From: Candidatus Saccharimonadota bacterium | GTDB taxonomy: Bacteria; Patescibacteriota; Saccharimonadia; UBA4664 | Assembly (NCBI GenBank): GCA_019352195.1 | Contig: JACAFG010000001.1 | Coordinates: forward strand, 130,485-194,484 | DNA length: 64,000 bases | Reading direction: 5' to 3' | Translations under genes and position numbers: made by a program | Shown: one piece after another, positions 1-64,000 of the stretch | Position numbering within the stretch: position 1 is the stretch's first letter | Layout: each line of letters begins with the position of its first letter | The notes under the pieces: generated by a model | Told to the model about the DNA's origin: nothing | The model's input: only the letters and a program-made list of their open reading frames with translations | The model's database searches: none

Positions 1-995
1 ATTATTTCTTCAAACTCTCGGCCTACACCTCGCAGGTAAAAGAGCTCATTGCCACGGATAAACTCAAAATTTATCCGCGTACCCGCAAGAACGAAATTAT
101 GGCACTGCTCGAGCAGGGTCTCGAAGATATCAGCATTAGCCGTGATAAAAAGCAGCTCACGTGGGGAGTACCAGTCCCCGGCGATGATAACCAGGTAATG
201 TATGTTTGGTTTGATGCTCTGGGCTTTTACATCTCGGCCCTTGGTTACCCCAATGGCGCCGACTTCGCCAAGTACTGGCCGGCCGATATCCAGATTGTCG
301 GCAAAGATATCTTGCGGCACCACGCGGCAATTTGGCCTGCCATGCTATTGTCGGCTGGCATCGAGCCGCAGCATGCTTTGTATGTTCACGGTTTTATATC
401 CAGCGGGGGACACAAGATGAGTAAAAGCCTTGGCAACGTGGTGGCTCCGGTACAGGTTATCGACCGTTACGGTGTTGATGCATTACGTTACTACTTGCTT
501 AAAGAGATTCCGAGCGAATCTGATGGCGATTTTACGTGGGAGCGCATGGAAACGGTCTACAATACCGAGCTTGCTAACGATTTGGGTAACCTGGTGCAGC
601 GCGTCGCAGTAATGATTACCAAGTATTTTGGTGGGCAGCTCGGCGAAATTCCTGCCCACTCACATGATGCTTCCGCGTTCGAATTTGCCATGAATAGCTA
701 CCGTTTCGACCGCGCTATTGACGAAATCTGGGAGCTTGTTCGCGGAGCTAATCAGTACATTGAGGCCGAGAAGCCTTGGGTGCTCGCCAAGACTGATACC
801 ACGCAGCTGGCCTACGTTTTGCGCCAGGCGGTTTCAGACCTTACTCAAATCGCGAGTTTACTGCTGCCGTTTTTGCCTGGCACCTCAGCCAAAATTTTGG
901 CCACGTTTAAAGACGGTAAAGTCGACCACTCAATTGGTCTCCTCTTTCCAAAAGCCGACACTATCGAAACGCAGGACATCGAGATTAAGGGCTAA
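1..995 (+). CDS. metG: Methionyl-tRNA synthetase, 5' truncated by the window edge
   Basis: DISISR..WGVPVP, YVWFDAL, GKDILRHH and KMSKS motifs; anticodon-binding helices. Confidence 0.95.
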   Translation, partial: YFFKLSAYTSQVKELIATDKLKIYPRTRKNEIMALLEQGLEDISISRDKKQLTWGVPVPGDDNQVMYVWFDALGFYISALGYPNGADFAKYWPADIQIVGKDILRHHAAIWPAMLLSAGIEPQHALYVHGFISSGGHKMSKSLGNVVAPVQVIDRYGVDALRYYLLKEIPSESDGDFTWERMETVYNTELANDLGNLVQRVAVMITKYFGGQLGEIPAHSHDASAFEFAMNSYRFDRAIDEIWELVRGANQYIEAEKPWVLAKTDTTQLAYVLRQAVSDLTQIASLLLPFLPGTSAKILATFKDGKVDHSIGLLFPKADTIETQDIEIKG

Positions 996-1013
996 CCCAG
1001 TGCCAGGCAAGAT

Positions 1014-1629
1014 ATGTTAATGCTTGATGCATTGCCAAAGACGTCCGATCGTCGCCGAAATTTCTGGCACGCTATTGTCAGGGCGGCCGTTGTTCTAGTT
1101 GCTTATACCGTTGGTATGGTCCTGCTCACGCTGGTGGCTCCGGCTCTCAATCAGCCAGTTAGCGAAGTCTCGACTTTCGTGTATGCCGGCTTGTTAGCCT
1201 ATGTTGGATTGGCCCTGTACCGGTTTATACAACCCTCCAACAAGGCCATGGCTGCAGTTTCCGCCGCCAATGGTTGGGCGTACAGTTCGGACCAGCCCTT
1301 TCATGATCCTCTGATGTTGCCCTCCGCCGTGGATCGGTCATTATATTCCCTATTTGTGCCCTACAAAATTGAAGGGCAAGCTCGGCGGACAGGGGTTTGC
1401 ACTTTATGAGGTGATGCAGCGCCCACGCTATGGGCAGAGTCTAGGCTTCTTTACTCAATCGGTACTCCGCTGCGACAGCGCTGTAGACGGTACAACCGAG
1501 CTGGCTGCCAGCTATCAGGTTACACAAGCAAATGACTACGCTTACTACATATATAATGGACATATCGATTCCCAGACGACTTTGATGGCACTCTTTGCAT
1601 CGGCTGGACTGAATAAAGAAAGAATCTAA
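1014..1629 (+). pseudogene. Membrane protein, apparently frameshifted near 1370 (ORFs 1014-1409 and 1354-1629)
   Basis: Two overlapping ORFs in different frames; 2 TM helices in the first; the second abuts tatD. Confidence 0.45.
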
Positions 1630-2390
1630 TGCTTATTGATACCCACTCCCACATCCACTTCGACCAATTTCGCGATGAGCTCCCTGAAGTCTTGGAGCGC
1701 GCTTACGCTGCTGGCGTCGAAAAACAAATTCTAGTTGGCGTAAACGATTTAGATTCCGCCGAAGCCATTGCGGTTGCCCGGGCGCATGACAATTTGTGGA
1801 GCACGGTGGGCTTACATCCCCACGACGCTGACCGAGGCTTCGAAGCCCTCGAAGAACTAGCTCGACTGGCGGAGTTTGAGAGTGTGGTTGGAATTGGTGA
1901 GTGCGGCCTCGATTACTTTAAATCCGAAACCACGCCCGAACAGCAAGAGCGTGCGCTGCGGTTTCAAATCGAGCTCGGCTTGAAACTTGATCTTCCAATG
2001 GTGTTCCACGTCCGTGATGCCTTTGGCGCTTTTTGGGCCATTTTTGACGACTATAAAGGCGAAAATGTTCGCGGGACCGTGCATAGTTTCACAGCTGGAG
2101 TCACGGAGCTAGAGGCAGCTTTAGCGCGAGACTTACACATTTCACTCAACGGCATCATGACGTTCACCAAAGAAGCCCGTCAGCTGGAAGCGGCCAAACA
2201 AGTATCATTAGACCGACTGATAATTGAAACTGATTCGCCGTTTTTGGCACCCGTTCCATTGCGAGGTCGACCCAACGAGCCTTCCAACTTGGCGCACACA
2301 GCGAAGTTTTTAGCCGAGTTGCGCGGCGAAGCGATCGAAGATTTTGACGCTGCCACCACCGCCAACGCCGAACGGTTGTTCGGAATATAA
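1629..2390 (+). CDS. tatD: TatD family nuclease
   Basis: IDTHSH, GLHPH, GECGLDY and ETDSPFL motifs. Confidence 0.95.
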   Translation: MLIDTHSHIHFDQFRDELPEVLERAYAAGVEKQILVGVNDLDSAEAIAVARAHDNLWSTVGLHPHDADRGFEALEELARLAEFESVVGIGECGLDYFKSETTPEQQERALRFQIELGLKLDLPMVFHVRDAFGAFWAIFDDYKGENVRGTVHSFTAGVTELEAALARDLHISLNGIMTFTKEARQLEAAKQVSLDRLIIETDSPFLAPVPLRGRPNEPSNLAHTAKFLAELRGEAIEDFDAATTANAERLFGI

Positions 2391-2392
2391 CC

Positions 2393-2953
2393 ATGACGCT
2401 CATCCTGGACAATGGCACAAGGCACCTTGAGGAACTTATAGAACTCGTTGGCGATTGTCGCGTCATCGCTTTAGCTGATTGGTCCGATGTAGACATCGAA
2501 CCCGGTGAGCTCCTCGTTTTGTCTGGTGGCCATTCCGCCTCGGTCGTAAGTCACCACGAGCACTACCAACGTGAACTAAGCCTAATTAGCTCTCACAATG
2601 GCCCCATATTAGGGATTTGCCTCGGTTTCGAATTAATCGCTACAGCCTTCGGCTCCAAGTTACGCAAGATTGAAAGCCGGCATGGTTTGGTTGAACTCTC
2701 CGCCGTCAACGCATCAGCAGTGCTAGAAGGTCTGGCTTCATCACAAGTGTATGAGGCTCATCGGTGGAGCTTTGAAGCTGTTGGCGCGTCATTGATGGCA
2801 CTTGCGCAAAGCCCTGATGGGATCGAAATGGTACGTCACATCTCAAAACCAATCGTCGGCGTTCAATTCCATCCTGAGGTCTATGAAAATGACAACGCTG
2901 GCAAAGTCTTATACCGGCGATTACTAACACTAATAGGCCCTCCACAAGGCTAA
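2393..2953 (+). CDS. Class I glutamine amidotransferase-like protein
   Basis: LGICLG nucleophile and QFHPE His-Glu of the catalytic triad. Confidence 0.85.
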   Translation: MTLILDNGTRHLEELIELVGDCRVIALADWSDVDIEPGELLVLSGGHSASVVSHHEHYQRELSLISSHNGPILGICLGFELIATAFGSKLRKIESRHGLVELSAVNASAVLEGLASSQVYEAHRWSFEAVGASLMALAQSPDGIEMVRHISKPIVGVQFHPEVYENDNAGKVLYRRLLTLIGPPQG

Positions 2954-3088
2954 TCTCCTAGTAGAGCCCCGATTTGTCTCAAAGCGTGTATATTGAGAAG
3001 TAATCATGAAAGCTAAACTCACCCAATCAGCCAAGTCTTTGCAAAGCCGGATGCGTTGCACGGCTGACGCCGTACGGCGGCTTGGGGT

Positions 3089-3907
3089 ATGACCGAACGC
3101 GAAGGCGCTGAGCCAACTCCACCTAGCCATGACGTGCGCGCCGCCGAAGCGGCCCTTGGCTTTGCGATTGCTCCGCCTGTAATGCCGCACCGCATTGAGG
3201 CTGAGGAGAGCAAGTTAATGATGCCTCAAATTGAGAGCGCTTTTCGTCTGGCCGACGGAGATTTTGATGCGGCTACCCAAATAGAAATAGCGGGAGACAC
3301 TGCAACCAATCGGTCGCATGAATTGTTGGGCAGCCTTTGGGTTCGCGAACACGAACTCATCACCCGCCTGCTGGGCCAGGAAGCTACCGAGGCGGGTGAG
3401 ATGTCTACGCTCGCCTTCGGTGGCCTGTCGTCCGATGAGCGCCGCAAGTATCTCGCAGGCGACACTGGTGCCAGCACGAGTTACGACAAAGTAAAATCCG
3501 AGCTGGAACACTTGATAGCCGAGGGCTTAACTGACCAACCGGTCAGTTTTGTCTCGCCGAACAAAGTAACCTATTTAGGGCGGCGGATTTCTGCTACCGG
3601 CGCAGACGTCATTGAGGCGATAATTTACCAATTTGCCGCGGGTGACGTGACTCAAGTTCGCGAAACCATAGTTTTTGGCCCTGACGAAGCCGACGATAGC
3701 GACGTTCTAACCCCCGAGGCTACGCCTGAGCCGCTTAATGTCGTTCAAAAAAACGCCCTCATTCAGGCGTTAGCTGAAGCAAATCGCCGCCTAGCAGTGC
3801 TGGCCTCCCTCGACAACCAAACCCTGGCCGCCGCGGTTGCAACGCACCGCATTGATGCGGCTGTATTCGAGGATAATCTGGGCGGTTCAAACGACTGGAT
3901 TCACTAA
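3089..3907 (+). CDS. Hypothetical acidic protein
   Basis: 272-aa ORF in the sense of neighbouring genes; no motif recognised. Confidence 0.6.
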   Translation: MTEREGAEPTPPSHDVRAAEAALGFAIAPPVMPHRIEAEESKLMMPQIESAFRLADGDFDAATQIEIAGDTATNRSHELLGSLWVREHELITRLLGQEATEAGEMSTLAFGGLSSDERRKYLAGDTGASTSYDKVKSELEHLIAEGLTDQPVSFVSPNKVTYLGRRISATGADVIEAIIYQFAAGDVTQVRETIVFGPDEADDSDVLTPEATPEPLNVVQKNALIQALAEANRRLAVLASLDNQTLAAAVATHRIDAAVFEDNLGGSNDWIH

Positions 3908-3938
3908 TGCTGCGCGTCTGTTAGCATAGACATAAACC

Positions 3939-5129
3939 ATGACACCAAACCCACAAACTTACCTCGATTACGCTGCCGCTACGCCGCTCGACCCCACGGT
4001 CTATGCGGCCATGCGGCCCTATCTTGAAACGGCCTATGCTAACCCATCAAGTGTATACACCGTAGCCCGAACGACCCGCGCCGCCATCGAGAGCTCGCGG
4101 GCAACGGTTGCGGACCTCATTGGCTGCAAACCAACTGAAATAGTTTTTACTTCAGGTGGCAGCGAAGGTGATAATTTGGCGATTGCGGGTGTGCTACGCG
4201 CTCACCCCAAGAGCCACTGGGTAACCACCAATATTGAGCACGACGCCGTTTTGGAACAAATTAAACCGCTCGAACGCGAAGGTCACGCGTGTACTGTGGT
4301 GCCCGTTACTTCGGCGGGAGTGGTTGAAGTTGGTGCGATCGAAGTTGCCATTACCGACCACACGGTGCTTGTAAGCGTAATGCTCGCCAACAACGAGATT
4401 GGTACCGTTCAGCCAGTAGGTGAGATTTCGCGTGCCGTTCGCCAAATTCGCCTAGACCGCACCCGTCGCGGCATCGCTACGCCACTGTTTTTGCATACCG
4501 ATGCAGTGCAGGCAGCCAATTATCTTAGTCTGCACGTCGACCGCCTGGGCATCGACCTCATGTCGCTGGCCGGGTCCAAAATTTATGGGCCCAAAGGGTC
4601 GGGAGCGCTGTACGTTCGCACTGGCACCGTTATGGACCCTATTATTTATGGCGGGGGACAAGAACGCGGTCGGCGTAGCGGTACCGAAAACGTGGCCGCG
4701 ATTGTCGGGTTTGCCTCGGCGCTGGCACTCGTGCAATCCGACCGCACGTCAGAGGGTCGTTGGCTGACCGAGCTACGTGACGACTTGTTTAAGCAGTTAA
4801 AAATAGCTATACCAAGCCTTATTCTTAACGGTGATCCCGTACGGCGCCTACCTAATAATCTTAATTTTACTGTGCCCGGTGCCGAAGGTGAAGGCTTGGT
4901 ACTCTATTTGGACCAAGCTGGCATTTTGGCGTCCACTGGCTCGGCGTGTTCAAGCGGCGATCTCGATCCGTCGCATGTACTATTAGCACTGGGGCGCACA
5001 CGTGAGCAGGCCAGTCAAAGTCTGCGCCTTACCTTTGGCCGCGGCACCGACGCCGCGTCCACTGCCCGGGTCGCTGCAGAATTACCAAAAATTGTCGCAA
5101 GACTCCGCGAGCTGGGCAGAGTACAATAA
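3939..5129 (+). CDS. iscS: Cysteine desulfurase (IscS/NifS type)
   Basis: YLDYAAATP, HTDAVQ, SKIYGPKG and GSACSSG motifs; near mnmA. Confidence 0.92.
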   Translation: MTPNPQTYLDYAAATPLDPTVYAAMRPYLETAYANPSSVYTVARTTRAAIESSRATVADLIGCKPTEIVFTSGGSEGDNLAIAGVLRAHPKSHWVTTNIEHDAVLEQIKPLEREGHACTVVPVTSAGVVEVGAIEVAITDHTVLVSVMLANNEIGTVQPVGEISRAVRQIRLDRTRRGIATPLFLHTDAVQAANYLSLHVDRLGIDLMSLAGSKIYGPKGSGALYVRTGTVMDPIIYGGGQERGRRSGTENVAAIVGFASALALVQSDRTSEGRWLTELRDDLFKQLKIAIPSLILNGDPVRRLPNNLNFTVPGAEGEGLVLYLDQAGILASTGSACSSGDLDPSHVLLALGRTREQASQSLRLTFGRGTDAASTARVAAELPKIVARLRELGRVQ

Positions 5130-5133
5130 AAGC

Positions 5134-5721
5134 ATGAAGCGGTTTGTAGTGATCGTTGGTATAGCGCTCGCGGTGCTCGTGCTTGTAGCCGTGGCCGCTT
5201 TTTTTGGTCTTGGATTTTACCTATCGCCTCAAAGTAAGGTTGCCAAAGCCGATGCCATTGTTGCCATTTCAGGCGGCGATACCGATGCCCGAACAGCCGA
5301 AGCCGTGGCGTTGTATCGCAGTGGTTATGCGCCAAAAATCATTTTTTCGGGGGCCGCGCTCGATCCCAACGCGCCGTCCAATGCCAAAGTTATGGCCACC
5401 GCCGCCGAGGCGCAAGGAGTTCCATCTTCCGCTATTTCGCTCGACGAAACGGCGACTAATACGCGCGAAAACGCCGCCAATACCGCCTCAGTCATTGCTG
5501 CCCAACAAGACAAGTCAATTATATTGGTAACTTCACCGTATCATCAGCGCCGCGCCTACATTGTGTTTCGGCGGCAGCTCGGTAAGAATTTCATCATCGA
5601 AAACCACTCGTCCGTCGACCAAGGCTGGCGCAGGTCCGACTGGTGGGCAACGGCCGAAAGCCGCAGTTTAACGCTCTCCGAGTTGCAAAAAGTAATTTAC
5701 GAACTGGCGAGCAATAATTAG
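5134..5721 (+). CDS. YdcF/ElyC (DUF218) family protein
   Basis: N-terminal TM, ADAIVAISGG, NTRENA, LVTSPYHQRRA. Confidence 0.88.
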   Translation: MKRFVVIVGIALAVLVLVAVAAFFGLGFYLSPQSKVAKADAIVAISGGDTDARTAEAVALYRSGYAPKIIFSGAALDPNAPSNAKVMATAAEAQGVPSSAISLDETATNTRENAANTASVIAAQQDKSIILVTSPYHQRRAYIVFRRQLGKNFIIENHSSVDQGWRRSDWWATAESRSLTLSELQKVIYELASNN

Positions 5722-6687
5722 ATGTTTGTAGCCGATGCCCTCATCATCCTGATAGTTATTTATGCTGCCTATGTCGGGACGCGTCGTGGTTTTGTGCTGG
5801 TAGCAGCGGAACTGGTCGGTTTTGCCGTCTCGGCTACTATTGCCAGCGTGCTCTATCAGGATATTGGCCGCTGGCTCGTAAGCTGGGCCGGTATTAGTTT
5901 GCCACTGGCAAATATTGCTGCCTTCATGGCGATTTGGATGCTTATTGAAGTTGGCTTCGCCTTGCTGGTGCGTTACACCGTCATTCCACGCTTGTCACAC
6001 AAAGTTCAGTTTTCGACGACCAATCGAATAGGTGGGGCGATTGGCAGTATGGTGAGGGCACTCATTTTGATAGCGCTGGGTCTCATTATCATCAGTGGCT
6101 TACCGTTTTCGGCTGAGACCAAACAACCGATTACTAATGCATATTTATCTCGCTATATTTTGGGCGCCACGGCTAGTTGGCAGCGCTTGCTTGGTCAGAC
6201 ACTGGGGCGAGATCTAAACTCAAGTTTGACTGTCTTCACGGTCAAAGCCGACCCTGAAAGTACTGAGCGTATTCAGCTCGGTTTCACTACCACAGCGGTC
6301 AAGATTGACGCTGGCGACGAACAGGCTGACCTCATACTTATAAATCATGAACGAACATCTCGCGGACTCAAGCCGCTCGTAATGAACCCGGCTGCTCAAG
6401 CGGTTGCCCGCAGCTATGGCGAGCGCATGTTTGCTGATGGCGTCTTCTCCCATGTCGACAACGACGGGCACACGCCGTTTGACCGAATGAAGGCCGGCAA
6501 TGTTAGTTTTGGCGCCGCGGGTGAAAACCTGGCCTTAGCTGCCACGTTAGATCTGGCGCATCAAGGCCTCATGAACTCACCCGGGCACAAGGCAAATATT
6601 CTCAGCACGAGTTATAACAAGGTCGGCATTGGGGTGATTGACGGCGGACAATACGGACTTATGGTGGTTCAGGACTTCACGGACTAG
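5722..6687 (+). CDS. CvpA membrane domain fused to a CAP/SCP domain
   Basis: G.RRGF CvpA N-terminus with 4 TMs; GENLA and MNSPGHKANIL CAP motifs. Confidence 0.85.
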   Translation: MFVADALIILIVIYAAYVGTRRGFVLVAAELVGFAVSATIASVLYQDIGRWLVSWAGISLPLANIAAFMAIWMLIEVGFALLVRYTVIPRLSHKVQFSTTNRIGGAIGSMVRALILIALGLIIISGLPFSAETKQPITNAYLSRYILGATASWQRLLGQTLGRDLNSSLTVFTVKADPESTERIQLGFTTTAVKIDAGDEQADLILINHERTSRGLKPLVMNPAAQAVARSYGERMFADGVFSHVDNDGHTPFDRMKAGNVSFGAAGENLALAATLDLAHQGLMNSPGHKANILSTSYNKVGIGVIDGGQYGLMVVQDFTD

Positions 6688-6714
6688 CGTAAAGATTGTA
6701 TAATAGTCTGCGTT

Positions 6715-7755
6715 ATGCCAACCGTCTATGTCGGATTAAGCGGGGGAGTCGATTCCTCGGTGAGTGCCGCCTTGCTAAAACAGCAGGGCTATAACGTCGT
6801 GGGCGTCTACATGAAAAACTGGACCGCCGACGTTGCCGGCGTGGCCTGTCCGTGGAAAATTGATTTGGCGGATGCTCGCGCCGCTGCGGCCGTGCTCGAC
6901 ATTTCGTTTAAGGTTTTCGATTTTCAAGATCAATACCGGGAGAAAGTTGTCGAAGCGATGGTGGCCGAATACGCTGCCGGCCGTACGCCAAATCCCGACG
7001 TGCTATGTAATCAAGAAATTAAATTCAAATTATTCCTCGAACTTGCCCTGGCCGACGGCGCCGACTACATTGCAACCGGTCATTACGCCAAAACCGATGG
7101 CAATGGCCGGCTCCTTCGCGCTTATGACGACGCCAAAGACCAAACCTACTTTTTGTACCGCGTTACTGGCGAAGCCCTCAAGCGTACGATCTTTCCTGTG
7201 GGAGAAATCGAAAAACCCGAAGTGCGGCGGCTGGCTGCCACATTTAACCTTCCCGCGGCCACAAAGCCGGATTCCCAAGGCATTTGTTTTGTGGGTGAAG
7301 TTGGGATTCGGCCATTCTTGGAGCAGTACATTCCTCCCGTCAGCGGCCATATTATAGATAAAGCCGGCCACGTAGTAGGCACTCACTCCGGTGCGGCTTA
7401 TTACACGATTGGCCAGCGCCAAGGTTTGGGTGTGGGCGGCGACGGACCCTATTACGTTACGGCTCGCGATGTAGCCACCAATACCGTAACTATTACCGAC
7501 AATCCGGACGATCTGCAGCTATCAGGCGACGAGTTCAAACTCGATGATCCACACTGGATTAATGACACACCGCCCCCCGGCGATTACTTGGTGCGCCTTC
7601 GTCATCGAGGCGAGTTGGTACCTATGTCTCTCGAGGACAATCACAACACGTGGTCTGTGCGCTTGCACACGTCTCAGCGCGCCATTGCAGCCGGACAATC
7701 AGCCGTTATTTATGACGGCGAGACAGTGCTAGGTGGGGGCTTTATCGCCTTTTAG
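6715..7755 (+). CDS. mnmA: tRNA 2-thiouridylase
   Basis: SGGVDS, TPNPDVLCN, ATGHYA, KDQTYFL and DSQGICF motifs. Confidence 0.97.
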   Translation: MPTVYVGLSGGVDSSVSAALLKQQGYNVVGVYMKNWTADVAGVACPWKIDLADARAAAAVLDISFKVFDFQDQYREKVVEAMVAEYAAGRTPNPDVLCNQEIKFKLFLELALADGADYIATGHYAKTDGNGRLLRAYDDAKDQTYFLYRVTGEALKRTIFPVGEIEKPEVRRLAATFNLPAATKPDSQGICFVGEVGIRPFLEQYIPPVSGHIIDKAGHVVGTHSGAAYYTIGQRQGLGVGGDGPYYVTARDVATNTVTITDNPDDLQLSGDEFKLDDPHWINDTPPPGDYLVRLRHRGELVPMSLEDNHNTWSVRLHTSQRAIAAGQSAVIYDGETVLGGGFIAF

Positions 7756-7781
7756 CCTCAAAATTGCTACAATATAACACT

Positions 7782-9686
7782 ATGACAACCCCCGAAATTC
7801 GCGCCGCCTACCTCAAGTTTTTTGCCGACCGTGGCCATGCGGTAATTCCGCGCGCTCTTTTGGTACCCTATAACGATGCCACAACGCTGTTTACCGGCTC
7901 GGGCATGCAGCCACTGCTGCCGTATTTGTTGGGACAGGAGCACTCGGCCGGCACACGCTTAGTCGACTCCCAAGCCTGCTTCCGGGCCGAAGACATCGAC
8001 GAAGTTGGTGACAATCGTCACACGACCTTTTTTGAAATGCTCGGCAACTGGAGCTTGGGCGAATACTTTAAGGCCGAGCAATTGCCATGGTTTTTTGAAT
8101 TTCTCACCTCCGTCGTTGGTCTCGAACCCGCCAAGCTGTATGTCACCGCCTTCATGGGCGACCCTAAAAACAACATTGCGCGCGATGAAGAAGCCGCTGA
8201 AATTTGGACAAAACTATTTGATGCCAAAGGCATAAAAGCCGAAATCGGCGTTATTGGCGCTGAAGAACACGGCTACAAGCGCGGCATGAAGGCCGGCGAG
8301 CGCATTTTTTATTACGACGCCAAGAAAAACTGGTGGAGCCGAGCCGGCATTCCCGAAAATATGCCGGCCGGCGAGCCGGGCGGCCCAGATTCGGAAGTGT
8401 TCTACCGTTTTGATGACTCCGAGCACACCGATGACGAGAAGAAGCAATGGGGTGAATTGTGTCATCCCAACTGTGACTGCGGCCGCTTCATGGAAATTGG
8501 CAACTCGGTGTTCATGCAATACATCAAGCGTGACGATGGCGGCTTCGATGAATTGCCACAACGTAACGTGGACTTTGGCGGTGGCCTGGAGCGGATTGCT
8601 GCCGCTGCCAACGGCGACGGCGACGTCTTCCGGATTAGCTTGCTGTGGCCCATTATCGAGCAGCTCGAAGATTTATCCGGAACAGCGTACAACCAAAATT
8701 CGGCCGCTATGCGCATTATTGCTGATCATTTGCGGGCTGCCGTGTTTTTGGCGACCGATGGTGTGGCGCCCAGTAACACTCAGCAAGGCTATGTGCTGCG
8801 CCGCCTCGTTCGCCGCGCCATTCGCCAAGCTTTGAGCTTGGACCTTAAAGAAGATTTTCTCGAAACAATTATTCCTACCATCACCGAACTATACCGCGAC
8901 GACTTCCCCGAAGTAGCAAGTCGTGAGCAAATTGTCATTGAAGTGTTGGTAGCCGAGGAGCGCAAATTCCGCCGCACGCTAGAAAAAGGCATTAAAGAAT
9001 TCGACAAAGTGGTTGGGGCCAAGTTGACCGGTGAAGCGGTCTTTAAGTTGTCTGATACCTATGGTTTTCCGGCCGAGCTGACCGTAGAAGAGGCCAAGGA
9101 TCGCGACATCAAACTTGACGATAACTGGAAAGCCGATTTGGACAAGCTCATGACTGCCCAAAAAGAGCGGTCCCGCTCTGCCACGGCCGGCCAGTTTAAA
9201 GGTGGGTTAGTCGACCACTCCGAAATGTCGACGATGTACCATACGGCCACGCACTTAATGTACCAAGCGTTGCGCGATGTCTTGGGCCAACACGTGGTGC
9301 AACGGGGAAGTAACATCACCCCAGAGCGACTACGTTTCGATTTTTCTCACGACGCTAAAGTGACGCCGGAACAAATCGCCGAAGTGGAGCGCATCGTTAA
9401 CGAGCAGATCAACAATGATCTCGTGGTGAGCTTTAAAGAGTATCCCACCAAAGTCGCTATCGGCGAGATGGGCGCCATCGGCCAATTTGGCGATCGCTAC
9501 GACGAAACCGTGAAGGTGTACCGCATGCAGGGTAAAGACGCCGCCCAACCGTTTAGTTTTGAGATCTGTGGCGGTCCGCACGTCGATCACGCGAGTAAGT
9601 TAGCCGAAGGCGGCAAAACTTTCAAAATCATCAAAGAAGAATCCAGCTCGTCTGGTGTCCGGCGCATTAAGGCCATCCTGCAATAA
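7782..9686 (+). CDS. alaS: Alanyl-tRNA synthetase (short form without C-Ala domain)
   Basis: HTTFFEMLGN, GLERI, HTATH and CGGPH editing motifs; ends GVRRIKA. Confidence 0.96.
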   Translation: MTTPEIRAAYLKFFADRGHAVIPRALLVPYNDATTLFTGSGMQPLLPYLLGQEHSAGTRLVDSQACFRAEDIDEVGDNRHTTFFEMLGNWSLGEYFKAEQLPWFFEFLTSVVGLEPAKLYVTAFMGDPKNNIARDEEAAEIWTKLFDAKGIKAEIGVIGAEEHGYKRGMKAGERIFYYDAKKNWWSRAGIPENMPAGEPGGPDSEVFYRFDDSEHTDDEKKQWGELCHPNCDCGRFMEIGNSVFMQYIKRDDGGFDELPQRNVDFGGGLERIAAAANGDGDVFRISLLWPIIEQLEDLSGTAYNQNSAAMRIIADHLRAAVFLATDGVAPSNTQQGYVLRRLVRRAIRQALSLDLKEDFLETIIPTITELYRDDFPEVASREQIVIEVLVAEERKFRRTLEKGIKEFDKVVGAKLTGEAVFKLSDTYGFPAELTVEEAKDRDIKLDDNWKADLDKLMTAQKERSRSATAGQFKGGLVDHSEMSTMYHTATHLMYQALRDVLGQHVVQRGSNITPERLRFDFSHDAKVTPEQIAEVERIVNEQINNDLVVSFKEYPTKVAIGEMGAIGQFGDRYDETVKVYRMQGKDAAQPFSFEICGGPHVDHASKLAEGGKTFKIIKEESSSSGVRRIKAILQ

Positions 9687-9724
9687 AACAACACGCCAAG
9701 GAGCGGCCAGATAAAACAAAAACC

Positions 9725-9754
9725 AGCCCGCGGAACAACATCGTTCCGCGGGCT
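9725..9754. terminator. Hairpin between convergent alaS and pyrH
   Basis: agcccgcggaac / gttccgcgggct 12-bp stem. Confidence 0.7.
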
Positions 9755-9810
9755 TTCGGGTTTGCCGGTTCCTCGGTAGGATCCCGGTGATTCGTTCGGT
9801 CGAACGTTGT

Positions 9811-10602
9811 CTACTGCGTTGGTGTCCACACCAACGTGCCAATAGTTTCGCCTCTCACGGCCCGTCCGATATTGCCTGCGGTGAGCAAGTTGAACACTAT
9901 GATGGGCATGGCATAGTCCATGCACAGACTGAAGGCGGTGGCGTCGGCCACCTGCAAGCCGCGTTCGAGCACTTCGCGATGGGTAATCTCGGCGAACATG
10001 ACGGCGTCGGGGCACTTCCGAGGATCGGCATCAAATACCCCATCGACTGCCTTGGCCATCAAAACAACTTCGGCGCTGATCTCCAACGCGCGCTGGGCAG
10101 CAGTGGTGTCGGTGGAAAAGTAGGGCATTCCGACGCCAGCACCAAAGATGACGACACGACCTTTTTCCAAGTGTCGCTCGGCGCGGCGGGGGATATAGCT
10201 TTCTGCCACTTGGCCCATGGTGATAGCGGTCTGTACCCGGGTTTCCAGATGTTGTTCTCGCTCCAAGAAGTCTTGAAGTGCCAAGCAATTCATAACGGTT
10301 CCAAGCATGCCCATGTAATCGGCGCGCCCTCGCTCCATGCCCAGCTGGGTGAGCTCGGCACCACGGAAGAAATTGCCTCCCCCAATGACGACTGCCACCT
10401 GAACGCCATCGTGAACGATGTCGGCGATCTGCGCCGCAACTGCCGAAAGAATCTTCGGCGCAATCCCTAGCTCGCCATCGCCAAACATTTCGCCGCCGAG
10501 TTTGAGCATAACCCGCTTAAAACGTCGTCGCGGACCTGAGTCGGCGGCCAATGCCCGCTCCATTTCTGCGGGGTCAAAACCGGTTCTCGTTTGCGATATC
10601 AT
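9811..10602 (-). CDS. pyrH: UMP kinase
   Basis: [22 protein letters not shown] and FSTDT motifs. Confidence 0.96.
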
Positions 10603-10756
10603 CGCGTACCCTTTTCTCTAGGCGTGGGAAAAACCTCCATGTGGTTATATCAGGTTTATCCATTAACTGCAACACCTGATGGGGTACGCAACAGATAGCG
10701 TCACCTTGCTATATCGGTTATACTTGTAATCGACAAATGACGGAAAGGCTGCTCGC

Positions 10757-11326
10757 GTGCGTCGTTCTACAGGTCGGTTTTATGCATTTTGCGCCATTGT
10801 CTTTGGCCTTGGCCTGGCAGCTTCGGGCTACCTCAACTACTACCAATACCAACGCGGCCAAGACCACCAGCAGCTCGACCAAGACACCATTGCCCAGCTC
10901 AAGCGCGAAGCAGTTATAGTGCCTGTGGCCAGTCCAACGTCTTCGCCGGTTGCCGCCGTTTTGGGCGCTAAAGTCATCACCGTACCTGAGCTGGGCATTA
11001 CGCTTACGACGCTTAACCCTTTGGGCGATTTCAGCTACCAATATCAGCAACTCGACGGCCTCGACGGCATCAATATCACCAGCACTTCACTCATAAATAC
11101 CACGACGACATGTGGTCCCGGCGCGCTTGGCCGTCTGGTTCGCCAATCAGCCGATGCTAAGCCTGCTTTGTCGGCGACAACGCTCGTTAAGCTCATTGGT
11201 AGCGAAAATTACTATTATCAGCCTGCCAAATTTGCCTGCGCCAAGGATCCCGTTACCACCGCAGCACTTAAAGCTGACGCCGCCATTATGCCCGCAATCC
11301 TTACCACCTTGTCGGCGGGCTCCTAA
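10757..11326 (+). CDS. Bitopic membrane protein (paralog cluster member 1)
   Basis: N-terminal TM, YLNYYQYQR, S/P/T linker, extracellular Cys pair. Confidence 0.7.
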   Translation: MRRSTGRFYAFCAIVFGLGLAASGYLNYYQYQRGQDHQQLDQDTIAQLKREAVIVPVASPTSSPVAAVLGAKVITVPELGITLTTLNPLGDFSYQYQQLDGLDGINITSTSLINTTTTCGPGALGRLVRQSADAKPALSATTLVKLIGSENYYYQPAKFACAKDPVTTAALKADAAIMPAILTTLSAGS

Positions 11327-11367
11327 AATCAAAATAACAGGTATACTAAGCCCATAAGGAAGATTCT

Positions 11368-11814
11368 GTGAAGCCAAGTCGCCCGGTGGCAAAAATTTGG
11401 ATTGTCTGCACCATAGTATTGGCAGCGGCGTTTGTTGCCGCGGCCTACCTCAACTACGTTCAGTACCAGCGTGCCCAAGATGCCCAGCGACTGCTCAACG
11501 GCACTATCACCGATTTGCGCTATCAATTATCGATCGATGAAAAAGGCGCTTCACCCAGTCCATCTCCCAGCTCCTCACCGTCGCCGACGCCCGTTCCGGC
11601 CGCCAGCCCCGCCGCATCCACTCCGGCTCCAGCAGCCACCACTACGACAAATCAGGTGGCCAATCTTCATTCCCAACCAGATGTCCATTCGGCGATTCTT
11701 GCAAAACTAGCTGCGGGTACCGTGGTAACCCTTGGCAGTCCAGCAGCTAGTGGCTACCGTCAAGTAACGGTCAATGGAACGACGGGATTTGTTCTCCAAG
11801 CCTACCTTAGGTAG
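11368..11814 (+). CDS. Bitopic membrane protein with C-terminal SH3b-like domain (member 2)
   Basis: TM, YLNYVQYQR, SPSP linker, NLHSQP..ILAKL..G..V and GTTGFV..YL. Confidence 0.75.
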   Translation: MKPSRPVAKIWIVCTIVLAAAFVAAAYLNYVQYQRAQDAQRLLNGTITDLRYQLSIDEKGASPSPSPSSSPSPTPVPAASPAASTPAPAATTTTNQVANLHSQPDVHSAILAKLAAGTVVTLGSPAASGYRQVTVNGTTGFVLQAYLR

Positions 11815-11869
11815 TCGCCCCAAATGATGCGATGCATAACCGGCATAATCTGTTAAAATCATAAGCAAC

Positions 11870-12139
11870 ATGAAAGAACGACATCTCATAACATATCAGT
11901 GGATTCTTATCGGAGTCCTGCTCGTCGGTTTCGTCGCCGTCAGCATCATTTCACTTAACCGCTCGCAAGCTATCGAGCAGGCCAAAGCCGGGCACAACGG
12001 CGATATCGCTAGTCTCCAGGAACAGCTGCGGCAAGCTAAAATTCCCCGGCCGACCACCGCTCCACTGCAAGAATCCGTCAGTAATTTAGCCTCGCCCAGC
12101 CCGTCGGTTACGCCTACGCCGGTAGCCAAAACCAAGTAG
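11870..12139 (+). CDS. Small bitopic coiled-coil protein (member 3)
   Basis: TM, short coiled coil, P/T/S tail. Confidence 0.65.
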   Translation: MKERHLITYQWILIGVLLVGFVAVSIISLNRSQAIEQAKAGHNGDIASLQEQLRQAKIPRPTTAPLQESVSNLASPSPSVTPTPVAKTK

Positions 12140-12156
12140 TTACGCCAGGAGGCCCG

Positions 12157-12432
12157 ATGAAAAAGTCTCATAATACGTTGATCATTGTTTTGCTAGTCGT
12201 TCTCATCGTAGTTGCCGGAACTGCCATAGTTTTGCAATATAACCAAAACAAGTCGGTTGCTGCGGCTCGCGATGAGTTGCAAAGCGAAGTCTATACACTC
12301 CGAGGCGAGCTGCAGGCAGCGCTCGCGACACCAACGCCTACGCCAACTCCGGTAGCGACGCCAGCGCCCACCCCGAAGCCGACTGCCACTCTCAAAGCTA
12401 CTGCCACTCCCAAAGTTACTCCCACACCATAA
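12157..12432 (+). CDS. Small bitopic coiled-coil protein with PT repeats (member 4)
   Basis: aggagg RBS; TM, coiled coil, TPTPTP tail. Confidence 0.7.
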   Translation: MKKSHNTLIIVLLVVLIVVAGTAIVLQYNQNKSVAAARDELQSEVYTLRGELQAALATPTPTPTPVATPAPTPKPTATLKATATPKVTPTP

Positions 12433-12708
12433 GGCCAATCGGAATATCGACCTCGTTGGGATCACTTCAACCGTATCCCAAGGGCAGATTGGCAGAAAAA
12501 TGCCCAGGGGATTCTTGTTGCGACCGTCGGCGCGAACAGCATTTGCTACCAGCACGCCCAGGCGATCTCCTCTGGTAAAGTAGATGCTGAAGCTCTGCAG
12601 TCGAGTCAGTCCGACCAACTCTAAGCCGCTTTCGCGGGTATCAAATAACCACCACGCGTTTGTTCAGTCTAACCATTAGCGTTACAATGAGAACATAACA
12701 AAGCGCAT

Positions 12709-14010
12709 ATGGCTAAGCTGATCGAAAAATTAGTCCGCCTTCGTTCATCGGGTACACCCGCTGGGCCGCGTTACCTCGTCGCGCTCGATATTGGAACTGA
12801 ATTTGTTAAGGCTCTTATTGGCCAAGTGGTATTAGATCCCGCTTCGGGTGTGCCGTCGCGCATTGATATTGTGGGTGTTGGCCGTCAGCGGCAGCGTCTC
12901 ACCGATATGGCGGGCGGTGCAGTCACCGATATTACGGGTGTGGTTGAAAACTGTGATGCCGCTTTGGGTGTAGCCGAAAAAATGGCTGGCGTTTCCGCCA
13001 AAGGACTCGATACCGTCGTTGGTATTGCCGGTGAGCTGGTAAAGGGCGCTTCCACCACTATCCGCTATAAGCGTTCAACGGCCAGCGACCCCATTGATAT
13101 GCCGGAATTACGCAAAATTCTGGATAGGGTTCAATTTCGCGCCTTTGAGCGTGCACGGGAGCAGCTTACCTGGGAAACGGGCCAAAAAGACCTCGAAGTA
13201 AAGCTGGTTAACACTGCCATTGTCGACGTCCAAATCGACGGCTATCGTGTCACCAACCCCATTGGCTTTCAGGGCAAAGACGTTTCCATTCAGCTCTTCA
13301 ACGCCTTTGCTCCCATGGTGCACCTCGGCGCACTCCAGGCAGTTGCACAAGACCTCGATCTTAACCTATCAACCATCGCCGCCGAACCGTTCGCAGTGGC
13401 AAAATCGGTTGGAGCCCAAGATTCGGGCGAATTTTCGGCCATTTTTATAGACATTGGTGGCGGGACCACCGATATAGCACTCGTTAATAATGGCGGTGTC
13501 GAAGGTACCAAAATGTTTGCCATTGGCGGCCGTGCCTTCACCAAACGCATTGCTCAAGTTGCCAACGTGAGTTTTGAGAAAGCCGAGGAAATGAAAATAG
13601 CCTACTCGCAGGGAAAGCTTGGACCAAAGAGCAAAACGGCTGTCGAAGAAGCCGTTAACGCCGATATCAAAGTCTGGCTATCGGGCGTTGAGCTAAGTCT
13701 GGCTGAGTTTGACCGCGTCGACCATTTGCCCGCCAAAATCTTACTTTGTGGCGGCGGTACGGGCCTACCTCAAATTATGGAAGCACTCAAAGGTAAAGAC
13801 TGGTTTAAGACGCTTCCCTTTGCACGTAAACCGACGGTAGCTCACATTTCGCCGGCCGAAGTTACGCGGGTTACCGATACCACGGGCAAACTCACGAGCT
13901 ACGCCGATATTACCCCTATGGGACTAGCCAACCTTGGCCTCGACACCGCCGGCGGAGAAACCGTTACCGAAGGCCTCATTAAGCGCCTCGGCCGTGCCAT
14001 TGCCAACTAA
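12709..14010 (+). CDS. FtsA/PilM-like actin-fold ATPase
   Basis: ALDIGTEFVK, AEPFA, IDIGGGTTD and LCGGG motifs. Confidence 0.85.
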   Translation: MAKLIEKLVRLRSSGTPAGPRYLVALDIGTEFVKALIGQVVLDPASGVPSRIDIVGVGRQRQRLTDMAGGAVTDITGVVENCDAALGVAEKMAGVSAKGLDTVVGIAGELVKGASTTIRYKRSTASDPIDMPELRKILDRVQFRAFERAREQLTWETGQKDLEVKLVNTAIVDVQIDGYRVTNPIGFQGKDVSIQLFNAFAPMVHLGALQAVAQDLDLNLSTIAAEPFAVAKSVGAQDSGEFSAIFIDIGGGTTDIALVNNGGVEGTKMFAIGGRAFTKRIAQVANVSFEKAEEMKIAYSQGKLGPKSKTAVEEAVNADIKVWLSGVELSLAEFDRVDHLPAKILLCGGGTGLPQIMEALKGKDWFKTLPFARKPTVAHISPAEVTRVTDTTGKLTSYADITPMGLANLGLDTAGGETVTEGLIKRLGRAIAN

Positions 14011-14018
14011 CGGCCACC

Positions 14019-14363
14019 ATGCCAAGTACTCCCAACGGTTTTGCCAAGCCAGCAACCAAGTCGAACAAAAGACTATACACAATAATTGCCGCAAGTAGCC
14101 TTATTCTGGCGCTTACCTGGCTGATGGTGCAAGATCCACTCACCCGAGCCGGCGAACGATGGTTTTATTCGTTTTTCCCAGATCTAAATAAGATGTATCA
14201 GGCCGAAACCGACGCTTTCCAGGCAAGTTTATTACCATTAGCCGGTACGATGCCTCTGCAGCCGGCCCGACTAATACGAGCTCCCAGCGGCCAACCTACA
14301 TTGTTGCCATTCGCCAAACCAATGACGTCAACGCTTCTGACAGGGCCAAACTCCAAGCTGTAG
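14019..14363 (+). CDS. Hypothetical membrane protein, possibly truncated
   Basis: One TM; C-terminus looks low quality. Confidence 0.4.
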   Translation: MPSTPNGFAKPATKSNKRLYTIIAASSLILALTWLMVQDPLTRAGERWFYSFFPDLNKMYQAETDAFQASLLPLAGTMPLQPARLIRAPSGQPTLLPFAKPMTSTLLTGPNSKL

Positions 14364-14585
14364 CTTGTACGTCATTGGGCACGTCCGCCCCAGGCACGCA
14401 TGTTACCGTTAGCATTGTAAAGTTAACGCGTTTCGGCCCGTTTAGTTTCTCAAGCACTTCAAAATTTCCCGGCATCTGCCCTTAGTTAGACGTCTATAAA
14501 ATTGGCCGACGAGTGGCGCTCTAATGGCTTAGCTGTGACCTAAACGTTCATGAAGTTATACTGTCAACTAAGAAAGGCATTTATC

Positions 14586-14948
14586 ATGCAGCACGAAGAA
14601 TCGGTTGAAGCCTTACGGCAAGAAGTGACCAGAAATCATCGAACCCTCACCGGCATTGCCGGGGTCGCGCTGATTATGCTTGTAGGGGGTGCCATCTTTT
14701 ACCACCTGGTTGAGCACTTTGACTGGCTCGACGCGTTTTACTACTGCACCATAACGCTTACAACGGTTGGCTACGGCGACTTTGTTCCCAAAACTGATCT
14801 CGGCAAACTCTTCACCATTTTCTATGTGATTATTGGCATTGGTATTTTGGCGACCCTTGCCAATACAATCATCAAGAATGCGATGACGCGCCGTCAACTC
14901 AAGCGAGCCATAAATTTGGCCGCCCATAAAGCCGAAGACGCAGTTTAG
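14586..14948 (+). CDS. Two-TM potassium channel (KcsA-like)
   Basis: TTVGYGD selectivity filter between two TMs. Confidence 0.92.
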   Translation: MQHEESVEALRQEVTRNHRTLTGIAGVALIMLVGGAIFYHLVEHFDWLDAFYYCTITLTTVGYGDFVPKTDLGKLFTIFYVIIGIGILATLANTIIKNAMTRRQLKRAINLAAHKAEDAV

Positions 14949-15123
14949 CTTGCAGCTTCCGGTTCGAGGTCCAAGTTTATCTCGCCTTCGGCCCGAACGT
15001 AGCGGGAGGTAGGAAGCTTAGACCCAAAACCGTCATAAGCTTCTGTGATCATCAGTAATAATTTGTGCGTCATATTAGCAAGCAGGGGAGGCCAAACCAA
15101 ACTACTTGTGGTAATCTTAGACC

Positions 15124-16860
15124 ATGAAGGATCAGGCTTTATACCTCGAAGCTGACGAAGATATTACTTCAGCCATAGATAAGCTAGCGAAAGCTGGCGG
15201 CAGCGCTGTACAAATTGTCGTACCAAAGCGGTCCACACTGCTGCAAAGTATTATCAATCTCAAGCTGCTCAAAAAAGCTGCTGCCGACAACGGCAAAGAG
15301 CTCGTGCTGGTAACCAGTGACAAAGTGGCGACCGATCTGGCAGCCCGACTAGGTTTGGCTGTAGCCCCATCACTAGGCGCCAAAGCTTCTGTTGGTGAAG
15401 CCGCGCCGGCACCCACCGCGGCAAGCGAAGACATTATTGAGGCTGATGACCCAGAACCCGAAGCGCCTGTCATAGCGGCTGCCGCTGCTGCTGGCGCGGT
15501 CGGAGCTGCCGCTTCAACCAAAGCCTTTTTTAAGCGTAAGCCCGTTACCGATAAGCCAACGCCCCCACCAGTCGAGCCTTCGGTGGCAGAACCTGTGGCA
15601 GTCTCTGAGACGGATGCCACTGAGAATAAAACGGCCGACGAGACGGCTGCCCCCACTTCTGCCGGCAAGTCGATGGTGCCAAACTTCGGCAAACTGCAAC
15701 GACGGATTGCGTGGCTGGCATTGGCCGTAGCCATTGTTGCTTCATATTTCATATATATAGATATTGCTAGCCATGCCACCGTGGCGCTGTACGCTGCGGG
15801 CACCAAGGTGGCGGTGGATACGAGCTTCGTGGTAGATCCGAACTTCACCACCTCAAGTGTTTCAACGGGCGTCCTGGCCGGTCAAACAGTAACATACAGC
15901 AAAGATTTATCGGGTTCGGCCACAGCTACGGGTCAGCAAGACGCCGGTACCAAAGCAACCGGACAGATGACCATCTATAATAATTTCGACACCTCAGCAC
16001 ATGCTCTGGATGCCGGCACCCGATTGGCGGCGCCCGACGGCAAAGTCTTTACTACCAACACTGCCGTCAGCGTTCCGGGCGAGACTTTGTCGGGTTCGCC
16101 GGCGTCAATTCATCCCGGTCAGGTGACGGTTGGTGTAACCGCCTCAGCGAACGGCGACAGTTACAACGAGGCGCCCACTACACCCCCCGCTAAGTACACG
16201 ATTGTTGCATACCCCGCTGCTCTCCAAAGCTTTATCTACGGTGAAGGGGCTCAAATGTCAGGTGGCGTATCCAAAATTGTTACCGTGGTTGCCCAAGATG
16301 ACATCAACAAATCCGAAACCGATATGCTAGCTGCCGACAAAGACGTGTCGCAGAAAACGCTGGATAGTCACGTGCCTAGCGGCTATGTCGCTATGAGCGG
16401 TTCCACTGGCGTAGTGGCAAGCAATATCACGTCGTCACCAGCTGTTGGGCAGCCAGCCACCACCGCCACCGTCACATTGCACGTGGTATATACCGAACTG
16501 GCAGTGAAGCAGCCGGATTATGTAGCGTTTGTTCGCGCCCACGAACAAGCACAAATTGGCAGCACGAACCAAATTTACGATGACGGCGTGAGTTCTGCTC
16601 AAATTGCCTCGACCGGCAAAAATGCTGCTGGGCAGGCTCAATTTAGCGTTTCAACTCAGGCCTACAGCGGGGCCCGCATCGATACTGTAGCGCTCACTAG
16701 CAAGCTAGCGGGGCAACGATACGGCAGCGCTGTTGATATTGCCTCAAAGGAGCCTGGGGTACAGCGCGTCACCATCAATCTAACACCAGGCTGGCTCACC
16801 TCACTGCCACATCGGACGAGCAAAATTAAGATTACCATTTCGGTTGCGAGCGATAACTAA
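15124..16860 (+). CDS. Bitopic protein with cytoplasmic N-domain and extracellular baseplate-J-like beta domain
   Basis: YLEADEDITS N-terminus, Pro/Ala linker, TM, KATGQMTIYN and GTRL motifs typical of this CPR/Chloroflexi family. Confidence 0.65.
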   Translation: MKDQALYLEADEDITSAIDKLAKAGGSAVQIVVPKRSTLLQSIINLKLLKKAAADNGKELVLVTSDKVATDLAARLGLAVAPSLGAKASVGEAAPAPTAASEDIIEADDPEPEAPVIAAAAAAGAVGAAASTKAFFKRKPVTDKPTPPPVEPSVAEPVAVSETDATENKTADETAAPTSAGKSMVPNFGKLQRRIAWLALAVAIVASYFIYIDIASHATVALYAAGTKVAVDTSFVVDPNFTTSSVSTGVLAGQTVTYSKDLSGSATATGQQDAGTKATGQMTIYNNFDTSAHALDAGTRLAAPDGKVFTTNTAVSVPGETLSGSPASIHPGQVTVGVTASANGDSYNEAPTTPPAKYTIVAYPAALQSFIYGEGAQMSGGVSKIVTVVAQDDINKSETDMLAADKDVSQKTLDSHVPSGYVAMSGSTGVVASNITSSPAVGQPATTATVTLHVVYTELAVKQPDYVAFVRAHEQAQIGSTNQIYDDGVSSAQIASTGKNAAGQAQFSVSTQAYSGARIDTVALTSKLAGQRYGSAVDIASKEPGVQRVTINLTPGWLTSLPHRTSKIKITISVASDN

Positions 16861-17252
16861 TGGCCGCCGCACGCTACCTTGGTATCGATATGGGTTCACG
16901 GCGGGTTGGCTTAGCCACGGGCGACTCTGACACAAAGCTGGCGCAGGCACTCAAAACTGTGGTGCCCGCCGACCTGGCCGCAGCTGTCGCCGCCGCCGCA
17001 CCGTTAGACGGGCTCGTAATAGGTCTGCCACGTGGCCTCGACGGTCAAACAACGGCCCAAACGCTAGCGGTACAACGCTGGGCCGACGATCTGTTGGGCG
17101 ACCGTACCGAGCCAATCTATTGGCAAGACGAAGCTGGCACCTCAGGTGTTGCTGAAGACAACTTGCGCGCTTCTGGCAAAGCCTATAAAAAAGAAGATAT
17201 CGATGCTCACGCCGCCGCCATTATTTTGCAGGATTACCTCAACGCTTTATGA
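16860..17252 (+). CDS. ruvX: YqgF/RuvX family RNase H-like nuclease
   Basis: YLGIDMGSRRVGLA, IGLP, QDE..TS and IDAHAAAIILQDYL. Confidence 0.92.
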   Translation: MAAARYLGIDMGSRRVGLATGDSDTKLAQALKTVVPADLAAAVAAAAPLDGLVIGLPRGLDGQTTAQTLAVQRWADDLLGDRTEPIYWQDEAGTSGVAEDNLRASGKAYKKEDIDAHAAAIILQDYLNAL

Positions 17253-18265
17253 CGAGTTCCAACCCTTACTCTCGAGCAACCAATCGTAAGCGCCCTCTGT
17301 GGTGGCTCGTTGCCCCTGTCATGGCCGTGCTAATTATTGGCGGCTACGGTTGGTACCAGCTGCAGCTGCGTGCGGTTGGGCCAGGTAAACCCACCATTTT
17401 TATAGTAAAGCCAGGGCAAAGCGCGCCAGCCGTAGCTAGCGATTTAGCTACCGCCAAGCTGATAAGAAGCCGTAACGCTTTTATTACCTACCTTAATTTC
17501 CACCATCTGCGCGGGGAAATTAAGGCTGGATCCTACGCTTTGTCGCCCAGCGACAGCAGTCCGCACATTGCTAACGTTATTACCGTTTCCTCGTCTCTCG
17601 GACAAGTAGTGATCCCTGAAGGATACACTATCCGCCAAATTGAAACCGCAGTTGCCTCACACGGGATTTCGACAGCCAGTTTTGAAGCCGCCCTTGCCGA
17701 ACCGCATACCCAAGCGGGCTTGAGTAGTAAGCCGACCAACGCCAGCCTCGAAGGCTATTTATTCCCGGATTCGTACGAAGTTGTCCCTGGTGTCACCACG
17801 GCTAGCCAGCTCGTGAATACCATGCTCGACACTTTTACGGCCAAAGTCAGAACCACCTATGACGCCGATTTTGCTGCCGAAGGCCTCACACGTCACCAAG
17901 GATTAACGCTGGCTTCGATTGTCGAAAAAGAGGTGAGTCGCCCGGAAGATCGGCCCATCGTAGCGCAAGTATTCTTAAAACGCCTTAAGCTTGGCATGCC
18001 TTTAGGCTCCGACGTGACGGTTGATTACGGCGCCGCGCAACTTGGGACAACCTTTAGTACTACCCTGAATTCGCCTTACAATACCTATTTGCATACGGGA
18101 CTACCGATTGGTCCCATTTGTAACCCGGGCTTATCAGCTCTGGATGCCGTGGCACATCCTGCCGCCACCGACTATTTATACTTTGTTGCAGGTTCGGACG
18201 GTGTGACACATTTTGCCGCTACCTACGCCGAACACCAGGCCAACGTCGCCAAATATTTAAAGTAA
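17249..18265 (+). CDS. mltG: Endolytic transglycosylase
   Basis: IPEGY, LEGYLFPDSY, ASIVEKE and SPYNTY..GLPIGPICNPG. Confidence 0.95.
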   Translation: MTSSNPYSRATNRKRPLWWLVAPVMAVLIIGGYGWYQLQLRAVGPGKPTIFIVKPGQSAPAVASDLATAKLIRSRNAFITYLNFHHLRGEIKAGSYALSPSDSSPHIANVITVSSSLGQVVIPEGYTIRQIETAVASHGISTASFEAALAEPHTQAGLSSKPTNASLEGYLFPDSYEVVPGVTTASQLVNTMLDTFTAKVRTTYDADFAAEGLTRHQGLTLASIVEKEVSRPEDRPIVAQVFLKRLKLGMPLGSDVTVDYGAAQLGTTFSTTLNSPYNTYLHTGLPIGPICNPGLSALDAVAHPAATDYLYFVAGSDGVTHFAATYAEHQANVAKYLK

Positions 18266-18406
18266 GCGAGCGGTCTGCAAATATTTAGTCATAATTACAT
18301 ACTCTCACCGCTTGACAGACCAATATTTAGATCTATTACTGAAAGAAGTTAGATTTACAACATTTTCCCAACGATTTTTTACTCTTAGCAAAGCCATTTT
18401 CTCAAT

Positions 18407-18435
18407 TTGACACCTTTGACAGTCGTTGTTAGACT
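18407..18435 (+). promoter_or_regulatory. Sigma70-like promoter of the LysM-CHAP gene
   Basis: TTGACA (18407-18412), 17-nt spacer, TAGACT (18430-18435). Confidence 0.6.
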
Positions 18436-18440
18436 ACGTT

Positions 18441-18625
18441 AGTAAATCGATAAGCTTAAGTGGTATAGGTGATTAAGTCCCTTCCGTAGCATTGATTTAC
18501 TATCTTGAAAGGTCGACACGAAGACTTAAACGTAAGGTCGAACTTCTTCTGTCCCGCCTCAGGCGGGAGAAAGTCCTAGTAAAGATAGTTTCTCGTTTGT
18601 TCTTATGAACATTCGAGGTGGAGAC
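18441..18625 (+). ncRNA. Candidate structured cis-regulatory leader RNA
   Basis: Several stems: 18441-51/18491-501, 18499-506/18582-89 and tcccgcc/ggcggga; no known family recognised. Confidence 0.45.
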
Positions 18626-18645
18626 AAGTTATTAGTAGAAGTGCC

Positions 18646-19851
18646 ATGAGTGGCTCCCTCGAACAATTCCCAAGTGGCCAACTGGCCGACGGAATCGGAA
18701 CCGCCACTGAGACATTCTCTAACATCAAAACGTCCGCCGCTGTCCGTCGCGCACAAACTGCCCCCGCCCATCTTAGTCAATCAGTTGCCGCGTCTTCAGT
18801 TAAAGCCGCTTCTGTTGTTCGCGCTGTATATCGTCCGCGATTTGTTGCCCACGCCGGTTTGCTGGTGTTGGCAGGAGTAGTGGTGCTCAGCAATAGCCCG
18901 GTCCGTACCCACGCGTTATCGCTGCGCCTTACTTCGGCTCAGGCCGGAATTGGCTCGACGCTTGATGAAGTAGGCCAAGCCGCCGTGGCCGCCGACATCG
19001 CTTCATCGGCCAACATGATGGTTACTACCGAAGCAACCAAAACGGCTACCGCCAAAACAGCGCAGGTATCTTTACTGACCTCAGACGATCTGTCATTGGC
19101 TAAGCGACAGGTAGTACAAACCGCGGGTAACGCTACCCGAGATATCACGAGCTATACCGTTGCCAATGGCGACACGCTGTCCGGGATTGCTGCCAAGTTT
19201 AATATCACTTCGGCCACTTTGGTCGCGGCCAACAATCTTGCCAGCGCCGACGCTATTAAGCCCGGACAGTCACTCACCATTTTGCCAGTTAGCGGGCTTC
19301 TGTATACGGTGCAGTCTGGGGATACAGCCGACACCCTGGCCTCTAAGTACAGCGCCAATGCCGCCCAAATTACGAGCTACAATAATGCTGAAGTTAAGGG
19401 CCTTACGCCTGGTACCAAAATCATCATTCCTGACGGAGTAATGCCTCAAGCTCCAGCTGCAGCTGTTGCTGCCGCACCAGCTGCAGCTGTCTCGAGCCGC
19501 AGCACCATCAGCCCGTCATCAGCACCCAAGCTCACCGCCTTCTATGGCGCCGCCAATGGCTACTCGTTTGGCTACTGCACCTGGTATGTCGCTAACCGCC
19601 GCTCTGTCCCGTCGAACTGGGGTAACGCTAACGCCTGGTATTACAACGCGCAGGCCTCAGGTTTCTCAGTGGGATCAACGCCCGTACCTGGCGCCATTGC
19701 TTGGAGCGGCGCCGGCTACTACGGCCACGTAGCCTATGTTGAGAGCGTCTCGGGTGGCAACGTCACGATTTCCGAAATGAACTTTAACGGAAACTGGGAC
19801 AAAGTTACCTATCGCACGGTCTCGGCGTCATCCTTCCGCTACATTTACTAG
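18646..19851 (+). CDS. Peptidoglycan hydrolase with two LysM domains and a CHAP domain
   Basis: YTVANGDTLSGIA and YTVQSGDT LysMs; GYCTWYV, WGNANAW and GHVAYVE CHAP motifs. Confidence 0.93.
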   Translation: MSGSLEQFPSGQLADGIGTATETFSNIKTSAAVRRAQTAPAHLSQSVAASSVKAASVVRAVYRPRFVAHAGLLVLAGVVVLSNSPVRTHALSLRLTSAQAGIGSTLDEVGQAAVAADIASSANMMVTTEATKTATAKTAQVSLLTSDDLSLAKRQVVQTAGNATRDITSYTVANGDTLSGIAAKFNITSATLVAANNLASADAIKPGQSLTILPVSGLLYTVQSGDTADTLASKYSANAAQITSYNNAEVKGLTPGTKIIIPDGVMPQAPAAAVAAAPAAAVSSRSTISPSSAPKLTAFYGAANGYSFGYCTWYVANRRSVPSNWGNANAWYYNAQASGFSVGSTPVPGAIAWSGAGYYGHVAYVESVSGGNVTISEMNFNGNWDKVTYRTVSASSFRYIY

Positions 19852-19890
19852 ATTAACCAATAGCCCACAACTGGCGTCGAGCTGCCATTG

Positions 19891-19927
19891 AATATCCGGA
19901 CTGCCGTTGGAGCAGTCCGGATATTTT
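19891..19927 (+). terminator. Intrinsic terminator
   Basis: aatatccggactgc / gcagtccggatatt stem followed by T residues. Confidence 0.8.
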
Positions 19928-19937
19928 GTTGAGCGGG

Positions 19938-20186
19938 CTAAAACGGGGACAGTCCGAGGAAGGTGGCACCACCTAGGATCGCCACAACAAGAATGACGAT
20001 CAGGGCAATCTCCGCCAGCAGATTGTTACGCGTGTGGTGCAAATACGGGTCATCGGTCTCGCTGGGCCGTGGTGGCTGCCGAAACCGTTTCGACGCCGCA
20101 GCCTCGCGAGCGAGAGCCGCTATGATTTGCTCGGGGCTATCGGGGCTATCGGGGCTATCGGGGTTGGATTGGTACGGATAGACCAT
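19938..20186 (-). CDS. Small tail-anchored membrane protein
   Basis: C-terminal TM; PDS x3 repeat from a 9-bp tandem repeat. Confidence 0.5.
   Translation of the reverse strand: MVYPYQSNPDSPDSPDSPEQIIAALAREAAASKRFRQPPRPSETDDPYLHHTRNNLLAEIALIVILVVAILGGATFLGLSPF
20131..20163. repeat. 9-bp tandem repeat (tcggggcta) x3.7
   Basis: Seen directly. Confidence 0.85.
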
Positions 20187-20346
20187 GGTTGTTCCGTTTC
20201 GGACGAGGGCGGAAAATGGGCACGAGTTAAGATCGTACCGACTGATGATACCAAATTGCACAGGCTTGCCAGCTCCGAAATGTCCATCTTCAAACTTCGA
20301 CATATAGTATGACAAAGGTCAATGTTTATGGTAAACTGAACTCATT

Positions 20347-21606
20347 ATGTTTGCAGATACGGCGACTATAGAAATTAAGGCAGGCAAGGGCGGCGATGGC
20401 CGCCTCTCGTTTCGTCACGAAAAATACCGGGCGATGGGCGGTCCGGATGGCGGCAATGGCGGCAAGGGTGGCGACGTTATTTTTCGGGTCGATCACAATA
20501 GCTCAACCTTGTCCTCGTATCGCACCGTTCGAATAATTGAGGCCGATGGTGGCGAAGCGGGTGGCGAAAACCAACGCGCCGGCAAGCAGGGCGCCGACAT
20601 CATCGTGCCGATGCCCCAAGGTACTCAGGTCTATTTAGGCGAAGAACTCATTGCTGACTTGTCTACGCCCGAAGGCCAGCTAGTTATGGCCAAAGGCGGT
20701 CGCGGCGGCTACGGCAACGCGCACTTCCAAAGCAGCAAGCGCCAAGCCCCGCGTATTAGCGAGCAAGGTGAAAGCGGTGAACACTTTAGCTTCCGACTTG
20801 AACTTAAATTGGTGGCCGACGTTGGCCTCATTGGCCTGCCCAATTCCGGGAAATCAACTCTCCTCTCAGTTATCTCGAATGCCCGGCCCGAAATTGCCGA
20901 CTATGCCTTTACCACGCTTATTCCCAACCTGGGAGTAGTTGATCACCGCGCCGGCGCTTTTTTGGCGGCCGATATTCCCGGCCTCATCGAAGGCGCAAGT
21001 GAAGGCAAAGGTCTGGGCGATGAATTTTTGCGGCATGTCGAACGTACGGCGGTGCTCATCCACCTTATCGATGCCGGCTCCGACGATGTCGCGCGCGACT
21101 ACAAAATTATTATGGCTGAACTTGCCGGCTACAAGGTCGACTTGTCCGATCGTCCGCAAATTGTCGCCTTGAGTAAAATTGATACCGTACCCGACGAGTG
21201 GTTAGCCGACGCCAAAGCCAAGCTTGAGGCTGCCTGCGGTCAAAGCGTCTTTGCCATGTCGGCGCAAGCCCATCTGGGCCTCAATGAGCTCCTCGACGCC
21301 GCCTCGCTGGCTGTAGCGACTGCCAGGGCCAATGTGGTTGAACCGGAAGACGAACTGCCCGTCATTGGCCTCGACAGTCTCACTGACACCTGGAGTGTTA
21401 CCGCCGAAGGCGAGGGAATCTTCCGTGTTACCGGCTCCACCATCGAAGGTTTTGCCAAGCGTACCAACTTTGACCAAGACGAAGGTGTCGGGCGTCTGCG
21501 GGATATTCTCAAGCGCCAAGGAATTGCCCGTGAATTGCGCCGGCAAGGCGCGCTTGACGGCGATATCATCCGCATTGGCGAAACCGAGCTCGCGTGGCTC
21601 GGCTAG
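20347..21606 (+). CDS. obgE: GTPase ObgE/CgtA
   Basis: Gly-rich Obg fold, GLPNSGKS, YAFTT, DIPG; C-terminal OCT domain. Confidence 0.97.
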   Translation: MFADTATIEIKAGKGGDGRLSFRHEKYRAMGGPDGGNGGKGGDVIFRVDHNSSTLSSYRTVRIIEADGGEAGGENQRAGKQGADIIVPMPQGTQVYLGEELIADLSTPEGQLVMAKGGRGGYGNAHFQSSKRQAPRISEQGESGEHFSFRLELKLVADVGLIGLPNSGKSTLLSVISNARPEIADYAFTTLIPNLGVVDHRAGAFLAADIPGLIEGASEGKGLGDEFLRHVERTAVLIHLIDAGSDDVARDYKIIMAELAGYKVDLSDRPQIVALSKIDTVPDEWLADAKAKLEAACGQSVFAMSAQAHLGLNELLDAASLAVATARANVVEPEDELPVIGLDSLTDTWSVTAEGEGIFRVTGSTIEGFAKRTNFDQDEGVGRLRDILKRQGIARELRRQGALDGDIIRIGETELAWLG

Positions 21607-21656
21607 TTCGGTTGACGGCCGCCCACTAATTGGCGAAAATGAGTCAGTCCCATTAC

Positions 21657-21732
21657 GGGGTTGTAGCTCATCTGGTAGAGCGCTGCATTCGCATTGCAGA
21701 GGTAAGGAGTTCGATCCTCCTCAACTCCACCA
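21657..21732 (+). tRNA. tRNA-Ala (CGC)
   Basis: Cloverleaf, G3:U70 pair, anticodon loop TTCGCAT, GTTCGA T-loop, encoded CCA. Confidence 0.97.
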
Positions 21733-21865
21733 AAAGTCCTAATTGTCCGAAATATCCCTTTATCAAGCCACAATTAGGAGTTCGATTAAGATTACTAAGG
21801 TTACCTGGTGATCTTTTTCGTATGATTTTGAGGCTAGTTCGATTAGTGGCTCGTAAGGTGACCAT
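21733..21865 (-). pseudogene. Putative C-terminal remnant of a large serine recombinase at attL
   Basis: Minus-strand frame ...NLNRTPNCGLIKGYFGQLGLLVE reads into the tRNA antisense, as the intact LSR does at tRNA-Gln. Confidence 0.4.
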
Positions 21866-21937
21866 GTGCCGGCGTACGCTGAGTTTTTGAGAATATTTAT
21901 TCTAAGCCAAGAGACGTGAATTTGTTATACTCGGTCC

Positions 21938-22441
21938 ATGGCTACATTTATTTTTGTTGCAGGTGCGCCAGGCGTCGGAAAATCTGTCGTTTCGGCAGCT
22001 TTGCGGCAGCGACTCGACAGTCCGTTATTCGAATTTGGCTGGATACCAGAGTTTCGCAATACGGGCCACACGCAAACGACGTATGAAGAAGATGAGGCAT
22101 TGGCGTTTGAGAATCTGGTACTTGTCGCCAAAAACTATGCCGCTCACAAGTATCAAAATGTCATAATTACTGATCTCGAGAACCATCGCATTGAGCAGCT
22201 CGACGAGGAATTCTCAGACTACAGCTATCACATTTTCACACTTCGACAAGTAGATGAAGACCTTCTGAAGAAGCAGATTCTCGATCAATCACGTTCCAGC
22301 GGGTATCGGGATTGGGAGCAGGCTCTCCGAATTAACAAAGACCTACTTGAGCGCGATCCACTCAAAAATGAATCATTTATTGATGTAGGTCAAAGAAGTA
22401 TTGAGGATGTGGTGGACGAGATAGAAGCCGCAATAAAGTAA
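21938..22441 (+). CDS. P-loop nucleotide kinase-like protein
   Basis: N-terminal AGAPGVGKS Walker A. Confidence 0.8.
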   Translation: MATFIFVAGAPGVGKSVVSAALRQRLDSPLFEFGWIPEFRNTGHTQTTYEEDEALAFENLVLVAKNYAAHKYQNVIITDLENHRIEQLDEEFSDYSYHIFTLRQVDEDLLKKQILDQSRSSGYRDWEQALRINKDLLERDPLKNESFIDVGQRSIEDVVDEIEAAIK

Positions 22442-22484
22442 GCTCGCGCCCTATCGCGTTAAGAACAACTGAAGGTTCATTTAG

Positions 22485-22588
22485 CGTTCATTCGGCGATC
22501 GCATCTCAACCCCAGCCGTCTTCAGCATTCGCCACACCGTCGACCCGTCCACCCCAAACTTGTCGCCGAGCGGCGCAAGTGACCAGCC
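22485..22588 (-). pseudogene. 3' remnant of an HTH gene; diverged direct repeat of 23726-23829
   Basis: 104 bp, about 85% identical by manual alignment; encodes GWSLAPLGDKFGVDGSTVWRMLKTAGVEMRSPNER. Confidence 0.85.
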
Positions 22589-22655
22589 ATACCAAACGGC
22601 TCGGCAGCAGAGCAAATAGTGGGAATTGCTGCCAAGTGGTACTATTTATACACTT

Positions 22656-23672
22656 ATGGCCAGACGATTACACGAACTACTTTTAGGCATAGTTCTGGCC
22701 GCTGCCTGTATGATGTCGCAGCCTGTAATTGCAAGCTCGTTCGCTAGTGGACCTACCGGACCTTCCGTCAACGGCATATTTACCGGGAAGTTCATCGTAA
22801 ACTTCAATTTTGCCTATACCGGCTCGGGACAGTACCTCTCGGCAGGTAATAACTATTATGGCGGCCAGGAGGAATATAGCTGTAATCTCAGTCCTGGCCA
22901 GTGTAGTATTTTTGGCTACCAAGGCACGCATCATTACAAGGTCTGGCAGAATGCCTCAGGAGATCTTTACTATGATCTCGACGATAAGTGTGGCAATAAC
23001 TGTGGGCAGATTGCAGGATCGGCGAGTGATGCCCCCGGGGTGGCGCAGGTTCTTTTCGATCAAGTAATAGTGATAGACGAAACGCCTCCCGTTGTATCGA
23101 TTACGTCGCCTACAAATAATGCAAATACGTCCGCACCTGCAATTAGCGTTACTGGAATAGTATCGGATGGGAATGAGTCAGGCGTCGCAAGTGTAAAAGT
23201 AAATGGCGTAAATGCAACAATCTCTGGTTCAGGCTTTAGCGCCACAGTTCCACTGACGACGGGCCTAAACACGGTCACCGTGTTGGCATCGGACAAAGCA
23301 GGGCACCAATCATCAACACAAATTACAGTTTTGCGGCAGGCAGGCTCATCGGTTTCGGGAGGAAGCACCAGTGGAACGAACAAACTAACCGAAACACAGT
23401 CTCCGATAAAACAAGTCCCGGTGGCGCAAGGCGACGTCAGCGCTGCTAATTCTGCCACGCCTCAAGCGGTGGTGGTATCGAAATCGAAGAAAAATATCTT
23501 GGTACAGGCAGCAACTTACGGAGGCCTAGCATTAGCCGGGTCATTGCTACTAACATTTTTGATCTTAGTCATTCTCTTTGTACTAAACAGATTCTCTATC
23601 ATAAAAGTGGAGTTCCCGAATAACGTCAGTCCAAATAATCGGGAAAAACAATTACCACCCCGATCGAAGTAG
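22656..23672 (+). CDS. Surface protein with Ig-like domain and C-terminal TM
   Basis: Signal peptide, DETPPVVSITSP..VTG..V.VNG..LTTGLNTVTVLASDKAG Ig repeat, TM. Confidence 0.75.
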   Translation: MARRLHELLLGIVLAAACMMSQPVIASSFASGPTGPSVNGIFTGKFIVNFNFAYTGSGQYLSAGNNYYGGQEEYSCNLSPGQCSIFGYQGTHHYKVWQNASGDLYYDLDDKCGNNCGQIAGSASDAPGVAQVLFDQVIVIDETPPVVSITSPTNNANTSAPAISVTGIVSDGNESGVASVKVNGVNATISGSGFSATVPLTTGLNTVTVLASDKAGHQSSTQITVLRQAGSSVSGGSTSGTNKLTETQSPIKQVPVAQGDVSAANSATPQAVVVSKSKKNILVQAATYGGLALAGSLLLTFLILVILFVLNRFSIIKVEFPNNVSPNNREKQLPPRSK

Positions 23673-23709
23673 GTGCCAAGCTAAGGTTGGCAACATGCAG
23701 TAAATTGCG

Positions 23710-24147
23710 TCAACCGTCGCGGTGCCGTTCGTTCGGCGATCGCATCTCAACCCCAGCCGCCTTCAGCGCCCGCCCCACCGTCGTCCCGTCCACGCTAAAC
23801 TTCTTGCCGAGCCGCACCAGCGACCAGCCGTCGCGGTAGAGCTGCGCGGCCGCCTCGACGTCATCTGGCCTGAGGCCGGGCTGGCGAATCTCCACGTTGT
23901 AGCGGGTGAGCACAGCCGTGACGGTGTGCCGGTGGACGCCAAACCGGTGAGCCAGTTCCTTGACGCTCATCCCCTGGAGGTAGGCCGTGATGAGTTGCGA
24001 CGACTGGCTATCATCGAGACGGCGCTGATGGTGCCTTACACGCCCGGGAACCTCCACCCGCTGCTCGGCCAGCGCGATCAAACGTACGCTGACAAGCGGT
24101 TTTGACCGAAAACGGGGGTTGCAGTAGTGGCTCATAACCTCCACCAA
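23710..24147 (-). CDS. Double helix-turn-helix protein (actinobacterial element type); start lies inside the att core
   Basis: AYLQGMSVKELAHRFGVHRHTV and LYRDGWSLVRLGKKFSVDGTTV; GC-rich relative to flanks. Confidence 0.8.
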   Translation of the reverse strand: MVEVMSHYCNPRFRSKPLVSVRLIALAEQRVEVPGRVRHHQRRLDDSQSSQLITAYLQGMSVKELAHRFGVHRHTVTAVLTRYNVEIRQPGLRPDDVEAAAQLYRDGWSLVRLGKKFSVDGTTVGRALKAAGVEMRSPNERHRDG

Positions 24148-24185
24148 AATGAAAACCGGACTTATGTCCGGTTTTCATTTTGGTG
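24142..24185 (+). terminator. Perfect 20-bp hairpin, probably the displaced tRNA terminator
   Basis: caccaaaatgaaaaccggac-ttat-gtccggttttcattttggtg. Confidence 0.85.
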
Positions 24186-24376
24186 TGCAATAAAGAATGG
24201 ATCGAGGTGGTTAGTTCAGTGACTGCAGGTCACGCACATTCGTCAATTCTTGTACGTGAGGTTTGACTACCGATCAAACCGTTTCCGCCACTGTGCTACA
24301 GTATTCATTGATACGGATACTTATAGATGAAAAGTTCGCTGGCTGCAAAGCTAGCGAACATTCATCGAGCGTGGCG

Positions 24377-25041
24377 TTACATTTGATGCATCGGACACTT
24401 GTGGTCATCGCACAGTGGTGCGCCGCAGACGAAACTACCGGCATTGTTACATCCCCGTGGGGCCTGATGGTCGCCACTTACGATGCAGTATTGGCTTTGA
24501 TGCTCGGCACAAACGATCGTGCCATTTGCAGTAGGCTTGTGGCACGCCCCTGACCATGCGGGTTGGTAAACGCACTGATGATTGGTGATTTCTGCCGCCC
24601 GCGTTCCCGTTGCGATCTTTTGTGCCGCGCGGTGACAAGCTTCAAGCACTCTGGCTCCATACAATAATGGAGATTTCGGTCAGCACTCTCGTAAAGGTTT
24701 CTTCCGCCGAACGACTGCCAACCGCAGTGGGCACAGATCTCAGCATCGGGCGGAAAACCCGGCTCACTGCTTGATACGATCGTCGTACCGCGCCGGATTT
24801 TTAGATCGGGCAAGTCTTGCTGTGGCTGTAACCAGCCTCTCGGATTTGAACAGCCGTAGACTTCTCGGTAGCGGGCCAACTCGGTGGTCAAAATCAGACG
24901 CAATGTTGGCTCAGTAATGGACTCTAAAGCTAGTACATCACCGAAATGAGCGTGGAAATACTGGTGCGCACGTGGCGCACCACAAACAATACTTAGCTGA
25001 TAACTCGGCATGGTGCGCCGTTCGTAGTCGGGGCATACCAT
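24377..25041 (-). pseudogene. Cys-rich putative zinc-binding protein, apparently split across two frames
   Basis: CAHC and CMEPEC in 24478-25041; several Cys/His clusters in overlapping 24377-24664. Confidence 0.4.
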
Positions 25042-25301
25042 GCATACTATACAATACTAAGACCAAAGTTACAAGTTTTGTGACGCAGCGAGATCATAAT
25101 TCGCATCTCGAGCGATGCTGGCCCGTAGTACCTTAATTGAACGAAGGCATTCTCCTCATCTCAACCCTCAATAAAGATCAAATGGTGGTGCAGTTCTGCT
25201 TTTTTCAGGCCAAAGAATAAGCCTAAGCAGGAGAGCCTATCATCATTCTTCTTATGTCATTGCAACTTTTTCGTCTCGTGGGGTAAGGTGGTGGGGCATA
25301 A

Positions 25302-25553
25302 ATGCCTGTACTAATATCAAGCACGCTAGTTATTGAAAATCTTACCAATTACCCTATCATGAGCAGCCTCAAGAAAATATATAAGGCCTCATTCGTTGCT
25401 GAGTTTTCCATTTCGGCGAGCCTCACGATTATTGGAATTGCGTTCTATTTCACCGGTTTTACTGAGAACAGCCGTAATTGCTGGTTAACAGCGATGCTGA
25501 GTTTGATGCTAGCAACCATTAATTACGCTACTGAAAATAGAGTCAGAGATTAG
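25302..25553 (+). CDS. Small 2-TM hypothetical protein
   Basis: Two hydrophobic segments. Confidence 0.4.
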   Translation: MPVLISSTLVIENLTNYPIMSSLKKIYKASFVAEFSISASLTIIGIAFYFTGFTENSRNCWLTAMLSLMLATINYATENRVRD

Positions 25554-25555
25554 GG

Positions 25556-26902
25556 CTACAAAAACGACGCGAGTAAAGCGATCGCAAACACTCCCATAAC
25601 GATAAATGCTGCCCAAAGACCGATTCGGGACCACATGCCACTCTTATACTCACCCATGATGTCCGGTCGACTTGAAATACGCGCTATGAGATAAATAAGT
25701 GGCACGGCAGCAATGCCATTGAAGACGGCTGTTAGAACGAGAGCTTTCATTGGGTCTAAGCCTACAAAATTGAATAACAGGCCAACCAGCGTACCTAAAA
25801 TTATGATGATATAGAATTCGCGAGCTTGTTTGAACTTGCGAAAGAGGCCCTCCTTCCAGTTAAATGTCTCTGACACGGCGTAGGAAGAGGATCCAGCAAG
25901 TACCGGAATACTCTGTAAGCCAATCCCAATGATACCGACGCTGAAAATCAATTTGGCCCAAAGGCCTGCGTTCGGAAAGGTATGAACCAACGGCTCAAGC
26001 GCCCGTGCGGCATCGGCGGCCGTGGTGATATTGGTTATACCCGACTGGTTAAGAACCACGGCTCCGACAATCATAATGAACCACGCTGCTACATTCGAAA
26101 ACAACATACCGAGAGCAGTATCAATTCTAAGCCGCTTCAAATAGGGGTGAGACATACGCGGGATCCCGCCCTTTTGGTTGACACGGTGCTCCGCGATTTC
26201 ATCTTCCACCACATTGCTCGTTTGCCAGAAAAACAAATATGGCGAGATTGTTGTCCCAAAGATAGCTACAATGATGAACAAAAATTCTTTATTGAATTCA
26301 AGATGAGGAACAAACGTAGCACGTATCGCCTCTCCCCACGGAACATTAATCAAGAATGCAGTGATCGGATATGAAAGCAGGGCGATGGCCAGCCATTTCA
26401 AAATTCGTACGTAAGTTTTGTAAGGTACAAATATTTCTAGGATCAAAATAAAGAGAGCAAAGGCTACAGCCAATAATCCAAAGGGAACCGCTGGCAATAA
26501 CAGCTGAGTACTTGCAGCCATTGCGCCAATGTCAGAGCCAATATTAAAAGTATTAGCTGCTACCACTAATAATACGACGGGTAAAAGAACTTTTTTGGGG
26601 TAGTGTTCACGCACTGCCTCAGCAAGACCTTTACCAGTGACGGCACCAACTCGCGCGCATGCCTCCTGGACTGCGGTCATGAGTGGAAAAGTAAGAAGCA
26701 TGGTCCATAGCAAGCCAAAACCGAATTGTGCTCCAGCTTGCGAGTAGGTTGCGATCCCCGACGGATCGTCGTCGGCAGCACCGGTAACAATTCCAGGGCC
26801 TAGTATTCTGAGGAACCTGCTGAAGCCTTTCTTTTCCGCCTTACGTTTTAAGATGGCTGGATTTTGTGCTTCAGCGATCGCTTCGTCTGGTAATTCAATC
26901 AT
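25556..26902 (-). CDS. NRAMP-like divalent metal transporter
   Basis: LGPGIVTGAADDDPSGIATYSQAGA and GTTISPYLFFWQ; about 11 TMs. Confidence 0.92.
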   Translation of the reverse strand: MIELPDEAIAEAQNPAILKRKAEKKGFSRFLRILGPGIVTGAADDDPSGIATYSQAGAQFGFGLLWTMLLTFPLMTAVQEACARVGAVTGKGLAEAVREHYPKKVLLPVVLLVVAANTFNIGSDIGAMAASTQLLLPAVPFGLLAVAFALFILILEIFVPYKTYVRILKWLAIALLSYPITAFLINVPWGEAIRATFVPHLEFNKEFLFIIVAIFGTTISPYLFFWQTSNVVEDEIAEHRVNQKGGIPRMSHPYLKRLRIDTALGMLFSNVAAWFIMIVGAVVLNQSGITNITTAADAARALEPLVHTFPNAGLWAKLIFSVGIIGIGLQSIPVLAGSSSYAVSETFNWKEGLFRKFKQAREFYIIIILGTLVGLLFNFVGLDPMKALVLTAVFNGIAAVPLIYLIARISSRPDIMGEYKSGMWSRIGLWAAFIVMGVFAIALLASFL

Positions 26903-27168
26903 GATCGAAGCATAAGTATAATGAATCGTTTTGTCGAGAAGTCGGAATAAAATCTCACCACATGTGCCTTCATTCTGATGTAATCCAACTGTGCCCTCGC
27001 GCGCTCCAAACCGATAGCAAAAACGTTCTAGACAGTACTTATTCCAAAGAAATACTGATGTCTATGAATAGTCACACACGTCGCTCACGCAGTATTTTCC
27101 TCTTAACTAAGCTCATGTAGGTTTTCAAAACTACTGGCCGAGTCCTTTTACCTTGCTATACTTTTCGC

Positions 27169-27615
27169 ATGCGTAACCGTGCCTCCGCCATAGTGATAAA
27201 AGACGGCTGTATTGCTCTCGTCCACCGTCTCATAGCCGGCGAAGATTATTACGTGTTTCCGGGAGGCGGTATCGATGAGGGCGAAACTCCCGATCAGGCC
27301 GCCGTGCGCGAGCTCATGGAAGAAACCAGCCTTACGGGCGAGATCATCAAATTAGTCGCTCACACTACGCTCAAAGGCATTGTAGACAACAGCTATTTCT
27401 TGTGTCGCTACGTAAGCGGGGAACCAGAGTTAGGCAACTTCAATGAGCGGGCCAAAATGGACGCTGGTGCCGACGATCGTTATGAACCCATGTGGGTGAG
27501 CATGTCAGCACTACCGGCCAATTTGTATCCCGAATCCATTCGTGCGTGGCTGCTTGAGGCCATAAAATCAGATTTTGATGGGCCGGCCTTCGTCACGATT
27601 AAGAATCCTGCTTAG
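27169..27615 (+). CDS. Nudix hydrolase
   Basis: PGGGIDEGETPDQAAVRELMEET Nudix box. Confidence 0.92.
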   Translation: MRNRASAIVIKDGCIALVHRLIAGEDYYVFPGGGIDEGETPDQAAVRELMEETSLTGEIIKLVAHTTLKGIVDNSYFLCRYVSGEPELGNFNERAKMDAGADDRYEPMWVSMSALPANLYPESIRAWLLEAIKSDFDGPAFVTIKNPA

Positions 27616-27674
27616 CTCTCCCAGGCCAATTCGGTATATAATTCTCAAAGAATCAATCACAAAGAGGTGGCCCA

Positions 27675-27869
27675 ATGTTGTTTTTCGGACTGTTTATTCT
27701 GATCGTACTGCCGATCTTTTTGTGGTTTTGTATTAGTTTGCTGAAGAAAAATCCGGACCTGAATGGCAATCCGGCTACCAAGTTTATTATTGCCATCTTT
27801 TACCTCTTTGGTGGCATGGCGGTGCTTACGGACCTCATCATCATTGCTCACTTGCTCAAGCTTATTTAG
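27675..27869 (+). CDS. Small 2-TM protein
   Basis: gaggtg RBS; two TMs. Confidence 0.5.
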   Translation: MLFFGLFILIVLPIFLWFCISLLKKNPDLNGNPATKFIIAIFYLFGGMAVLTDLIIIAHLLKLI

Positions 27870-28447
27870 CGGCTACGCTTAGGAATAAGTCCTGCTAGAG
27901 CTAAAATAAGCGCAACTACACTCAGCGCCAAAGCGGCGTCAGTTTTGGTACTAGTGGCCGCCGTGGAAGCGCCAGTGGTCAAATCGTCCACCACGCTGGT
28001 TGTGGAGTAGGGCGTAAAGCTGTCATTACCGGATCCGTTGGGGATTTGATCCCACGCCGTCACGCTGCCATCAGCATACATTTGGTACGCCTTCCAGTTG
28101 AGGGTTGTTGGCGTTGCCGGCACCTGTGCCCCAAAGCTAAAGTCGTCACGTTGGCCCACAGGTATACTGCCTCCCATCCAATCGATTTCGGTGATTGTAT
28201 TGCCCGAGCTTTGGGTGATAATAGTCCAGCCCGGTTTTACCGTAGGGCTTACTTCTTTTAAGCCGCCGGGGACAACTAGGCGAAGCCCAGTGACTGCAAC
28301 TTGTTTTTCGTTTGGCACGCTGGTCGAAAATACTAGTTCGCTAGCCACGTCCGCTTGGGCCGGGGTTACTACGACGTGCGCCGAGGCAGTTGCGGGCAAT
28401 AAGGCAACCATTACTAAGAGTGAAGCGATCAACATTCGTCGATACAT
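27866..28447 (-). CDS. YcnI (DUF1775) copper-binding membrane protein
   Basis: Signal peptide ASA/HVVVTP, VPNE, KPGW and WKAYQ.YADG; C-terminal TM. Confidence 0.85.
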   Translation of the reverse strand: MYRRMLIASLLVMVALLPATASAHVVVTPAQADVASELVFSTSVPNEKQVAVTGLRLVVPGGLKEVSPTVKPGWTIITQSSGNTITEIDWMGGSIPVGQRDDFSFGAQVPATPTTLNWKAYQMYADGSVTAWDQIPNGSGNDSFTPYSTTSVVDDLTTGASTAATSTKTDAALALSVVALILALAGLIPKRSR

Positions 28448-28545
28448 ATGAGTCCTTTGGGTTCGTAAAAGTTGTATGCAAACTATGTAACTACTCCTAA
28501 GAATATCAGGGCGCGACATAGTTCACACATAAATCACAATTTCCT

Positions 28546-29337
28546 TTGACAAGCCCGCGACATACGTCCATAGTAATGGCAAAGCATAACAGGTTTCAAA
28601 AACTGCTTATGAAGCAGATCTTTCTTTCACTTGGTCTCTGCTCACTCCTAAGTTTAGTGGGTATCGCTGGCGTTTCGGCGCTTAGTGTGGGCACTGCTGC
28701 GGCTGCTACCAACCCCAATTGTACTTCCAACGGTCCCGATCCAAGCCTAGGTACCGACTTTGTTACCTATAGCATTCCTACCGCCGGCACGTATACCATT
28801 TGGACGCGCATGATGGCCGATGTGCCCACCGATAACTCGTACTATTTGCAAATAGATTGTGGCGCACCTATTAGCGTGGGTGGTACCAACCTCACCGCAG
28901 GTGCTTGGTCTTGGGTTGATTACAAGGATGGCAACACCTCAACCAAGATTACGGCCACGCTCAGCGCTGGCAGCCACACCTTTAATCTCACTGGCGAAGC
29001 TCCCAACGTTATTGTCGACCGGGTGATATTTGCGACCGATCCCACCTGTGTGCCGACGAGCACCGGTGACAACTGTGCTATAGCTGCCACGGCGACACCC
29101 ACTGTTACACCCACGCCCGCCCCCACAGCTACGGCCACCCCAACGCCAACCGCTTCGGCTACACCGACACCATCGGGAGTTACCGGTGACGTTAACGGCG
29201 ACAGCCGTGTCAACGTAGTCGACCTTTCGCTCCTGCTCGGTAAGTGGAATACCAACTACGCATCAACCGACCTCAACCGCGATGGCACGGTCAACGTTAT
29301 CGACCTATCGATTCTTCTCGGACACTGGACTGGTTGA
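28546..29337 (+). CDS. Secreted protein with CBM-like domain, PT linker and dockerin-type repeat
   Basis: GDVNGDSRVNVVDLSLLL and DLNRDGTVNVIDLSILL duplicated Ca-binding repeats. Confidence 0.8.
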   Translation: MTSPRHTSIVMAKHNRFQKLLMKQIFLSLGLCSLLSLVGIAGVSALSVGTAAAATNPNCTSNGPDPSLGTDFVTYSIPTAGTYTIWTRMMADVPTDNSYYLQIDCGAPISVGGTNLTAGAWSWVDYKDGNTSTKITATLSAGSHTFNLTGEAPNVIVDRVIFATDPTCVPTSTGDNCAIAATATPTVTPTPAPTATATPTPTASATPTPSGVTGDVNGDSRVNVVDLSLLLGKWNTNYASTDLNRDGTVNVIDLSILLGHWTG

Positions 29338-29478
29338 GCAGGCTGTTGTTAGGTCCTCCCGCCACGTACAAATCGATCATTCCTCGCCACAATCGACGAT
29401 CCAAATTTGTCAGCGCAGTAAATGATTCGCAAATGAGATGGCTTTGCTGTAGCATAAGCGATAACAATAGGAATCAAC

Positions 29479-29652
29479 ATGGCAAAAAAGTCTGACAATT
29501 TCCTGGCTGATATCACCAAACCAAAGATAAAACACCTGAGCTACTTAGACGGACTTCGTTTTGGCTTAGGCTTTGGTGTAGGCATCCTTATCCTTTTTAG
29601 CTTGCTTGGTGCTGTGGCATGGGGCGTAATTTACTTCCTCCACATTCACTAG
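29479..29652 (+). CDS. Small membrane protein (57 aa, not in ORF track)
   Basis: MAKKSD...DGLRFGLGFGVG..TM..HIH. Confidence 0.55.
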   Translation: MAKKSDNFLADITKPKIKHLSYLDGLRFGLGFGVGILILFSLLGAVAWGVIYFLHIH

Positions 29653-29738
29653 GCTTGCCCTAAAGCGCTATTTTTGGTAATCTTTTCGGGTACTTTAGCC
29701 GCTATAGGCGCCTCATAAACAAATAATCCCACAGCTGT

Positions 29739-29814
<76 letters not shown>

Positions 29815-30109
29815 TATAGTCATTTTTACTGCGTTTTAGCGCAATATAGCATTACATCAAGAGCTGAGAGGCTATGTTTGATTTGATTCAGCACGCAGCT
29901 AAGTAGCGCTAACAATAAAATATAAACAGACAACCACTGGCACCAAAGCGTTCAGAAGTGCCATCAATCCACAAAGCGCCATCACTAGCTTCCTCTGGAG
30001 GTCTTTCTGTCTTGGTAGGTTCTATAAAGGGCGTAGATATTGACCAAGATCGTAGCTCCGAATACTGATAACATATCAGTACAGGGTCGTAGTCTGATAT
30101 CATAAGCTC

Positions 30110-30976
30110 ATGGATCACAAAGACCAGCAAAGCCCGCAACCATCCGAACGTGAGGGCTCAGAGCGTAGTAATACCGAAATTGATACCACAAAAGACCTGG
30201 AACGAATGGCTTTGGCCTCTGATTGGGCTCGAGCCGCGCACGACGTAGCCGAAACTACGCAAAACCCCGTCGCACTGCGCCTCGTTAAGAACTTCCTTAC
30301 GGATAGTGCCTTGGGGCATGAGACTCCGAATGGCGTGAGAAAGGTGGCGTCCTCAAGTGATAACCCCCCGAGAGTGGTGTTGGTCCCCGTTCTGCCGGTT
30401 GATTGTGATGTAAACGACCGGACTCGCGCTTAGTTGGCGCATAATGGAGGTCAAGCAGCCGCCTATTATGAAGGATCGCCGGGTTTCGTCTCGCTAAATG
30501 GGCGAGACGCAGTTGATCCTACCTGGAAAGGTATTTTGCTTTTGCACGAATTGGCACACGCAGAAGCGCATGATATGCAGCAGCGCAGGGGTGAAGATTA
30601 TAAAGAATCAGGCTGGTGGGACGAAGAGGTTGAAGTTTTTGCCTTTGAGCATGAGCTTATGGCAAAATTAGGTGGCGAATCATATGAAGTGTATGTAAAC
30701 GAGCAGCTCGAACAGTTTCTAGCAAAATACAATGATAGCGGGGTAGCTACAACAGGAGCTACGATTCCTCAGCTAACCGACGACGATCGCATCGAAGATG
30801 TTTTCGGCCCTAGCCTATCCGAGTGGGAGAGGAAGATCCGTAAAACAGCGGTTTGGTTTGATGTAGTTTATCGCATGTTTGACCGCAAATATGGCGAGCA
30901 CTCCCAACGGGACAAAAGAGGCTTCACAAAGCTTGTGTATGATCTCAACCGTAAAGACCGAGAGATCGAAAATTAA
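30110..30976 (+). pseudogene. Zincin-like (HEXXH) protein interrupted by an in-frame TAG at 30431-30433
   Basis: Contiguous same-frame ORFs; LLHELAH..EE motif in the second. Confidence 0.6.
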
Positions 30977-31074
30977 TGTTTCGATTTGTATCAAATATTT
31001 GAAGAACCCTTAGTTGGAAACTTGAACCTTAGCTCACAACTTAAAGGGCATAGCTAACCCCACCCCCTGGCTCC

Positions 31075-31117
31075 GAGCGTAACCCAGTGCTAACAGACAC
31101 GACAATGCTCCACCAAA
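31075..31117. repeat. att-like repeat 1
   Basis: gagcgtaacccagtgctaacagacacgacaatgctccaccaaa. Confidence 0.9.
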
Positions 31118-31152
31118 GCAAAAACCCGGCCTTGTGCCGGGTTTTTGCTTTG
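31114..31152 (+). terminator. Hairpin directly after att repeat 1
   Basis: caaagcaaaaacccggc / gccgggtttttgctttg. Confidence 0.8.
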
Positions 31153-31350
31153 ATAGTACGATCGGGATCGAATGTCGCGGGTTCGGTGACCGAGCGCCGT
31201 CTCGACGTGACAGTCTTCGAGACGAGGCACGAGAGAGGTGGGGAGGCCGCCTGTGGCAGGCGAGACACATCCCGTTATGCTCCGCCGACGTGCTCATACT
31301 TAAAGCCCCGAAAGGGTCTTTTCGATATAACAGCAAGGCTGGTACGCCTG

Positions 31351-31599
31351 CTAAGCTGCCTTTTCAACTAAGTCTATCCGTTTTTCTACGATATTGTATT
31401 CGGGAGTATGCTCAATGGTGGCCTCTATATCTGGCTGCTCGTGATCGGGAAAAACGACGAACCTTGCAATGTCCTTCGTAATTCTTTGGTACTCATCGAT
31501 ACGAAGTGGTATCACTCTGCCACAGTTAAGATCGGAGCATTCGCATCTAAAGTTTAGGGTTATGCTCTTGCCCGTGTCGCCCGGTGCTATTTCTTTCAC
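31351..31599 (-). CDS. Small putative Zn-binding protein (CEC..C...H); true start uncertain
   Basis: FRCECSDLNC and PDHE motifs; frame is open a little further upstream (ENEFILQSRND). Confidence 0.65.
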   Translation of the reverse strand: MKEIAPGDTGKSITLNFRCECSDLNCGRVIPLRIDEYQRITKDIARFVVFPDHEQPDIEATIEHTPEYNIVEKRIDLVEKAA

Positions 31600-31783
31600 T
31601 TTGTCAGCGAGTGAATCATTTCGACTCTGTAAGATAAACTCGTTTTCAGTCCACCTTATACCCCCCTATTTAGTGACGACTATATTAACACAAACATAAA
31701 CATAAACATAAACCATAAGCCTTAGCTTTGTCAGCTTTGATGGCGACAATCACGGAGCATGGCTAACTTCAATCTCCGCCTCT

Positions 31784-31826
31784 GAGCGTAACCCAGTGCT
31801 AACAGACACGGCAATGCTCCACCAAA
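31784..31826. repeat. att-like repeat 2 (42/43 identical to repeat 1)
   Basis: gagcgtaacccagtgctaacagacacggcaatgctccaccaaa. Confidence 0.9.
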
Positions 31827-32073
31827 ATATCTTATTTGTACGCCTATGAGGCTAATAACGCGTCCACTCGACACAAGCACCGCATTGCCGGTGCTTGTGT
31901 TTTGTTGTGTGGTTGAGGCGTAAGCGGGTTCGAGTCTCCTAAGGTCTCTTAAATACATTTGAGCGAAACCAGGTAGTGGCATAAATATGACACAATTTGC
32001 CTGGACTGATTAGGACATCTCTGTTATAAGATGTTCAGTTCTTACTCGTTCTTTTACAACCAGGAGTGAAACC

Positions 32074-32844
32074 ATGACTACGCCCGACAGGATCCGCCCT
32101 CGTTCGCTGGTTACGGCCGGCCGCAAGCCGCTTATTGTTCGTACGGCTAGCGGCCAGCTCGCCACGCCGAAGCCAGGCGAACGCATTACCCTGGATGATG
32201 CCAAGAGGCTGGTGGATGTCGTTTTTGCATTCGACACGACCGGCTCCATGTCCAGCAAGCTTCAGGGCTTGCAAAATTGTATGGCGGAGTTCATCCAGGA
32301 AATCGTCAAATTTCTGCTGGACTGGCAGTTCTCCCTCGTACCCTTCGGAGACCTAACGGTCCCCGGCGACAAGATCGTCGACAATCTTCCGTTCGTCAAC
32401 GATGCGGAGGCGGCAATCCGGATGATCCGGAGCGCTCCGCACTTCAGCGGCGGCAGCAATACCGGTGAATCTTCGCTCGAAGCGATGCAGGCGGCGATGT
32501 TCAAGCCGTACCGCAAGGGTGCGGTCAAGGTGATCGTTTTGCTAACTGATGAGCCTCCTCTCACGAGTCGGCAGCTCACGACCGAGGTGATCAATCTGCA
32601 GCTGCAGCAAAGGGAGTTCATCTGCTTTGTGGCTTCACCGTCTGGCCACGGCTATGAGGCCTTGGCCCACGACAACGGCGGCAAGTGGTACCCCATCGGG
32701 AGTTCCCTCAACACGGCCGACCTGCTGCAGTTCCTTCGCCAGCTACTCAAGAATGTCTCGCGGGTGTCCAATGACGTCCACCGCTTAGGCTGGGGATCCG
32801 TGGCTCGCTATCTTGCCAATCCTGATCGCAAAGTCCTGGAATAG
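32074..32844 (+). CDS. vWA domain protein
   Basis: DTTGSMS MIDAS, GGSN.GES and LLTDEPP. Confidence 0.9.
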   Translation: MTTPDRIRPRSLVTAGRKPLIVRTASGQLATPKPGERITLDDAKRLVDVVFAFDTTGSMSSKLQGLQNCMAEFIQEIVKFLLDWQFSLVPFGDLTVPGDKIVDNLPFVNDAEAAIRMIRSAPHFSGGSNTGESSLEAMQAAMFKPYRKGAVKVIVLLTDEPPLTSRQLTTEVINLQLQQREFICFVASPSGHGYEALAHDNGGKWYPIGSSLNTADLLQFLRQLLKNVSRVSNDVHRLGWGSVARYLANPDRKVLE

Positions 32845-32853
32845 GAGGCCTCG

Positions 32854-33777
32854 ATGTCCGTCCGCGCCAACAACCCTAACGCTGATTTCTATGTGCGGCT
32901 CGAGGTTGACGAAGACTGCACATCAGATCAGCTCAAGGCGTCCTATCGCAGGCTCGCCCACAAGTTGCACCCCGACACCAACCCCGACCCAGTTGCAGCC
33001 GAACAATTTAAGCTTGTCTGCTTGGCTTACGAAACGCTCGGTGACCCAAGTCGCCGGGCAGAATACGACCAACTGCGACAAGATCATTATCTCTCACAGC
33101 CGCCAATCCTCCGTCTCAGCGAAGTTTCGGTGGACTTTGGTTCGGTCCGGGCCGGAGAGAAAGTAGACCGGGTCGTATACATCTACAACGATGGCGGCGA
33201 TGGGGTGGGCGAGAATCTGGAGTGCACCACCTCCCCGATCTCAGGACCGTTTTGGCTTGTCGACGTTGCGGGGTTGGACGATTCTGATCCGGCCGACGCG
33301 ATTGGCAAGCTTGTGTTTACGACGGCGGTCGGCGCGAACGAGTTAGCTAGTGCGATCCAGCAGGAGATCCTGATCCACCTCATCAGTCGCCCTGACGTTT
33401 CTTCCCGGACTCTCGGATTGAAGGCAGAAGTAATTGAATCGCTTCGAGTAGCCCCCGCTTCATTTGGTGCCGTCACTTTCGACCATGCGACCGGGGTATC
33501 AGGTACTTCTCGAGACGGGACTTCGGCTCCGTATCGCCCTTATGTACGCTCCGGGACGTCGGCAACATCAGAAGCGCCTCGAATGATAACCGCACTCGTG
33601 GCGTGCTTGGCATACATCTGCGGACCATTCTTAACTATCTACTACGTCGTCAACGGAGGACATGCATCAGCGCCCATGCACAGTGCATGGCAAGGCCTGG
33701 TGACCTGGTGTTGCTTCGGTTGGCTGACTTCGTGTTTCTTGGTTGTCCCGATTATCTGGGAGTACATCGTCGATTAG
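32854..33777 (+). CDS. J-domain (DnaJ-like) membrane protein
   Basis: FY..LEV, LHPD and AYETLGDPSRRAEYD; Ig-like middle region; 2 C-terminal TMs. Confidence 0.88.
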   Translation: MSVRANNPNADFYVRLEVDEDCTSDQLKASYRRLAHKLHPDTNPDPVAAEQFKLVCLAYETLGDPSRRAEYDQLRQDHYLSQPPILRLSEVSVDFGSVRAGEKVDRVVYIYNDGGDGVGENLECTTSPISGPFWLVDVAGLDDSDPADAIGKLVFTTAVGANELASAIQQEILIHLISRPDVSSRTLGLKAEVIESLRVAPASFGAVTFDHATGVSGTSRDGTSAPYRPYVRSGTSATSEAPRMITALVACLAYICGPFLTIYYVVNGGHASAPMHSAWQGLVTWCCFGWLTSCFLVVPIIWEYIVD

Positions 33778-34001
33778 GAGCCACGTACGGCACTTCTAGG
33801 CTGTCCTGCCCGTCCTTGTGAGGCAGCTCATCCATGATTAAGAGTTGGCGAGTGCAGGTGGCTGGGTGAGCCAGGGGCATCCGGAACATCCCATCAACTC
33901 ATCTGCCACGTTAGATTAAGGCCCCCGGCGCTACGGCGTCGGGGGCCTATTACATGCAGAAGAAGATACTCGGTTCTGCGCCTGGCCAACTCCCGCTTCG
34001 C

Positions 34002-34043
34002 AGCGCAACGCAGTGCTAACAGAGCACACGATGCTCCACCAAA
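34002..34043. repeat. att-like repeat 3 (diverged)
   Basis: agcgcaacgcagtgctaacagagcacacgatgctccaccaaa; same spacing as repeats 1 and 2. Confidence 0.85.
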
Positions 34044-34045
34044 AT

Positions 34046-34079
34046 AAACACCCGAGCCCCAACCTCGGGTGTTTCTTTT
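34046..34079 (+). terminator. Terminator after att repeat 3
   Basis: aaacacccgag / ctcgggtgttt stem with T tract. Confidence 0.8.
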
Positions 34080-34117
34080 GGTTTCAGAGCCATAAATACT
34101 CCTGTACAATATCGCTT

Positions 34118-34603
34118 ATGGATAATACCCCGTTAGTTGACCAGTTGCGTGGCTACGCTCGCCGCGGTGTCAGCTTCGCCGTTGCTCGCGACGCGCTAGG
34201 TCAGGCCGGATGGAGCCAAGCCGAAATCGAGGCTGCAGCTGAGCAGTTTCCGTATGATTTAGTTCAACATGGTGCCGACGTAGATGGAGACGCCAATTCA
34301 TCGAGTGAGGCAGCTGCTATGGCACTGGGCGTCGCAGCCTTAAACGATCAGCGCAGTGATGCGCGTGATGTAGCTATTGCAGATGGTTTGGATGGCGGCA
34401 TGGGACCTGATCTCCAGTCGCAAAGTTATTACGAATCGAAGTTTTATGATGACATCGGTATTCCTTGGTACGTCTGGATCGGCGTACAGTTTGGTATAGG
34501 CGCTTTAGCTTATGTCCTGAATTTGCCAGGCTGGGTTACAGTAGTAGCCGTCGTATGGCTCGCAGCATATACCCTCTATAAGGCATACCAGCGCTTCCAT
34601 TGA
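34118..34603 (+). CDS. Hypothetical membrane protein
   Basis: L.QAGWSQAEIEAA N-terminal motif; 2 C-terminal TMs. Confidence 0.65.
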   Translation: MDNTPLVDQLRGYARRGVSFAVARDALGQAGWSQAEIEAAAEQFPYDLVQHGADVDGDANSSSEAAAMALGVAALNDQRSDARDVAIADGLDGGMGPDLQSQSYYESKFYDDIGIPWYVWIGVQFGIGALAYVLNLPGWVTVVAVVWLAAYTLYKAYQRFH

Positions 34604-34848
34604 CGTTGATAGAATTTAGATGTGTTATTAGACCACGCTGAATTGTGTGTCTGGATAAGATTAGTTTGTATAGTACAGCGCTATCAGAACATATAATGCT
34701 CTACCATTGAGTACTGATTATGCTAACTGTACTTTTCTCAAGGCTGAAATAGTGCTTCTAATATAATCACTCGTTTCTCAGCTAACTATAAGCTTAGAAA
34801 TTGAAGATGCCGATTATTTAGACCTTACTGTGCATCTGTAGGCGCGGT

Positions 34849-35253
34849 CTAAAGATCTGGGCCAGCGAACTCTTGACGGGCGGACTGGTTAATTTCTTGA
34901 AGCGCCCAAGTATTTCCATCGGGGTCAGCGAAATAAGCGTATTTTACTCCGCCGCCCATATCGTTGATGTCGCTGATGCTAAGGCCACGGTTTGCTAATT
35001 GGTCATGCATGACGTTTATATCTTCAACTACGAGATGTGTATTTCGAACAATGCCGTCTTTAGGATTCAAGCCCATGCCAGTTCCGATTACAATCGAGCA
35101 GGCCGATCCTGGTGGGGTCAGCTGGACGACTCTAAGACCGTTTCCGGGCTCTACATCGTGATCGACATGAAAACCAAGCGTGTTTGCGTAAAACGATTTG
35201 CTCTTGTCGACATCAGATACCGGGATAGAGACCAACTCAAGCTTCATGTTCAT
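34849..35253 (-). CDS. VOC/glyoxalase family protein
   Basis: IPVSDVDKSKSFY..LGF and FADPDGNTWALQE. Confidence 0.9.
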   Translation of the reverse strand: MNMKLELVSIPVSDVDKSKSFYANTLGFHVDHDVEPGNGLRVVQLTPPGSACSIVIGTGMGLNPKDGIVRNTHLVVEDINVMHDQLANRGLSISDINDMGGGVKYAYFADPDGNTWALQEINQSARQEFAGPDL

Positions 35254-35482
35254 GAAAATTCCTACTTAGGTTAAGTTAGTTATGAATGGTACCATTCGGG
35301 CGAAATTGAATCTATTTCGATTTTCGTAATAATCCAACGCACGGTGTATAGCTACAGCTTGAACCGCCATGGCGCCAAGCTCGATGATGCTTCTTTTGAA
35401 GACGACCATACTGAGCGATCATCCATAGCAACCGTAATAAATCATCATTCCACCAAGCCAACCGAAGGCACGGGCCTCAATG

Positions 35483-36103
35483 CTACGAAGTTTTGGCACA
35501 ACCATGCAGGAGCACGCCCTTAGTTTGCCGTTCCGCACTGCCGCCAGGAGCTGCGACACCTAGGGTTTGTCCAACGCTCACTGGCGTCGTGAATTGACAC
35601 GTCACCGCGTAGGGGCGCCCCGTGACAAACGTAGCCAGTGTCACACCGTTGTTTTGCTGCGTGCTAGCTACAGTGGCCGTGAACAGGACCGTAGCATCGC
35701 CATAGCTGCTGTAAAAGCCGTCTTGCTGCATGGCATCGGCTAGTTGCGCCACACTAACCTGTTGAATACCCTGAGTCCGTCGCGCGTGCAAATTACCAAC
35801 CCAAAACGAAGCAATGTTACCGATCACCAGGGCAGCAATAACGCCACCGATGATAATTTTAAGATTCCGGCCCATATTCATGTCAACCCCATTCGTTAAA
35901 TGTTCTTTGGCGGCGCTCGCCGGTAAGTCTACGAGTGCCCGGCCCCAAATAGCCATTCGTGCCAGGTGATTTGGTTCGCCGGCCAACATATCGTCAAAGG
36001 TTTGCGTCATTGGTTGGGCATAGCGTTTTCGGTAGCGAGTAGGGTAGAGATAAAGCAATTTACCGTAGATCTCGCCAGACCGTCGGCTAGATAGTTGTGC
36101 CAT
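35483..36103 (-). CDS. Membrane protein, partner of a PadR regulator
   Basis: LLYLYP.RYRKRY..M...F N-terminal motif typical of PadR-adjacent proteins; TM. Confidence 0.7.
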   Translation of the reverse strand: MAQLSSRRSGEIYGKLLYLYPTRYRKRYAQPMTQTFDDMLAGEPNHLARMAIWGRALVDLPASAAKEHLTNGVDMNMGRNLKIIIGGVIAALVIGNIASFWVGNLHARRTQGIQQVSVAQLADAMQQDGFYSSYGDATVLFTATVASTQQNNGVTLATFVTGRPYAVTCQFTTPVSVGQTLGVAAPGGSAERQTKGVLLHGCAKTS

Positions 36104-36428
36104 ATCCAATCTCCAAGATGCGGCGTTCGCGCGCCAGTTCGACACTGGTCCGGTAATACGCAACCTCATGACCGAGAACCTTCTTACCAGCCTCAGTCAG
36201 TCGGTAGTAACGCCGACGGATATCTTCGGTGTGCTCAACCTCCTTAATGAGGCCTTGTTCATTGAGCTGCTTAATACTGGTGTACAGCGCGCCGGGGCTT
36301 AATTTTATTTTGCCGTCACTATCCTCAGTTATTTGTTTGATAATTTCATAGCCGTGCCGTTCCTTAAGGCTCAGCGCCAGCAAAATCCCAAACGCAACTT
36401 GGGGTAATTGGTTGTAGATTCGTTTCAT
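36087..36428 (-). CDS. PadR family transcriptional regulator
   Basis: HGYEI, PGALY and RRRYYRLTEAG. Confidence 0.92.
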   Translation of the reverse strand: MKRIYNQLPQVAFGILLALSLKERHGYEIIKQITEDSDGKIKLSPGALYTSIKQLNEQGLIKEVEHTEDIRRRYYRLTEAGKKVLGHEVAYYRTSVELARERRILEIGYGTTI

Positions 36429-36533
36429 TCTTTGAGAATATATCTAACTTAGTATTACGTCAAATTTAGATATAGTTAATGTGTTCGTTCTAAACTGCTA
36501 ATGGTATATTATTGCTCTAGAAAAGGATGATGC

Positions 36534-36758
36534 ATGCAGCTGTTTGCCAAAAACAAATACGCCATTGGTGTGTTAGTCGGCGTCGCGGTACTTAGTTACG
36601 GCTTATATCTCATGCGCTACGGCGTTCAATACCCAAGCCTCAGTTTCACCGTTCTCGGGATCATAATTGCGGGCTTATTTGCGGTGCTGGCAGCCAAACA
36701 AGAGCATAACGGGGCCGCTAAGAGGGCCTCAAAGTGTTTGCCGCGCTGGGAATCGTAG
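36534..36758 (+). CDS. Small membrane protein
   Basis: RBS aaagga; 2 TMs; possibly frameshifted at the 3' end. Confidence 0.45.
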   Translation: MQLFAKNKYAIGVLVGVAVLSYGLYLMRYGVQYPSLSFTVLGIIIAGLFAVLAAKQEHNGAAKRASKCLPRWES

Positions 36759-36919
36759 CCATTATTGCTGCCGTTATACTATTGCGACTGCTGTGGAATG
36801 TAGCTAGCCAATTGCACTAGCATGAGCAGATGATTCGGTCGTAACCGGGTCCAACGCAATAGAAAAGTGCCCGTCAACAATCTGACGGGCACTTTCGGAT
36901 AGATGTTAGTGGCTGCCCC

Positions 36920-37672
36920 TTAACAGCCTGAGCACTTGTCGAACGCTACCCCAACAAAGCCGTGGATGCTGGCGTTCTCGGGCAGATCGGCGCGCCGGAT
37001 GGTGACGTCGGCAAGACCGCTAAAGACATTTGCCTTCGCGGCCACCAACTCCGGGAGTGCCCGCTGCATGGTTTGGCGCGGATCCTCGTTGCTCTGCGGA
37101 CGCCAGTGCTCCATGAAGGCAATCGGTTTGGGATCGAGAAAGTACTGACGCAAATCGTCGGCCGCTTCTGCCGGAGACGCTTCCAGATAGATAACGAAGC
37201 AGGTCTCGTACAACTGGCGCAGAATTTCCCCCTTGGTATGAGCCGCGTCTTGGATGAGCGGTAAACTGCCCGTTGAGTCGACTACGATATTGCCGGGTAC
37301 GCCGCTGTGAAACTCATCGAGGATGCCGAGGACGGCTTGAGTTTCGAGTTGGATGTAGCGTGCTTCGTGCGCGGCGTATCGCTCGTCCCAGGGCTGTCCC
37401 ATCCATTTGGAGACGCCGCCGATGCCGGTGTAGCCCAGCGCATCCAGTTCGGGGCGCAGTCGCTCTTCGATGATGTCATCGATGCCGACTACCCGGAACG
37501 GGTATTGCATGTCGAGTTCGGCAAACTTACGGCTCCAATACGATTTGCCTTGGCCCGACGGACCAACGAGTAGGATGCGGGCTTGGCCGCGCTTGATGTC
37601 GAGCAACAGCTGCTCACGAGACAACAACATGAACGGGCTCCTAACCAGACGGTGAACACGGACTTTGAACAA
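36920..37672 (-). CDS. Shikimate/nucleotide kinase-like P-loop protein
   Basis: LVGPSGQGKS, DSTGS and VIYLEA; GC-rich. Confidence 0.75.
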   Translation of the reverse strand: MFKVRVHRLVRSPFMLLSREQLLLDIKRGQARILLVGPSGQGKSYWSRKFAELDMQYPFRVVGIDDIIEERLRPELDALGYTGIGGVSKWMGQPWDERYAAHEARYIQLETQAVLGILDEFHSGVPGNIVVDSTGSLPLIQDAAHTKGEILRQLYETCFVIYLEASPAEAADDLRQYFLDPKPIAFMEHWRPQSNEDPRQTMQRALPELVAAKANVFSGLADVTIRRADLPENASIHGFVGVAFDKCSGC

Positions 37673-37753
37673 ACGCTATTATGACATACCAACCTGGGTT
37701 ATACGAGTAATTGGCGAACTAGCTAGCTGATCTAGCCGTGCTAGTATCAAATA

Positions 37754-38299
37754 ATGGATTCCACCCAGATAGATTTGCTTGAATCTATTTTAGTCAAAAC
37801 CAGGACAATTATTGCCGGCGTACGTCTAGGGCAACTGCAGCTGCCAACACCGTGCCCGCAGTACACGGTAGAGGCGCTCGTGAGTCATACGCTTAGTTGG
37901 CTCAATAAGTTTGCCGTTGAAGCCGCTGACCCGGGCGCCGAAATTGATCCGGCCCATTATGTTTTACCAACGAATGCTGCCTCCGACTTTCATTTGCATG
38001 CGGACCAGCTCGTAACAGCACTTCGCCAACGCCCAAACCATTCGCCGGCTGGCAGTATGCTCCTCATCGAATATATTGTTCATGGTTGGGATATCGCTGT
38101 TGCCACGGCTCAACCCGTCACGTACTCCGACAGTGAAGCGGGCGCCGCGCTCACAGTTGCCCACGCCATTATGAGGCCGGAATATCGAGGCCCGAACAGC
38201 GTTTTTGGTTACAAAGTTACACCACCGCCGCACGCTGGCATCACTGAACAATTAGTTGCTTTTATGGGCCGAAGTCCCCGGTGGACACCAAAAACTTAG
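37754..38299 (+). CDS. TIGR03086/MDMPI-like metal-binding protein
   Basis: PTPCPQYTV..LVSH, E..VHGWDIAVAT and LVAFMGRSP. Confidence 0.85.
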   Translation: MDSTQIDLLESILVKTRTIIAGVRLGQLQLPTPCPQYTVEALVSHTLSWLNKFAVEAADPGAEIDPAHYVLPTNAASDFHLHADQLVTALRQRPNHSPAGSMLLIEYIVHGWDIAVATAQPVTYSDSEAGAALTVAHAIMRPEYRGPNSVFGYKVTPPPHAGITEQLVAFMGRSPRWTPKT

Positions 38300-38377
38300 C
38301 CTCTAGAAATCTTTTCCCATTGCGCTAATGCCCGTAGTCTGGTTTGATCGAGAGTAGTATTTACGAAGGACACCATT

Positions 38378-38890
38378 ATGGCTAAAGACGCCAAAGATTC
38401 AAAAGAGAAATCATCAGACAAAATTGAAAGCAAAGTCAGCGAAGTAAAAGAAACCAAGGAAGCAACAGTTTCTACCGCTGCACCTAAGGGTGATTGGGCC
38501 ATCGAGCGCACCGCCTCGCACCACTATTCGGACATGGCCAAAATTTCGGCTGGATTGTTTATTGGCGTGTTAGCGCTCATGGTGTTCTTGCTCAGCGTTG
38601 GCTTGCAACACCCAAAGCCGCTTATCCGTGACTTCCTCTACATTGCGCTCGTCGCGCTTGGTCTTAACCTGTTGTTTTACCAGCTAGGTCAAATTATGGA
38701 GGCCGCTGCCATTGCCAAGTCTAAGACTTCAGCGGATGGCGCGAAGGCTCGCCACACCCTCGGTGGTGTTCGCATCGTTCAGCAGCTAATTTTTGCGGTC
38801 GCCATCGTAGCTACGGTTGGTTTTGCTATTGCCGCCTCACAGCTGTTCTTTGTCGCCGCCGCAACACAAACCCAGCCTCAAACTCAGTAG
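38378..38890 (+). CDS. Three-TM membrane protein
   Basis: Charged N-terminus, 3 TMs, terminator at about 38900-38936. Confidence 0.7.
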   Translation: MAKDAKDSKEKSSDKIESKVSEVKETKEATVSTAAPKGDWAIERTASHHYSDMAKISAGLFIGVLALMVFLLSVGLQHPKPLIRDFLYIALVALGLNLLFYQLGQIMEAAAIAKSKTSADGAKARHTLGGVRIVQQLIFAVAIVATVGFAIAASQLFFVAAATQTQPQTQ

Positions 38891-38975
38891 TTCTCGCCCA
38901 TTAAAAACCGCCGAGTTCGCTCGGCGGTTTTTTAATGGTTTGAAATATATATTTCTAAATGCAATCATAAGGGTT

Positions 38976-40409
38976 ATGAATAAAGCTTCAACAAAGCTGC
39001 TGGAAAACCGTCGCCAACTGTCACGTAACCAGGCGGTTGGTTTTGTTGCCACTATGTCGATTGTTGGCATTGTGGTGGTGTGGTCTATCTTTGCTTCGGG
39101 TACGCCAATCGCCTTTGAAGCCGAATCCGGTACGTTCTACTATCAGGAAGACTTGGCCAATCAAACCGGCCGTATCTACATTGGCACCGACCCAGCCATG
39201 CAGACCATTGAATTGGCAAAGCGCCCGGTCGCGCTCGTGCTCGGTAATCATCAAGTCTATAACCTCAAAGGTATTGGCTTTCGCCGCTACGCTAGCAATG
39301 AACAGGCCAATCTCACTGTGGGGGCTGTTTATGACAGCGGTAATGGTGGCCTTATCGAAAACGTATCGATGATCCAAAACGCTGGACAGGCATTGGCCGT
39401 CGCGCCCGCCGGCATGACTGTCCACCGCAGCGTGCTAGCGTTTAACGGCTTCAACGGTATGGGCTCCAACGGTCACTCGCAGGGAACAGGTACATATACG
39501 CTCGATAATCTCACCATGGACAGTATCATCGTTAATAACAACAATCTCAAGCACTTCGGTCTGCACTGCACGCTGTCGTGTGCCACCTCAGGCGTAAAAA
39601 TTGCGCACATGAATGGATATTCGGTTAAAAACAGTCTGTTTGAAAACACACAATCCACCGGTGACGGTTTTTGGTGCGACGAAGCCTGTCAAAACGGTGT
39701 CATGGTAAATAACGTTATCCGCGGTAACGGTGGCTCCGGTATCAGCTACCAAGTCTCAACCACCGGTATCGTGGCCTCAAATCTCATCTACAACAACGGA
39801 ACTGGTATTTCGTTTGGCTCCGGCAATTCAAGTATCGTCAATAACACCCTTATCGATTTGTGGCTTTACGATGACGCTCGCAACGCCGAGGATCTCCGCG
39901 GTAGCAATATTGGACCCGATACCCGTGATATGGTGGTCGAAAATAATATCTTTTCCAGTGGTGCCAGCGGCCCCATCACGATCTTCAAAGTCAACCGCTC
40001 TTCCGAGGCGCAGGCCAGTGATCCCAACAACGACAATACCGGACCTAATACTCCGGGTTTCTTCACCAACCTCGACTACAACACTTACTACCGGATTAAT
40101 GGTGGCGGCGGGACGTTGGTAAACTGGGTTGATAACACCACCGGCACCGATGCGGGGGTCACGACTTAGGTTGGCTACAAACCAATCTCGGCCCTTACCG
40201 TGGCGCATGGTTGGGAAAGCCACGGCACATACAGTACTGATACCACCGATCCATTCTTCACTAATCTTGCCGGCGGCGACTATACAGTGAAGTCATCCAG
40301 TGCAGCCTATCATAGCGCTACCACTTTGCCCGATAACGTCGCAGCCGCGCTCGGATTAAGCACCAAAACAGGATACAGTCGTGGTGCCATCACGTGGCCC
40401 GGACAATAA
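38976..40409 (+). pseudogene. Right-handed beta-helix surface protein with an in-frame TAG at 40167-40169
   Basis: Asn/Gly-rich repeats, GFWCDEAC; frame continues past the TAG to DPFFTN..GDY. Confidence 0.65.
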
Positions 40410-40436
40410 TGTATATGTTTGGAAACGCCAGGCGGC

Positions 40437-41741
40437 TTATTCCAACGTAAAATCGGCACCAACTGCGCGTAGTTTGTCCCAAAAGAATTCGTAACCGCGT
40501 TCCAAATGGTGCACGCCCTCGAGCGTACTTTCGCCGGTTGCTACCGCCGCCGCAATGACCTGCGCCATACCAGCACGAATGTCGGGAATGGTGATAGTTG
40601 TGGCTGCAAGGGGCGTTGGGCCTTTAATTACCGCTGAGTGTGGCTCGGAGTGGTTGCGAAAACGGCAGGGCAGTTCGCCCAAACACTTGGCAAACACGCC
40701 AATGTCAGCACCCATACGTCGCAAATCTTCGGTGTAGCCGAACCGGTCTTCATACACAGTCTCGTGAATTACCGACAAGCCCTCGGCCTGAGTAAGTGAA
40801 ACTACTGTTGGTTGCTGCCAGTCGGTTGCAAACCCTGGGTAGGTATCGGTTTCAAGCTCAATGCTTGTGAGCTTATTGCCTTTGCCTCGGCTAAACGTAA
40901 TGCTCCCGTTACTTACTTCGTAGGTTGCACCCATCCGGCGCACGGTGTTAAGAAATGATACCAATTCGTCTTGGCGCGCACCTTCAACCACAATTTTACC
41001 GCCGGTCGCAATGGCCAAGTTGGCAAATGAGGCGGCTTCTAGGCGGTCTGGCAAAATTCGGTAGCTCACGCCGTGCAGTTTGCTCACGCCGTCAATGGTG
41101 AGGGTACGGTCGGCGCCATATTCAATGATGGCTCCCATTTGCTGTAACAGCTTGACCATGTCTACGAGCTCTGGCTCTATGGCCGCATTTTCGATTCGGG
41201 TACGACCTTTGGCGAGTACTGCCGCCAAGATGACGTTTTCGGTGGCGCCGACACTGGGATAGGGCAGTGTAATAACGGCCCCACGCAAGCCGTTTGGCGC
41301 TTTTGCAATATACGTACCGTCAACTTCGTCAATCACCGCGCCCATGGCTGCCAGCGCGTCGAGGTGAAAGTTAACCGGACGGGGGCCAATGGCGTCGCCG
41401 CCCACAATTGGCACCTGAGCCTCGCCGACCCGGTGTAGCAGCGGCGACAAGGCCAAAATTGAGATACGGTTTCGGCTCGACAGCTTTGTCACCTTAGTGC
41501 CGTGAATTTTGGGGGTATGTAGCGTTAAAACATCGCCTTCACGGCTCACAATAGCGCCAACGTGCGCACAAATTTCCGCAGTAATGCTAACGTCCTCGAT
41601 TTCGGGACAGTTAGCCAATATTACTGGTTCATCGGTAAGGAGGCTTGCAATCATCATTTTGGTGGCGGCGTTTTTGGCTCCCTGTACCCTGACATGGCCG
41701 CTCAGCGGCCGTCCGCCGCGTAATTTCAGAATTTTTGGCAT
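40437..41741 (-). CDS. murA: UDP-N-acetylglucosamine enolpyruvyl transferase
   Basis: GAKNAA, GGDAIGPRPVNFH, PSVGATEN, PGFATDWQ and PDIRAG. Confidence 0.95.
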   Translation of the reverse strand: MPKILKLRGGRPLSGHVRVQGAKNAATKMMIASLLTDEPVILANCPEIEDVSITAEICAHVGAIVSREGDVLTLHTPKIHGTKVTKLSSRNRISILALSPLLHRVGEAQVPIVGGDAIGPRPVNFHLDALAAMGAVIDEVDGTYIAKAPNGLRGAVITLPYPSVGATENVILAAVLAKGRTRIENAAIEPELVDMVKLLQQMGAIIEYGADRTLTIDGVSKLHGVSYRILPDRLEAASFANLAIATGGKIVVEGARQDELVSFLNTVRRMGATYEVSNGSITFSRGKGNKLTSIELETDTYPGFATDWQQPTVVSLTQAEGLSVIHETVYEDRFGYTEDLRRMGADIGVFAKCLGELPCRFRNHSEPHSAVIKGPTPLAATTITIPDIRAGMAQVIAAAVATGESTLEGVHHLERGYEFFWDKLRAVGADFTLE

Positions 41742-41845
41742 AATGATTCCTTGTTTGATTTGATTATACGCTAGTGCTTATTTTGACAGGTAGTTCAAAA
41801 AAATAACTAATTGTGCTCTCGTGTGGTAAATTAGTGCCATAACGA

Positions 41846-42193
41846 GTGTGGCAATTTATGTTCGATCCACAGGTAGATGCGCTCACCGACCTCCAATACC
41901 GCATTTTGCTGGCCTTGGCCGATGGGCAGGTTCGATCGAGCCTGTCCATTTGGAATACGGTGCAAACCGATTCTAAAGCGCACCTCAAAGTTGCCAGCGC
42001 TACCATCAATCGCAGTCTTGCGAGTCTGGTTAAGTTTGAACTCGTCGAGCGTTTACTAGATGACTCGCCCGTCACCTCCCGTCAGCGCCCCAATTATCGC
42101 CTTACGCGAGCCGGCTACGATAGTCTGCACTCTGAGATGATCCGTTGCCGTGATCTCGCCGTTATCATTGGGGCGCGACTCGCCGAGCGTTAG
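41846..42193 (+). CDS. PadR-like winged-helix regulator
   Basis: ILLALADG and RPNYRLTRAG. Confidence 0.7.
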   Translation: MWQFMFDPQVDALTDLQYRILLALADGQVRSSLSIWNTVQTDSKAHLKVASATINRSLASLVKFELVERLLDDSPVTSRQRPNYRLTRAGYDSLHSEMIRCRDLAVIIGARLAER

Positions 42194-42209
42194 TGGTATC
42201 ATAAATGCT

Positions 42210-43457
42210 ATGAAAAACGCCTTCCGTCGCCTTATTCGACCTCTGATCGAGCAGCAAGTGAAGCGGCTCATTTCTCGTCACAACTTCAAAGTAGTAGCGG
42301 TAGCCGGAAGTGTCGGCAAGACCTCAACCAAAACAGCCATCGCCACAGTGCTTGCCGAAAAATACCGAGTCCGCGTCCACAGTGGCAACTACAACGATTC
42401 CGTAAGTGTTCCGCTAGCCGCGTTTAATCTGGATGTACCGCGTACCATCATCAACCCATTTGCTTGGATTATGCGACTGCTCCAGATGGAGCGAGCTATT
42501 TGGAGCGAGCCTACGATTGATATTTTGGTATTAGAGCTAGGCACAGATCATCCGGGCGAGCTGGCACACTTCATGACTTATTTAACACCTGATTTTGGTG
42601 TAGTTACGGCAATTTCGGCCGAACATATGGAATTCTTTAAAACTATCGAAGCTGTCGCAAAAGAAGAATTTGATCTGGCCCTCGGATCAAAACAAGCCAT
42701 TCTCAACGATACGTTCGATCGCTTGCACTTTCTTACTAAGGCCCTCAAAACTACCCCGATTTGGTACTCTGACGAGAGTTTTCGTCATATTAAGACAAAG
42801 CTTAAACACGATCACGGTTGGGACGAAGATCATTTTCCGCGCCACATTCTGCAAGCCATCGGAGCGGCAGTCGCGGTTGCTACTGAGCTCAAGCTCAACG
42901 ACACGCAAATAACCAGCGGAATCGTCAAATTCAAAGGCGTCCCGGGCCGCATGCAACTCTTAGACGGCCTCGATGGCTCACTCATTATTGACGACACCTA
43001 CAACTCGAGCCCCGATGCCATAATCGCTGCCATGACGTACTTAAATGAACTGCCAATAACCGGCCGCCGCATTGCCATTATGGGTCGCATGAACGAGCTA
43101 GGAACTGGTTCGCCGAAGTATCACACCGATGTGGGCGCAATATGTGCCGGTGTCGATTACCTCATTACCATTGGTGATCTCGCCAACGAATATCTGGGGC
43201 CAGCCGCGGTTGCCGCTGGCCTCGACCCTACCCGCTTCCAAGCCGCCGATTCGCCATACGCGGCGGGTGAGTACGTCAAATTACTTCTCAAACCCGGCGA
43301 TGTCGTGCTCGCTAAAGGCTCTCAAAACGGCGTCTTTGCCGAAGAAGCCGTAAAATTGCTGCTCGCTCATCCGTCCGACGCCGGTAAGCTCGTCCGACAA
43401 TCGCCGGCTTGGCTGAACCAAAAACGCGCCCAGTTTATGGACGCGCCTAAGGATTAA
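42210..43457 (+). CDS. murF: Mur ligase, MurF-like
   Basis: AGSVGKTSTK, ELGTDHPG, GRM, IDDTYNSSP, MNELG and KGSQ. Confidence 0.85.
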   Translation: MKNAFRRLIRPLIEQQVKRLISRHNFKVVAVAGSVGKTSTKTAIATVLAEKYRVRVHSGNYNDSVSVPLAAFNLDVPRTIINPFAWIMRLLQMERAIWSEPTIDILVLELGTDHPGELAHFMTYLTPDFGVVTAISAEHMEFFKTIEAVAKEEFDLALGSKQAILNDTFDRLHFLTKALKTTPIWYSDESFRHIKTKLKHDHGWDEDHFPRHILQAIGAAVAVATELKLNDTQITSGIVKFKGVPGRMQLLDGLDGSLIIDDTYNSSPDAIIAAMTYLNELPITGRRIAIMGRMNELGTGSPKYHTDVGAICAGVDYLITIGDLANEYLGPAAVAAGLDPTRFQAADSPYAAGEYVKLLLKPGDVVLAKGSQNGVFAEEAVKLLLAHPSDAGKLVRQSPAWLNQKRAQFMDAPKD

Positions 43458-43466
43458 CCAACTAAA

Positions 43467-43886
43467 TTAATACGTGGCGGTTTTGTTGGCTTCCTGTGCC
43501 GCCAACAAAGTATCCAACTCTTGCTGGTGCTTAACCTGCTTGGATGTCACATACGTAATCAACGCGTGCAACATGAGGGCAACAAACAGATAGACCATGA
43601 TGGCGAACAGGGCTGACGCGCTAAAGTAGCCGGTTTCCGAAACGGGATGAGCGGGGAAAATCCCCCGAAACGGCTCCAAGAAGGCTGCTGCCACTCGGTA
43701 AATAAACTGGGTAAATGCGGCCGACGTACTGGCGCTAAAGAGCAGCAAGATAAACCCAAGGGCCAGGAAAGCGCTTGCCACTAGCGAGTAGCCATACACG
43801 ATGTAAGTAAGTACCCGCGAGAACTTCAGGAACATGAGCTTTGTATCGGAGGCGGTAACTGGTTTTTCGGGCACCTTGGTAGGCAT
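43467..43886 (-). CDS. YggT family membrane protein
   Basis: F.QFIY.....FLEPFRGIFP. Confidence 0.8.
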   Translation of the reverse strand: MPTKVPEKPVTASDTKLMFLKFSRVLTYIVYGYSLVASAFLALGFILLLFSASTSAAFTQFIYRVAAAFLEPFRGIFPAHPVSETGYFSASALFAIMVYLFVALMLHALITYVTSKQVKHQQELDTLLAAQEANKTATY

Positions 43887-44000
43887 TAAAATTATCCTTT
43901 TATCTATATGAAGCCAATTATAGACCTTAAATGCAAGCAAGTCGCCTTGTTTTGAGCTTAAGCTAGCCTCAATCTGCCACCCGGGCTATAATCAATACCT

Positions 44001-47000
44001 ATGAAGCGTTATAATCCGTCCGAAATCGAGCCCAAATGGCAGCAAACCTGGACTGACACTCAACTTTACAAGGTGACGGAAGACTCGTCGCGGCCCAAGT
44101 ACTACATGCTTACCGAGTTCCCGTATCCGTCGGGCGATGGTTTGCACGCAGGCCACATCCGCGAGTACACCGTGGGCGATGTTATCGCTCGGCACAAGCG
44201 TATGCAGGGCCACAACGTGCTCTATCCCATGGGCTACGACGCTTTTGGTTTGCCAACTGAAAATTACGCTATCAAACACAAAATTGCCCCGCAAGTTGCG
44301 ACCGCCACTAACGTGGCCAACTTCCGCAGACAGTTCGATCAACTCGGTTTGTCGTTCGACTGGAGCCGCGAAGTAAACACTACTGATCCAGATTATTACC
44401 GCTGGACCCAATGGCTGTTTTTGCAATTTCTGAAAGCGGGACTCGCTTATCAGGATGAAATTGCCATCAACTGGTGTCCCAAAGAAAAGACTGGTCTCGC
44501 TAACGAAGAAGTCGTCAACGGCAAACACGAACGTTGTGGCACGCCGGTCGAGAAAAAGTTTCTCAAGCAATGGTTATTTCGCATTACCGACTACGCTGAT
44601 CGTCTCATTGATGGCCTAAAAACCGTCGATTTCCCCGATAAAATTGCCAACCAACAGATCAATTGGATTGGTCGCTCCGAAGGTGCGGAAATTGATTTTG
44701 CGATCAAAACTCAAACCGAACCCACCTTCTATCAATTCTTTGAGCCGGGCAAAATCAAGCCCGAGCATCCTTTTGTTGAGCGTGATGGCATTTTGGCGAT
44801 TGTGAAGCATTGGAATGAAGACAAATATCTTGGCTTACGTTGGAAGCAGGTGGACTGGGAAACATTTATCACTGGCGGTATAGAAGCCGGACAAACCCCC
44901 GAGACTGCTGCCCTCGCAGAAATCCAGCAAGAAACTGGGTATATCAACGCACGACTCGTAAAAGATCTCGGCCGCATGCACTCGCAGTTTTTCCATGTGC
45001 CAAAAAACCAAAATCGTCACGGGCACTTTAAGATGCTGTATTTTGAGCTCCAAGATGACAAACGCGTGACGGTAGCTGACGAAGAACAGTCGATCCACGA
45101 ACCGGTATGGCTCACTCGGGCCGAAATTGCCGACTTTAAGCTGCCATCGTCCCACCGATTTATGTGGGAGCAGTTGGCCGGCCGACCAAGCGACTCCGTG
45201 CGCGTTTACACTACGCGCCCAGATACATTGTTTGGTGTGACATATTTGGTCTTGGCACCCGAGCATCCGCTGATAGAACGCTACATTCACCAATCGTCTA
45301 ACGCCGAAGAAGTGAGCATCTACGTTAAGGCGGCTATCGGCCGCGCCGAGCTGGAGCGTCAGGAGGCTAAGGAAAAAACTGGGGTCGAACTGAAGGGAAT
45401 TAAGTCCGTTCATCCGCTTACCGGCGAAGAGCTTCCAATCTGGGTGGCCGATTACGTCTTGGCGGGCTACGGCACTGGCGCCATTATGGCCGTACCGGCC
45501 CACGACGAGCGCGACGGCGAGTTTGCCGCCCAATTTGACCTGCCGATAATCCCAGTGGTCGAGCCTGTTACGGGTAACCCGTTACCCGACGAAGAGTATC
45601 GCCGCAGCATTGTGGCTCTCGTGCGCAATCCCAGAACCAATGAAGTCCTCTCGATCAACTGGGGCCAACAGGGTGGTAACATTTTCATTGGCGGCGGTAT
45701 AGACGAAGGTGAAGACGTTGTTGAAACGGCCCGCCGCGAAGTACTAGAAGAGACTGGGTATATAAATCTCAAACTTATTGGCCAATCTGAAAAAATTCAT
45801 CACCACTACATAGCGCACTCCAAGGGCGGTATTAAGCGCGGGATCGATGTTTGGGGAGTCTATTTTGAACTGGAAAACGATGATCGTGACGAGCAGAAAT
45901 TAGAAGCCGACGAGGAAGGTAAATTCACGGTTGAGTGGCTGCCATCGACCAAAGTTGAGCAGCTTGTCAATGACGAACTGCACAAGTATGTTTACGAAAA
46001 ATTCATTGGCCAAAAATGCTACATTGGCTATGGCCCGCTCGTAAATTCAGGCGAGTTCGATGGTCTCCAAGGTGACGAAGCCAAAGCCGCCATAGTGTCC
46101 AGGCTCGAGCAAATGGGTGTCGGCAAAACTGCCAAAAAGTACAAGCTCCGCGACTGGGTTTTTAGTCGCCAGCACTATTGGGGTGAACCAATTCCGGTCA
46201 TTCACTGTCCTAAAGACGGTGTTGTGCCGGTGCCCGACGACCAGCTGCCAGTCACTCTGCCGCCAGTTGAATCCTACGAACCTACCGACACCGGCGAGTC
46301 GCCCCTCGCTGCCATGACCGATTGGGTCAATGTCGAGTGTCCACAGTGTGGCGGTCCGGCCAAGCGCGAAACCGACACTATGCCCAACTGGGCAGGGTCA
46401 AACTGGTACTACCTGCGCTATATGGATCCGCGCAACAACCAAGCATTTGTCGGCGAGAAAGCGCTCGACTATTGGCAGCATGTGGATATGTACTTGGGTG
46501 GCATGGAGCACACCACGCTCCACTTGCTTTACTCACGTTTTTGCCACCAATTTTTGTACGACCAAGGCCTTGTGCCAACCCCTGAACCTTACGCTGCCCG
46601 CCGTGGGCAGGGGATTGTATTGGCTGCCGATGGCCGCAAAATGAGCAAATCAATTGGCAACGTCATCAATCCCTCCGATATTGTTGCCAAGTACGGCGCC
46701 GACACTATGCGCCTCTACATTTTATTTATGGCGCCGTATGACGAAACGACACCCTGGAGCGACGAGCGACTGGGCGGCGTCAACCGCTTTGCCTACCGCG
46801 TCTGGACCCTCGTGCAGCAATTAGCTGCCAACACTACACAAACCGGCGATCCCGATGGCACCTTTGTCACCGAAGTTGATCGCTTTGTTCACAAAACCCT
46901 CAAAAAGGTCCACGATGATCTCCACGACATGCGCTTTAACACGGCCATTGCAACTATGATGGAACTCCTCAATAATCTCAGCACCCCGGCCATCAACACG

Positions 47001-47363
47001 CGCATTATCGAGCCGCGTCACGCCGATTTGGCCACCCGCACCGCCCGCACCTTCGTTTTGATGCTAGCCCCATTTGCGCCCTATATTGCCGAAGAACTCT
47101 GGCACGAACTTGGCAGTGACGACAGTGTTCATACGGCCGCGTGGCCTAGCTACGATCCGTCGCTCATCAAAGACGACGTCGTAGAGCTAGCGGTCCAAGT
47201 TAACGGCAAACTCCGCGGGACCATTTTGGCCGCCGTCGAAGCGTCCGAAACCGAGATCGTGGCCGCTGCTAAAGACAACCCCAACGTCGCCAAGTTCCTA
47301 ACTGGCACAATCGCTAAAACCATCGTCATCCCGCGTCGGCTAGTTAACTTTGTAGTGAAGTAG
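44001..47363 (+). CDS. leuS: Leucyl-tRNA synthetase with two inserted Nudix domains
   Basis: FPYPSG.GLHAGH, TTRPDT, GTGAIMAVPAHD and KMSKS motifs; 1120 aa. Confidence 0.96.
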   Translation: MKRYNPSEIEPKWQQTWTDTQLYKVTEDSSRPKYYMLTEFPYPSGDGLHAGHIREYTVGDVIARHKRMQGHNVLYPMGYDAFGLPTENYAIKHKIAPQVATATNVANFRRQFDQLGLSFDWSREVNTTDPDYYRWTQWLFLQFLKAGLAYQDEIAINWCPKEKTGLANEEVVNGKHERCGTPVEKKFLKQWLFRITDYADRLIDGLKTVDFPDKIANQQINWIGRSEGAEIDFAIKTQTEPTFYQFFEPGKIKPEHPFVERDGILAIVKHWNEDKYLGLRWKQVDWETFITGGIEAGQTPETAALAEIQQETGYINARLVKDLGRMHSQFFHVPKNQNRHGHFKMLYFELQDDKRVTVADEEQSIHEPVWLTRAEIADFKLPSSHRFMWEQLAGRPSDSVRVYTTRPDTLFGVTYLVLAPEHPLIERYIHQSSNAEEVSIYVKAAIGRAELERQEAKEKTGVELKGIKSVHPLTGEELPIWVADYVLAGYGTGAIMAVPAHDERDGEFAAQFDLPIIPVVEPVTGNPLPDEEYRRSIVALVRNPRTNEVLSINWGQQGGNIFIGGGIDEGEDVVETARREVLEETGYINLKLIGQSEKIHHHYIAHSKGGIKRGIDVWGVYFELENDDRDEQKLEADEEGKFTVEWLPSTKVEQLVNDELHKYVYEKFIGQKCYIGYGPLVNSGEFDGLQGDEAKAAIVSRLEQMGVGKTAKKYKLRDWVFSRQHYWGEPIPVIHCPKDGVVPVPDDQLPVTLPPVESYEPTDTGESPLAAMTDWVNVECPQCGGPAKRETDTMPNWAGSNWYYLRYMDPRNNQAFVGEKALDYWQHVDMYLGGMEHTTLHLLYSRFCHQFLYDQGLVPTPEPYAARRGQGIVLAADGRKMSKSIGNVINPSDIVAKYGADTMRLYILFMAPYDETTPWSDERLGGVNRFAYRVWTLVQQLAANTTQTGDPDGTFVTEVDRFVHKTLKKVHDDLHDMRFNTAIATMMELLNNLSTPAINTRIIEPRHADLATRTARTFVLMLAPFAPYIAEELWHELGSDDSVHTAAWPSYDPSLIKDDVVELAVQVNGKLRGTILAAVEASETEIVAAAKDNPNVAKFLTGTIAKTIVIPRRLVNFVVK

Positions 47364-47474
47364 CTAACGGTACCAATTAACCGATACTTATAATCTAGAT
47401 CGGTATTGCATGTTCGTAATTTGTTCGGTATACTCGGATGTGATATCTGATTATTATGATTACAGAGGAATACA

Positions 47475-47816
47475 ATGAGCGAATTATCTGAGTCAAAAGT
47501 TCGTACAATCGTTAGTGAAGAAATCGAGAAGAGCGTCACTATTGGCGTCATGAAAACGGATGTTTCAAATCTGAAAACGGACGTCTCCGAGCTTAAAACT
47601 GACGTCTCCGAGCTTAAAACGGACGTCTCCGAACTTAAAACTGACGTCCGCCGCCTTAATGTCATGTTCGAACATTTTGGGACAAAAATGGATGCAATTG
47701 CGGAGCTTGTTCACACTACCGTCAGCACGCGCAACGACGTTACCGAGCTCAAAGAGCGGGTCCAGCGGCTTGAGAGCGATGTTACCGTACTTAAATTAGT
47801 AGCACGTAACGACTAG
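47475..47816 (+). CDS. Coiled-coil protein with KTDVSEL heptad repeats
   Basis: RBS gagga; heptad repeats. Confidence 0.75.
   Translation: MSELSESKVRTIVSEEIEKSVTIGVMKTDVSNLKTDVSELKTDVSELKTDVSELKTDVRRLNVMFEHFGTKMDAIAELVHTTVSTRNDVTELKERVQRLESDVTVLKLVARND
47552..47648. repeat. 21-bp tandem repeat, about 4.6 copies
   Basis: aaaac(g/t)gacgtctccga(g/a)ctt units. Confidence 0.9.
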
Positions 47817-47909
47817 GATACGCGTGACATTCGCTAAATCGAGGCTATACTAGGTAATAAGTAGTTGCCAGAAGCTGCCTATTAACGTATAATCGGGATC
47901 AAGAGTGCT

Positions 47910-48365
47910 ATGCACGTCAATGTTCGAGAGTTTCTAAATGAAGACGTAGGGTACCGGCGAACTTTCGAGATCACCGGTGAACGCCCACCCCTTGAGGGTA
48001 TAACGTTAACGGACGACATTAATGGCGATGTTACTATTTCGCGTATTGATGACGGTTTACTCGTTAGCGGCGTAATTCACGCTGAAATTGAGCTCGTCTG
48101 CGACCGCTGTCTACGCTCGTTCACACGCCCGGAACGTATCCAGTTTGAATGGATTTACCGCGAAAAGCCCGAGGACGATGATCTGCCAATTGTGAAAGAC
48201 AAGATCGATTTGGCGCCCATCATTAACCAGGAGCTTATTCTCGCCCAGCCCATCAAACAGCTCCACAGTCCCGACTGCGCCGGAGTTGATGGCAAACCCG
48301 ATAACGAACCAGCCCCCGCGCCTAGTTTGCGCGTTGGCGACCGGGCTCGCATAACGAAAGGATAA
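47910..48365 (+). CDS. DUF177/YceD protein
   Basis: CDRCL and IDLAPII.QELIL..P; upstream of rpmF. Confidence 0.88.
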   Translation: MHVNVREFLNEDVGYRRTFEITGERPPLEGITLTDDINGDVTISRIDDGLLVSGVIHAEIELVCDRCLRSFTRPERIQFEWIYREKPEDDDLPIVKDKIDLAPIINQELILAQPIKQLHSPDCAGVDGKPDNEPAPAPSLRVGDRARITKG

Positions 48366-48368
48366 GTT

Positions 48369-48533
48369 GTGGCCGTACCTAAGAAACGTACTACTAGCTC
48401 GAGCCAAGGCCAGCGCCGCTCACACATGGCGCTCGTTCCCACTCAGCTCGTTCCCACCAGCTCCGGAGCACTCGTACCCCGCCGAATCAAGAAGGCAGTC
48501 GAGCTCGGACTCATTAAGCCAAAGAAGGCCTAG
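48369..48533 (+). CDS. rpmF: 50S ribosomal protein L32 (not in ORF track)
   Basis: GTG start, MAVPKKRTTSSSQGQRRSH; located between yceD and nusB. Confidence 0.9.
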   Translation: MAVPKKRTTSSSQGQRRSHMALVPTQLVPTSSGALVPRRIKKAVELGLIKPKKA

Positions 48534-48539
48534 CCGCAT

Positions 48540-49010
48540 ATGGCATCAAATCGTCACCTCGGCCGAATCGTTGCCATGCAAACGTTGTATGAGTTCGATT
48601 TCCGCGGTGGCGAGACTGAGCATGTCGAAATTGCGCCCATTTTGGAGCGCAATTTAGGCGAGTTTCGTTCGAGCATCGATGACACCGCGTTTGTTGAAGA
48701 CGTTGTTGCCGGTGTTCGCAGCAACCAAGACACCATTGATGGCGTTATTACGCCGGCCGCTCCCGAGTGGCCCATTGATCAGATTGCCAAAATCGATAAA
48801 GCGGTGCTTCGCATCGGTGTCTATGAACTCGTCATAAAACGCGACGTGCCGCCAAAAGTGGCTATTAATGAAGCTGTGGAACTTGCCAAAACCTTTGGCG
48901 GGGAAAACTCTAGTAAGTTCGTCAACGGCGTTTTGGGTACAATCTACCGCAACAGTGACTTCTATGAACCAGAAGAAGAGCCGGCGTCCCAGCCGAAACA
49001 ATCAAGCTAA
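48540..49010 (+). CDS. nusB: Transcription antitermination factor NusB
   Basis: [27 protein letters not shown] and KFVNGVL. Confidence 0.95.
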
Positions 49011-49458
49011 GTCGGACCGTGCCAACCGGGCTGTCCGTGAATATACTGCTGGCGGCGTGGTCTATCGTCGTATCGAGGACCGAGTTGAGATTCTGATGAT
49101 TCAGGATCGACTTGGTCGTTGGACGATTCCCAAAGGTCACGTTGAGGCAGGCGAAAGTATCGACCAAACTGCGTTACGTGAAGTGGCCGAGGAAACCGGT
49201 TTAACCGAGTTTCGTTTGGGCGACAAACTCGACAAACTGCACTTTTTTTACCGCAAAGAGGGCAAGCTCATTTTTATGACGACGCACGTTTTCCTCATGG
49301 AAGCGCTTGGTGATACCGACGCCATCGTGCCCGAAGATTCCGAAGGTATTGCCGACGCCAAATGGTTTGACTCGGTGGAAGCCCTCAAACTCATTGAGTA
49401 CCGCGATACCGAAAAACTGTTCCGGCTTGGCCTCGAGAAAGTCTACGCCACTACATAA
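48964..49458 (+). CDS. Nudix hydrolase
   Basis: [24 protein letters not shown]. Confidence 0.9.
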
Positions 49459-49510
49459 TTCGATCGCCTTTTAACTATAAATTTATAACCAACAACGCTT
49501 AAGAAATGCT

Positions 49511-50230
49511 ATGATTAACACAAGTTCAATGACAATTGATGATTTTCAACACCGTCTCGGTGTCCAATTTAACGATATTAGCCTGCTTGAACGGGCATTT
49601 ATTCATCGCTCATATCTCAATGAGCACCCCAAACTCGGCCTCGAGCATAACGAACGCCTCGAGTTTTTAGGCGACGCCGTCCTCGAGCTTGCCGTAACCG
49701 ATTATTTATACCGAACTTTCCCTAACCCCGAAGGCGACCTTACCAACTGGCGGTCCGCCCTCGTAAAAACCGAGAGCCTGGCAGCCGTGGCCGAAGAACT
49801 CGATATTTTGCCCCTGTTCAAACTCAGCCGCGGTGAGACCAAGGGTAATGCCCGCTCACACGCGCTGATATCGGCTAACGCCGTTGAGGCGATTATCGGC
49901 GCAATTTATCTCGATCAGGGCTACGATGCTGCTCGCGGGTTTATTGCCGCGCAGATTATTGCCCGCCTCGACGAAATATTGTCTACCGGAGCGTGGATGG
50001 ACGCCAAAAGTCGCTTCCAAGAGTTGGCTCAAGAGCAGTTTGGTCTCACGCCTGCCTATAAAGTGCTGGGCGAAGAAGGTCCCGATCATGACAAAATTTT
50101 TACCATTGGCGTATATGTTGGCGACAAAGTCTTTGGTCAGGGCAATGGTTCGAGCAAACAAGCTGCCCAACAGGTAGCCGCGGCCGCCGCGCTTGAGTCC
50201 ATTGAGACTAAGTCCACCACAAAAGCTTAG
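49511..50230 (+). CDS. rnc: Ribonuclease III
   Basis: NERLEFLGDAVL; C-terminal dsRBD. Confidence 0.97.
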   Translation: MINTSSMTIDDFQHRLGVQFNDISLLERAFIHRSYLNEHPKLGLEHNERLEFLGDAVLELAVTDYLYRTFPNPEGDLTNWRSALVKTESLAAVAEELDILPLFKLSRGETKGNARSHALISANAVEAIIGAIYLDQGYDAARGFIAAQIIARLDEILSTGAWMDAKSRFQELAQEQFGLTPAYKVLGEEGPDHDKIFTIGVYVGDKVFGQGNGSSKQAAQQVAAAAALESIETKSTTKA

Positions 50231-50252
50231 TCCAAAACCGCCTAACCAAATT

Positions 50253-50504
50253 ATGAGCGTATTGAAAACGGTCAAGACCAAGCCAACTACGGTCGTTAGC
50301 CGCATCAGCCGCATGATCGGTGTGGCGCTCATCCTTGTGGGGTGTATTAGTGCTGCTTTGGGCTTCTGGCTCACGGCAGGTTGGAGCATGTACGCCATTC
50401 TCGGAGGATTTATAAGCCTAATTGTCGGTGGTGTTCTCACTAAATTGTCTCAGGGACACGTGATCGAAGCGCTATTATCCGCTGTGTTTGGCGGCCAATT
50501 TTAA
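50253..50504 (+). CDS. Small membrane protein
   Basis: Two TMs. Confidence 0.5.
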   Translation: MSVLKTVKTKPTTVVSRISRMIGVALILVGCISAALGFWLTAGWSMYAILGGFISLIVGGVLTKLSQGHVIEALLSAVFGGQF

Positions 50505-50682
50505 TAGTACCCGTACCTCTGCCAACTATGAGCGGCTGACGATTAGCGCAAAAAGTAGGCTCATTCGGATAGAAGTTGTGCATAAGTACAAAGTAATGGC
50601 ATTGATTACCTAATATTCTAGGGGTATAACACAAACATGAGCACAAAGTTGCGCTCATGCTCCACCCGACATCTCGAAGCGA

Positions 50683-51381
50683 GTGGCCTCCATGGTCACA
50701 AGGCGTTTCATTCTTGGCGGTACCTTAGTGCCGCAGTCTTGGGCCAACCGTATGTATCGCCCTTTGGCCAAGGCGGTTGGCGGCGCCGACATCATCGCGT
50801 TGCCCGAACTTGGCCTGCACGACATCGAAGCTGTCTGCCGAATAGTTACCAGCCGGCTCCTGTCGGAGCTACAACCGGGTGAAACCGCCGAGCTCTATTG
50901 TCACTCGCTGGGCGGTATTGTTGGTGTAATGGCCGCCGACCAACTGCCCGCGGTAACAAAAGTAGTCTCGCTTGGCTCGTCGCATCACGCGCTAGCAGCA
51001 ATCACACCTCTCGTCTGGCTGCAGGCGGCCGACGGGGTAGCGTCATGGCTACCCGAAATGTTTCGCCCGCTCGTTGACTTGATGGCGCCGGTTGCATGGT
51101 GTCAGCTCAAAAAAGGCAGCGCCTTCATGCAGGGCTACGCGCAAATCCTTCAACGGGTAATCGACAGCAATCGGGTGATTTCGGTAGCCAGTCATGGCGA
51201 TCAAGTGGTACCACTGCGATCGTCCCTGCTGGAGCGGGCTCCCAATGTCGTTCTGATGCCAGCGAGTCGAGCATTGCCGTTGGTAGCTGGCGGTTACAAC
51301 ATCCAAGTGGTCGAGTCATGTCGTGGCCGCTTGCAACGTGTAATCGCCCGCGAATCTGATAGGTTTGCGGGCGATTGTTGA
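50683..51381 (+). CDS. Alpha/beta hydrolase-like protein
   Basis: HSLGG nucleophile elbow and DQVVP. Confidence 0.65.
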   Translation: MASMVTRRFILGGTLVPQSWANRMYRPLAKAVGGADIIALPELGLHDIEAVCRIVTSRLLSELQPGETAELYCHSLGGIVGVMAADQLPAVTKVVSLGSSHHALAAITPLVWLQAADGVASWLPEMFRPLVDLMAPVAWCQLKKGSAFMQGYAQILQRVIDSNRVISVASHGDQVVPLRSSLLERAPNVVLMPASRALPLVAGGYNIQVVESCRGRLQRVIARESDRFAGDC

Positions 51382-51525
51382 ATTCTAACTTCGGAGACGG
51401 CGAGCCTCACCCTCCGAGCCCCATCCACTACAAGAAGTTGGAGTGTGCGCCCCGCCGAGTTCTAATGCTTATCTCTTACCGTCGAAATTTGCTACAATAA
51501 CGCTAATGGTGATGGCAAGTTTGGT

Positions 51526-54009
51526 ATGTATCTAAAACGAATTACAATTGTGGGCTTTAAGTCGTTTGCCAACAAGACCGTGCTCGATCTCGAGCCGGGA
51601 ATGACGGCTGTGGTTGGGCCAAATGGTTCCGGCAAAAGCAACGTTGCCGACGCTATTCGCTGGGCCCTGGGCGAGCAATCTAAAAGCCGCTTGCGTCTTG
51701 GTGACCGCGAAGAAGTTGTCTTTGCGGGCTCCGACAAGCGTGCTCGTGCCAGCTTGGCCGAAGTTGTATTGGTGTTTAATAACGACGCCGGTACTTTTCC
51801 GCTTGACGTCACCGAAGTCGAAATCAGCCGTCGCCTCTACCGGTCCGGCGAGACGGAATACCGCTTGGCCGGCCGACCAGTGAAACTTGGTGATTTGCAG
51901 CAACTTTTGGCCGAGGCTGGCTTTGGAGTTGGATCCTACGCCGTAATTGGGCAGGGGACAATCGACAGTTTGCTACTCTCGAGCCCCGCCGAGCGCAAGC
52001 TGCTGTTTGATGAAGCGGCTGGCATCCGCGGTCCCGAGCTCTCGCGTGAGGCATCCCTGCGCAAATTGGCGGCTACTGAGGCCAATTTGGTGCGTCTGCG
52101 CGATATTGCGGCTGAGTTATCACCGCGCTTGGCTGTCATCGAACGCTCTAAAGAGGCTCACTTAGAGCAAGAACGTTTGAGCGGGCGCATTGCAGACTTA
52201 AAACTAAGTATTATTGCTACGGCAAACCATGAACTAGCACTCAGGCGGCGCCAACAAACTGCCGACACGACTCACCTCGAACGCGCTAGCCACCAGCTTA
52301 GACACCAACTCACCGCAGCTCAGCACGCCCAGGCAAGCCAGCTCAATGCCGCTAGGCATGTTGAGGCTACAATTGCGGTTGCCCGTAAGGCCATTTCGGA
52401 GTTGGAGACCCGGCGCGACGGGGCTGCTCAAACGCTGGGTTCGGCGCAGGCACTCCTGGCGCAGACACTCCTTGAAGCGAGTAGCAGTGATGATCTCAAG
52501 CAGCGGTCCAGGCGTCTTACTGCCGAACTAACAGAGCTCGAATCGGCGATGCGCGATATTCGCGACGAGCTGGCGGCTAACCACCTATCGGCCAAGCGTG
52601 CTACCGCGGCTATTGAAGCGGCGGCCGTTCTGGTGGCCACGGCCCAATCTGAGCTGGTCGAAGTGCGCCAACAGTTAAGCGACGGCACTCGTTCGGCCTA
52701 TGTAAGTCATGCCCTGTCACTGGTGAAAGCCATGGCCCGTGAGCTTGAAGCTGAAAGTGTCGATTCTGAAACGATGCGTTTATTGGTATACAAGACGGGA
52801 CGTTTATTAAATCACGCCTCGCGTACGGGCGAATCCGACTTAGCGAGCCGGCTCAAAGGCGCGCAGTCCAAGCTTGAAAGCACTATGGCAAAGCGTGATA
52901 CCGCTACCGAACATCAGACTAACATTACCCTGTCGCGCCGCTCACTCGAGCTCGAAGAAATAGGGCTAGGCCGTGAGGCCGTGCATGCGGCGGCTGAGCT
53001 TGAAACCGTCACCCGCCAGCTAGTCGCGGCCCAGGACCACCATACGGCGACCGAGGAGCGGCGTCAGGCGGTGACAGTGGCCGAGGCCGACCTAGTGCAC
53101 CTTACCAGCGAACTGGTAGCGGCACGTCAATCACATATTGATGCGGCCGCGACCCCAGCGGCTGACATTGCTGACGCGGCGGCTCGTCTCGAGCGACTGC
53201 GGGCAGAGGCCTCGACAGCCGATCGGGCGCTCGCAAGCACACGCAGTCTTGAGGCCGACCTGACCGCTCGCCAGCATCACTATGACCAGCTGGCGCGCAG
53301 ATGGGGGATTGCCACGGCTAAGGGGAATGCCGGCGCGCAGCCGCTAGCTAGTCAAGAAGAAACGCTGGGACGCCTCGAAGGCGAACTGGCTGCTCGTATC
53401 CAGCTTGGCCATGACCTCAAGGTCGAATATGACGACGTTACCACACGCCAATTTGAGCTCACCACCCAAATTGCCGATCTCGAAGCCGCCAAAGCTGATC
53501 TCGAGGCCATGGTTATCAAACTTGCCGGCGTTATTGGAGATCGCTTCCGCGCTAATTTTGAACGTCTCGACGCCGAATTTGGACGGCAAGCCGCCCGCTT
53601 ATTTGACGGCGGATCGGCCGGCCTGTCGCTCGTCGAAGATGATACTGGTGAATATGGTATTCAGATAAAGCTCAGTCCCAAAGGCAAGCGTCTCGGTAGT
53701 TTGGCCGCGCTGTCAGGCGGCGAGCGCGCCATGGCCGGCGTAGCCTTGCTGGCGGCCATTTTGGTGGTTAATCCCAGCCCATTTGTGGTTCTTGATGAAA
53801 TCGACGCCGCGTTAGATGACGCCAACTCAGGGCGCCTCGCCGATATTATGGAGGAACTGGCTACCAAATCGCAGCTCATTGTCATTACCCACAATCGCCA
53901 AACGATGAAAGCGGCACGCGTATTATTTGGCGTTACTATGAACGAACACCACGTTTCGTATTTGTTGTCGCTTCATCTCGAGCAGGCCACACAGCTGGCT
54001 GCTCGTTGA
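51526..54009 (+). CDS. smc: SMC family ATPase (short)
   Basis: GFKSFA, GPNGSGKSN, LSGGE and LDEIDAALD. Confidence 0.9.
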   Translation: MYLKRITIVGFKSFANKTVLDLEPGMTAVVGPNGSGKSNVADAIRWALGEQSKSRLRLGDREEVVFAGSDKRARASLAEVVLVFNNDAGTFPLDVTEVEISRRLYRSGETEYRLAGRPVKLGDLQQLLAEAGFGVGSYAVIGQGTIDSLLLSSPAERKLLFDEAAGIRGPELSREASLRKLAATEANLVRLRDIAAELSPRLAVIERSKEAHLEQERLSGRIADLKLSIIATANHELALRRRQQTADTTHLERASHQLRHQLTAAQHAQASQLNAARHVEATIAVARKAISELETRRDGAAQTLGSAQALLAQTLLEASSSDDLKQRSRRLTAELTELESAMRDIRDELAANHLSAKRATAAIEAAAVLVATAQSELVEVRQQLSDGTRSAYVSHALSLVKAMARELEAESVDSETMRLLVYKTGRLLNHASRTGESDLASRLKGAQSKLESTMAKRDTATEHQTNITLSRRSLELEEIGLGREAVHAAAELETVTRQLVAAQDHHTATEERRQAVTVAEADLVHLTSELVAARQSHIDAAATPAADIADAAARLERLRAEASTADRALASTRSLEADLTARQHHYDQLARRWGIATAKGNAGAQPLASQEETLGRLEGELAARIQLGHDLKVEYDDVTTRQFELTTQIADLEAAKADLEAMVIKLAGVIGDRFRANFERLDAEFGRQAARLFDGGSAGLSLVEDDTGEYGIQIKLSPKGKRLGSLAALSGGERAMAGVALLAAILVVNPSPFVVLDEIDAALDDANSGRLADIMEELATKSQLIVITHNRQTMKAARVLFGVTMNEHHVSYLLSLHLEQATQLAAR

Positions 54010-54123
54010 GACTAGGACAGCGGCCATAATCGCGTCAGGCCCTCCAGATAACGCCAATTCAAGGCAACAACAATAGCCGGCTAAGATGGTCGTACCACGG
54101 CGCCCAACCCGGTAGCTTTCGTT

Positions 54124-55006
54124 GGTTCTCTAAACTAAAACGGAACAAGCCCTACAATTAAGTTACGTGAATAACTTTAACTAAGGAGACTTGTTCCAAT
54201 GTATAGCTTACTGAATCTTTCTGGCGACAGCCAGGGTTGCCTGGATCTGGTTATTGCCAACGTTTATCCTGATGGACTGGTTTGCCCGTGGCTGCTACAT
54301 TCTTCGGTATTGGTCCGCGAAAAGTACCTGTGGTGCTCGTCATGCCGCCGTAAATGGTCCTTAAAACGTCAGTTTGGCTTTGGGTTCTCCAAGCTATCGT
54401 GGCGCCAGATCTTGGCTCTTATCATCTGTTGGCAGGGTAAGCATGCACCGGGCGACATTCAGATCGCCACCGGCTTGTCATATCCCACCTTGCAGCGCTG
54501 GTTGGAACGTCTACGCCGGAAGCTGCCGGATGGCAAAGCCGCTGCCCTAGCCGGAGAACTAGAAATCGATGATAGCTTCCTGGGCCACCAGAAACATGGT
54601 AACCAGGCGATTGTTAGTGGTGTGTTGGAACGGCAAACGGGAGCTATACGTCTCGCCGTCATACCGGATGTGGCCCAAGACAGTATCGAAGGCTTTCTTG
54701 ACCGGTACGCCGAAGTTGGGAGCTTAATCTACGCCGATGCCCATGCTTCACATGTCGGACTGGAAGACGTCGGCTATGGCTTAGTTCTCTGCAACCATGA
54801 CCGCGGCCACTTTGGGCCAACCAACCGGATTGAGAATGTTTGGAGCTGTTTGGACCGGTTTGTGATCCGGACCCGTGACCGGTTCTTGAAGCGCTTCTTA
54901 CCGGGTGTCCTACAAGAGTTTCAGGCCAGACGTAATCACCCGGAACTGTTTCGAGATCCCTTTACCTTACTTAAAGTATGGCTGTTCCGGTTTAGTGGAC
55001 AGAACC
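54124..55006 (+). mobile_element. IS1595-family insertion sequence (883 bp)
   Basis: Imperfect TIRs 54124-54151 and 54980-55006; 8-bp TSD CTTTCGTT at 54116-54123 and 55007-55014. Confidence 0.9.
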
Positions 55007-55023
55007 CTTTCGTTAACTGTTGA
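54199..55023 (+). CDS. IS1595/ISXO2-like DDE transposase
   Basis: N-terminal Zn finger (CP..CSSC), EIDDS, IYAD and NRIENVWS. Confidence 0.9.
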   Translation: MYSLLNLSGDSQGCLDLVIANVYPDGLVCPWLLHSSVLVREKYLWCSSCRRKWSLKRQFGFGFSKLSWRQILALIICWQGKHAPGDIQIATGLSYPTLQRWLERLRRKLPDGKAAALAGELEIDDSFLGHQKHGNQAIVSGVLERQTGAIRLAVIPDVAQDSIEGFLDRYAEVGSLIYADAHASHVGLEDVGYGLVLCNHDRGHFGPTNRIENVWSCLDRFVIRTRDRFLKRFLPGVLQEFQARRNHPELFRDPFTLLKVWLFRFSGQNPFVNC

Positions 55024-55085
55024 CTCGCAAGCTTTTTTTAGGTAGACTTTATTCCGTTGTAATTAACTTTAACCAGGTAACTATC

Positions 55086-55604
55086 TTGCTCGTCATTCGC
55101 CTCGCTCGCACCGGCCGAAATAAGTACCCCACCTACCGCATCGTGGCGGCTGAAGCAGCGCGCGCAGCTACTGGTCAGTTTATTGCTGTGCTTGGTAACT
55201 ACAATCCTCATACCAAGGAACTCACTCTCAAGACGGATGAAATTAAGAAGCACCTCAGCAACGGGGCTCAGCCATCCAATACGGTGGTTAAGCTTTTGCA
55301 GCGCGAAAACGTTGAACTGCCGAGCTGGGTCAAGCTAAAAACTAAGGCGCCCAAAGTTACTGATGCACCCGCCGAGGAGGCAGTACCCGAAGCCGTCGCC
55401 GAAGCGGCCGCTCCCGTAGAAGCGCCTGCGGCCGAAGAAGTCCGCGTTGGTGAAGTGGCCGAAAGCGCTGCTACTGACACCGAAGACGCCGCTCCGAACA
55501 TCGGTACCACTGAAACTGCTGCGAGCGAAGAAGCAGCTGCGACTGACGCCGAAGCCGCCCAAGCTGCCGCCGCCGACGCTGCCAAAACTCCCAAAGCTGA
55601 GTAA
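55086..55604 (+). CDS. rpsP: 30S ribosomal protein S16 with Ala/Glu-rich extension
   Basis: LVIRLARTG..P.YRIV, LGNYNP and NGAQPS; TTG start. Confidence 0.93.
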   Translation: MLVIRLARTGRNKYPTYRIVAAEAARAATGQFIAVLGNYNPHTKELTLKTDEIKKHLSNGAQPSNTVVKLLQRENVELPSWVKLKTKAPKVTDAPAEEAVPEAVAEAAAPVEAPAAEEVRVGEVAESAATDTEDAAPNIGTTETAASEEAAATDAEAAQAAAADAAKTPKAE

Positions 55605-55695
55605 TTAAGCCTTACCTCAGTCGCCAGCGATCCTTCGGGATCGTTTTTTGGCTCATAAATGGTATGATAAATGCAACAAGCCTAAGGAGCGAGGA

Positions 55696-56061
55696 ATGGT
55701 GCCCGAACTAGATAGAGAATTTGTCGAGTACGTTGTAAAGGCTCTCGTAGCTCATCCTGAAGATGTCAGCGTTAAGCGATCAGTCGACGAAATGGGTGTT
55801 TTGCTCGAATTATCAGTCAATCCTGAAGATATGGGCAAGGTCATTGGCAAAGCAGGCGCCACCGCCAAGAGCATTCGTACTTTACTGCGCGTACTGGGTT
55901 CACGCAGTGACGAACGCGTCAATCTTAAGATCATCGAGCCTGATACCGCTAGCGACACTCCCGCGGCTATCGCTGAGTCACCGACCGAGGCGACCAAAGA
56001 GTCAGAGTTGGTTACCCGCGCTAAACAAGAGTTTGCTGATCTCGATGACCTCGACCTTTAG
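55696..56061 (+). CDS. khpA: KH-domain RNA-binding protein
   Basis: DMGKVIGKAG; follows rpsP. Confidence 0.88.
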   Translation: MVPELDREFVEYVVKALVAHPEDVSVKRSVDEMGVLLELSVNPEDMGKVIGKAGATAKSIRTLLRVLGSRSDERVNLKIIEPDTASDTPAAIAESPTEATKESELVTRAKQEFADLDDLDL

Positions 56062-56258
56062 AGCTCCCAGCCGCGTTGCCACCTGCGTTACTGCCCCAAC
56101 CTATTTGTAGGTAAGTGTCCGTCCTGTGCTCAATGTCTCCTGTCCTCTGATGACTTTCCAGCCCGACGTAGGCTAAGGGAAGCGTTTTTACAGGCCAGGC
56201 GATGCCGGAGGACGATTTTAGGTAAGCATATGACCCAAGACTGCTAACAGGATAAATT

Positions 56259-56936
56259 ATGGCCTTAACGATCGATATTATTACGCTTTTTCCGGACATG
56301 TTTAAGGGTCCGTTTGATATGAGCATGCTGTGGAAAGCCCAAGACAAGGGCCTGGTCAGTATTGGTATTCACGATTTGCGCCTGCACGGGCTGGGGGCCC
56401 GCCGCACCGTGGACGACACGCCCTACGGCGGCGGCGATGGCATGGTGTTGCGCTGCGAGCCAGTAGTTGCTGCCATCGAAGCGATCCGCCGGTCAGAAGG
56501 AGCGACCAAGGTTATCCTCATGACTCCCGCAGGTAAGCTGTTCAAACAAGCTGTGGCGGCGGATTTTGCCGCCCTCGATCAGCTCATCATTTTATGCGGA
56601 CACTACGAAGGTTTCGACGAACGAATCTTAGCGTATGTTGATCTCGAAGTTTCAGTAGGCGACTTCGTGCTAACCGGCGGGGAATTGCCGGCGATGCTTA
56701 TTACCGACGCCGTAGCACGCCTTATTCCTGGTGTCTTGGGCGGCGAAATGAGCGCGCATGATGAGTCATTCTCTGATCCTCATTTAGTTGAATATCCGCA
56801 TTACACCAGGCCGGTTGAGTTTCGCGGCCAAAGCGTACCCGAAGTTCTCCAAAATGGCCATCACAGCGAAATCGCCAAGTGGCGTTTAGATCAGTCGAAA
56901 GCTAAAACCGCGCGTAATCGTCCAGATCTTATCTAA
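56259..56936 (+). CDS. trmD: tRNA (guanine-N1)-methyltransferase
   Basis: DDTPYGGG, CGHYEGFDER and GDFVLTGGE. Confidence 0.97.
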   Translation: MALTIDIITLFPDMFKGPFDMSMLWKAQDKGLVSIGIHDLRLHGLGARRTVDDTPYGGGDGMVLRCEPVVAAIEAIRRSEGATKVILMTPAGKLFKQAVAADFAALDQLIILCGHYEGFDERILAYVDLEVSVGDFVLTGGELPAMLITDAVARLIPGVLGGEMSAHDESFSDPHLVEYPHYTRPVEFRGQSVPEVLQNGHHSEIAKWRLDQSKAKTARNRPDLI

Positions 56937-56954
56937 CGGTAGCCCTGCACGGAC

Positions 56955-58073
56955 TTATTGCTCGATGTGATTCCATAGCTGACCGCTAAGCGAGGTAAAC
57001 GCGCTGTTAGCAGCTGCGGGTGTACCCCATGGTCCGCTCAACATCACCACAATGTAATTAGCCTTGGGGCCGTAAACAATACCGGCATCATGGATGTAGC
57101 CGTCCAGCTCGCCGGTCTTGTGGGCAATAACGGTACCGGCCGGTAGCCCACTTGGCAGCTGAGCATTGAGACTCTGGTTTTTCAGTAGGTCGATAAAGGC
57201 CGCGTTCGACGATGGCGAGTTAAGGGTGTTGCCGTAGAGACGACTATAGAGCTTCGCGATATCTTGAGGGCTCGATGTCGGATACGCCCCGGACAAATCG
57301 GTGGCCGTGTAGCCCTCCGCCTTTAGCCCAGCGTTGAGGTCGCCCCAGCCGACAATGTCGCCTAAAGCGTGCCCGCAGGTATTATCCGACACGGTAATCA
57401 TGGCGTTCAGACAGTCAGCAATGTTTTGCCCTGAGCCGCCCCCGGCATCTTGCCCGTAGGTCAGCTGACCAATGTCGATACGGTGATAAATCTCACTGGC
57501 CACAAATAGCTTGTATAAACTGGCCGCTTCCATTGGTGCGGCGCCATTAACACTGGCCGTTTCGCCGGTCGACAAATTAGTGACACTAATGCCGTACATA
57601 CTGCTGCCACCGGCAAAGCTCGTCAGGAGCGCCTGCAGACCGGTGTCTACCGGAGATGGAGCCACAGCCGGCGCCGTGCTCGCGGCGGCTCCAGGAGCAA
57701 TTACGTGTGCTGCCCGCGCAGTGGCCGGTGCCAAGGCCGTCGCGGTAGTATGAACAGCCGAGGCCGCCGTAACCACACCTACAGCCGTGAGCGTTGTCGC
57801 CACCAAGCTAAAGGTGGCAGCTTGACGCAAACGCTGCCAATCGTGCATCGCCGGAGCCACTGCAGGCGCAATATCCGCGAGCTCTGACGTTTGCATCACC
57901 GCTAGCATTTCGCGTGGCGACGGTACGTTGCGGCGAATACCATCGAGGCCAGTGCGGTAGGCTGCCCGAGGTACCATTTCTAATATCGGGGGCGTGCGCC
58001 GTACCGGTTTAACAATCGGCGAGCTTACCAGTCCCGTCCGTCTTACTCCATCCATCACCAGAGTCATGTCCAT
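56955..58073 (-). CDS. Membrane-anchored class A beta-lactamase-like serine hydrolase
   Basis: AASLYK (SxxK), SDN and HKTG motifs. Confidence 0.85.
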   Translation of the reverse strand: MDMTLVMDGVRRTGLVSSPIVKPVRRTPPILEMVPRAAYRTGLDGIRRNVPSPREMLAVMQTSELADIAPAVAPAMHDWQRLRQAATFSLVATTLTAVGVVTAASAVHTTATALAPATARAAHVIAPGAAASTAPAVAPSPVDTGLQALLTSFAGGSSMYGISVTNLSTGETASVNGAAPMEAASLYKLFVASEIYHRIDIGQLTYGQDAGGGSGQNIADCLNAMITVSDNTCGHALGDIVGWGDLNAGLKAEGYTATDLSGAYPTSSPQDIAKLYSRLYGNTLNSPSSNAAFIDLLKNQSLNAQLPSGLPAGTVIAHKTGELDGYIHDAGIVYGPKANYIVVMLSGPWGTPAAANSAFTSLSGQLWNHIEQ

Positions 58074-58178
58074 ATTATAACCCTCATGCTTAACTATCAT
58101 CAAGACGCTCATGCTTAAGTAACGACAATTACGCTTCAATTTAGAGCTATACTAAAGGGTAGTTAAGAGGATTCTAGC

Positions 58179-58622
58179 GTGAAATTACCAAACTTTCTGC
58201 CCGTCACCACTGTTTATGCTCACTGCGATTTGCCCTGCGGCATTTACGACCCCGCCCAAGCCCGCATTGAAGCCGCCTCGGTGTATGCCATCACCAAAAA
58301 ATATCTTGAAAATGAGGCGCCCGATTTTCGGACGCGCGCTCTCATCGTCAAAGAAGAGCGCGCCGAGCTCGTAAAGCACCATTTGTGGGTATTGTGGACC
58401 GATTACTTCAAGCCAGAGCATCTTGAAAAATACCCCCAGTTACACGATCTGGTTTGGAAGGCCACCAAAACAGCCGGCGATACCAAGCACCACACCGAGC
58501 TCGAAGTCGCCAAACAATTATTAGACCAAATTGACACCATCGGCGAAATTTTTGCCGCTACCAAGCCGGGCTACGACTACGCCGCCGTTATCAAAAACAC
58601 CAACTTGCAGGCTGGCCTTTAG
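58179..58622 (+). CDS. sodN: Nickel superoxide dismutase precursor
   Basis: Leader peptide followed by Ni-hook HCDLPCGIYDP. Confidence 0.95.
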   Translation: MKLPNFLPVTTVYAHCDLPCGIYDPAQARIEAASVYAITKKYLENEAPDFRTRALIVKEERAELVKHHLWVLWTDYFKPEHLEKYPQLHDLVWKATKTAGDTKHHTELEVAKQLLDQIDTIGEIFAATKPGYDYAAVIKNTNLQAGL

Positions 58623-58624
58623 AC

Positions 58625-58915
58625 GTGCGCAGCCTTCGGCCGTTGGGGCTATACCGCGTTGCCGGCATGTCCATGGCACCCAGCTACCAGCCTGGTCAGA
58701 TTTTGATCGGCTGGCGCTGGGGCCGCGCACGCGCGGGTCGCGTAGCGGTAATACGTCACGGCCAGCCCATTATTAAGCGCCTCATTCACCGCATCCACAA
58801 CGACTGGTGGGTGGAGGGCGACAATAAAGCTGTCTCCACCGACAGCCGGCAATTTGGTCCCATTGCAGCCTCCGAGATAGAAGCTGTTATCATTTGGCCC
58901 AAGCCGCAAAGCTAA
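58625..58915 (+). CDS. sodX: NiSOD maturation peptidase (S26)
   Basis: G.SMAP, IIKR and GDN..STDSR.FG; directly after sodN. Confidence 0.88.
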   Translation: MRSLRPLGLYRVAGMSMAPSYQPGQILIGWRWGRARAGRVAVIRHGQPIIKRLIHRIHNDWWVEGDNKAVSTDSRQFGPIAASEIEAVIIWPKPQS

Positions 58916-58945
58916 GCTAAGGCAAATAATGCTACACTTGTCTCT

Positions 58946-59398
58946 ATGACTATCACTCGTATTATTAAGGGCACCTACCGCGAGCTAATCTATCATCAGC
59001 GACGCGAAGTCACGTTTTGGATCTTGGTCACATTTTTGCCAACCTTTGGCATCGCTAGATTTGTCGTTCACACAGATCCGACGCTCTATTTCAATTATCA
59101 CGGTACACACGTTCACCACTTCACCTACGGCATCGTCTTGTTGACGATCGCAGGTTATGCCGGTCTCGTGGTGCCTCAGCGCACCAAGCCGTATGTGGCT
59201 GCGCTCTACGGCATTGGTCTTGCCCTGGCGTTTGACGAATTTGTCATCTGGCTACACCTCAACGCCACCTACAATTCCGATGGCTCCACTGACGCCGTGG
59301 TACTGATAACAATCTTTTTGGTAGGCGTTGTCTACTTCCAAGATGTTGCCAGAGCCATAATCCGCCGGCTCTGGCGCGGTACCAAGCTTGAAAAATAG
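58946..59398 (+). CDS. Membrane protein
   Basis: HVHHFTYG and GLALAFDEF; 4 TMs. Confidence 0.75.
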   Translation: MTITRIIKGTYRELIYHQRREVTFWILVTFLPTFGIARFVVHTDPTLYFNYHGTHVHHFTYGIVLLTIAGYAGLVVPQRTKPYVAALYGIGLALAFDEFVIWLHLNATYNSDGSTDAVVLITIFLVGVVYFQDVARAIIRRLWRGTKLEK

Positions 59399-59453
59399 CC
59401 TCAAAACGGCTAATATTTACAAGTTCGACTCTAGGTGAGCCGACTACAACTAT

Positions 59454-59528
59454 TGGGATGTGGCCAAGCGGTAAGGCGTCTGATTCTGGCTCAGAAGATC
59501 GTAGGTTCGAATCCTACCATCCCAGCCA
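59454..59528 (+). tRNA. tRNA-Gln (CTG)
   Basis: Cloverleaf, anticodon loop TTCTGGC, GTTCGAATC, CCA. Confidence 0.96.
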
Positions 59529-61112
59529 TTTAGTTTTTATACCCGCAATAGCGGCAGTTTTCTCCTCAGCAGAGCCAGAATCTGAGGTTCTAACCATTTC
59601 ATATTCAGCCTTGAGCGCCGGTAGGCCTTTTTGGATAGGAATAAGCCACTCAAAAGGCATTAATTCGATTTTCCCGCCGTAAAGTGTTGGGTTTGAACCC
59701 AGCGCCAGTAATATGTCGCGCTTGGCGGTAATATCGCCTTTCTCAAACCGCTCTCGGCCATGAGCGATCACATCAATCGTCTTGTGCAGACCTTCACGCC
59801 AACTGGCCGCCCGATTTGTGGTGTCGGCGACATTATCTTCCATATCCTTGATCTGGCTCAATAGAGCTTTCGATTTTTCCTTAAACACCTCGTCCCGGAT
59901 TAGCTCTTTGCTAGCCATGTCGATCAATTTGTCATGCTGTTGGCGCATTTGCTGCAAGGTAGAAAACTGCGTATTTTCAATAGCTTTTCGCTCTTCTGCT
60001 TCGGAGCCGTTCATTTCCTTAATAGCTTCGAGTGCCCACTCCTCAAATTGAGGATGAATTGTGTAGCTATCGAGCAAAGCGTCTAATTGGCCGGCAAGAT
60101 TCTTTTCCTCTACCGTTTTGCGGTTATCGCATGGACGCTTGCGCGTGCAGTGATAGTAGATGTAATGCAGCACAGTGCCGTTCTTCAGCCTCTTATATTT
60201 GTCTTGGGCAGTTACGCTACAACCGCACTCCTTGCAGAAGAGGAAGCCTCGATAAGCAAACTCTTTAACTACCGATTGTCGGGGCTTGCCCTTATTGCCG
60301 AGAATGATCTGCGCCTTATCATACTCTTCCATAGTGACCATCGCGGGGTAGTTGGCTTTTTCGTACTCGCCGAGCTTACCAGGTACAGGTATTAGCCCTG
60401 TATACCGAATATTAGTAAATAGGAGATAGAGAGTGCTACGGGTCATAGGCGTACCGCCAGACCTGCGGCGTACCGGCGTACGGTAGCCCCATTCATCATT
60501 CGCTATTTTCTGTATCATCGGCACGCTGTAATTTCCGGAAAGAAGCATGTCCCACATCTTCCGTATTAGCGCATGCCGATCTTCATCAGCAATAATGATG
60601 CCCTGGTCAGGGTTATTAGGGTTTCGGGCATTCAAGTAACCTGGGAGTGCCCTATAAGTTAACCAACCATTCTTGCGCTGCTGTTCGTTGCCACGCTTAA
60701 CATCCACACTGAGCTTAGCCGAGTAATACTGTGACTGACTCATCATGCTTTGCAGCATCATGATACCGTCCGGCGAATTGTTGAAATGATAGGAACCAAA
60801 TTTGAGGTCTTGGATAAATCCACGCCGTATTGCGTAGGTGATGTTGGCGGCGTCAATCTCATTGCGGGATAGGCGGTCAGGGTGCCATGACAAAATACCA
60901 TCAGCTTCGCCGTTCTTGATCATATCCATGACCTTGGCGAAGACAGGTCGGCCCGGCTCAAATGCGCTGCGGCTTTCCTCTAGTGTGGCAACTATTTTGA
61001 TGCCCGGAAACATCTCCCTCAGCTTGCGTGCCTGGGCGGGGATTGATAAGCTCTGTCGCTCAGCGTCTTCGGACGATTTACGAGCGTATAAAATGTAGCG
61101 AAGTGAATTCAT
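59514..61112 (-). CDS. Large serine recombinase (integrase)
   Basis: YARKSSED catalytic Ser, DRLSRN, recombinase domain, CKECG..YYHC Zn ribbon, coiled coil. Confidence 0.95.
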   Translation of the reverse strand: MNSLRYILYARKSSEDAERQSLSIPAQARKLREMFPGIKIVATLEESRSAFEPGRPVFAKVMDMIKNGEADGILSWHPDRLSRNEIDAANITYAIRRGFIQDLKFGSYHFNNSPDGIMMLQSMMSQSQYYSAKLSVDVKRGNEQQRKNGWLTYRALPGYLNARNPNNPDQGIIIADEDRHALIRKMWDMLLSGNYSVPMIQKIANDEWGYRTPVRRRSGGTPMTRSTLYLLFTNIRYTGLIPVPGKLGEYEKANYPAMVTMEEYDKAQIILGNKGKPRQSVVKEFAYRGFLFCKECGCSVTAQDKYKRLKNGTVLHYIYYHCTRKRPCDNRKTVEEKNLAGQLDALLDSYTIHPQFEEWALEAIKEMNGSEAEERKAIENTQFSTLQQMRQQHDKLIDMASKELIRDEVFKEKSKALLSQIKDMEDNVADTTNRAASWREGLHKTIDVIAHGRERFEKGDITAKRDILLALGSNPTLYGGKIELMPFEWLIPIQKGLPALKAEYEMVRTSDSGSAEEKTAAIAGIKTKWLGW

Positions 61113-61261
61113 ATTTATTCCCAAAAACCTAAAGGGCGACTCGGTTGTTGACACAGTCCATAGCAAGAAGCTATTTCCTGATACCGAGCCGCCCTTACGG
61201 GCCGGGAAATAAAAACACTTCTCGCAAATTTATGGACCGTGTCAACGTTCACATTGTACCA

Positions 61262-62668
61262 TTAGTGGCCAAAAAAGAACTTCCGGGCTTCATCGTCCAG
61301 GCTATCAAGCGCCCCACTACCCGACCCTATATTGTTTGCATCGCGAGGGTCATTTCCTTCCGGGAACCACTTAGGAAAGATATGTGGACTGCGTTTATCG
61401 CTACCTTCGATATCTGGTTTTCGCTCCTCAATCAGACCAGAACCTCTTAGTTGTGGAAGAATTTCTTTTCGAAGTCTCTCATCATTGAGCATTGAACGAT
61501 TTTTACGATAATGCTGATCCGCAACCTCCTTCCGGGTTACGCCTATTTTGTCTGTTTTTATATGTTCGGAGATATCAGGGTCATTCGCCTTATTGAGATA
61601 AATGAACAATACAAAGTCCTTGTAAAAGTCTATCAAGGCAGGTGGGACGTTCAAATCTTGGCTTTCAGCAAGGCTTTCCCATAGTACGAATGCTTGATCA
61701 ACGTCATTCTGGTTAGCGACTATAGTCCCGTCTTGCTGTCGCCGAAACCATACATTCAGCAAAGCAATGGCCTTGATGAGCTGCTGTATATGCGCAATAT
61801 CCCGCTGATGGCGTGCCTTTAGCTTAGGGAATGTTTTGAGAAAACGCTGCTCGATAGCTTCTGGATTAATAAGGATGATATTGTCAACGTGAGCTTGCCG
61901 AATTGCTAAAATCCGCTCAATTAACGCCCTACGCTTTGGATTTGCCTCTAGTTGATTATCAAACTCGATTGCATTTGCGCCGCGCTCTGATTGCAAATGT
62001 ATGCCCGCTCGAATCTTTTCATCGGTGACTTCCGAACTTAGCATTATCGCCCGGGTAGCATCTTGTTCATCGAGTCGCATACTTGCAGAGCAAAATACTG
62101 TTGCCGGATAACCACGTAGAATGACACACTCAACGTGGTTAGACCCCTTGTTGTTCCGGTTTGTGAAACGGTATTCAAGCTCCCATTTATCATGTGACAG
62201 AAGTGGGCGCAATTTGGTCTGCACTAGGGAATTTGATTGCTCTGACAGGATAAGTATTTTGCGTTCAAACTCTATAACTTTAGCCTTCAGGATTTTATCC
62301 TTTTTGCCCTCGCCATAGAAAAGTGATGTAGGCGTTGCGCCGCTTAATTCAATTTTATCTTTGGTCGGAAAAAGCTTTGCGACTTCAGTTGTGGTGTAAG
62401 TCTTGCCCGAAGAGCTTTGCGAATTGAAGCTGATATTGATTTGGTCATCTTTGGTATACGCGGAAAGCATGCACAGCAGAGTAAGTACTTTGTTAACGTA
62501 ATCTTCCTTTATTGTTAAGGACAGGACTTCCGCAACCTCATCCAGACTTGTTTCGCGAAATTGTGAAGTATCAATTATGGGCATCTCTTCGGCTTGTTCT
62601 GCGACGGAAGCGACTTGCTCCGTGGAGTCGCCGTTGCTAGGTAATTTGGTGGGGCTGTTCTCATTCAT
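61262..62668 (-). CDS. P-loop ATPase of primase/helicase-associated type
   Basis: SQSSSGKT Walker A, ILILSE Walker B-like. Confidence 0.65.
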   Translation of the reverse strand: MNENSPTKLPSNGDSTEQVASVAEQAEEMPIIDTSQFRETSLDEVAEVLSLTIKEDYVNKVLTLLCMLSAYTKDDQINISFNSQSSSGKTYTTTEVAKLFPTKDKIELSGATPTSLFYGEGKKDKILKAKVIEFERKILILSEQSNSLVQTKLRPLLSHDKWELEYRFTNRNNKGSNHVECVILRGYPATVFCSASMRLDEQDATRAIMLSSEVTDEKIRAGIHLQSERGANAIEFDNQLEANPKRRALIERILAIRQAHVDNIILINPEAIEQRFLKTFPKLKARHQRDIAHIQQLIKAIALLNVWFRRQQDGTIVANQNDVDQAFVLWESLAESQDLNVPPALIDFYKDFVLFIYLNKANDPDISEHIKTDKIGVTRKEVADQHYRKNRSMLNDERLRKEILPQLRGSGLIEERKPDIEGSDKRSPHIFPKWFPEGNDPRDANNIGSGSGALDSLDDEARKFFFGH

Positions 62669-62834
62669 GATTAATATCCATCTTATTAACTTCCTTCTCT
62701 CGTTGAGTCTTTGCGACCACGAAGCGTACAATAGCCGCTCCGGCCTCTTGAGCCTGTTCGCTGGTGTACTCCAGCCCATACAGTTCTTTGAGGAGTTTCC
62801 GAAGGCTAGTGATGCGCTCGCTGCTCAGCCTCAT
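62661..62834 (-). CDS. Small helical element protein (57 aa, not in ORF track)
   Basis: MRLSSERITSLRKLLKELYGLEYTSEQAQEAG; stop overlaps the start of the downstream ATPase gene. Confidence 0.6.
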   Translation of the reverse strand: MRLSSERITSLRKLLKELYGLEYTSEQAQEAGAAIVRFVVAKTQREKEVNKMDINHE

Positions 62835-62836
62835 GG

Positions 62837-63103
62837 TTACTTACCGGCGTAAATCCGGCCCTTTAGCGCCTTGATGTTGTCGAAATAGGTACGCGCATCA
62901 ACTTGTAAGCGGCCCTCAAAATACTCATCCCAATTACCCTGAACATCGTCATCATCAGAAAAAATGAACGAGGCTCTTCCTTTCTTATCGCGACTGATTT
63001 TCTCAAGTTTGCACTTGGTAGTGATCAAAGCTGCTGCTAATCCTAAGTCGGTAGTGCTAATTGCCCCTCCATACATTTCATCGAATAGATCATCCACATC
63101 CAT
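62837..63103 (-). CDS. DUF5659-like small protein
   Basis: TTDLGLAAAL, FIF and YFDNIKALKGRIY. Confidence 0.65.
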   Translation of the reverse strand: MDVDDLFDEMYGGAISTTDLGLAAALITTKCKLEKISRDKKGRASFIFSDDDDVQGNWDEYFEGRLQVDARTYFDNIKALKGRIYAGK

Positions 63104-63199
63104 GGTTGCCGCTCCAAAATTAAAAACACCCCCATCGTATTTGGGGGTATTCTGTCAGTTGTCAGTAAGAAGTCAGTGGACTAGCAGACTACTGGCTTG

Positions 63200-63949
63200 C
63201 TACTTGATTTCGAGACGCCAGCCCTCGCGGGGAACGTTTTCGATGCAATCTTTGCCGATCACTCTTTTGAGCTTTGTGTGAACGGCCCAAATGAGTTTGC
63301 GCAACGTAGCATCCTTATCTGGGTAATGCTCGCGAGTAAATACGTCTGGATTGTTAGTAAAAGCATCCTTAGTCAGGAGCCTTTCCGGGTTGTCTAGAAA
63401 TACAAACATTACTTGCTGTTCTTGGAAGGTAAAGGGGATTGGTGTACCTCTGTAACTTATCCGATTATCGCTATCAACAGCTACGCCCTTATACTCCTCA
63501 TGCTCACTCTCATCATCCAATGCTGCTATGGCGGGTTTTACAGACCTGGCTTGGGCCGCGACGAGCTGCTGCACCGGCTTGGCCTTAATCTCAAGCTCGG
63601 CAAATGCGATGGTGCCGGCGTGCCTATATGACAGCCCGGCGGCGATACTACCCACGCTGTCGTCATACCCCATACCCACAAGCCACACATCACCTGTCAC
63701 TAGTTGATGGGCAAGGATAAGCTCCCAGAATGTGGCGCCGGGTACAACTGACGATTTTATAATTGGGCGATACCCATGCTGCGGATAATCTTGGACGGCG
63801 GCCCGCCAGAGCTTCATCTGTTGGCTCGCAAAATTCTCCGGTCTGGTCTCCCTTCCGGTCGTGAGCTTGTCCTCACTGTACTTTTCAAGATATGCAGTTA
63901 GCTCATCAGTAAACTTTTGCCTATTGATATCAGTTAGCGTAAATAGCAA
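63200..63949 (-). CDS. Protein with C-terminal OmpR-like winged helix; start may lie further upstream
   Basis: FTFQEQQVM..L...LLTKD and IENVPREGWRL. Confidence 0.65.
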   Translation of the reverse strand: MLFTLTDINRQKFTDELTAYLEKYSEDKLTTGRETRPENFASQQMKLWRAAVQDYPQHGYRPIIKSSVVPGATFWELILAHQLVTGDVWLVGMGYDDSVGSIAAGLSYRHAGTIAFAELEIKAKPVQQLVAAQARSVKPAIAALDDESEHEEYKGVAVDSDNRISYRGTPIPFTFQEQQVMFVFLDNPERLLTKDAFTNNPDVFTREHYPDKDATLRKLIWAVHTKLKRVIGKDCIENVPREGWRLEIK

Positions 63950-64000
63950 GTACCGCTTAGCTTCATTGGGTAGCGTTTCAACTTCGGCTGTAGTGAGCGG

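Follow-up and report, generated by a model that had tools for sequence, protein, structure and literature searches.

A start-less double helix-turn-helix gene behind tRNA-Ala(CGC) as the probable severed tail of a large serine integrase

Organization of the tRNA-Ala(CGC) locus

The window analyzed here is a 64,000-nt stretch of contig JACAFG010000001.1 from a Candidatus Saccharimonadota bacterium. Behind obgE it carries a tRNA-Ala(CGC) gene whose 3' end overlaps an 11-nt sequence, CTCCACCAAAA, and a second copy of this sequence lies 2,414 nt away (Table 1). The 11-mer occurs five times in the 1.19-Mb genome and by itself is weak evidence for an att site. Its assignment as one rests on the adjoining hairpin, the arm motif and homologous loci. 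The hairpin is likely the original trailer of tRNA-Ala(CGC), and it pairs the TTG/GTG codons of a helix-turn-helix (HTH) gene that opens at the far copy.

The arm motif is separated from the core by 10 nt on the tRNA side and by 15 nt on the far side, a shift of 5 nt. In the available part of 10.1101/2025.01.03.631226, a 4-5 bp shift between attB and attP arms is given as a signature of large serine integrases, and the outer motifs of the P and B arms at 21657-24185 are displaced to this extent. The 15-nt spacing is also found in 47 HTH starts, which were chosen by that motif. The crossover core is very short, with 11 nt at this locus and 4-9 nt in the two-ended relatives described below. A minus-strand frame at 21865-21668 reads ...GQLGLLVELRRIE... 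into the tRNA antisense, and the core is read in the identical frame on the tRNA side and the far side. An initial annotation of the window had described this geometry (the tRNA gene, the repeat, the arm shift, the HTH frame opening at the repeat and the shared core frame), and all of it is confirmed.

Base composition divides the genes between the repeats into two groups, with 64-65% GC in the HTH copies and 46-48% in the cargo genes. The first cargo gene has no match in 25 genomes of the same family. The HTH stub retains 86% identity to the intact gene over 104 nt. No integrase sequence is found in any frame of 21700-24200, which agrees with the earlier view that the integrase body has been lost here. 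The Resolvase, recombinase and zinc-ribbon gene carried by relatives is missing from this interval, and the two Recombinase-domain matches of the genome lie elsewhere. The far att junction is intact. At the left junction the core is present and the P' arm is weak; its score is -16.6 in register and 4.3 at 2 nt out of register, compared with a leave-one-out range of 0.5-18.4, such that no in-register arm is recognized. A scan for promoters and terminators gave no signal beyond shuffle level.

Table 1. Features of the tRNA-Ala(CGC) locus, in window coordinates
Feature	Position	Strand	Remarks
tRNA-Ala(CGC), integration target	21657-21732	+	T-loop motif 21709-21714 is the B-arm motif
att core copy at tRNA 3' end, left junction	21725-21735	+
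Low-GC segment, open frame without integrase likeness	21736-21865	-	38% GC; at 21743-21752, a weak motif like that of the P' arm, shifted 2 nt from register (p about 0.02)
Degenerate second P-arm-like site ending ACCA	21837-21864	+	16/20 to 24118-24137; one of 2 such matches in genome
Cargo, small P-loop NTPase/kinase-like protein	21938-22441	+	AAA_18 below Pfam cut-off; 46% GC
3' stub of second HTH-tail gene, 5' part and core lost	22484-22588	-	86% nt identity to 23726-23829
Cargo, predicted membrane/secreted protein	22626-23672	+	Ig-like domain (Glucodextran_B); 48% GC
Intact double-HTH frame opening at att core, putative detached integrase tail	23710-24147	-	65% GC
P arm	24118-24138	+	Motif 24118-24123, 5 nt farther from core than tRNA motif; doubles as coding sequence for HTH N-terminus
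att core copy, far junction	24139-24149	+
Perfect 20-bp hairpin 3' of far core	24142-24185	.	z = -7.3

Besides the two Recombinase-domain matches there is a third, divergent integrase. This is a serine integrase of a second kind, at window positions 59517-61229 on the minus strand, which enters the antisense of tRNA-Gln in another frame; another integrase (G000 C11:50414-52343) reads into tRNA-Pro. The last codons of a serine integrase at G000 C2:87042-88665 (L001) overlap a frame that resembles the start of a P-loop GTPase gene, which we take to be ychF. By eye, a second GTTCGA-led unit like that of 21837-21865 is visible at 21779-21808 and is possibly a further att-arm relic. A 9-nt unit in three to four copies occupies 20131-20163, inside a short ORF that precedes obgE. 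At 29802-29872, the tRNA-Ala(GGC) trailer is 93% identical over 71 nt to G019 C17:24315-24385 (L208 5316-5386), a sequence from a same-family genome. Because this counterpart comes after a P-arm-like core, the trailer probably represents the end of a mobile element instead of host sequence.

The double HTH gene and its complete relatives

The intact HTH frame (24147-23710) has 145 codons and starts LVEVMSHYCNP. Two HTH units follow, as first proposed; a Pfam match recognizes them, and the AlphaFold model (pLDDT 87) shows two units of three helices each. The best structural neighbours reported by Foldseek, namely Tc3, Cbp and the paired domain, are bipartite DNA-binding domains, with weak scores (E 0.003-0.07) and nothing at E <= 0.001. 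Close homologs start VExLxxYxN without a common Met. On comparison of their sequences, the HTH copies are under purifying selection: dN/dS is 0.14-0.56 in 45 non-independent pairs from related Acidimicrobiia genomes, and 0.65 over 35 codons for the two copies of the window.

A search with an HTH profile recovers 142 representatives at E <= 1e-30. Many of the best 150 profile matches are multi-HTH repeat proteins. Among the 82 single-stretch matches examined, one (P0135) has the C-terminal half of an integrase ahead of its HTH. The relation of HTH starts to att arms was examined in 133 de-duplicated starts from fetched loci by a frame-blind search for the P-arm motif (at least 5/6 matches). A clear motif is present in 49 starts, with 46 in frame and open and three out of frame, a distribution that is not fully independent of how the loci were found, namely by HTH profiles that include the N-terminus. 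The 58 starts with a weak motif are distributed 29/13/16 across the three frames. Linkage of HTH starts to the att core, anticipated by the initial annotation, is seen in the clear-motif set.

Complete elements carry an integrase at the tRNA gene and an HTH gene at the far core. In all seven such two-ended elements, which span 8-31 kb and use tRNA-Ala, Pro, Val and Arg genes, the integrase frame continues into tRNA antisense, and the HTH at the far end keeps this frame across the core without a stop; one integrase of this set (G459) is a 176-codon fragment, one tail (G004) has a single HTH, and one element (G019) crosses a contig break. The integrases overrun the core by 11-20 extra residues. 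The set excludes L020, with a truncated and frameshifted integrase and a lost HTH start, L214, with an integrase that does not adjoin the tRNA, and integrase loci without an HTH in the fetched stretch. An integrase frame that crosses the att core is thus seen in the relatives and is not seen at 21657-24185.

The tail reading is also supported by G019, a host of the same family with an intact integrase in tRNA-Ala(CGC) and an HTH gene on the abutting contig. Its serine integrase frame of 587 codons reads into tRNA-Ala(CGC) antisense and is accompanied by a relaxase, a coupling protein and regulators. The HTH gene lies on another contig, the first 25 bases of which overlap the end of the integrase contig (24/25). 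Together, these contigs (C7 and C17; L171, L207 and L208) represent a high-GC element of ~30 kb, although the genome of this host is small. The element has the relaxase, the coupling protein, methylases, a helicase, a KAP NTPase and TatD.

Among the best 120 of the 4140 homologs of the G019 integrase, 86 fit the pattern of a tRNA-antisense tail, one of them being a false match, and four run on into an HTH instead. Two of these natural fusions, P0196 and P0200, have the full double HTH (694 and 698 aa), and two, P0175 and P0199, have a single HTH. Natural fusions on chromosomes are found at attP-type junctions. In the fetched loci, a further four distinct sites resemble P0135 in having an integrase C-terminal half and an HTH in one ORF, which would be expected where a new element entered an older junction. 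The initial proposal that the circular element encodes an integrase-HTH fusion is supported for the family by the in-frame two-ended elements, the natural fusions and the in-frame P-arm starts. It fails locally, where a circle from 21657-24185 would carry no such fusion.

Fusions are rare in databases. A tblastn search of phage and plasmid records with a fusion fragment gave no match, and scans of viral contigs yielded no real relative and no fusion. A search for longer homologs with a single HTH found none in 1309 candidates; this approach was insensitive, as the integrase-side search later found fusions. The tail may not be universal in the integrase family, because several members have no HTH within the 20-60 kb fetched or up to the contig end. 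These include integrases of G977 (60 kb) and G796 (40 kb), and the fetched stretch of G173 has two integrases 8.6 kb apart and no HTH. Contig C2 of G004, a genome of the window's family (L211-L214, L218), has twelve HTH-tail matches, several near tRNA genes; some are single-HTH tails and one is fused to an integrase half.

Integrase-less units at tRNA genes

The tRNA-HTH loci collected here number 27 (29 rows less two duplicates). An integrase adjoins the tRNA in seven and lies inside the element in one, and 19 have none, in a sample where the fetch size favours short units. HTH matches occur in 5/25 other genomes of the host's family and in 3/300 of a phylum sample. In some Acidimicrobiia genomes such units form arrays, where segments of 2.3-4.0 kb share a left end of ~100 nt and carry unrelated cargo. 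This left end is present in 5/201 genomes, and two of the five array genomes have no Recombinase-domain match. The HTH frames of these integrase-less arrays are intact, though the upstream arm has in-frame stops. By analogy, the arrays fit either decay with accretion, as in cis-mobilizable elements of the CIME type, or cassettes mobilized in trans. Tandem HTH-capped units are located at tRNA-Val in L278, L279, L288 and L236, all from Acidimicrobiia-class genomes. G868 has in addition a unit of ~180 bp that adjoins the tRNA and is like the relic of the window's locus.

The segment at 21657-24185 is likely an integrase-less, CIME-like leftover that holds a pair of low-GC cargo genes together with the stub of another HTH gene; a missing integrase is common among tRNA-HTH loci. 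CIMEs are described as elements that lack integration genes, keep their att ends and accumulate in tandem at tRNA ends (PMC5704250, available part), and this description resembles the locus, where integration and transfer genes are gone, the far junction is intact and the left one has a weak P' arm. It differs in that CIMEs have been described for decayed ICEs and IMEs, whereas here the end that is kept would encode the tail of an integrase. Damage to one arm is a further difference. The locus may have formed by two or three or more rounds of insertion at one tRNA end. Integrase bodies would then have been lost, so that two units, each of cargo plus an HTH, remained beside another relic resembling an att site.

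A different account holds that the 2.4-kb segment is a live, non-autonomous cassette, consisting of the core, cargo and an HTH/P arm, that a visiting integrase moves among tRNA-anchored arrays. The majority of integrase-less loci, size bias included, and the Acidimicrobiia units with a common left end and differing cargo would suit such a cassette, as would the intact far core and HTH and the orientation of both cargo genes, which converge on the 3' end of an HTH. However, the P' motif is not in register and one HTH copy is a stub. In addition, no copy of the unit was found in 60 relatives or in other studies, and neither a circle joint nor an empty site occurs in the contigs of the source run, which drop rare forms. 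A live cassette is an unlikely description of this segment.

The severed-tail reading and its alternatives

Probably, the 2.4-kb segment is a leftover of serine integrase elements that carry attP inside the integrase gene, and its start-less HTH gene is the C-terminal tail of such an integrase. The seven in-frame elements, the natural fusions and the 46 in-frame P-arm starts support the HTH as a C-terminal module separated from large serine recombinases of this family. Integration into the tRNA 3' end would sever the HTH tail from the integrase, and excision would restore it in frame. The circle would make the full-length enzyme, and the integrated copy would make a short form.

The bipartite HTH of the tail might provide an extra DNA-binding arm that favours integration, an aid the short form would do without. 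Such an aid is plausible because, past the tRNA, the host arm consists of trailer sequence that varies and has no fixed motif. This role is preferred over that of a recombination directionality factor (RDF): engineered integrase-RDF fusions excise (PMC12286644, available part), and on the circle a fused RDF should therefore work against integration. Even so, we place it somewhat short of an even chance. More speculatively, direction may be controlled by covalent gain and loss of the bipartite DNA-binding domain, with the enzyme long and integration-competent on the circle and short when integrated. Severed tails of this widespread, tRNA-targeting family would then cap small cargo cassettes without an integrase, among them the segment at 21657-24185, which stack at tRNA genes and are moved in trans, including from Actinomycetota-like to Patescibacteria-type hosts. 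This extended scheme is tentative and, taken whole, rather doubtful. The available text of PMC12286644 also speculates that C-terminal extensions may block the RDF site.

The HTH could instead be a stand-alone regulator or excision factor whose start codon is the GTG of the core or an ATG close to it, with the circle fusion being a by-product of att placement or an off-switch. GTG opens 45/47 HTH frames and ATG occurs within seven codons in 9/47, including that of the window. Leaderless GTG starts may be compatible with this role, and intact HTH frames conserved in integrase-less arrays also fit it. Moreover, engineered C-terminal integrase-RDF fusions catalyze excision (PMC12286644, available part), so that expression away from the circle would suit a true RDF better. 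Against these points, an SD-like motif precedes only 2/47 HTH starts compared with a background of 8.6%, and 29/47 frames have no ATG ahead of the HTH core. Upstream DNA is unrelated host trailer, and the hairpin covers the start. The scarcity of SD motifs and ATG codons, together with start codons buried in a hairpin, thus argues for a tail. A by-product also need not hold its frame over the cores of six different tRNA genes. Overall, stand-alone function appears quite unlikely.

BPs-type systems have regulators under att control, and by a similar logic the long form could be an autorepressor: on the circle its tail would bind attP or the promoter of the integrase gene and so keep expression low, without any catalytic effect. 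The bipartite HTH fold is suited to this task. However, in 15 elements no common candidate operator was seen in the 120 nt next to the core on the tRNA side, and in G019 separate XRE and IrrE-like regulators precede the integrase gene. Autorepression is distinctly improbable. That the tail has no role at all is a further rival.

The initial annotation took the peptide of 21733-21865 for the surviving C-terminus of the element's own integrase. Its frame runs without a stop through the 57 codons that precede the core, which arises in 2-5% of shuffles, and the out-of-register P'-like motif lends the idea some further weight. But family tails end G-[S/L]-[N/S]-x-x-x-L-V-[E/G], and against a profile of 85 tails the 25 residues before the core score -22.6, under every one of the leave-one-out tails, and a score at least this good is reached by 61% of random open peptides. 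In hhalign only residues 36-64 align, of which the last few before the core and mostly tRNA-dictated positions account for the match. Absence of integrase homology in this peptide is one of the two outcomes that the initial annotation named as refuting, and it applies to this locus only. Its low GC content also stands apart from that of the HTH. If the P' motif is a real damaged arm, it implies an integrase frame other than the annotated one, and that frame has stops. On profile score and hhalign the peptide is rejected as an integrase tail, and the local claim, largely refuted already, is very improbable. A circle from 21657-24185 would encode no recombinase.

The Mx8 integrase is a phage enzyme of the tyrosine class, unlike the serine integrases of the HTH family, which exchange a folded module that binds DNA. 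Its attP also lies within the integrase gene, and integration creates a new 3' end that alters activity but does not kill it (PMC6070905, available part). SSV1, pTN3 and pT26-2 likewise have a gene split by its own att site at a tRNA, and tandem or recombined copies yield chimeras (PMC8371274, available part). These are archaeal tyrosine enzymes cut into two likely inactive parts, whereas all three catalytic and DNA-binding Pfam domains of the HTH family remain on one side. Both precedents for an attP inside an integrase gene cited by the initial annotation, Mx8 and SSV1, are borne out.

The closest serine example is DsiB of the Dehalococcoides ssrA islands, where dsiB always overlaps the att repeat (McMurdie 2011, PMC3146451). 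DsiB has been proposed to be fully functional only on the circle or beside the 3' fragment of a neighbouring island. As in the HTH family, it is a reverse-strand serine integrase that extends over an att repeat at the 3' end of a structural RNA gene in tandem islands. In contrast to that family, with its defined double HTH, natural fusions and many tRNA targets, no appended domain is identified for DsiB in the available part of PMC3146451. Islander 2014 treated serine integrases as not known at tRNA genes (PMC4383910, available part). An HTH tail on a serine integrase has no mention in the available parts of PMC10083194, PMC12884075 and PMC13626063, and no account of one was found in the full-text literature, mostly that outside subscription journals. 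The precedents are Mx8, SSV1 and the DsiB proposal, and the HTH tail is what differs.

The locus at 21657-24185 is itself only a relic, and its wider relevance lies with the family. Database integrases taken from integrated copies would be short by ~140 residues and have a tRNA-antisense peptide at the C-terminus, a point of importance when integrases are mined. Severed tails would account for many of the 'HTH regulators' without a start codon that are found, as a large class, next to tRNA islands. From their sequences, the high-GC elements of this family in small-genome hosts hint at transfer from Actinomycetota. For the question of how serine integrases without a known RDF control direction, this family would offer a natural pair, a long enzyme and a short one, for which the att sites are mapped.
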